Shown here piece by piece: positions 1-32,000 of a stretch of DNA of 32,000 bases (position 1 is the first letter of the stretch; each line of letters starts with the position of its first letter). The position numbers and the translations under genes are program-made. The notes under the pieces are model-generated. The model saw only the letters and a list, made by a program, of their open reading frames with translations. It did not search any database and was not told where the DNA came from. The stretch lies in assembly GCF_003367075.2 (NCBI RefSeq), contig NZ_CP065936.1:3390001-3422000 (forward strand), written 5' to 3'. The DNA is from Cylindrospermopsis raciborskii Cr2010 (lineage in GTDB: Bacteria > Cyanobacteriota > Cyanobacteriia > Cyanobacteriales > Nostocaceae).

Positions 1-242
1 TCGATTTCCTGATTAATCATTCCCAGTTCCAGTTCTTTGGTAAATAAACCCTTATCACCAATTTTGGCCAATGCTACATCCAGGATCTTATCCCCCTGGG
101 TGGACATGGTATGAACTTGAAAATCAATATCCGGATAGCTTTTCTGTAGTTGCTCTTGCACCCAATAGGTTTGCACTAGAGCAAGTTCACTTTTGCGAGA
201 ACCAATACGAATGATGCGTGAAGGGCTAGAAACTGAGGTCAT
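1..242 (-). CDS. hemC: Porphobilinogen deaminase (hydroxymethylbilane synthase), N-terminal 80 codons; the gene runs off the left edge
   Basis: Own minus-strand translation from the ATG at 242-240: [80 protein letters not shown]. The RIGSRKSxLAxxQ and [11 protein letters not shown] motifs are typical of the HemC N-terminus. Absent from the ORF track because it is edge-truncated. Confidence 0.85.
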
Positions 243-350
243 AAAAATAATTTGTCAAACCAGGTGATAAATTCACATTTATCTAGACTACCTCAGTAAG
301 TGACCCACCGGACACAATTCTCATGTTGACATCCTTTACGGTTTTCTATA

Positions 351-1379
<1,029 letters not shown>

Positions 1380-1454
1380 GTACACCCAGAGGCTAAAACT
1401 AGAATTGCTTTTGCTCATTTTGGTGTTACACTATTTACATCCAATTTATAAACT

Positions 1455-2477
1455 ATGCAAAATATCCCGCTTACATCAAAGAACGTAGACGTAGAAATTC
1501 CTAAATTAGGAATGCCAGTCAGCATCATAACTGGTTTTTTAGGTAGTGGTAAAACCACATTGTTAAATCAAATTCTGCAAAACAAGCAAGATTTAAAAAT
1601 AGCGGTTTTGGTAAATGAATTTGGGGATATTGACATTGACAGTCAATTACTGGTGACTGTGGAACAAGACATGCTAGAGCTGACGAACGGTTGTATATGC
1701 TGTACCATCAATGATGGTTTAGTGGATGCGGTGTATAGAATATTGGAGCGAGAGCAGCTGGTTGATTATTTAGTCATTGAAACCACAGGAGTAGCGGATC
1801 CCCTACCAATCATCTTAACTTTTTTAGGCACAGAGCTCAGAGACTTAACCAATTTGGACTCGATTATCACAGTTGTGGATGCTGAAACATTTGATGAAAA
1901 CCACTTTAATAGTGAAGCAGCTTTGCAGCAGATCACTTACGGTGATTTTATTCTATTAAACAAGATAGATCTTGTGAACGTAAGCAAATTGGAAGAAATC
2001 AAAGATTTCATCTCCAAGGTAAAACAGGGATCCAGAATTTTGCCGACTCAACAATGTCAGGTTCCTCTGGAATTACTTTTAGGGGTAAATCTTATGCCCA
2101 GGGATAAATACATATCTGACAACTATCAAAATAGTCGTGAACACAAGCATCATCATCATGATCACGAGCATCATAGTCATTCCCATCATTTAGAAAATGA
2201 TGGTTTTGTATCTATAGCCTTTAGATCAGATAAGCCATTTGATGTGAATAGATTTGAGGACTTTTTAGCTGAAGCGATGCCACAAGACGTTTTTAGAGCT
2301 AAGGGGATATTATGGTTTAGTGACAGTGATATGCGACATATTTTCCAACTCAGTGGACCTCGATATACCCTGAATGCGGATGACTGGAGAACACCACCCA
2401 AAAATGAATTAGTTTTCATCGGGAGGAAATTAGATCAAAGGGAAATTGTTACAAAACTCAGTCATTGCTTGTTATGA
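1455..2477 (+). CDS. COG0523/G3E-family metallochaperone GTPase (CobW/ZigA/YeiR-like) with a His-rich tract
   Basis: P-loop GFLGSGKTT, CxCC metal motif GCICCT, ETTG and NKIDL GTPase motifs, His-rich linker EHKHHHHDHEHHSHSHH, and a CobW C-terminal-like domain. Confidence 0.88.
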   Translation: MQNIPLTSKNVDVEIPKLGMPVSIITGFLGSGKTTLLNQILQNKQDLKIAVLVNEFGDIDIDSQLLVTVEQDMLELTNGCICCTINDGLVDAVYRILEREQLVDYLVIETTGVADPLPIILTFLGTELRDLTNLDSIITVVDAETFDENHFNSEAALQQITYGDFILLNKIDLVNVSKLEEIKDFISKVKQGSRILPTQQCQVPLELLLGVNLMPRDKYISDNYQNSREHKHHHHDHEHHSHSHHLENDGFVSIAFRSDKPFDVNRFEDFLAEAMPQDVFRAKGILWFSDSDMRHIFQLSGPRYTLNADDWRTPPKNELVFIGRKLDQREIVTKLSHCLL

Positions 2478-2578
2478 TAGGACATGGAAATAGATCTACT
2501 TCACATCGAAAATTGCCCGTGAGAAATTTATGAATTTGATCCAACATCATGGAAGTTTTGATCCGCTTTAAACTCCTC

Positions 2579-2606
2579 TAAACGCCATTTTTAAAAATGG
2601 CGTTTA
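2579..2606. terminator. Perfect 28-nt palindrome between convergent genes (candidate bidirectional terminator)
   Basis: TAAACGCCATTTTT|AAAAATGGCGTTTA. All 14 pairs are complementary with a GC core (CGCC/GGCG). It sits between the 3' ends of the COG0523 gene (+) and purE (-). Confidence 0.5.
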
Positions 2607-2635
2607 AAGCATTTGAGAATTGAGTATATTGGATA

Positions 2636-3121
2636 TTATGAGTTTAATCTATTTTGTTTCTCCATAACCATATCCGATAAAGACTGACGATAAGCTTGAA
2701 CCTTAACTAACAACTCTGGTTTATAAGTAGCGAGAATCTGCACTGCCAAAAGGCCAGCATTCTTGGCACCACCTATAGCTACCGTGGCTACAGGTATGCC
2801 CGCTGGCATTTGCACTATAGAGTATAAAGAATCTACTCCCTGCAAATTACGCGTAGGCACAGGAACCCCAATTACTGGTATTGGAGTTAAAGATGCTACC
2901 ATGCCTGGCAAATGTGCCGCACCACCAGCTCCGGCAATAATTACCTTTAATCCCCTGATATGAGCTGTTTCAGCATATTCCACCATACGCCGAGGAGTGC
3001 GATGGGCAGAAACAATAGCTACCTCGTAGCTAACGGAAAATTCCTCACAAATGGCGATTGCCTCTTTCATGGTAGGGAGATCAGAATCACTACCCATGAT
3101 AATGCCAACTTCAAGACTCAT
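2636..3121 (-). CDS. purE: N5-carboxyaminoimidazole ribonucleotide mutase
   Basis: 161 aa. The motifs [19 protein letters not shown] and [13 protein letters not shown] are canonical for PurE. Confidence 0.93.
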
Positions 3122-3227
3122 AATAACTAAAAATTAATGACTGAAAATTTAGGTTAGAAACTGGGACTTAGGGGAGTAATTGTCAAGATTTCCATCTAAA
3201 ATGAGATAGTAGATTTATCTGGACAGG

Positions 3228-4409
3228 GTGATGACCACAACAACAGCAGAGCGGATAATTTGCAACACCGATATTATCAATGCAAAAGTACCCGGTTATC
3301 AAGGTTTACAGATGATCTGGGTGAACGAGCGGGGGAACATCGAAGAAATCTTACCCATGACCCAGCTGTGTCAAAGACAAACCAGGGATAACTTGCGGGT
3401 TCTGGATTTAGCAGGTGATTGGGTCTCATTGGGTGGTGTGGATCTGCAAATCAATGGGGGTTTGGGTTTAGCATTCCCCGACTTGACAGATAGAAACATC
3501 CACAGACTGGAAGAAATATCAAATTTTTTGTGGGAACAGGGGGTGGATGCTTATTTACCCACTTTAGTGACAACCTCCATAGAAAATATACATCGTTCCC
3601 TAGACCTCATAGCCAATTATGAGCAAAAATCCGGGGCAAAAATTCTAGGAGTCCATTTAGAAGGTCCCTTTTTAAATTATGGTAAACGGGGCGCACATCC
3701 AGCAGAATATTTACTCCCCTTAACCATGAATGAGGTTAATCGGGTATTAGGGGATTATGCTTCCCTGGTGAAGGTCATCACCCTAGCTCCTGAATTAGAT
3801 CCCACTGGGGAAGTCATACCCTATCTGAGATCTTTAGGAATAACGGTGAGTTTAGGACATTCTCTAGCTACAGCAGCACAAGCAGATGAAGCTTTTAGAT
3901 CGGGTGCTACTATGGTGACCCATGCGTTTAATGCCATGCCACCTCTACACCACCGAGAACCAGGTCTATTAGGTGCTGCTATAAATCATCCCCATGTGAT
4001 GAGTAGCTTTATCGCCGATGGACAACACATTGTGCCGCCCATGTTAGAAATTTTATTACGTGCTAGCAAAGGACTATTTCTAGTCAGTGATGCTTTAGCA
4101 CCACTAGGACTACCAGATGGAGAATATCCCTGGGATAGTCGAAAAATTACAGTAAAAAATGGTACAGCTAGATTAGCAGATGGAACCTTATCGGGAACCA
4201 CATTTTCCTTACTAAAAGGAGTACAAAAGCTAGTGCAGTGGCAAATTTGCGACACTGAAACTGGAATCTTTTTAGCTACGGATGGGCCCAGAAAGGCAAT
4301 TAATCTACCCACCATTGGTGCGGGTGTACAGGCCAATTTACTCCGTTGGTTTGAGGATCAAAATACAGGAGAATTGACTTGGAAAAGAATAGAACTTGCT
4401 AGGACATGA
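3228..4409 (+). CDS. nagA: N-acetylglucosamine-6-phosphate deacetylase
   Basis: 393 aa. The motifs GGVDLQINGG, GVHLEGPFLN, ITLAPEL, SLGHS, THAFNAM and FIADGQH match the amidohydrolase NagA signature. Confidence 0.85.
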   Translation: MMTTTTAERIICNTDIINAKVPGYQGLQMIWVNERGNIEEILPMTQLCQRQTRDNLRVLDLAGDWVSLGGVDLQINGGLGLAFPDLTDRNIHRLEEISNFLWEQGVDAYLPTLVTTSIENIHRSLDLIANYEQKSGAKILGVHLEGPFLNYGKRGAHPAEYLLPLTMNEVNRVLGDYASLVKVITLAPELDPTGEVIPYLRSLGITVSLGHSLATAAQADEAFRSGATMVTHAFNAMPPLHHREPGLLGAAINHPHVMSSFIADGQHIVPPMLEILLRASKGLFLVSDALAPLGLPDGEYPWDSRKITVKNGTARLADGTLSGTTFSLLKGVQKLVQWQICDTETGIFLATDGPRKAINLPTIGAGVQANLLRWFEDQNTGELTWKRIELART

Positions 4410-5959
4410 CTATAACAGAAAAAATTCTCTCCCAACTGCCAGGAAACATATTAGAGAACCTACGGCGCAGCGATAAAACTTTAACATCCCTAAAAACCGA
4501 TAACCAAACCTTTACGGAAGTAGTGAAACAGGAATCAACCCCATTAGAATCTATAGATTGGGATGTGATAATTTGTGGTGGGACATTAGGAATTTTAATT
4601 GGTAGTGCCCTAGCAGTGCGGGGAGTGCGAGTAGCATTATTGGAAAAAGGGGTTTTACAGGGAAGAGAACAAGAATGGAATATTTCTCGTCAGGAATTGT
4701 CAGTATTGATAAAATTAGACCTATTGACACAGGAGGAGTTAGCAACAACTATTGTTACCACCTATAACCCAGCGCGGGTAGGTTTTGCCAGTGGTGGGGA
4801 ACTGTGGGTAGAGGATGTACTCAATATTGGGGTAGATCCGATTTGCCTACTCAAAACTCTCAAGAACCGGTTTCTGCTTGCAGGAGGAACATTACTAGAG
4901 AACACCCCATTTAACAACGCGGTGGTCCATTCCAATGGCGTAATGGTGAATAACCAATTTTCAGGTAGATTACTACTAGACGCTATGGGACACCTTTCAC
5001 CCATTAGTAAACAAGCACGCGGGGGTAAAAAACCAGATGCAATATGTTTAGTAGTGGGAAGTTGTGCAGAAGGATTTACCAGCAATGACTCAGGGGATTT
5101 ATTGCTATCCTTTACTACCCTACAAAATCAGTGTCAATACTTTTGGGAAGCCTTCCCCGCACGGGATGGTAGAACCACTTATTTATTTACCTATATTGAC
5201 CCAGCATCCCAGCGGTTAAGCCTAGAAGAACTAATTGGTGAATATTTTCGCTTACTACCAGAATATCAAAAAGTAGAAATTGATAAATTAACTTTTAAAA
5301 GGGTGTTATTTGGTTTTTTTCCTAGTTACCGTCAAAGTCCCTTGCAAACACCTTGGAATTACATTTTACCCGTGGGAGATAGTAGTGGTAATCAGTCACC
5401 CCTAAGTTTTGGTGGATTTGGTGCCATGATTCGTCATTTAGAGCGATTAACCATGGGGATTGAGGAAGCATTACAAACTAATGAATTATGGGCTTCCTCC
5501 TTAAAATTACTACAGCCCTACCAACCTAGTTTAAGTGTGACCTGGTTGTTTCAAAAAGCCATGAGTGTAAGAATAAATCAGCAAATCCCACCGGATCAAA
5601 TTAACCAACTACTGTCCGTAGTATTTACGGAAATGGCAAAATTAGGCACTCGGGTTTTAAAACCTTTTTTACAAGATATAGTGCAATTTTCAGCCTTGAG
5701 TCAAACCTTGTGGAGAACGGGTATAAACCATCCCTTATTAATAGCTAAGATTATTCCCCAAGTTGGTCTTTTCAGTTTGATAGATTGGATAGGTCACTAT
5801 ATAAACCTGCTGATTTTTACCCTTTTATTTTCTTTCAGCTCCATACCAGCACTAGGCAAAATAATTAATAACCTACCAAAAAGTCAACAATATTACATTC
5901 ATCGGTGGATAGATGGTTGGAAATTTGGTTCCGGTAGAGATTACCACCTAAATCCATAG
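4406..5959 (+). CDS. FAD-dependent oxidoreductase, CruA/CruP lycopene-cyclase-like family
   Basis: 517 aa. N-terminal Rossmann motif DVIICGGTLGILIGSALA...LLEKG and an internal GDSSGNQSPLSFGGFGAMIRHL motif, which I recall from CruA/CruP-type proteins. The hydrophobic C-terminus suggests membrane association. ATGA start/stop overlap with nagA. Confidence 0.6.
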   Translation: MTITEKILSQLPGNILENLRRSDKTLTSLKTDNQTFTEVVKQESTPLESIDWDVIICGGTLGILIGSALAVRGVRVALLEKGVLQGREQEWNISRQELSVLIKLDLLTQEELATTIVTTYNPARVGFASGGELWVEDVLNIGVDPICLLKTLKNRFLLAGGTLLENTPFNNAVVHSNGVMVNNQFSGRLLLDAMGHLSPISKQARGGKKPDAICLVVGSCAEGFTSNDSGDLLLSFTTLQNQCQYFWEAFPARDGRTTYLFTYIDPASQRLSLEELIGEYFRLLPEYQKVEIDKLTFKRVLFGFFPSYRQSPLQTPWNYILPVGDSSGNQSPLSFGGFGAMIRHLERLTMGIEEALQTNELWASSLKLLQPYQPSLSVTWLFQKAMSVRINQQIPPDQINQLLSVVFTEMAKLGTRVLKPFLQDIVQFSALSQTLWRTGINHPLLIAKIIPQVGLFSLIDWIGHYINLLIFTLLFSFSSIPALGKIINNLPKSQQYYIHRWIDGWKFGSGRDYHLNP

Positions 5960-6003
5960 AATCTGTGGATAATGTAAAAATAAATGTAAAGTGCTAAAGG
6001 AAA

Positions 6004-7233
6004 ATGATTTTGATTCAAAGCATAGAGATTGATTGGATATTAGTAAACACCGGTTTACAGTTTATCACCTGGGGGGTTTTCTCCCTATTACTAGCTGAAA
6101 TTCTCCGGGATATTTATCATGCTTTGTGTCATCAAGTCACCTGGTTGTCAAAATGGCATAATAAGCACCACGCAGCATATCGTCGAGACCTGACCATTGC
6201 TTCTCAAAAAGCCTACATAGACTCCCAATTATATCATGACATTGTGGAATCTGTCATCCTGGTAGTTTTATTAATCTTTGTTACTCTCTTGACAAAACAG
6301 TGGGGTTTGTGGTTAGGGGTAGCCTATTCCATCACCTTTTTATACGGTGCATCTTTGCGCTACTTTCAAGGCACAATAGACACAGATTATAATCATTTAC
6401 CCGGACCATTAGCAACAATTCCTTCCGTTTGGTTTGTGAATAGAACCTATCATTGGCGACACCATTTTGATGATGTCAACGCCTATTATAGTGGAGTATT
6501 TTCCCTAGTAGATAAAGTGTTGGGAACGGGACTTTCTCTTAAAGGTAAAACCATTGCTATTACCGGAGCTTCCGGAAGTTTAGGAAAAGCACTAACCACC
6601 CAATTAACTAAACAAAATGCCAAAGTTGTAGCCTTAACAACTAACCCAGAAAATATCCCAAACCACTCTGGAATCAAAGTCATCCCCTGGCAATTGGGCA
6701 ACGAAATAGAACTAAAAGCCAACTTAGAAAAAGTTGACATTTTAATTATCAACCATGGCATTAATGTTTATGGCGATCGCACTTCAGCTGCTATGAATAA
6801 TTCCTATGAAATTAACACATTTTCCGCACTGCGGTTAATAGACATATTTTCGGAGACTGTTACTGGACCCCATGCTAAAGCAACCAAGGAAATTTGGGTG
6901 AACACCTCGGAAGCTGAAGTTTCACCTGCATTAAGTCCTCTTTATGAACTGAGTAAGAGAGCATTAGGAGATTTAGTCACCCTAAAACGCCTAAATGGAG
7001 TCTGTGTAATTAGGAAACTAATACTAGGTCCGTTTAAAAGTCAACTTAATCCCTATGGGGTCATGTCATCAACCCAAGTAGCAAAGGGAATCGTGTTTTT
7101 AGCTCAACGGGACTTTAGAAACATTATTGTTACAGTCAACCCCCTAACCTACCTACTGTTCCCCATCAAAGAGTTTACCACATGGTTATATTATAGAATT
7201 TTCACAAACAGCTATAGTTTAAGGCGATTGTAA
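6004..7233 (+). CDS. Bifunctional fatty-acid hydroxylase/sterol desaturase-like membrane domain fused to a short-chain dehydrogenase (SDR)
   Basis: 409 aa. The N-terminal half has His boxes (HALCH, HNKHH, HWRHH) in hydrophobic segments. The C-terminal half has the SDR motif ITGASGSLGKA and NHGIN. Confidence 0.8.
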   Translation: MILIQSIEIDWILVNTGLQFITWGVFSLLLAEILRDIYHALCHQVTWLSKWHNKHHAAYRRDLTIASQKAYIDSQLYHDIVESVILVVLLIFVTLLTKQWGLWLGVAYSITFLYGASLRYFQGTIDTDYNHLPGPLATIPSVWFVNRTYHWRHHFDDVNAYYSGVFSLVDKVLGTGLSLKGKTIAITGASGSLGKALTTQLTKQNAKVVALTTNPENIPNHSGIKVIPWQLGNEIELKANLEKVDILIINHGINVYGDRTSAAMNNSYEINTFSALRLIDIFSETVTGPHAKATKEIWVNTSEAEVSPALSPLYELSKRALGDLVTLKRLNGVCVIRKLILGPFKSQLNPYGVMSSTQVAKGIVFLAQRDFRNIIVTVNPLTYLLFPIKEFTTWLYYRIFTNSYSLRRL

Positions 7234-7757
7234 AGCACTCCTGATGGTTATGGAATTACCCGTTATTGTTTGAGTCAACCCACGCGACTGTCTGTGGGGG
7301 AGACCGGGAATCAATTCCGGGTCTCAAAGCTCAAATCGGTTTAAAACCGACTAGTTTTGTCGTGGGTATCGTAGGTTGGGTTGAGGAACGAAACCCAACA
7401 AACCAACGGGACATATATAAATGCGATTGCATTGCACTCCCTACAGGAGCTCGCGAAAGACTAGCAACCTGGAGACTGTGTGTGGGGGAGACCGGGGAAT
7501 CAATTCCGGGTCTCAAAGCGAAAGTCGGTTTAAAACCGACTGGTTTTGTCGTGGGTAATCGTAGGTTGGGTTGAGGAACGAAACCCAACAAACCAACCGG
7601 ATATATATAAATGCGATTGCAAAACACTCCATACAGGAAATCGCCAATTACCCGTTATTGTTTAAATTAATCCATACCTGGAGACTGTCTGTTGGGGAGA
7701 CCGGGAATCAATTCTGGGTCTCAAAGCGAAAGTCGGTTTAAAACCGACTAGTTTTGT
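7224..7757 (+). repeat. Composite structured repeat block A: about 2.7 units of a roughly 190-nt unit made of hairpin modules M1-M2-M3
   Basis: M1 is gcgattgcgaagcactccctacgggagctcgc...ctggagactgtctgt. M2 is ggggagaccgggaatcaattccgggtctcaaagcgaaagtcggtttaaaaccgactagttttgt. M3 is cgtgggtatcgtaggttgggttgaggaacgaaacccaacaaaccaacgggacatatataaat. Each module contains an inverted repeat. The block starts inside the last codons of the upstream CDS. Confidence 0.85.
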
Positions 7758-7855
7758 GATATTGTAAGTTGAGTTCAATAACTCAACATCCCTAAACAAA
7801 CTATGTTATATTAAATTAAACCGATTAAGTCAGTACCAAAGTGGGAGGTATAGAC

Positions 7856-8827
7856 ATGGTGAGGCAAATTCCATCAAAAACTCAACTGGGGGTGATAGAA
7901 TCTAACATTAGTCATGGTGTGGAGACGCCTAAAATTGTCTACCCAGAAAGTGATAATAAACCTATGGCGGATAACACTAGACAATTTACATGGATTGTCA
8001 AAATTAAGGAAAATTTAGAAATACTATTTAAGTCCAATGCAGATGTGTTTGTGGCTGGGGACTTATTTTGGTATCCAGTGGAGGGTAGTAACAAAATTAA
8101 ACTAGCCCCTGACACCATGGTAGTGTTTGGGAGACCCAAGGGGCACCGGGGGTCTTATCGACAGTGGGAGGAGGATAATATTCCTCCCCAGGTGGTGTTT
8201 GAAATTTTATCTCCTAGTAATAATAATACTGAGATGGATAGAAAAAAGCTCTTTTATCTGGAACATGGAGTAGAAGAGTATTATGTGTATGACCCAGATA
8301 GGATTAGTCTAGAAGTATCTATTAGAGAAAATAATTCATTTAAAGAGATTAAGGATTTTAGTGTTTGGACTAGTCCAAGATTGGATGTACGGTTTGATAT
8401 GACGGGAGATGAATTAGTCATCTATTATCCAGACGGTGGTAGGTTTCTTAGTCCTGTAGAGTTGAGTAATTATGCAGAACAAGAAACCCAACGTGCAGAA
8501 CGTGAAAGACTTCTCAAAGAGCAGGAAACTCAACGTGCAGAACGTGAAAGACTTCTCAAAGAACAAGAAACCCAACGTGCAGAACGTGAAAGACTTCTCA
8601 AAGAGCAGGAAACTCAGCGTGCAGAACGTGAAAGACTTCTCAAAGAGCAGGAAACTCAACGTACAGAACGTGAAAAACTTCTCAAAGAGCAGGAAACTCA
8701 ACGTGCAGAACGTGAAAAATTGCTTAAAGAACAAGAAAGATTTCTCAAAGAGCAGGAACAAATAAAGTATCAAACCTTGCTATCACAATTAAAAGCTAAG
8801 GGTATTGATATTACTGCACTCGAATAA
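7856..8827 (+). CDS. Uma2-family (DUF820) PD-(D/E)xK endonuclease with a C-terminal repeat/coiled-coil tail, copy 1
   Basis: Core sequence YPESDNKPMADNTRQF...VFVAGDLFWYP...LAPDTMVVFG...PPQVVFEILSPSN...EEYYVYDP is typical of Uma2. Start set at ATG 7856, which is 7 nt after a GGAGG and equivalent to the ATG of copy 2 (where the upstream GTG is replaced by a stop). The tail has 6 x ETQRAERE(R/K)LLKEQ plus ERFLKEQ. Confidence 0.85.
   Translation: MVRQIPSKTQLGVIESNISHGVETPKIVYPESDNKPMADNTRQFTWIVKIKENLEILFKSNADVFVAGDLFWYPVEGSNKIKLAPDTMVVFGRPKGHRGSYRQWEEDNIPPQVVFEILSPSNNNTEMDRKKLFYLEHGVEEYYVYDPDRISLEVSIRENNSFKEIKDFSVWTSPRLDVRFDMTGDELVIYYPDGGRFLSPVELSNYAEQETQRAERERLLKEQETQRAERERLLKEQETQRAERERLLKEQETQRAERERLLKEQETQRTEREKLLKEQETQRAEREKLLKEQERFLKEQEQIKYQTLLSQLKAKGIDITALE
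8483..8755 (+). repeat. In-frame 42-nt tandem repeat tract in copy 1 (6.5 units)
   Basis: gaaac(c/t)ca(a/g)cgtgcagaacgtgaaagacttctcaaaga(g/a)ca(g/a) repeated head to tail, encoding ETQRAERERLLKEQ. Confidence 0.95.
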
Positions 8828-8892
8828 ACTATTACCTGTACCAGAATAACCTGGGAGGTTTTTAAAAACTGGATTTTATAATAAAGAGAAGA

Positions 8893-9211
8893 GCGATTGC
8901 GAAGCACTCCCTACGGGAGCTCGCAAAGGACTAGCAACCTGGAGACTGTCTGTTGGGGTGGGGGAACCGGGAATCAATTCTGGGTCTCAAAGCTCAAATC
9001 GGTTTAAAACCGACTAATTTTGTCGTGGGTATCGTAGGTTGGGTTGAGGAACGAAACCCAACAAACCAACGGGACATATATAAATGCGATTGCGAAGCAC
9101 TCCCTACGGGAGCTCGCAAAGGACTAGCAACCTGGAGACTGTCTGTTGGGGAAACCGGGAATCAATTCTGGGTCTCAAAGCGAAAGTCGGTTTAAAACCG
9201 ACTAGTTTTGT
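8893..9211 (+). repeat. Composite structured repeat block B (M1-M2-M3-M1-M2)
   Basis: Same modules as block A with a few substitutions, ending at the same gttttgtgatattgtaag junction upstream of copy 2. Confidence 0.85.
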
Positions 9212-9309
9212 GATATTGTAAGTTGAGTTCAATAACTCAACATCCCTAAACAAACTATGTTATATTAAATTAAACCGATTAAGTCAGTACCAAAGTAGGA
9301 GGTATAGAC

Positions 9310-10344
9310 ATGGTGAGGCAAATTGCACCAAAAACTCAACTGGGGGTGATAGAATCTAACATTAGTCAGGGTGTGGAGACGCCTAAAATTGTCTACCCAG
9401 AAAGTGATAATAAACCTATGGCGGATAACACTAGACAATTTACATGGATTGTCAAAATTAAGGAAAATTTAGAAATACTATTTAAGTCCAATGCAGATGT
9501 GTTTGTGGCTGGGGACTTATTTTGGTATCCAGTGGAGGGTAGTAACAAAATTAAACTAGCCCCTGACACCATGGTAGTGTTTGGGAGACCCAAGGGGCAC
9601 CGGGGGTCTTATCGACAGTGGGAAGAGGATAATATTCCTCCCCAGGTGGTTTTTGAAATTTTATCTCCCGGGAATACTCAAGATGAAATGGACAAAAAAA
9701 AGCTGTTTTATCTGAAACATGGAGTAGAAGAGTATTATGTGTATGACCCAGATAGGATTAGTCTAGAAGTATCTATTAGAGAAAATAATTCATTTAAAGA
9801 GATTAAGGATTTTAGTGTTTGGACTAGTCCAAGATTGGATGTACGGTTTGATATGACGGGAGATGAATTAGTCATCTATTATCCAGACGGTGGTAGGTTT
9901 CTTAGTCCTGTAGAGTTGAGTAATTATGCAGAACAAGAAACCCAACGTGCAGAACGTGAAAGACTTCTCAAAGAGCAGGAAACTCAGCGTGCAGAACGTG
10001 AAAGACTTCTCAAAGAGCAGGAAACTCAGCGTGCAGAACGTGAAAGACTTCTCAAAGAGCAGGAAACTCAGCGTGCAGAACGTGAAAGACTTCTCAAAGA
10101 GCAGGAAACTCAACGTACAGAACGTGAAAGACTTCTCAAAGAGCAGGAAACTCAACGTGCAGAACGTGAAAAATTGCTTAAAGAACAAGAAAGATTTCTC
10201 AAAGAGCAGGAAACTCAACGTGCAGAACGTGAAAAATTGCTTAAAGAACAAGAAAGATTTCTCAAAGAGCAGGAACAAATAAAGTATCAAACCTTGCTAT
10301 CACAATTAAAAGCTAAGGGTATTGATATTACTGCACTCGAATAA
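9310..10344 (+). CDS. Uma2-family endonuclease with C-terminal repeat tail, copy 2
   Basis: 344 aa. The N-terminal about 205 aa are nearly identical to copy 1, with differences clustered at SPGNTQDEMDKKK versus SPSNNNTEMDRKK. The tail has 5 x 14-aa units and 2 x 21-aa units. Offset from copy 1 is exactly 1454 nt. Confidence 0.88.
   Translation: MVRQIAPKTQLGVIESNISQGVETPKIVYPESDNKPMADNTRQFTWIVKIKENLEILFKSNADVFVAGDLFWYPVEGSNKIKLAPDTMVVFGRPKGHRGSYRQWEEDNIPPQVVFEILSPGNTQDEMDKKKLFYLKHGVEEYYVYDPDRISLEVSIRENNSFKEIKDFSVWTSPRLDVRFDMTGDELVIYYPDGGRFLSPVELSNYAEQETQRAERERLLKEQETQRAERERLLKEQETQRAERERLLKEQETQRAERERLLKEQETQRTERERLLKEQETQRAEREKLLKEQERFLKEQETQRAEREKLLKEQERFLKEQEQIKYQTLLSQLKAKGIDITALE
9937..10272 (+). 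repeat. In-frame 42/63-nt tandem repeat tract in copy 2
   Basis: Five 42-nt units followed by two 63-nt units (ETQRAEREKLLKEQERFLKEQ). Confidence 0.95.
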
Positions 10345-10409
10345 ACTATTACCTGTACCAGAATAACCTGGGAGGTTTTTAAAAACTGGATTTTATAATA
10401 AAGAGAAGA

Positions 10410-10737
10410 GCGATTGCGAAGCACTCCCTACGGGATCTCGCGAAAGACTAGCAACCTGGAGACTGTCTGTGGGGGAGACCGGGGAATCAATTCCGGGTCT
10501 CAAAGCGAAAGTCGGTTTTAAACCGACTGGTTTTGCCGTGGGTATCGTAGGTTGGGTTGAGGAACGAAACCCAACAAACCAACGGGACATATATAGACAT
10601 ATATAAATGCGATTGCGAAGCACTCCCTACGGGAGCTCGCAAAGGACTAGCAACCTGGAGACTGTCTGTTGGGGGAACCGGGAATCAATTCTGGATCTCA
10701 AAGCGAAAGTCGGTTTTAAACCGACTAGTTTTGTGAT
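10410..10737 (+). repeat. Composite structured repeat block C (M1-M2-M3-M1-M2), fused directly to a 3' gene fragment
   Basis: Same modules. M3 carries an extra atatatagac duplication. The block ends at ...ccgactagttttgtgat and is followed immediately by gatgaattagtc (mid-CDS sequence). Confidence 0.85.
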
Positions 10738-11157
10738 GATGAATTAGTCATCTATTATCCAGACGGTGGTAGGTTTCTTAGTCCTGTAGAATTGAGTAAT
10801 TATGCAGAACAAGAAACCCAACGTGCAGAACGTGAAAGACTTCTCAAAGAGCAGGAAACTCAGCGTGCAGAACGTGAAAGACTTCTCAAAGAACAAGAAA
10901 CCCAACGTGCAGAACGTGAAAGACTTCTCAAAGAGCAGGAAACTCAGCGTGCAGAACGTGAAAGACTTCTCAAAGAGCAGGAAACTCAACGTACAGAACG
11001 TGAAAGACTTCTCAAAGAGCAGGAAACTCAACGTGCAGAACGTGAAAAATTGCTTAAAGAACAAGAAAGATTTCTCAAAGAGCAGGAACAAATAAAGTAT
11101 CAAACCTTGCTATCACAATTAAAAGCTAAGGGTATTGATATTACTGCACTCGAATAA
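10738..11157 (+). pseudogene. 5'-deleted Uma2 paralogue: only the last beta-strands, repeat tail and C-terminus remain
   Basis: The sequence from 10738 (DELVIYYPDGGRFLSPVELSNYAEQ...) matches copy 1 from 8408 onward. The promoter region and about 550 nt of 5' CDS are missing, equivalent to copy-1 coordinates 7761-8407. No ATG and no RBS; the track ORF begins at an internal TTG. Confidence 0.8.
10813..11085 (+). repeat. In-frame tandem repeat tract in the truncated copy (5 x 42 nt plus 1 x 63 nt)
   Basis: Same unit as in the other copies. Confidence 0.95.
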
Positions 11158-11222
11158 ACTATTACCTGTACCAGAATAACCTGGGAGGTTTTTAAAAACT
11201 GGAGTTTATACTAAAGAGAAGA

Positions 11223-11493
11223 GCGATTGCGAAGCACTCCCTACGGAAGCTTGTGCAGCACTCCATACAGGAGCTCTGGTCTTGTCGTGGGTAATCGTAG
11301 GTTGGGTTGAGGAACGAAACCCAACAAACCAACCGGATATATATAAATGCGATTGCAAAACACTCCATACAGGAAATCGCCAATTACCCGTTATTGTTTA
11401 AATTAATCCATACCTGGAGACTGTCTGTTAGGGAGACCGGGAATCAATTCTGGGTCTCAAAGCGAAAGTCGGTTTTAAACCGACTAGTTTTGT
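11223..11493 (+). repeat. Composite structured repeat block D (aberrant M1, then M3, the M1 variant and M2)
   Basis: Begins gcgattgcgaagcactccctacggaagcttgtgcagcactccatacaggagctc. It then follows the M3, variant M1 (caattacccgttattgtttaaattaatccatacctggagactgtctgt) and M2 order seen at 7549-7757. Confidence 0.8.
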
Positions 11494-11591
11494 GATATTG
11501 TAAGTTGAGTTCAATAACTCAACATCCCTAAACAAACTATGTTATATTAAATTAAACCGATTAAGTCAGTACCAAAGTGGGAGGTATAGAC

Positions 11592-12479
11592 ATGGTGAGG
11601 CAAATTCCATCAAAAACTCAACTGGGGGTGATAAAATCTAACACTAATCAGGGTGTGGACACGCCTAAAATTGTCTACCCAGAAAGTGATAATAAACCTA
11701 TGGCGGATAACACTAGACAATTTACATGGATTGTCAAAATTAAGGAAAATTTAGAAATACTATTTAAGTCCAATGCAGATGTGTTTGTGGCTGGGGACTT
11801 ATTTTGGTATCCAGTGGAGGGTAGTAACAAAATTAAACTAGCCCCTGACACCATGGTAGTGTTTGGGAGACCCAAGGGGCACCGGGGGTCTTATCTACAG
11901 TGGGAGGAGGATAATATTCCTCCCCAGGTGGTGTTTGAAATTTTATCTCCTGGTAATAATAATACTGAGATGGATAGAAAAAAGCTCTTTTATCTGGAAC
12001 ATGGAGTGGAGGAGTATTATGTATATGATCCAGATAGGATTAGTCTAGAAGTATCCATTAGAGAAAATAACTCATTTAAGGAGATTGAGAATTTTACCAC
12101 TTGGACCAGTCCAAGATTGAAAATAAGATTTGACATGAGCCAAGATGAATTAGTCATCTATTATCCAGATGGGAGTAAGTTTCTTAGTCCTGTAGAATTG
12201 AGTAATTATGCAGAACAAGAAACTCAACGTGCAGAACGTGAAAAATTGCTTAAAGAACAAGAAAGATTTCTCAAAGAGCAGGAAACTCAACGTGCAGAAC
12301 GTGAAAAATTGCTTAAAGAACAAGAAAGATTTCTCAAAGAGCAGGAAACTCAACGTGCAGAACGTGAAAAATTGCTTAAAGAACAAGAAAGATTTCTCAA
12401 AGAGCAGGAACAAATAAAGTATCAAACCTTGCTATCACAATTAAAAGCTAAGGGTATTGATATTACTGCACTCGAATAA
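11592..12479 (+). CDS. Uma2-family endonuclease with C-terminal repeat tail, copy 3 (most diverged)
   Basis: Same architecture, with more substitutions (KSNTNQGVD, ENFTTWTSPRLKIRFDMSQDE, DGSKF). The tail is 3 x the 21-aa unit only. Start at ATG 11592, by analogy with copy 2. Confidence 0.85.
   Translation: MVRQIPSKTQLGVIKSNTNQGVDTPKIVYPESDNKPMADNTRQFTWIVKIKENLEILFKSNADVFVAGDLFWYPVEGSNKIKLAPDTMVVFGRPKGHRGSYLQWEEDNIPPQVVFEILSPGNNNTEMDRKKLFYLEHGVEEYYVYDPDRISLEVSIRENNSFKEIENFTTWTSPRLKIRFDMSQDELVIYYPDGSKFLSPVELSNYAEQETQRAEREKLLKEQERFLKEQETQRAEREKLLKEQERFLKEQETQRAEREKLLKEQERFLKEQEQIKYQTLLSQLKAKGIDITALE
12219..12407 (+). repeat. In-frame 63-nt tandem repeat tract in copy 3 (3 units)
   Basis: gaaactcaacgtgcagaacgtgaaaaattgcttaaagaacaagaaagatttctcaaagagcag repeated three times. 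Confidence 0.95.
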
Positions 12480-12692
12480 ACTATTACCTGCACCAGAATA
12501 CCCTTGGGGGTTTTTAAAACCTGGAGTTTATACTAAAGAGAAGAGCGATTGCGAAGCACTCCCTTGTCGCCCTTATTATATACTACTAAATAAGAACACA
12601 GATATTTTTAAAAACCAACACAAAACCAAAAACAAATGCTAAAATTGAGCAGATGAGACTACTTTCCAACCCTGCACCCCCTCTTATCAACC

Positions 12693-12935
12693 GTGCGCCA
12701 ACCTTTAACCACCACCCAAAATGGAACCACTCCCCTTGCTGGGGAATCCCTCAATCTCCCAGATCACACCCAGCTACCGGACTCTGATGATAATTTCGTG
12801 AAGAATTTCCAAGAACACCCACAAAGCATAATATTAACCACATCCATTGAACCCTTACTAAAAGAAATCCATCCCAATGGAGACTATTGCATAGGACAAG
12901 ATAGAGATGGGCATAGAATTGGGAATACTGTATGA
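12693..12935 (+). pseudogene. N-terminal fragment of a different Uma2-family endonuclease clade
   Basis: LPDHTQLPDSDDNFVKNFQEHPQSIILTTSIEPLLKEIHPNGDYCIGQD is the characteristic N-terminus of the other common cyanobacterial Uma2 type. The ORF stops after 80 aa. A shifted frame continues with GILYDNQNPPTPW, suggesting a disrupted gene. GTG start. Confidence 0.6.
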
Positions 12936-13002
12936 CAACCAGAACCCACCCACACCGTGGTTAAGATGGTGGAGGGATTCACTATAAGTTAGGAGTAATA
13001 AA

Positions 13003-13635
13003 ATGACAGCAGCTTTAAACGAATTAGTGATACTATCTCCCATGGAAGAGATTCCCAACGGGTATCTAAACATCATGGGGTATGTTGACAAATCCGAGGT
13101 TAACGGACCCGGTCGTCGTGCTGTGGTATGGATGCAGGGTTGTCCTCGCCATTGTTCCAGTTGTTTTAATCCCCAGTCTTGGAGTTTTGAAGTTAACAAG
13201 TTAGTTGCTATTGATGACCTAGCGGAAGATATCCTGAGAAATTCTGAAAATACAGGGGTTACTTTTTCAGGAGGAGAACCATTTCTGCAAGCCAAGTCCC
13301 TAGCGATTTTGGCAAGAAAACTCAAAGCTAGGGGTTTAAATGTAATGTCCTTCAGCGGTTTTACCCTCCAGGAATTACAGTCGGAATCAGCACCCCCCGG
13401 TTCTCGGGAATTATTAGGAGAATTGGACATTTTAATTGATGGTCCATTTGTAGATTCCTTAGCTATTAACTCCCCCACCTCCCCCGTATCCTCCCGGAAC
13501 CAAAAAGTCTATGTGTTTAACCCAGAGTTTAATGATAAGATCACCTGGGCCAGCGATCAAATAGAAGTTCACATTCTGAAAGATGGAGCACGAATTGTGA
13601 CCGGTTATCAAGGTTCCCTGGAACTGTTTAATTAA
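13003..13635 (+). CDS. Radical-SAM glycyl-radical-enzyme activase-like protein (NrdG/PflA family)
   Basis: 210 aa. Contains NGPGRRAVVWMQGCPRHCSSCFNP (a CX3CX2C cluster directly after a GPG motif, as in NrdG), GVTFSGGEP, and DILIDGPF...SSRNQKV near the C-terminus. Confidence 0.75.
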   Translation: MTAALNELVILSPMEEIPNGYLNIMGYVDKSEVNGPGRRAVVWMQGCPRHCSSCFNPQSWSFEVNKLVAIDDLAEDILRNSENTGVTFSGGEPFLQAKSLAILARKLKARGLNVMSFSGFTLQELQSESAPPGSRELLGELDILIDGPFVDSLAINSPTSPVSSRNQKVYVFNPEFNDKITWASDQIEVHILKDGARIVTGYQGSLELFN

Positions 13636-13646
13636 GCTTCTCCGGT

Positions 13647-13979
13647 CTAAAGACACGGAGATTTCTGAAGAGTCCATAAACGAACTTTCTGAGGCTGGCT
13701 TAAACAGCCTCTACTGATTCCGCTAAGATCAATTCCTAGCATCACCGCTACTTTTTTCAAAATATTAGCAGCACCATTACAGTCCGCATTAATTTTGAAC
13801 CCATCAGAAGTTTGATATACTCCACGACTAACTCGTTTCCCGCTTGCTTTCCACCCTTCGGGTTTTTCACCGAATTTAGGTATGACGTACTCCAATATCG
13901 CTGTTATTGATTTATCGGACTTGATAAGAACTTGTTGGCATCCGTACATTGTTCGACCTTCAATGTTTGTTGATTTCAA
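13647..13979 (-). pseudogene. tnpB: TnpB (IS605 OrfB/IS1341-type RNA-guided nuclease) C-terminal remnant
   Basis: Only about 110 codons. The C-terminal part, GKRVSRGVYQTSDGFKINADCNGAANILKKV, is the final RuvC motif region of TnpB. A full-length TnpB is about 370-400 aa, so about 0.9 kb is missing. Confidence 0.7.
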
Positions 13980-14028
13980 AAGTATAGTTGAGATATGATT
14001 TACTTGTCAATAGCAGCCACGAAACAAT

Positions 14029-14430
14029 ATGAAGACAACACTGGAATACAGAATAGGAAATCACTCAAAAGGTAATGCAGTAGTGCATCTTGTATGGATA
14101 CCTAAACGCCGAAAAAAGGTATTATCTGGAGAGATAGCTAAATGCCTTAGACAGATAATTTACGAACTAGCCAAAGAAAAAGACTGGGATATCCTCTCTC
14201 TTGAGGTTGCTCCAGACCATGTTCATTTATTTGTAGAACATCAACCAGATGTTGCTATAAATCAAGTGGTTAAAGCTTTTAAAGGACGGTCATCTAGCTT
14301 GTTAAGACGAAAATTTCCTGAATTACTTAAACTTCCTAGCCTATGGACTAATAGTTATTTTTATTCCACTGCTGGACAGGTTTCAGCAGATGTTATTAAA
14401 AGGTATATTGAAGATCCGCGTCACGGTTAA
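14029..14430 (+). CDS. tnpA: IS200/IS605-family Y1 (HUH) transposase
   Basis: 133 aa. Contains HLVWIPKRRKKVL, the HUH motif PDHVHLFV, and the C-terminal YFYSTAGQVSADVIKRYIE (catalytic Tyr region). Confidence 0.9.
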   Translation: MKTTLEYRIGNHSKGNAVVHLVWIPKRRKKVLSGEIAKCLRQIIYELAKEKDWDILSLEVAPDHVHLFVEHQPDVAINQVVKAFKGRSSSLLRRKFPELLKLPSLWTNSYFYSTAGQVSADVIKRYIEDPRHG

Positions 14431-14578
14431 ATATCAAGGCGAATAAATTCGCCGTTGGCACTTCCTGTCTAAAGCCAAGTGGCTTCCGTGCCGGCGATTT
14501 TCTTGTGATAAAAAGTGGCCTGTAGCTAACAGTCCTAAGAATCTGGTATGGTAGCTACAGAATCTACTTATTGAGGCT

Positions 14579-15805
14579 ATGCAAACCCTACCATCCCTTG
14601 AGACTGGTAAAATCATCACCAGCCAACCTACTTTTGACACCACTATTAAACGTCGTAAAACCCGTGCTGTTAAGGTGGGGGATGTGATTATTGGTGGTGG
14701 CTACCCCGTGGTAGTACAGTCAATGATTAATGAAGACACCTTAGATATTGATGGCTCTGTCAGCGCTATTCGTCGTCTCCATGAAATTGGCTGCGAAATA
14801 GTTAGAGTAACTGTTCCCAGTATGGCCCATGCCAAAGCATTAGCGGAAATTAAACAAAAGTTACAACAAACTTACAGGGATGTTCCCATTGTAGCTGATG
14901 TTCACCACAACGGGATGAAAATTGCCTTAGAGGTGGCTAAACACATCGAAAAAGTCCGAATCAATCCAGGATTATACGTATTTGAGAAACCGAACACCAA
15001 TCGCACTGAATATACAAAAACTGAGTTTGACGAAATAGGGGAAAAAATTCGTGAGACCCTAGCTCCACTGGTAGTGTCACTGCGAGATCAAGGTAAAGCT
15101 ATGCGTATTGGAGTGAACCATGGTTCTCTAGCAGAAAGAATGTTATTTACCTATGGTGATACGCCCGAGGGTATGGTAGAATCAGCTTTAGAATTTATCC
15201 GTATTTGTGAATCTCTGAATTTTTACAACATTGTTATTTCCATGAAAGCATCGCGGGTTCCGGTGATGGTAGCTGCATACCGACTCATGTCCAAACGGAT
15301 GGATGATTTGGGTATGGATTATCCCTTACATTTAGGGGTGACGGAAGCAGGAGATGGTGAATATGGTAGAATTAAATCCACTGCGGGGATTGCCACCTTG
15401 TTAGCAGATGGTATTGGTGATACCATTCGCGTGTCTTTAACAGAATCACCGGAAAAGGAGATTCCCGTTTGTTACAGCATTCTTCAAGCTCTGGGTTTGC
15501 GGAAAACAATGGTTGAATACGTCGCTTGTCCTTCTTGTGGTAGGACTTTATTTAATCTAGAGGAGGTGCTCCATAAAGTTCGGGAAGCAACGAAACATTT
15601 AACCGGGTTAGATATTGCTGTTATGGGTTGTATTGTCAACGGTCCAGGGGAAATGGCTGATGCGGACTATGGATATGTGGGCAAAAATCCCGGTTTTATC
15701 TCTTTGTATAGGGGTAGAGAGGAGATTAAAAAGGTTCCAGAAGACCAAGGGGTGGAAGAATTAATTAATTTAATTAAAGCTGATGGTCGTTGGATAGATC
15801 CTTAA
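14579..15805 (+). CDS. ispG: 4-hydroxy-3-methylbut-2-en-1-yl diphosphate synthase (MEP pathway)
   Basis: 408 aa. Contains [29 protein letters not shown], and ACPSCGRT...GCIVNGPGE (Fe-S Cys ligands). Confidence 0.95.
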
Positions 15806-15817
15806 TTGACTGACACT

Positions 15818-15835
15818 CCCCCCAATTGTGGGGGG
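15818..15835. terminator. GC hairpin between convergent ispG and rsmG
   Basis: CCCCCCA-ATTG-TGGGGGG, a 7-bp stem with a 4-nt loop. There is no clear U-tract, so it is tentative. Confidence 0.4.
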
Positions 15836-15855
15836 TCGGAGTCTGTTAATATCCC

Positions 15856-16614
15856 TCATAATGGATTTTGGGTGGGTACGCCCACAGGACGAGGAAAACT
15901 GATAGGTGTGTGTAGCACCTTCCTTAAATATACACAGTGACGAACACTTTTAGTCAGGGGAGTGGTAAATCTATCTATCAGATCTATCCTAGCTCCCAAA
16001 ATATTGGCAGTATGTTCTAAATTTTGATTTTCTTCCTGTGTCCAGGTTCCCCGATAAATGATTGCCAAACCGCCTTTTTTGATTAAGGGTAATGCATATT
16101 CACTACATATAGAAGCACTAGCTACAGCGCGAATGACTGCTAAATTATATTTCTCCCTGTATGGGGTGTCTTGTCCAATTTCCTCCGCTCTTCCTAGAAT
16201 TGTTGTTGCATTACTCAGGGGTAGTTTTTCTATAGCACTGTTGATAAAGTTAACTTTCTTGCGAGTAGAATCTAGTAGAGTTACCTGGTAATGAGGAAAA
16301 ACTATGCCAATTGGTAGACCGGGAAATCCCGCACCGCTACCAATGTCAATTATTGACCCAGCTGCATTCAATTCTGGTAGAAAATGCTGCTGTGGTGCAA
16401 CTCCTCTTAAAGAATCCCAAAGATGTTTTTCCCAAAATTCTTTGGGTTCGGTAATTCGAGTTAAGTTGATTTGACGATTAGCAAGTACAATCAAATCGTA
16501 CAGCTTTTGCAGTTGATTCCCCTGTTCAATTGTCGGTTGCCAATTTAATGTTTCCTGCCAAATTTCTGCCATCTCCGGTAAAGTACCGCCACTTTCCCTA
16601 TCCATGATTATCAT
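15856..16614 (-). CDS. rsmG: 16S rRNA (guanine527-N7)-methyltransferase
   Basis: LPEMAEIWQETLNWQPT...NLTRITEPKEFWEKHLWDSL...IDIGSGAGFPGLPIGI is the RsmG/GidB signature. The track ORF (to 16686) overlaps the upstream gene, so I trimmed it to the ATG at 16614 directly after that gene's stop. ATGs at 16605 or 16572 are alternatives. Confidence 0.85.
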   Translation of the reverse strand: MIIMDRESGGTLPEMAEIWQETLNWQPTIEQGNQLQKLYDLIVLANRQINLTRITEPKEFWEKHLWDSLRGVAPQQHFLPELNAAGSIIDIGSGAGFPGLPIGIVFPHYQVTLLDSTRKKVNFINSAIEKLPLSNATTILGRAEEIGQDTPYREKYNLAVIRAVASASICSEYALPLIKKGGLAIIYRGTWTQEENQNLEHTANILGARIDLIDRFTTPLTKSVRHCVYLRKVLHTPISFPRPVGVPTQNPL

Positions 16615-16616
16615 AG

Positions 16617-17270
16617 TTACTTCGCAATTGACTCTAAACTGGGAGCAATGGGACTCAAAATACCATGGTGGAGATTCCAACAACAATCTGCTATTGGTAA
16701 TAGATCCCCCGCATCATGGGTGACTACCAGTATTGTCCAGTTTTTCTTGAGTCTCTCTAGTAAAGTGACTAGTTGACGACGCATTGACCAGTCCAGACCT
16801 GCTGTAGGCTCATCTAGTAGTAATAGGTTTGGTTGGCGAATCAACTGTACAGCTAGAGCTAAACGTCTTTGTTGTCCACCACTGAGAGCATTAGGCGATG
16901 TAGATAAGGATAAGCTCTCTAGTCCTACCTCCTTTAATGCATTCTTGACCCTCTCTAGTCCTAGTTCTGGATGACCCAAACGCAACTCTTCCAAAATTGT
17001 GCCCCCACAAAAGTGTCTTTCTGGAAATTGAAATACTATCCCCGCTAGTTGTTGCAGGTGTTCTGCTACTAGTCCTTGTTCCCTCCAAAATATACCACCA
17101 CTAGTGGGTTCTGCAAGTCCTGATAAAATCTCTAGTAGGGTACTTTTGCCAGATCCACTGGGTCCAATTACTAGTCCTAGTTTTTGAGGTGGTAGTTCCA
17201 AATTAATAGCTTGGAGAATTGGAGTGGGACAAGCTGTGGGGTGATAAGTTAGATTTTGAAGATAGAGCAT
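16617..17270 (-). CDS. ABC transporter ATP-binding protein (short, ECF/CbiO-like ATPase)
   Basis: 217 aa. Walker A GPSGSGKST, signature LSGGQQRR, Walker B LLLLDEPTAGLD, and the H-loop VTHD. Confidence 0.85.
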   Translation of the reverse strand: MLYLQNLTYHPTACPTPILQAINLELPPQKLGLVIGPSGSGKSTLLEILSGLAEPTSGGIFWREQGLVAEHLQQLAGIVFQFPERHFCGGTILEELRLGHPELGLERVKNALKEVGLESLSLSTSPNALSGGQQRRLALAVQLIRQPNLLLLDEPTAGLDWSMRRQLVTLLERLKKNWTILVVTHDAGDLLPIADCCWNLHHGILSPIAPSLESIAK

Positions 17271-17391
17271 TTGATAAGATAGGTTTTAGAAATGAAGTTT
17301 TTCTGGCTTTTTTGTATATTATATTAGGTCTGTTTGGTTTCTCCTACGTACAAATAACTTGAGTTTAAGTGCTGTAACTACTCTGTAAATT

Positions 17392-18324
17392 ATGATATCC
17401 AAAGGTTTTTTAATTGCTTTCCTCACTCTCCCCAGAAATTTATCCGTTGTTCAGGTGGTTTCTATGGCTACCCTAGCTCTTGGTTTGAGCATTAATACGG
17501 CTTTTGCCGGAGATCCATTTCGTGCTAATCAACCTCATAAAATTGGCGATCGCACTGAAGCGGCTTTTAGAGCAATTTTTGAACAGGGGAATTATGGAGC
17601 TGGTGAAGATCATCTGAAAAAAGCCATGGTCGAGGAACCGGGGGAACCTTTGGTCTATGCTTTGAAAGCGTCCCTGTCCTATGTTAATCAAGATTGGGTT
17701 GCTTTGGAGAAGTATAGTCGAAAAACCTTAGAAACTGGTGAAAAGTTGACTGCGACTAATCCCTTGCGTGGTAATTTATATACTGGAGTGGGTAACTTTT
17801 TAATTGGAGCGACAACTCTCACTCGTCAAGGGGTTTGGAAAGGTGCTTCCCAGGCTTTTTTACAGTTAAAAAAGGTTTATGAATATTTAGACCAGGCAGA
17901 GGCTATTGATGCTAATGATCCTGAGTTAAGTTTAATTAGGGGTTATATGAATCTGATATTAGCGGTAAACTTACCCTTTACTAGTCCAGAAAAGGCAATT
18001 GAACAATGGCAACAAAATGCCGCACCTCGTTACTTGGTAGATAGAGGGATTGCTTTGGCATATCGAGATTTAAAACAATATCCGGAAGCCCTAGAGTATG
18101 TCAATCGAGCTTTAAATAGCACTAGTGACAATCCAGAAATTTATTATCTCAAAGCTCAAATTCTTCATGAGCAAGCCAAAAGAGAACAAGACCAGAATTT
18201 GGTTCAACAGGCGATCGCCAATTTTGATTTAGCCCTAGCCAAGAAATCCCAACTTCCTTCTAGTTTAGTTAAACAAATTGAGTATGAGCGTAGCCAGGCT
18301 CAAGCTAGACTTAAAAGCAATTAG
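17392..18324 (+). CDS. Secreted TPR-like repeat protein (conserved cyanobacterial)
   Basis: 310 aa. N-terminal hydrophobic signal-like segment ending ...NTAFAG, then helical repeats with TPR-like spacing (ALAYRDLKQYPEALEYVNRAL). Confidence 0.65.
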   Translation: MISKGFLIAFLTLPRNLSVVQVVSMATLALGLSINTAFAGDPFRANQPHKIGDRTEAAFRAIFEQGNYGAGEDHLKKAMVEEPGEPLVYALKASLSYVNQDWVALEKYSRKTLETGEKLTATNPLRGNLYTGVGNFLIGATTLTRQGVWKGASQAFLQLKKVYEYLDQAEAIDANDPELSLIRGYMNLILAVNLPFTSPEKAIEQWQQNAAPRYLVDRGIALAYRDLKQYPEALEYVNRALNSTSDNPEIYYLKAQILHEQAKREQDQNLVQQAIANFDLALAKKSQLPSSLVKQIEYERSQAQARLKSN

Positions 18325-18356
18325 AGATTAAAGAAACTACTGAAGAAACCACTAAA

Positions 18357-18809
18357 ATGCACATTCAATTTCGAGAATTTAACCCCTTTGATGTCTGGAT
18401 TTGGTTTAAGTTTGGGACAATTCCCTCCCCGCAGGAAAAACAATATGTGGAAGAGGTTTTTAACTCCTGGTTTTATTTAGGGAAACTAGGAGGATTTAAC
18501 GCCGAGAACTTGCAAATACAAGAAACTGGTGTAGACCTAAACTACATAGATTATGATAGGGAAGGTTATAGTCGTTCCATGGTAGCTCTCATGCACAACA
18601 TGGGGGAATTTGAATATGAGGGAGAATGGGGAAGATGCTGGTTCGACCTAGGCACAAGCGATGCGATCGCATTAGACATTCTTTTGAATGCACTGTTGCA
18701 GTTAAATGAAGAGTATGTTGTGATAGAAATCCTATATATTGGGGGAGAAAACGAAGATTGGCCAGTAGAGAATGAGGAGATGCGTGCTTACTCAATTTAC
18801 GAGAACTAA
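18357..18809 (+). CDS. Conserved hypothetical protein (resembles the DUF3531 family from memory)
   Basis: 150 aa, acidic. The EKQYVEEVFNSWFYLGKLGGFNAENLQIQETG segment is one I recall as conserved in cyanobacteria and the plastid lineage. The family name is unverified. Confidence 0.6.
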   Translation: MHIQFREFNPFDVWIWFKFGTIPSPQEKQYVEEVFNSWFYLGKLGGFNAENLQIQETGVDLNYIDYDREGYSRSMVALMHNMGEFEYEGEWGRCWFDLGTSDAIALDILLNALLQLNEEYVVIEILYIGGENEDWPVENEEMRAYSIYEN

Positions 18810-18816
18810 AAGAAAG

Positions 18817-19248
18817 ATGAACAAACCAGGTGAGATTCGTGTTATAGTTCTAGCCCTAATCAGAGATGGGGAAAGAATATTTGTTTCCGAGGGATATGAT
18901 CCAACCAAGCAATCAACATTTTATCGAGCTTTAGGTGGAGGGATAGAATTCGGGGAAAGCAGTCGAATGGCATTAGCGAGGGAATTTCAAGAAGAAATTC
19001 AAGCCGAACTAACCAATATTAGCTATTTAGGTTGTATAGAAAACCTATTTATTTTTGATGGTAACCAGGGACATGAAATCATTCAACTTTACCAATGTGA
19101 CTTTGCTGACCCCAGATTTTATCAAATAGAAAGTCTCACCTTTTCAGAAACACCCCAGAAAAAACATCGCGCCCTCTGGGTAGAAATTAGTAAATTTAAA
19201 TCAGGAGAACTCAGATTAGTGCCAGAAATATTTTTTGACTACCTGTAA
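18817..19248 (+). CDS. NUDIX hydrolase
   Basis: Nudix box GGGIEFGESSRMALAREFQEEIQA (GX5EX7REUXEEXGU). Start trimmed to the ATG at 18817 (MNKPGEIRV...) to avoid overlap with the upstream gene. Confidence 0.85.
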   Translation: MNKPGEIRVIVLALIRDGERIFVSEGYDPTKQSTFYRALGGGIEFGESSRMALAREFQEEIQAELTNISYLGCIENLFIFDGNQGHEIIQLYQCDFADPRFYQIESLTFSETPQKKHRALWVEISKFKSGELRLVPEIFFDYL

Positions 19249-19298
19249 TTGCCATCTTCTCCTGAATCTCCAACTTGATATAGTAGAGTTTTATCATT

Positions 19299-19439
19299 GT
19301 GTCAAACTTATTCAAGACCAAGCCCAAACATACTCGAATTCAACGTCAGTTACTCATACTAATGTTAATCATTTTTGGCGGGAGTGTAGTCCTAGGATTT
19401 ATAATGGGTCTGCTCACCGGTATTCAACCCGTGACCTAA
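19299..19439 (+). CDS. Candidate small single-TM protein (46 aa), not in the ORF track
   Basis: Own translation from GTG 19299: (M)SNLFKTKPKHTRIQRQLLILMLIIFGGSVVLGFIMGLLTGIQPVT*. It has a basic N-terminus followed by one clean hydrophobic helix. No obvious RBS. Confidence 0.3.
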   Translation: MSNLFKTKPKHTRIQRQLLILMLIIFGGSVVLGFIMGLLTGIQPVT

Positions 19440-19615
19440 CCAGCTGGAAATCGATAATATTACCTAATTTAATGAGTTCCAGGAGCATACATTTTGTTTA
19501 TGAGATAGAATCTCTATAGGAGTATGTTGCTGGTAGAATGTAAAGGCTACACTAAGTAGCTCACCTGTCAAAACTCATCAGTCAACAATTAACACTTAAT
19601 ATTTGATAACTTGCC

Positions 19616-22411
19616 ATGCTAAAACTATTGTTGGGCGATCCCAACGCTCGTAAACTAAAAAAGTACCAACACTACATTACAGAAATTAATCTCTTAGAAG
19701 AAGATGTTAAATTACTCTCTGATGATGAGTTAAGGGGGAAAACTGCTGAGTTTAAACAAAGATTAAACAAAGGTGAAAGCTTAGAGGAGATTCTAGCAGA
19801 AGCTTTTGCAGTAGTAAGAGAAGCTTCTTCCAGAGTATTAGGGTTAAGACATTTTGATGTTCAGCTGGTAGGGGGAGTAATTCTCCACACAGGACAAATA
19901 GCAGAAATGAAAACCGGTGAAGGTAAAACCCTAGTAGCTACCTTACCCAGTTATTTAAATGCTTTAAGTAATAAAGGTGTTCATGTTGTTACTGTAAATG
20001 ATTATCTAGCTCGACGAGATGCGGAATGGATGGGTCAGATACACCGCTTCTTGGGAATGAGTGTGGGACTGATTCAGTCGACCATGATCCCCATAGAAAG
20101 GAAAAAAAATTACGACTGTGATATTACTTATGTAACCAACAGTGAAGTAGGTTTTGACTACCTGCGAGATAATATGGCCACATCCATGGAAGAAGTGGTG
20201 CAACGTCCATTTAATTATTGTGTAATCGACGAAGTGGATTCCATTCTCATTGATGAAGCGCGAACTCCCCTAATTATTTCTGGACAAGTAGAAAGACCAA
20301 CAGAAAAATACTTACAAGCAGCAGAAATTGCATTTACCCTTAAAAAAGACGATCACTACGAAGTGGATGAAAAAGCGCGGAATGTTCTTTTAACAGATGA
20401 TGGGTTTGCCGAAGCTGAGAATCTTTTAGGCGTAACCGATTTATTTGATCCAGAAAATCCCTGGGCCCATTTTGTCTTTAATGCTATTAAGGCGAAAGAA
20501 CTATTCCTCAAAGACGTGAATTATATCGTGCGCAATGGGGAAGTGGTAATTGTTGATGAATTTACTGGTCGGGTACTACCAGGAAGACGGTGGAGCGATG
20601 GTTTGCACCAAGCTATAGAAGCCAAAGAAAGAGTGGAAATTCAGCCTGAAACCCAAACCCTGGCAACCATTACCTACCAAAACCTATTTTTGCTTTATCC
20701 GAAATTAGCTGGAATGACAGGGACGGCCAAAACGGAAGAAGCGGAATTTGAAAAGATTTATAAATTAGAAGTAAGTGTTATTCCCACTCACCGCACCAGA
20801 AAACGTCAAGACCTATCCGACATGGTGTTTAAAACAGAACCGGGTAAATGGGGAGCCATTGCACGGGAATGTGAAGAAATGCACAAAGGTGGCAGACCGG
20901 TACTAGTAGGAACCACTAGTGTGGAAAAATCCGAACTGTTGAGCAGATTACTGCAAGAAAAGGGTATTCCTCACGAATTACTAAATGCTAGACCGGAAAA
21001 CGTAGAACGGGAAGCGGAAATTGTCGCCCAAGCTGGACGCAGGGGTGCAGTAACCATAGCTACTAATATGGCGGGACGAGGCACGGATATTATTTTAGGC
21101 GGTAACTCCGAATATATGGCTCGGTTGAAGTTACGGGAATATTTTATGCCTAGGATTGTGAGACCAGAAGATGATCAATTCAGCATTCAAAGAGCTTCAG
21201 GACTTCCTAGTGGAAATGGTAGTAATGGTAGTGGTCAGGGTTTTGTTCCCGGCAAAAAAAGCAAAAATTGGCGCGTATCTAGGGGGATTTTTCCCACTGA
21301 GTTATCCCAGGTAACTGAAAAACTATTAAAGGAAGCGGTTGAGGTAGCAGTTAATGCCTACGGTAGTCGCGCCTTATCGGAATTAGAAGCAGAAGATAAA
21401 GTAGCTATAGCTGCTGAAAAAGCACCTACGGATGATGCAGTAGTGCAAAAGTTAAGAGATGCTTACCAGACTATTAAACAAGAATATGAAAAATTTACTG
21501 ACGCTGAACATGTAGAAGTAGTAAACAATGGTGGACTCCATGTCATAGGTACAGAAAGGCATGAATCACGGCGGATTGATAACCAATTAAGAGGAAGATC
21601 GGGTAGACAAGGTGACCCGGGGACAACCAGATTTTTCCTGAGTCTGGAAGATAATTTACTGAGAATATTTGGTGGAGATCGGGTAGCTGGGTTAATGAAT
21701 GCGTTCCAAGTAGAGGAAGATATGCCCATTGAATCGGGTTTATTAACTCGTAGTTTGGAAGGTGCTCAGAAAAAGGTGGAAACCTATTACTATGACATTC
21801 GTAAGCAAGTGTTTGAATATGACGAAGTCATGAATAATCAACGTCGTGCTATTTATGCTGAACGTAGACGAGTTTTAGAAGGAGAAGATTTAAAAGAACA
21901 GGTCATCAAATATGCAGAAAAGACCATGGATGACATCGTGAATTATTATATTAACCCAGAATTACCCTCAGAAGAATGGGATTTAGAAAAGTTGGTGGGC
22001 AAGGTTAAGGAGTTTGTTTACTTATTAGCTGATATGCAACCCACCCAACTAGAGGATATGGGGGTAGGAGAAATTAAGGCTTTCCTTCATGAACAATCGC
22101 GTATTGCCTATGATATGAAAGAAGCAGAAATAGACCAAATTCAACCGGGTCTGATGCGACAAGCAGAACGATTCTTCATTTTACAGCGGATAGATACCTT
22201 ATGGCGAGAACATTTACAGCAGATGGATGCCCTGCGTGAATCTGTAGGGTTACGTGGTTACGGACAAAAAGATCCACTTATTGAGTACAAGAGCGAGGGA
22301 TACGAGTTGTTCTTAGACATGATGGTGAATATTCGCAGGGATGTGGTTTACTCCCTGTTTATGTTCCAACCGCAGCAACAACCCGCAGTCCAAACCTCTG
22401 AAATAGTCTAA
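19616..22411 (+). CDS. secA: Preprotein translocase ATPase SecA
   Basis: 931 aa. Contains [43 protein letters not shown] and [30 protein letters not shown]. Confidence 0.97.
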
Positions 22412-22442
22412 CCGTTCCCTGTCCCCCTTTCCCTCATCCCAC

Positions 22443-22679
22443 TTAGTAAGTGTTTAAATTAATACCAGCTTCCTTGGCCATTGCTTCCAAACCTTTGGTA
22501 TCAAGAGTTTTAATTGCTTTGGTAGAAAGTTTCAACTTTACCCAACGGTTACCAGCGGGCCACCAAACCCTCTTAGTTTGTAAATTAGGTTGCTGTAAAC
22601 GTCTGGTACGACGGTGAGAGTGGGAAACGGACATGGCATTATTAGCCTTTTTACCTGTGAGTTCGCAACGACGAGACAT
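22443..22679 (-). CDS. rpmB: 50S ribosomal protein L28
   Basis: 78 aa: [34 protein letters not shown]... Confidence 0.93.
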
Positions 22680-22749
22680 TCAAAACCTCCAAACTTTATG
22701 AATTTAGACACAGTTTACCCATTATAAACCATCAAATTATAGTTTCCCC

Positions 22750-23676
22750 ATGGACGAAGAATTTATTATCCCTCAAGCACCCGCTAACTTTAAGTCTGGA
22801 TTTATTGGCATTATTGGTCGTCCTAATGTGGGTAAGTCAACCTTAATGAACCAGTTAATAGGACAAAAAATAGCTATCACATCACCAGTAGCGCAAACTA
22901 CTAGAAATCGCTTGAGGGGAATTTTAACTAGGGAGAAAGCCCAGTTGATTTTTGTTGATACCCCCGGGATTCATAAACCCCATCATCCCTTGGGAGAGGT
23001 GCTAGTACAAAATGCTAAAATCGCCATTACATCGGTGGATGTGGTGTTGTTTGTGGTAGATGGCACAGCAGTCTGTGGAGGAGGCGATCGCTTTATTGTT
23101 GACTTATTAACCAAATGTGAAATTCCCGTTATTATGGGTATTAATAAAATAGATCAACAACCAGCAGAAGCTGAGAAAATAGATGAAAGTTATAGGGAAT
23201 TAGCTCAAGGGAACGGGTGGGAAATTGTTAAATTTTCAGCCTTAGAGAACCAAGGAATATTAGAATTAGAGACCTTATTAATTGGATATCTGGAAACTGG
23301 ACCTTTGTATTATCCACCAGATTTAGTCACCGATCAACCAGAAAGATTTATTATGGGGGAATTAATCCGGGAACAGATTTTATTATTGACCCGAGAAGAA
23401 GTTCCTCACTCAGTGGCGATCGCCATTGATTTAGTGGAAGAGAACCCAACAATTACCCGTGTTGTGGCCACAATTAATGTAGAAAGGGACTCCCAAAAAG
23501 GGATATTAATTGGTAAAGGGGGGACAATGTTAAAATCAATTGGTACTGTGGCCCGTCAACAGATTCAAAAATTGATTGCTGGTAAAGTTCATTTGGAATT
23601 ATTTGTCAAAGTCCAACCAAAGTGGCGACATTCGCGGTTAAGGTTAGCAGAACTAGGATATAGGGTAGAAGAGTAG
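22750..23676 (+). CDS. era: GTPase Era
   Basis: 308 aa. Contains GRPNVGKST, DTPG, NKID, and the KH domain GKGGTMLKSIG. Confidence 0.95.
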   Translation: MDEEFIIPQAPANFKSGFIGIIGRPNVGKSTLMNQLIGQKIAITSPVAQTTRNRLRGILTREKAQLIFVDTPGIHKPHHPLGEVLVQNAKIAITSVDVVLFVVDGTAVCGGGDRFIVDLLTKCEIPVIMGINKIDQQPAEAEKIDESYRELAQGNGWEIVKFSALENQGILELETLLIGYLETGPLYYPPDLVTDQPERFIMGELIREQILLLTREEVPHSVAIAIDLVEENPTITRVVATINVERDSQKGILIGKGGTMLKSIGTVARQQIQKLIAGKVHLELFVKVQPKWRHSRLRLAELGYRVEE

Positions 23677-23747
23677 GGAGGGTTAATTCCCCAGTAACCC
23701 ATAACAGAAAGCCATAAAAAATAAGAATGTAGTTGGGAGTTTAACAA

Positions 23748-25019
23748 ATGTGGCAACGAATGATCAATGCTTTGACCAAGTGGTTGACCAAAATTAAAAA
23801 CTTGCTTTTTAAAAACAAACCGCCTGCAGAAAAAAAAGAACGTCCAAAAGTTAGTGAATATACTGCCACCAAAGGCCCAGAAAGTAGTTCAGAACCTCCA
23901 TCCTCAAAGCCTCCCAATAAAAAGAGGGTAAGAGATCCATTTGCCAATGCTCGTGGCCAAAATATTCTTTTTACCAAGGGAGTTTTATTTGAGGATCCCC
24001 AACCTGAAATAAATTCCTTGCAAAAAAAAGTCCTAGAAATCTTATTTTCTGTATTTAACTTATCGATAAAAGAGGATGACATTTATGTAGCTTACTTTCC
24101 CTCCCGTTTACTTTATTATATTGAGAAACAAGATTGTTTTTCAGCCTTCCGACGATTTCTCAATGATATTGGCAGAACACCTGATGAAGTTTTTAAAAAC
24201 CCTAAAACAGCTACCTTTATTAAAGATATCATACTAGGTCTCTACGAAGCTGATATTAACTGTTGGGATACTGGAATTAGTACCGAGCCTTTATATCAAC
24301 ATTTAAGAGAAACTGCTGCAAATGTTGATTATAATTTGGAGAGTTTTATCAACCTGCTAAGTCGAATAGAGAAATTGGCAATTTTGATTCACCAACTACA
24401 AAGAATTGCCGGGCAAATTCCCTTCGACTCATTTAGAAAGTTTTCTCAAACAGTCAACTCAAGTTTAAAATCTTGGCATACTTTGTCAGACACAACTTTC
24501 GATCAATGGACAAATTCACTCAATGACTACAAATCACAATTTAGGGACTATCAGTATTTTTCTGAAGTAATTGACCAAAACTGCTTTAGACTCAGAAGTA
24601 CTATGGCTGTAATACCACAAGAGATAATCAATGTCATTGAGAATTTATTAGAAGAAGTAGAACAACTTAAACAGAAACTGAAAATTGGATCAATTTCCAT
24701 AAACGAAGGACTAGGTGAACTGGGAACCTTAGCGAGTGAAATCAAGGGGTTTGTTGATGAAGTTTTGCATCGTAACCAAGAAACTAACAGTTCAAGAAAA
24801 GAGGATTTTGCATATACAAGCAACACATTATCTCTTGATGAAGCATTCAGGTTACTAAATTTAACTCGTGAAACAATATCAATGAAATTACTCAAAACAG
24901 CACGCAACAAATGTGCAAGAGACTACCACCCTGACATGGGTGGGGATGTAAACATGATGAAAAGAATTAATGAAGCTTACGAAATATTAAAAGATTACCT
25001 AGAAAATCGACATACTTAA
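23748..25019 (+). CDS. Protein with a C-terminal J (DnaJ) domain and an uncharacterised about 350-aa N-terminal region
   Basis: The last about 65 aa, LSLDEAFRLLNLTRETISMKLLKTARNKCARDYHPDMGGDVNMMKRINEAYEILKDYL, contain the HPD tripeptide with the helix II/III pattern of J domains. The N-terminus has a K/P/S-rich low-complexity segment followed by helical sequence with no motif I recognise. Confidence 0.75.
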   Translation: MWQRMINALTKWLTKIKNLLFKNKPPAEKKERPKVSEYTATKGPESSSEPPSSKPPNKKRVRDPFANARGQNILFTKGVLFEDPQPEINSLQKKVLEILFSVFNLSIKEDDIYVAYFPSRLLYYIEKQDCFSAFRRFLNDIGRTPDEVFKNPKTATFIKDIILGLYEADINCWDTGISTEPLYQHLRETAANVDYNLESFINLLSRIEKLAILIHQLQRIAGQIPFDSFRKFSQTVNSSLKSWHTLSDTTFDQWTNSLNDYKSQFRDYQYFSEVIDQNCFRLRSTMAVIPQEIINVIENLLEEVEQLKQKLKIGSISINEGLGELGTLASEIKGFVDEVLHRNQETNSSRKEDFAYTSNTLSLDEAFRLLNLTRETISMKLLKTARNKCARDYHPDMGGDVNMMKRINEAYEILKDYLENRHT

Positions 25020-25027
25020 GCCCAATC

Positions 25028-25100
25028 TACGAAAATCTATTGCTGTTGATTGTTGATAACCCTACCTTTCATTGTGGTAGTCAGATTGCTCAGTATTTAT
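25028..25100 (+). repeat. Copy 1 of an about 75-nt direct repeat: transposase-gene debris
   Basis: tacgaaaatctattgct...gattgttgataaccctacctttcattgtggtagtcagattgctcagtatttat. It is similar to 25540-25617 with several substitutions and a small indel. Confidence 0.7.
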
Positions 25101-25398
25101 TGTGATTTGTAAATCACGGTCAAAAAGCGCTTTTGGTGAGGAGATCTGCTGCGCACCAATTTTTTTCAATGGTGGGGGTTGACTATTGACCCTTGGACGT
25201 GATACCCTGATAATGGAAATTTGTGCATTTTTTTTACAACTGCTTACACTCCATTATACTTAACCCTCATAATACCACATTTTTATCCCCTCGGCCACAA
25301 AAAAACTTATCTCATCCCCCCATAAATATAATTTTTTCTTATTATTTATTCCTATATATATATACATGAATGTAGATAGATAAGATTGAGCGCCTTTT

Positions 25399-25480
25399 GT
25401 AGGTTAGGTTGACATCGAGAAACCCAACGTCAATCATTTAAACAAAAAGAGCTATCTCGCGAGTGCTTCGCAATCGCATT
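25399..25480. repeat. Solitary copy of the M3-like and inverted M1-like hairpin modules
   Basis: gtaggttaggttgacatcgagaaacccaacgtcaatc resembles M3 (gtaggttgggttgaggaacgaaacccaacaaaccaac). ctcgcgagtgcttcgcaatcgc is the reverse complement of the M1 core gcgattgcgaagcactc. Confidence 0.65.
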
Positions 25481-25539
25481 CCTTTTGTGATTAATTAGTT
25501 TCCTCGCTAACTCGTGGGTCTTCCCATGAGTTACAATGC

Positions 25540-25617
25540 TACAAAAATCTATTGCTACGTGGGTGATTGTTGATAACGCTACCTTTCATCGTGGTGGTCA
25601 GATTGCTCAATATTTAT
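25540..25617 (+). repeat. Copy 2 of the about 75-nt direct repeat; reads as a DDE-transposase C-terminal fragment
   Basis: Translation SIATWVIVDNATFHRGGQIAQYL* contains a DNAxFH-type segment, as in IS630/Tc1-mariner-like transposases. Only about 25 codons, so the assignment is tentative. Confidence 0.45.
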
Positions 25618-25700
25618 AAAGTCTAGTTTATACTGGTTACTTCTTGATGAAACTGTCTTAACAAATCTTAACATACTTTACTTCTTAACAGGTGTTCAAA

Positions 25701-25728
25701 TTGATTAGAATAAAAAAAGACGTATTAT
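25701..25728 (+). promoter_or_regulatory. Candidate sigma70-type promoter for the vWA operon
   Basis: TTGATT (25701-25706), a 16-nt spacer, then TATTAT (25723-25728). It would give a very short leader before the ATG at 25744, and no SD is visible. Confidence 0.25.
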
Positions 25729-25743
25729 CTGCTACTACTTAAA

Positions 25744-26487
25744 ATGTCTCAAGATCCTTTTAAAAGTTCTCTGGATCACATCAAGACTAGAGATAAACAG
25801 TCACTTACACGGGAACCGAGAACCTATGACCAGCTAATTGCAAAATATGCCAAACCCATACGGATTATGGGTTTGGTAGATGCAACAGGTTCCATGAAAC
25901 CCGTGTGGGATAAAACCCTGGAGAGCATACAAGAATTAATCCGTCGAATCTTAGAAGCAGGAAGGATGGAGCTATCTTGGGTTGCTTATCGAGATTACTG
26001 TGATCATCACAGAATTATTGAGCAGAGTGATTGGAGTAGCTCAGTGGAATACTTCAAAACCTTCATGGACAAAATTAGTTGTAATGGTGGTGGAGATTTC
26101 CCAGAAGCAGTGGAAAAAGCATTAGAAGTTGCTATTGAAGAATTTGATGTTTCTAGAGTTATTCTTATTGGGGATGCACCTCCTCATGAGGATAAAGATT
26201 ATCGAGGTCAAGCAATTGAACTAGGAAAACTAAATAGACCCGTGTTCAGCTTTGTAGTTGGCAATCATCCCGATACACAAAGAACCTTTGGGGAGATTTC
26301 CGAGCTTTCTAGTGGGGTTTGTTTTAATCTAGAAAACCACGAAGATATTGTGGACTTAATTGCAGTTACCGTGATAGATCAAATTGGGGGACAAAAATCC
26401 TTAGGTAAGTACCTAAATTCCTATGGATCCAGTTTATCTCCCAGCGTGAAAAAATTTATTCAGCAGCTTCCTCCTAGCAAAAATTAG
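25744..26487 (+). CDS. Cytoplasmic von Willebrand factor type A (vWA) domain protein with a MIDAS-like motif
   Basis: 247 aa with no signal peptide or TM. Beta-strand plus motif pattern: IRIMGLVDATGSM (DxTxS, D46/T48/S50), LSWVAYRDY, CNGGGDFPEAVEKAL, and RVILIGDAPPH (D144). Confidence 0.75.
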   Translation: MSQDPFKSSLDHIKTRDKQSLTREPRTYDQLIAKYAKPIRIMGLVDATGSMKPVWDKTLESIQELIRRILEAGRMELSWVAYRDYCDHHRIIEQSDWSSSVEYFKTFMDKISCNGGGDFPEAVEKALEVAIEEFDVSRVILIGDAPPHEDKDYRGQAIELGKLNRPVFSFVVGNHPDTQRTFGEISELSSGVCFNLENHEDIVDLIAVTVIDQIGGQKSLGKYLNSYGSSLSPSVKKFIQQLPPSKN

Positions 26488-26508
26488 AAATTAACTGAAA
26501 CTTCAATT

Positions 26509-27612
26509 ATGACCTCAACTATGACTTCAATGAAAAACTTTAAAATCTGGTATTTGGGCGGAATAGTTTTGTCAATAGTGTTGACAGTATTCGCTCATGT
26601 TAATCAGAACAATGAGCTGAGTCCATTAATACTTGTGTTTGGTGTTGGACATGTTTTAATCTTGGCTATTATGGGGTTTAGAATTCAAAAGTCCAAGGAT
26701 AGAGCTGCAGCTGGTTTAAGAGTGCAAACATCTGGTTATCTTCATACCCTGATAGGATTTAGTGCTGCTTTATTTCAACTAGATCCTGAAAATTTACTAG
26801 CAACAATTGTGGTTCCTTTAAGTTATGCTCTATTTACCAGTATTGTTGGTTGGTGTTTGGGTGGAGAATTGGTAAATGAATTCCATGAACAATCAGGAGA
26901 TCCTATTACTAATGAGTCCGAAAAGCTTGCTCAAGAATTTAGAAATTTTGCAGATTCTTTGACTGTAATTCACAGAAGATATGCCCAAGAAATAAGCAAT
27001 GCTTCTGAATCTTTTCAAGATCATCTACAAAGGGTAGCAGTAGCTTATGAAAGAATGCTGGATACCTATGAACTTCAACTTAATAGATTGAATAAAAAAC
27101 ACTCAGAATTATCCGAGCAACTAGAAACTTCTCAACAGAAATTCATTGATACTCAGAGTAGATACTATCAAAAACACTCAGAATTATCCGAGCAACTAGA
27201 AACTTCTCAACAAAGGTTTATCGATAATCAGAATAGGTACTATCTGCAAATGGAGAATGCTATTGAAGCTCAACTTAGTAGATTGATTGCAAAACACTCG
27301 GAATTATATAATCAACTAGATAATCAATTAGAAACTTCTCAACAAAGGTTTGTCGATAGCCAAAATAGATGCTATGTTCAAATGGAAGGTGCCATTAATT
27401 ATTTTACTAGTATCTTATCCGGAGAAAAAATATCTTATTTCGCTAGCAGTTTTGCATCCCTAAATGAACAGACAAATTTCGCATCCCAAAGTATGGAAAA
27501 AGTGGCAATCTCATCTAAAAATGTGTCTAGATACTTGGATAATAGCAAAGTTTTAATCGAGGAACTGGAAAATTTACTTAATTTAATTAGCTCTTACCGG
27601 AGGACAAGTTAG
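26509..27612 (+). CDS. 4-TM MotA/ExbB/TolQ-like membrane protein with a long C-terminal coiled-coil tail (ZorA-like architecture)
   Basis: 367 aa. TM1 IWYLGGIVLSIVLTVFAHV, TM2 LSPLILVFGVGHVLILAIMGF, basic loop RIQKSKDRAAAGLR, TM3 GYLHTLIGFSAALFQL, TM4 IVVPLSYALFTSIVGWCLGG. The TM3/TM4 pattern resembles GLLGTVxG...ALxTTxxGL of MotA/ExbB. It is followed by about 240 aa of heptad-rich sequence with 25-aa repeats, and its stop overlaps the start of an OmpA/MotB-like gene. Confidence 0.55.
   Translation: MTSTMTSMKNFKIWYLGGIVLSIVLTVFAHVNQNNELSPLILVFGVGHVLILAIMGFRIQKSKDRAAAGLRVQTSGYLHTLIGFSAALFQLDPENLLATIVVPLSYALFTSIVGWCLGGELVNEFHEQSGDPITNESEKLAQEFRNFADSLTVIHRRYAQEISNASESFQDHLQRVAVAYERMLDTYELQLNRLNKKHSELSEQLETSQQKFIDTQSRYYQKHSELSEQLETSQQRFIDNQNRYYLQMENAIEAQLSRLIAKHSELYNQLDNQLETSQQRFVDSQNRCYVQMEGAINYFTSILSGEKISYFASSFASLNEQTNFASQSMEKVAISSKNVSRYLDNSKVLIEELENLLNLISSYRRTS
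27097..27378 (+). repeat. Internal 75-nt (25-aa) repeats in the coiled-coil tail
   Basis: KHSELSEQLETSQQKFIDTQSRYYQ (27097-27171) and KHSELSEQLETSQQRFIDNQNRYYL (27172-27246) are adjacent. A third, diverged copy, KHSELYNQLDNQLETSQQRFVDSQNRCYV, lies at 27292-27378. The flanks QLNRLNK and QLSRLIA are also related. Confidence 0.85.
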
Positions 27613-28235
27613 TGCAAATCAAAAGTAATATGGAACAAGCGGAGATTTTTGTCTTCATTGCTTCCTTTTTCTTGATCGCTCTTGGATTTACAGAATCTAA
27701 CAAACCACAGCAGGAAGCTAAACCTCATGATAAACCACCAATCATTGAACTTTATGAAACTTCCGAGTATAAATTTGATTCCGGTCGTGCTGAATTAAAG
27801 CCAGATTTCAAGAAGTATATTCGCAGGGAACTGAGACCAGAAATTTTGAGAATCACGAAAGAATATCCCATTGATGTAATTGAAGTAATTGGTCATACTG
27901 ATGGACAACCAATTAGTGGTATTAACTCACCAACAGAAAATAACTACAGCAATTTAGATTATAGTTTGGAAAAAGTTAATCTTGGCAAATTACCTGTTGC
28001 TCAATTACGTCCCGGTTCTAATACTGACTTAGGAATTATGAGAGCTTTGGCTGTTGTTCAAGAACTGAAAAAATCCGGAGGAGAAATTGCTAAACTCAAG
28101 TTTAGAACCTACTCCGCAGGACAATTATTATTAGAAAATGGGTTGCCAGCTGACATAGATAAAAGGGGTAATTCCAAAAGAAGAAGAATTGAAATCCGTT
28201 TCACAAAGTTGGGTAAAACTGAAAAAGTTCAGTAA
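27612..28235 (+). CDS. MotB/OmpA-like protein: one N-terminal TM helix plus a periplasmic OmpA-type peptidoglycan-binding domain
   Basis: 207 aa. TM AEIFVFIASFFLIALGF, then FDSGRAELKPDF..., IEVIGHTDGQP, NTDLGIMRALAVVQELK and KRRRIEIRF, which are OmpA_C-like motifs. The GTG at 27612 overlaps the upstream TAG by 1 nt; ATG 27630 is an alternative start. Confidence 0.75.
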   Translation: MQIKSNMEQAEIFVFIASFFLIALGFTESNKPQQEAKPHDKPPIIELYETSEYKFDSGRAELKPDFKKYIRRELRPEILRITKEYPIDVIEVIGHTDGQPISGINSPTENNYSNLDYSLEKVNLGKLPVAQLRPGSNTDLGIMRALAVVQELKKSGGEIAKLKFRTYSAGQLLLENGLPADIDKRGNSKRRRIEIRFTKLGKTEKVQ

Positions 28236-28267
28236 TGAAGGCAAAATCGTTAATGTAGTTAATACAA

Positions 28268-28288
28268 GAGCAGGTTTTAAACCTGCTC
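28268..28288. terminator. Perfect palindrome between the convergent OmpA-like gene and dxs (candidate bidirectional terminator)
   Basis: GAGCAGGTTT-T-AAACCTGCTC, with 10-nt complementary arms. Confidence 0.5.
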
Positions 28289-28294
28289 CTATTT

Positions 28295-30187
28295 CTAAAC
28301 TGGAACTAACTGCTTTTTAAAAAAAGCTTGCAAAATATCATCAGCAATTTGTTGACTAGTTAAACCTAAAGTAACCTTAGACTCCTCCGGAGTAGCATGA
28401 TCAACTAATTCATCGGGTATACCAATTCTCTTCACTGGTACAACCACATTAGCATCCAGCAAAGCTTCAGCTACTGCAGACCCAAAACCACCCATTAAAC
28501 AACCTTCCTCCAAGGTAACGACCCGACCAATTTTTCCAGCTAGGGGTACAATTAAATCTATATCCAAAGGCTTGACAAATCGCGCATTAATCACACTAGC
28601 TTCAATACCATGTTCCCTGAGAATTTGGGCAACTTGCATTCCTGAATTAACCATGGTACCATACCCCACAATTAACAGGTCATCCCCCTGACAGAGAATT
28701 TCTCCCTTGCCAATTTCTAAAGGTTCCCAACCCTCTTCCATTAGGGGAACACCATAACCATTACCTCGGGGAAAACGCATAGCAATAGGTCCACTTGTAT
28801 ATTCCACACCAGTAACCACCATTCTTTGTAGTTCCGCTTCATCCTTGGGGGCCATTAACACCATATTGGGAATACAGCGAAGATAAGCAATATCATACAT
28901 ACCTTGGTGGGTGGGACCATCAGCTCCTACAATACCTGCCCTATCTAAACAGAAAAAGACGGGTAAGTTTTGAATACAGACATCATGGATAATTTGATCG
29001 TAAGCACGTTGTAGAAACGTTGAATAAATAGCTGCTACAGGACGCATACCTTCACAAGCCAAACCAGCAGCTAGAGTAACAGCATGTTGTTCCGCAATGC
29101 CCACATCAATATATTGGTGGGGTAATTTAGCTTGTAGTTTATCTAAACCAGTACCCGTAGCCATTGCAGCTGTAATGCCAACAATTTTCGGGTTTTGTTC
29201 AGCTAGTTTTACCAAGGTATGAGAAAAGACCTTGGAATACGCAGGGGGTTTAGGCTTATTGGAAGGAATTGCTTTACCAGTAGCTAAATTGAAGGGATTT
29301 TGGGCATGATAACCCACCTGGTCTTTTTCAGCTACTTCATATCCCTTACCCTTAATAGTCGCAACATGAACTAAAACTGGACCAGGTATTTGATGTGCTT
29401 GCTGAAAGGTAGTAATCAGCTCTTCTAAATTGTGACCATCTACCGGACCCATGTAAGTAAAGCCCAATTCTTCAAATACTGCACCCAACTTAGACATGGC
29501 TAATCGCTTCATGCCCTCTGTTACACGTTCTAATTCATCACCAACAAAAGGAATATGTTTGAGTTGTTCTTCAATATTATCAGCAATAAACTGTACTGGA
29601 GGACTGAGACGCATTTTATTTAGATAACGAGGTATGGCGCCCACATTAGGAGAGATAGACATTTCATTGTCATTAAGAACCACTAATAAATTAGTCTTAG
29701 GTAGGTGTCCAGCGTGATTAATAGCCTCTAGAGCCATACCTCCTGTTAAAGCACCATCACCAATTACAGCAGCTACCTTGAATTTTTCCCCCTTCATATC
29801 CCTAGCTAAAGCCATACCCAGAGCAGCAGAAATACTGGTGGAAGCGTGTCCCGCACCAAAATGGTCAAATTGACTCTCACAACGCTTGAGATAACCAGCA
29901 ACCCCGTCCTTTTGTCTGAGGGTATGGAAATCATGGTAACGCCCTGTGATTAACTTATGGGGATAAGCTTGGTGTCCCACATCCCAAATTACCTTATCTC
30001 GATCTAAATCTAGTGTCTGGTAGAGTCCCAAAGTTAACTCCACAACTCCTAACCCGGGACCCAGGTGTCCACCACTTGCAGCTACAGTTTGTAAGTGTTT
30101 ATCCCTAATTTGTTTAGCTATTTCCTGTAGTTGGCGAATAGATAACCCGTGTAACTGGTTTGGATGGGTGATTTCACTCAGAAGCAT
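28295..30187 (-). CDS. dxs: 1-deoxy-D-xylulose-5-phosphate synthase
   Basis: 630 aa. Contains [14 protein letters not shown], the GDG...NDN TPP-binding motif ([19 protein letters not shown]...[10 protein letters not shown]) and [15 protein letters not shown]. Confidence 0.97.
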
Positions 30188-30393
30188 ATTATAAGCTTTC
30201 CCTCTCTACATTATTGGCATTAATTGATTTTCCTACTTGATGTAGGCACAAAAACGCTGTCTTATAACTATAACTTTGGTTAGCTATCAACGGAGGGGGT
30301 AAATGGAGGTTGATAAATAAAATGACCATATTTTGTAGTATATTCGGTTTGTGAGAGCATTTTTGATGTGGTGAAATTTTTGGGAGTTTAGCA

Positions 30394-31104
30394 ATGTCCG
30401 TATCAGCAGACCCAGTTAAGTTGATGAAGCAAGAAGTCGGTAAAGCCGCCGCATCCCTGGTAAAATCGGGTTCTATTGTCGGTTTAGGTACGGGATCAAC
30501 TACTGCTTACACTATTCAGTTTTTGGGCGATCGCCTGAAATCCGGTGAGCTTAAGGATATTGTTGGTATACCCACTTCCTTCCAGTCGGAAGTTTTGGCA
30601 AAACACTATGGAGTTCCTCTTACTACTTTAGACGCTGTTGACCATATTGACATCGCTATTGATGGTGCTGATGAGGTTGATCCTAATAAAAACTTAATTA
30701 AGGGTGGTGGTGCAGCACACACTCGGGAAAAGGTAGTAGACTATTTAGCAAGTCAATTTATTGTTGTGGTTGATAGTGGTAAGTTAGTGGACCATTTGGG
30801 TTCTACCTTTGCTGTGCCCGTGGAAGTGATACCTATGGCTATCACCCCTGTAATCAACGCTATTAAGAAACTGGGGGGAAATCCGGAATTACGCATGGGT
30901 GTGAAAAAGGCTGGTCCTGTGATTACAGATCAAGGTAATATGGTAGTTGATGTCAGATTTGACTCCATTGAAGATCCAGTGAATTTGGAAAAAACCCTGA
31001 ATAATATCCCTGGTGTTCTGGAAAATGGCATCTTTGTCAACTGTGTGGATTTGGTATTAATTGGCGAAGTAATTGATGGTAAGCCCTCTGTCCGACAAAT
31101 GTAG
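30394..31104 (+). CDS. rpiA: Ribose-5-phosphate isomerase A
   Basis: 236 aa. Contains [27 protein letters not shown] and ENGIF. Confidence 0.95.
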
Positions 31105-31151
31105 GTGGGGGTTGGGAAATGGGGAAATTAACCAATTTAGGAGAGTAAATA

Positions 31152-31586
31152 ATGACATTATCCCTTTATGATCAGGATATTTTACTCTGGGTTGAGGATA
31201 CGGTTGCTAAACTCAAAGCTGGGAATTTTCACGACTTAGACATTGTCAATCTAATTCAGGAAGTAGAAGCTTTGGGAAGTTCACAAAAAAGAGAATTATT
31301 AAGTCGTTTAATTGTCTTAATAGAGCACCTGCTTAAACGACTATATGTTAACTCTCCCTATGATTATCATGGTTGGGAGCGAACAATTAGAACTCAAAGA
31401 ACAGAGTTAGATATATTAATTAGTCAAGTACCAAGTCTTAAGTCCTTATGGAATGAGACCTTTCAGGAAGCTTGGCGACGTGCCCTGAAAAATGTAACCA
31501 ATGAGTATAAATCCGTCAATTTTCCCAGCCAATGGAATTATTCATGGGACTTAGCAACATTTCTAAACTCTAATTTCTGGGAGTAA
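31152..31586 (+). CDS. DUF29 family protein
   Basis: 144 aa. LYDQDILLWVEDTVAKLKAGNFHDLDIVNLIQEVEALGSSQKRELLSRLIVLIEHLLK is the typical N-terminus of the cyanobacterial DUF29 family. Confidence 0.8.
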   Translation: MTLSLYDQDILLWVEDTVAKLKAGNFHDLDIVNLIQEVEALGSSQKRELLSRLIVLIEHLLKRLYVNSPYDYHGWERTIRTQRTELDILISQVPSLKSLWNETFQEAWRRALKNVTNEYKSVNFPSQWNYSWDLATFLNSNFWE

Positions 31587-31622
31587 ATTTAGGAAATAGT
31601 TTCAGTTTATAAATCTCAACTT

Positions 31623-32000
31623 ATGCTATATAGAAGATTCGGTCGCACTAACTTACAAATGCCTGTATTTTCCTGCGGGGGAATGCGTTATCAGTTTAAT
31701 TGGCAAGATGTTCCTCTCCAGGAAATACCTGTGGATAGTCAACAGAATCTAGCCAATATTATTCATCGAGCTGTTGATTTGGGCATCAATCACCTAGAAA
31801 CTGCCCGATTTTATGGCACTTCTGAAATGCAATTGGGGCAAGTTTTACCCAATTTGGACAGAGAAAAGTTAATAGTCCAAACCAAAGTAACTCCCTGTTC
31901 CGATCCCCAAGAATTTCGCCAAATCTTTGACAAATCCCTGGCCTATCTAGAGTTAGACTATGTTGATTTATTGGGGTTGCATGGAATCAACAACCAAGAA
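31623..32000 (+). CDS. Aldo/keto reductase, N-terminal 126 codons; runs off the right edge
   Basis: Own translation from ATG 31623: MLYRRFGRTNLQMPVFSCGGMRYQ...AVDLGINHLETARFYGTSEMQLGQVL...LELDYVDLLGLHGIN. The AKR pattern is D-x-A-x-x-YG and YxDLxxxH. Not in the ORF track because it is edge-truncated. Confidence 0.8.
   Translation, partial: MLYRRFGRTNLQMPVFSCGGMRYQFNWQDVPLQEIPVDSQQNLANIIHRAVDLGINHLETARFYGTSEMQLGQVLPNLDREKLIVQTKVTPCSDPQEFRQIFDKSLAYLELDYVDLLGLHGINNQE

What the first reader, a model, noticed from the sequence alone, without database searches (positions are those of the whole stretch)
25744..28235. Three-gene vWA / MotA-like coiled-coil / MotB-OmpA-like operon: a Zorya-like stator module with a partner gene not found in known Zorya types
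The sequence shows three same-strand genes with 21-nt and -1-nt spacing (TAG/GTG overlap at 27610-27614). Gene 1 is a soluble vWA protein with a MIDAS-like DxTxS ... D pattern. Gene 2 is a 4-TM protein whose TM3/TM4 resemble the MotA/ExbB/TolQ channel helices. By the positive-inside rule its about 240-aa heptad-rich C-terminal tail should be cytoplasmic. Gene 3 is a single-TM protein with an OmpA/MotB-type peptidoglycan-binding domain. It has one acidic residue (E11) at the cytoplasmic edge of its TM, the position where MotB/ExbD/TolR/ZorB carry the essential protonatable Asp. From established knowledge, MotAB, ExbBD and TolQR are ion-driven 5:2 motors. In the Zorya anti-phage system, ZorA is a MotA-like protein with a long intracellular coiled-coil tail and ZorB is the PG-anchored MotB-like partner, with ZorC/D, ZorE or ZorF/G as effector components. 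None of those partners is a vWA protein. My inference is that this is a miniaturised stator-plus-tail signalling device whose output or sensor is a vWA/MIDAS protein. It could serve defence or envelope-stress sensing. The operon sits in an accessory gap between era and dxs next to mobile-element debris, which fits a defence-island-like origin.
Basis: partly seen in the sequence, partly recalled or inferred. Interest (0 to 1): 0.85.

Follow-up and report, generated by a model that had tools for sequence, protein, structure and literature searches.

The report
Zorya-like membrane motor with chaperone partners
A conserved four-gene operon in the cyanobacterium Cylindrospermopsis pairs an undescribed relative of the Zorya/flagellar-stator ion motor with a cytoplasmic vWA protein and an Hsp70-recruiting J-protein, a combination not described before that may be a new envelope-sensing defence or stress device.

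Summary
The three genes are real and sit exactly where reported. The unit is really four genes, because the upstream J-domain gene (23748-25019) is a conserved member.

- Gene 2 (367 aa) has a four-helix membrane core and a 240-aa helical tail. Its core superposes on type II ZorA (8VVI, 2.3 Å). It links to MotA_ExbB through intermediate sequences (HHalign 96%).
- Gene 3 is MotB-like, with one TM helix and an OmpA-type peptidoglycan-binding domain. It carries an invariant Glu where all known stators have Asp.
- Gene 1 is a soluble vWA protein with a MIDAS-like site.
- The gene 2/gene 3 pair is the constant core: 36 of 39 non-redundant loci have both. It combines with alternative cytoplasmic modules: J+vWA, a J-protein N-domain alone, vWA+PP2C+kinase, or a tubulin-like protein.
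- J::vWA fusions next to Hsp70/GrpE tie the J and vWA genes together functionally.
- No Zorya effector, PADLOC system or publication matches the combination.
- The "defence island" claim is not supported. The operon is stable across Cylindrospermopsis strains, lies between housekeeping genes, and has a second paralogous locus.

Verdict: a new variant of the Zorya-type stator-plus-tail sensor. The architecture is well supported. The biological role (defence or envelope stress) is inferred.

The parts
23748..25019 (+). J-domain protein (423 aa). It has an N-terminal basic amphipathic helix (1-20), a disordered Pro-rich linker (21-85), a novel helical domain (~90-347) and a C-terminal J-domain with HPD (363-421).
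   Evidence: Pfam DnaJ scores 27.0 bits, E 5e-6. The AF2 model and Foldseek match the Tim14 J-domain (prob 1.0, 35% id), and the helical domain has no match. It is homologous over its full length to the first gene of the operon in Calditrichota and Thiotrichales and is found upstream of vWA-gene2-gene3 in 8 complete loci.
25023..25620 (.). Intergenic insertion between the J and vWA genes, bounded by two ~80-bp direct repeats (core 25047-25100 and 25564-25617, 93% identical) that encode an IS630-like transposase fragment (IVDNATFHRGGQIAQYL).
   Evidence: In other phyla the J and vWA genes overlap or abut. The insertion is also present in other strains at this locus.
25744..26487 (+). Soluble cytoplasmic vWA protein (247 aa) with a MIDAS-like site: D46-x-T48-x-S50, D118/E121, D144.
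   Evidence: Pfam VWA_4 1.4e-8, above its cut-off. These residues are invariant across 24 relatives. There is no hydrophobic segment. The family includes J-domain::vWA fusions.
26509..26892 (+). Gene 2 membrane core (aa 1-128): four TM helices, with the near-invariant motifs RxQTxGYLHTLIGF (TM3) and PLxxALxTSIxGWxxGGE (TM4). This is the MotA/ExbB/ZorA-type channel hairpin.
   Evidence: Alignments A1 and A2. AF2 model. Foldseek to 8vvi_C type II ZorA: rmsd 2.3 Å, TM 0.69, prob 1.0. PDB profile hit to 8vvi_F, E 0.76. HHalign 96.2%, E 2.7e-9, to the MotA_ExbB-scoring group.
26893..27612 (+). Gene 2 cytoplasmic helical tail (aa 129-367). The model gives a 170-residue helix (~25 nm if straight) plus a 55-residue return helix. 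The C-terminal motif YLxESxxLIxELExLL is conserved.
   Evidence: Weak PADLOC ZorA hits fall only in this region.
27095..27244 (+). 75-bp tandem duplication (2 copies, 89% match, with a third degenerate copy downstream) inside the tail. It accounts for 367 aa here against 306-312 aa in relatives.
27612..28235 (+). Gene 3 (207 aa), the MotB/ZorB-like subunit: a short cytoplasmic N-terminus, a TM helix starting at the invariant Glu11 (codon 27642-27644), the PPII motif, and an OmpA-type peptidoglycan-binding domain (aa ~42-200).
   Evidence: It lies directly downstream of gene 2 in 36 of 39 non-redundant loci.
28268..28288 (+). Terminator-like hairpin between the end of gene 3 and the convergent dxs gene.
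   Evidence: This is a consensus scan only, and its count is not above the shuffled expectation.

Best explanation
The locus encodes a four-component, Zorya-like envelope sensor. Genes 2 and 3 most likely assemble into a MotAB/ZorAB-type ion-driven complex in the inner membrane, presumably 5:2. The complex would be anchored to peptidoglycan through gene 3's OmpA-like domain. An invariant Glu on gene 3's TM helix would be the protonatable residue, facing a Thr/Ser ring (T80, T110/S111) on gene 2. Gene 2's C-termini would bundle into a ~25-nm cytoplasmic tail. By analogy with Zorya, an envelope perturbation such as phage entry or wall damage would start ion flow and tail movement. That signal would pass to the cytoplasmic module: the vWA protein as a MIDAS-dependent adaptor, and the J-protein, which docks through its novel helical domain and uses its HPD J-domain to recruit and activate DnaK/Hsp70 at the site. 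The output would be Hsp70-driven remodelling or sequestration of a target, serving anti-phage or conflict defence, or an envelope-stress response.

Shown here: the homology and architecture of all four proteins, their conserved linkage, and the modular exchange of the cytoplasmic partners. Inferred: the stoichiometry, ion flow, what is sensed, the contacts between tail, vWA and J-protein, and the biological role.
For: - Gene 2 is ZorA-like in both core and layout. It superposes on 8VVI type II ZorA (core 1-100, tail 100-378), has a weak direct profile hit to it, and has transitive sequence links.
- Gene 3 matches only stator B-subunits in the PDB and keeps the PG-binding motifs.
- The carboxylate at the TM edge is invariant. 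Polar-ring residues T74, T80, T110 and S111 are invariant.
- The tail is cytoplasmic by charge bias.
- Genes 2 and 3 are adjacent in 36 of 39 non-redundant loci.
- The J-vWA-gene2-gene3 order recurs in Cyanobacteria, Calditrichota, Thiotrichales, Acidobacteriota and a Bacteroidota ICE.
- J::vWA fusions lie next to a dedicated GrpE-Hsp70 pair.
- The other partner modules (vWA+PP2C+kinase, Tubulin_2) are themes previously assigned to conflict systems, and the kinase resembles the PD-T4-6 defence kinase.
- The Zorya mechanism comes from PMC11946911 and PMC11890865.
Against: - There is no experimental data.
- The window proteins reach no curated ZorA, ZorB or MotA_ExbB threshold.
- The fold match covers a small helical bundle and has a weak E-value (0.14).
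- Glu replaces the Asp that every characterised stator uses.
- The operon is not in a defence island. It is flanked by era and dxs, is as conserved as its flanks across strains, and is stably present in the genus with a paralogue.
- It has no nuclease or other obvious toxic effector.
- No relatives were found in viral contigs, and no PADLOC system matches.
- Some Dactylococcopsis loci lack gene 3.
Confidence: 0.5

Rival explanations
1. It is a housekeeping envelope-proteostasis or stress device rather than immunity. The PG-anchored stator-like complex would report or exploit the state of the envelope or the PMF. It would use the J-protein to bring DnaK to the membrane, for example for quality control or insertion/translocation of envelope proteins, much as the membrane J-protein Tim14/Pam18 positions Hsp70 at an import channel. 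The vWA protein would act as substrate adaptor.
For: The operon is stable, has housekeeping flanks and is present in many strains with two paralogous loci. The closest structural and sequence match of the J-domain is Tim14. There is no toxic effector domain. J+vWA pairs and J::vWA fusions also occur without the membrane genes, next to Hsp70/GrpE.
Against: The distribution is extremely sporadic: 23 loci in 185,579 species genomes, scattered over unrelated phyla. One copy lies inside an ICE and others are disrupted by or next to IS elements. The partner modules are swapped for kinase/PP2C/vWA and tubulin-like modules typical of conflict systems. A housekeeping role would predict a broader, vertical distribution.
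Confidence: 0.22
2. It is part of a membrane-remodelling or cytoskeletal machine of the kind proposed for the FtsZl1 (Tubulin_2)-vWA-OmpA-kinase neighbourhoods. The gene 2/gene 3 pair would be the membrane/wall anchor, and vWA would be an assembly factor.
For: In one clade the gene 2/gene 3 pair lies next to a Tubulin_2 protein (5.2e-51) and a second protein with a tubulin-like G-box. Makarova & Koonin 2010 described FtsZl1 operons with vWA, OmpA-family proteins and kinases and proposed membrane remodelling.
Against: The window locus and most other loci have no tubulin-like gene. The 2010 proposal is itself untested, and Kaur et al. 2020 later reinterpreted these components as conflict systems. 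It gives no role for a J-domain.
Confidence: 0.1
3. It is a Tol/Ton/Mot/Agl-type energiser that transmits force outward, for motility, secretion, outer-membrane maintenance or uptake, rather than signalling inward.
For: It belongs to the same superfamily of ion-driven motors. vWA proteins coupled to TolQR-like motors have been proposed as periplasmic force transducers (PMC12204202).
Against: The vWA here has no signal peptide or TM helix and is predicted to be cytoplasmic. No TonB, TolA, Pal, Glt or Gld partner lies nearby. The elaborated part of gene 2 is a cytoplasmic tail as in ZorA, not a periplasmic or FliG-binding element. The family is far too rare for a core envelope function.
Confidence: 0.06
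4. It is a decaying or inactive remnant. The IS-derived insertion separates the J gene from the rest, and the tail carries a recent duplication, so this particular copy may no longer work as a unit.
For: There is a 725-bp insertion with IS630-like fragments between the J and vWA genes, a tandem duplication in the tail, and clear decay in some relatives: an IS66 split in L003 and fragmented genes in Crocosphaera L028.
Against: All four ORFs are intact, and every invariant residue is present. The same arrangement, including the insertion, is maintained at 97-99% identity across strains. Tail-length variation is in-frame.
Confidence: 0.04

Closest known systems
Zorya type II ZorA/ZorB (PDB 8VVI, Sulfuricurvum kujiense; PMC11890865)
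   Same: Both have a compact MotA-like membrane core followed directly by a ~240-280-aa cytoplasmic helical tail (ZorA2 core 1-100, tail 100-378). The partner gene sits immediately downstream and encodes one TM helix with a carboxylate at its cytoplasmic end plus an OmpA-type PG-binding domain. The gene 2 core superposes at 2.3 Å.
   Different: - Gene 2 has an extra N-terminal TM helix, giving 4 TM helices against an inferred ~3 in ZorA2 (alignment register).
- It has its own signature motifs, QTAGYLHTLIGF and TSIxGWxxGGE.
- The B-subunit carries Glu, not Asp.
- There is no ZorE nickase. The partners are a vWA protein and a J-protein.
- Curated ZorA/ZorB models are not matched.
Zorya type I (ZorABCD; PMC11946911)
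   Same: The proposed logic is the same: a PG-anchored, PMF-driven ZorA5B2 motor senses envelope perturbation and signals through a long ZorA tail to soluble cytoplasmic proteins encoded in the same operon.
   Different: The type I tail is ~70 nm (about 500 aa) against ~25 nm here. The type I effectors are DNA-binding ZorC and the nuclease ZorD. Here no nucleic-acid-targeting domain is present.
Flagellar stator MotA/MotB (and MotS, PomB)
   Same: Gene 3's only PDB profile hits are MotB, MotS and C. sporogenes MotB. The gene order is A then B. The TM hairpin carries conserved Thr residues.
   Different: Gene 2 has no large TM2-TM3 cytoplasmic loop for FliG contact. Cyanobacteria have no flagella. 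It has a long C-terminal tail, and Glu replaces Asp.
MoxR AAA+ / vWA chaperone and co-chaperone pairs, and the conflict systems of Kaur et al. 2020 (PMC7159879)
   Same: A vWA protein is paired with a component of an ATP-driven chaperone system. The themes of Hsp70/GrpE/DnaJ, tubulin, and kinase+PP2C recur in the neighbourhoods. These systems are enriched in multicellular or filamentous bacteria.
   Different: The chaperone link here is a J-domain (Hsp70), not MoxR. No STAND/GTPase core is present. That work describes no MotA/MotB-like membrane module ('MotB' occurs 0 times).
TerY-P triad (vWA + PP2C + Ser/Thr kinase; Anantharaman 2012; Gao 2020, as cited in PMC10542128)
   Same: In 11 of 39 non-redundant loci the gene 2/gene 3 pair is followed by vWA (PF00092), PP2C_2 and Pkinase genes in that order.
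   Different: The window locus has no such triad. Its vWA is a different clade (VWA_4) and has no PADLOC hit. The triad proteins in related loci do not match PADLOC TerY-P models, and their kinase carries GUN4 and resembles PD-T4-6.
TolQR-associated vWA force transducers (PMC12204202)
   Same: A vWA protein is genetically coupled to a MotA/TolQ-family motor.
   Different: Those vWA proteins are TM-tethered and periplasmic, and some replace TolR itself. Here the vWA is soluble and cytoplasmic, and a separate MotB-like subunit is present.

Membership tests
MotA/ExbB/TolQ superfamily (Pfam PF01618 MotA_ExbB) | Match to the family profile at the curated threshold | tested here: not met
   There is no MotA_ExbB hit for gene 2 or for any of 17 family members, even at E<=10. 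Only distant relatives score: P0165 at 26.7 bits (above GA 22.9), and P0162, P0170 and P0172 below GA.
MotA/ExbB/TolQ superfamily (Pfam PF01618 MotA_ExbB) | Homologous TM hairpin with conserved polar (Thr/Ser) residues that face the B-subunit carboxylate | tested here: met
   HHalign gives 96.2% (E 2.7e-9) between the gene 2 core and the MotA_ExbB-scoring group over helices 2-4. T80 and T110/S111 are invariant. The core superposes on ZorA2. The equivalence with ExbB T148/T181 rests on the alignment register plus established knowledge.
MotA/ExbB/TolQ superfamily (Pfam PF01618 MotA_ExbB) | Adjacent gene for a single-TM B-subunit (MotB/ExbD/TolR type) | tested here: met
   Gene 3 lies directly downstream in 36 of 39 non-redundant loci.
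MotA/ExbB/TolQ superfamily (Pfam PF01618 MotA_ExbB) | 5:2 stoichiometry and ion-driven rotation | not testable with these tools
   No multimer prediction or experiment was available.
Zorya anti-phage system | ZorA: a MotA-like core plus a long cytoplasmic C-terminal tail | tested here: met
   AF2 model and Foldseek match to 8vvi_C. The tail is 240 aa and is predicted to be cytoplasmic.
Zorya anti-phage system | Match to curated ZorA/ZorB models (PADLOC, NCBIfam) | tested here: not met
   The best PADLOC ZorA hit is 23 bits and falls in the tail only. NCBIfam ZorA_3 scores 13.3 bits against a cut-off of 250. ZorB2 scores 15 bits against 400.
Zorya anti-phage system | ZorB with the essential TM Asp (D26 in type I, D21 in type II) | tested here: not met
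   The position is Glu in all 21 distinct homologues and is never Asp. It is still a protonatable carboxylate, so the mechanism may be retained.
Zorya anti-phage system | Signature soluble components ZorC/ZorD, ZorE or ZorF/ZorG in the operon | tested here: not met
   The partner genes are a vWA protein and a J-protein. The vWA has no PADLOC hits, and the J-protein has only weak coiled-coil hits (LmuB, PDC-S35).
Zorya anti-phage system | Protection against phage | not testable with these tools
   An infection assay is required.
OmpA-like / MotB peptidoglycan-binding domain (PF00691) | Profile match and conserved PG-binding motifs | tested here: inconclusive
   Pfam OmpA scores 16.8 bits, below the cut-off of 27.2. 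Many NCBIfam MotB/TssL/YiaD hits are sub-threshold. The family profile hits only MotB, MotS and 8ucs in the PDB at E~6e-4. The motifs IGHTD, SNxDLGxxRA and RRRIEI are invariant. No structure was predicted for gene 3.
vWA domain with MIDAS | vWA profile above threshold, and the metal-site residues DxSxS ... T ... D | tested here: met
   VWA_4 scores 34.9 bits against 27. D46, T48, S50 and D144 are invariant, and D118/E121 replace the usual Thr, so this is a variant MIDAS. Metal binding was not tested.
J-domain protein (Hsp40 co-chaperone) | J-domain fold with the HPD tripeptide | tested here: met
   HPD at 394-396 is invariant. Foldseek matches Tim14, DnaJ and Ydj1 J-domains. Pfam DnaJ scores 27.0 bits, just under GA 27.8. 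Stimulation of DnaK was not tested.
TerY-P defence system | vWA (TerY) + PP2C + Ser/Thr kinase triad in the locus | tested here: not met
   The triad is absent from the window. It is present only in related loci of another clade, and there it has no PADLOC TerY-P model hits.

The most novel reading that the evidence does not exclude
The gene 2/gene 3 pair defines a new, Glu-based branch of the 5:2 ion-driven motor superfamily. It would work as a general envelope-sensing 'front end' that plugs into interchangeable vWA-centred cytoplasmic modules. In this operon its output would go to Hsp70 through a dedicated J-protein/vWA co-chaperone pair. That would be the first direct coupling of a stator-type rotary motor to the Hsp70 machinery, and in effect a new Zorya type (or class) whose effector is a chaperone rather than a nuclease.
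Probability: 0.3. Interest if true: 0.85.

Novelty: new variant of a known kind. Interest (0 to 1): 0.7.

Why it matters
Ion-driven 5:2 motors (Mot, Ton, Tol, Gld, Agl, Zorya) are a small set of machines that couple the membrane potential to work. Zorya showed that such a motor can act as an intracellular alarm.

This family would extend that principle in four ways:
- a different catalytic carboxylate (Glu);
- a minimal tail;
- non-nuclease outputs (Hsp70 co-chaperones, vWA adaptors, kinase/phosphatase switches, tubulin-like proteins);
- an unrecognised membrane component linking several 'orphan' modules, namely the TerY-P-like triads, FtsZl1/Tubulin_2 neighbourhoods and J/vWA pairs.

It also offers compact, testable constructs (about 1,250 aa in four proteins) for asking what ZorAB-type sensors detect and how a rotating tail is read out. 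It occurs in a bloom-forming toxic cyanobacterium for which phage-resistance determinants are poorly known.

Tried and rejected
- **Direct profile searches of full-length gene 2.** Against Pfam, NCBIfam and the PDB, these returned only coiled-coil noise (apolipoproteins, MCPs, designed bundles). The weak PADLOC ZorA hits lie only in the tail and were not taken as evidence of homology.
- **First genome scan with the single gene 2 protein.** It found nothing. The TM-core alignment was needed.
- **Central helical domain of the J-protein.** It has no convincing PDB match.
- **TerY-P membership of the clade-C triads.** Rejected, because PADLOC gave no vWA or PP2C hits.
- **The 'hypervariable defence locus' idea.** Rejected. 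The low identity between some Cylindrospermopsis alleles reflects two paralogous loci, not allelic diversification.
- **A phage origin.** Not supported, with no relatives in viral contigs and only J-domain-level PHROG hits.
- **RNA and regulatory scans.** Rfam found no RNA elements in the window. Promoter and terminator counts are at chance level.
- **The two loci in one genome.** Whether they co-exist could not be settled from accession lists.

Full report
**1. Observation**

The window comes from Cylindrospermopsis (Raphidiopsis) raciborskii; gene 2 is 100% identical to a protein of that species. The three ORFs are exactly as described:
- 25744-26487, 247 aa;
- 26509-27612, 367 aa;
- 27612-28235, 207 aa, GTG start.

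The gene 1 to gene 2 spacer is 21 nt, and there is a one-base TAG/GTG overlap at 27610-27614. The flanks are housekeeping genes: secA, rpmB and era upstream; dxs, rpiA and a DUF29 gene downstream. These are not chance ORFs. Each has conserved homologues in the same order in several phyla.

**2. The unit has four genes**

The ORF at 23748-25019 (423 aa) ends in a J-domain with an intact HPD motif (Pfam DnaJ 27.0 bits). Its model matches the J-domains of Tim14, DnaJ and Ydj1.

Proteins homologous to it over their full length occupy the first position of a J-vWA-gene2-gene3 operon in several lineages:
- a Calditrichota genome, where IS66 has split gene 2;
- Candidatus Kentrum / Thiotrichales;
- a Pyrinomonadaceae MAG;
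- a Flagellimonas integrative conjugative element;
- Raphidiopsis brookii and Snowella.

In those genomes the J and vWA genes overlap or abut. In the window they are separated by 725 bp. That gap holds two ~80-bp direct repeats encoding an IS630-type transposase fragment, and the insertion is shared by other strains at this locus.

**3. Gene 2**

No curated family matches gene 2. The weak PADLOC and NCBIfam ZorA hits lie only in the coiled-coil tail, so I discount them.

The family alignment shows a strikingly conserved membrane core, with invariant G69, Q73, T74, G76, Y77, L78, H79, T80, L81, G83, F84, P103, A107, L108, T110, S111, G114, W115, G118, G119 and E120.

Four lines of evidence connect this core to the MotA/ExbB/ZorA channel hairpin:
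- **Direct profile hit.** The core profile's only membrane-protein hit in the PDB is type II ZorA of S. kujiense (8vvi_F). The hit is weak (E 0.76) but in register over three helices.
- **Structure.** The AF2 model (pLDDT 79; helices 8-32, 35-57, 62-89, 93-127, 133-302, 312-366) superposes on 8vvi_C at 2.3 Å over 84 columns. The TM-score is 0.69 on the target and the probability 1.0. It is the only low-rmsd hit.
- **Intermediate sequences.** An exhaustive profile search finds 134 clusters (at 50% identity) with E<=1e-10. The distant tail of that list grades into proteins that score on Pfam MotA_ExbB (P0165, above the gathering cut-off) and into a bona fide ZorA2 (P0174, PADLOC 2.6e-76).
- **Profile-profile comparison.** HHalign between the core and that MotA_ExbB-scoring group gives 96.2% probability, E 2.7e-9, over 75 columns.

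Type II ZorA has the same layout as gene 2, a core of about 100 residues followed by a tail of about 280 residues.

Charge distribution places the N-terminus and the TM2-TM3 loop inside and the other loops outside, so the 240-aa tail is cytoplasmic.

The tail contains a 75-bp tandem duplication (27095-27244). This explains 367 aa here against 306-312 aa in relatives, and it is the only part of the operon that varies between strains.

**4. Gene 3**

The family profile hits only flagellar stator B-subunits in the PDB: MotB 6ysf, MotS 9ljk and C. sporogenes MotB 8ucs, at E~6e-4. Sub-threshold NCBIfam and PADLOC hits go to MotB, MotD, TssL and ZorB.

The motifs PPII, D(A/V)IE(V/I)IGHTD, SNxDLGxxRA and RRRIEI are invariant.

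The N-terminal helix begins with x-E-(I/V/L)-F. The Glu (E11) is present in all 21 distinct homologues and is never Asp. From established knowledge, and from the two Zorya papers, MotB, PomB, ExbD, TolR and ZorB all use Asp at this position. A Glu-type B-subunit is therefore a family-level difference, although the residue remains a protonatable carboxylate.

Some relatives insert a 70-100-aa coiled-coil linker between the helix and the PG-binding domain.

**5. Gene 1**

Gene 1 passes Pfam VWA_4. It has no hydrophobic segment, so it is predicted to be cytoplasmic. It keeps D46-A-T48-G-S50, D118/E121 and D144 across 24 relatives.

Its family (201 hits) contains natural J-domain::vWA fusions (P0207, P0219, P0257). 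One fusion lies immediately after a dedicated GrpE-Hsp70 pair. J+vWA pairs also occur without the membrane genes. This is a Rosetta-stone argument that the J and vWA proteins act together with Hsp70.

**6. Neighbourhood survey**

Scanning 185,579 species genomes with the core motifs gave 23 loci. These are mostly cyanobacteria, plus Acidobacteriota, Thiotrichales and Bacteroidota; the weakest match, from a Roseiflexaceae (Chloroflexota) genome, showed no gene 2 core on the HMM check. Metagenomes gave 26 more loci and viral contigs none.

After de-duplication there are 39 gene 2 clusters:

| Feature | Clusters (of 39) |
|---|---|
| Gene 3 directly downstream (two of the three exceptions are cut by contig ends) | 36 |
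| A: J-vWA-gene2-gene3 | 8 complete + 3 truncated |
| B: J-protein helical subdomain (window aa ~85-245, no J-domain), or a J-like protein lacking HPD, then gene2-gene3 | 6 |
| C: gene2-gene3-vWA(PF00092)-PP2C_2-Pkinase/GUN4, often preceded by a kinase and a giant SPFH/vWA protein | 11 |
| D: none of these partners | 11 |

Several class D loci lie next to a Tubulin_2 (FtsZl1) protein.

So the constant element is the stator-like pair. The cytoplasmic module is interchangeable and contains a vWA protein in 22 of 39 cases.

**7. Genomic status in Cylindrospermopsis**

There are two loci: era-dxs (the window, G7 and many other strains) and kinase-mgtE (CENA303, D9). Their operons are only 69-74% identical in DNA.

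Within each locus the operon is as conserved as its flanks (97-99%). Locus-1 alleles occur in many named strains.

This is a stable chromosomal feature, not a hypervariable defence island. The wider phyletic pattern, the ICE copy and the IS disruptions nevertheless show horizontal spread and occasional decay.

**8. Comparison with what is known**

The architecture and inferred logic are those of Zorya. Even so, the locus fails every curated Zorya criterion that I could test:
- the ZorA and ZorB models are not matched;
- the TM Asp is replaced;
- the ZorC/D/E/F/G effectors are absent.

It is not a Tol/Ton/Mot operon.

Full-text searches found no paper that links Zorya or ZorA with vWA or J-domains, apart from a study of periplasmic, TM-tethered vWA proteins coupled to TolQR-like motors, which is a different arrangement.

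The 2010 description of FtsZl1-vWA-OmpA-kinase neighbourhoods probably brushed against this family without recognising a MotA-like partner. Kaur et al. 2020 treat vWA co-chaperones, Hsp70/GrpE/DnaJ, tubulin and kinase/PP2C modules as conflict systems but describe no stator-like component.

TerY-P-like triads are cited as a validated defence module. The triads found here do not match PADLOC TerY-P models, and only their kinase resembles PD-T4-6.

**9. Mechanism and confidence**

I consider it well supported (about 0.75) that genes 2 and 3 form a ZorAB/MotAB-type, PG-anchored complex with a cytoplasmic tail, and that the vWA and J proteins are its functional partners.

The following are inferred by analogy: the complex is 5:2 and ion-driven through Glu11 and the Thr/Ser ring, it senses envelope perturbation, and its output is local recruitment of DnaK through the HPD J-domain with vWA as MIDAS adaptor.

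The biological role is open. Conflict or defence is favoured by the sporadic and mobile distribution and by the nature of the alternative partner modules. It is weakened by the stable housekeeping context and by the lack of any toxic effector. Overall confidence in the full statement is 0.5. The main rival is an envelope-proteostasis or stress role (0.22).

**10. Verdict**

This is a new variant of a known kind: a Zorya-like stator-plus-tail sensor with a Glu-type B-subunit and chaperone/vWA partners. It belongs to a previously unrecognised family of about 130 sequence clusters. Interest 0.7.

Noticed in passing
window 25023-25620: Two ~80-bp direct repeats (core 25047-25100 and 25564-25617, 93% identical) encode an IS630-like transposase fragment. 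They bracket ~440 bp of AT-rich non-coding DNA between the J and vWA genes. This looks like a decayed insertion, and it is conserved in other strains.
   Followed up: partly
window 27095-27244 (and a third degenerate copy to ~27330): An in-frame 75-bp tandem duplication in the gene 2 tail lengthens the predicted helix by ~50-60 residues relative to other alleles (306-312 aa). It is the only strain-variable part of the operon. It also creates duplicated spurious promoter-like and terminator-like hits on the minus strand.
   Followed up: partly
L008, L031, L032 (Raphidiopsis brookii D9, C. raciborskii CENA303 and others): A second, paralogous J-vWA-gene2-gene3 operon (69-74% nt identity to the window's) sits at a different chromosomal site, between a Ser/Thr kinase gene and mgtE. 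Whether both copies co-exist in one genome was not resolved. One source annotates that gene 2 copy as 'MgtC/SapB family protein', probably in error.
   Followed up: partly
window 7841-8827, 9310-10344, 11577-12479: Three tandem paralogues of Uma2 (PF05685, DUF820 restriction-endonuclease-like) proteins, each with a C-terminal extension; the first also hits FAZ1_C. An Uma2 gene also lies just upstream of a gene 2/gene 3 pair in L050.
   Followed up: no
window 3228-4409 and 4406-5959: Two overlapping same-strand ORFs (393 and 517 aa) with no Pfam match at E<=1e-5, lying between cobW and a fatty-acid hydroxylase/SDR fusion gene.
   Followed up: no
L003 6691-8875: In a Calditrichota chromosome an IS66 element (TnpA, TnpB, accessory ORF) has inserted into the tail-coding part of gene 2. 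The C-terminal 71-aa piece and gene 3 remain intact downstream. A second IS66 copy follows.
   Followed up: yes
L036 3669-9741: A metagenomic locus has GrpE, then Hsp70, then a J-domain::vWA fusion, then a 315-aa protein (apparently with one hydrophobic helix), then an RHS/YD-repeat protein, flanked by TPR proteins and an ABC-ATPase. It has no stator-like genes. It may be a distinct Hsp70-centred system using the same vWA clade.
   Followed up: partly
L044 and L062 (same contig CAJHXH010000180.1): Two divergent gene 2/gene 3 pairs lie ~9 kb apart on one contig, each with kinase/PP2C/vWA neighbours.
   Followed up: no
L005 6956-7759; L007 6981-7871; L015, L016, L019, L023: Gene 3 homologues in Thiotrichales and the Halothece clade carry a 70-100-aa coiled-coil insertion between the TM helix and the PG-binding domain (ENQRLE-type repeats in Ca. 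Kentrum). This suggests the reach to the wall is tuned per lineage.
   Followed up: no
L013, L018, L020 (Dactylococcopsis MAGs); L028, L061, L064 (Crocosphaera): Some loci keep gene 2 but lack gene 3, with the next gene on the opposite strand. Others have fragmented gene 2 and gene 3 genes, indicating decay in some lineages.
   Followed up: partly
L010 2960-4552; L025 2730-6941; L017 1609-6774: Upstream of clade-C gene 2/gene 3 pairs are a caspase (Peptidase_C14)+HATPase_c_4 protein with weak similarity to an Argonaute-associated PADLOC model, and giant (1400-1700 aa) SPFH/Band7+vWA proteins preceded by a GUN4-containing gene. These are further conflict-system-like neighbours.
   Followed up: partly
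window 23741-24082 (- strand): A 113-aa antisense ORF overlaps the 5' end of the J-protein gene. There is no evidence that it is a gene.
   Followed up: no
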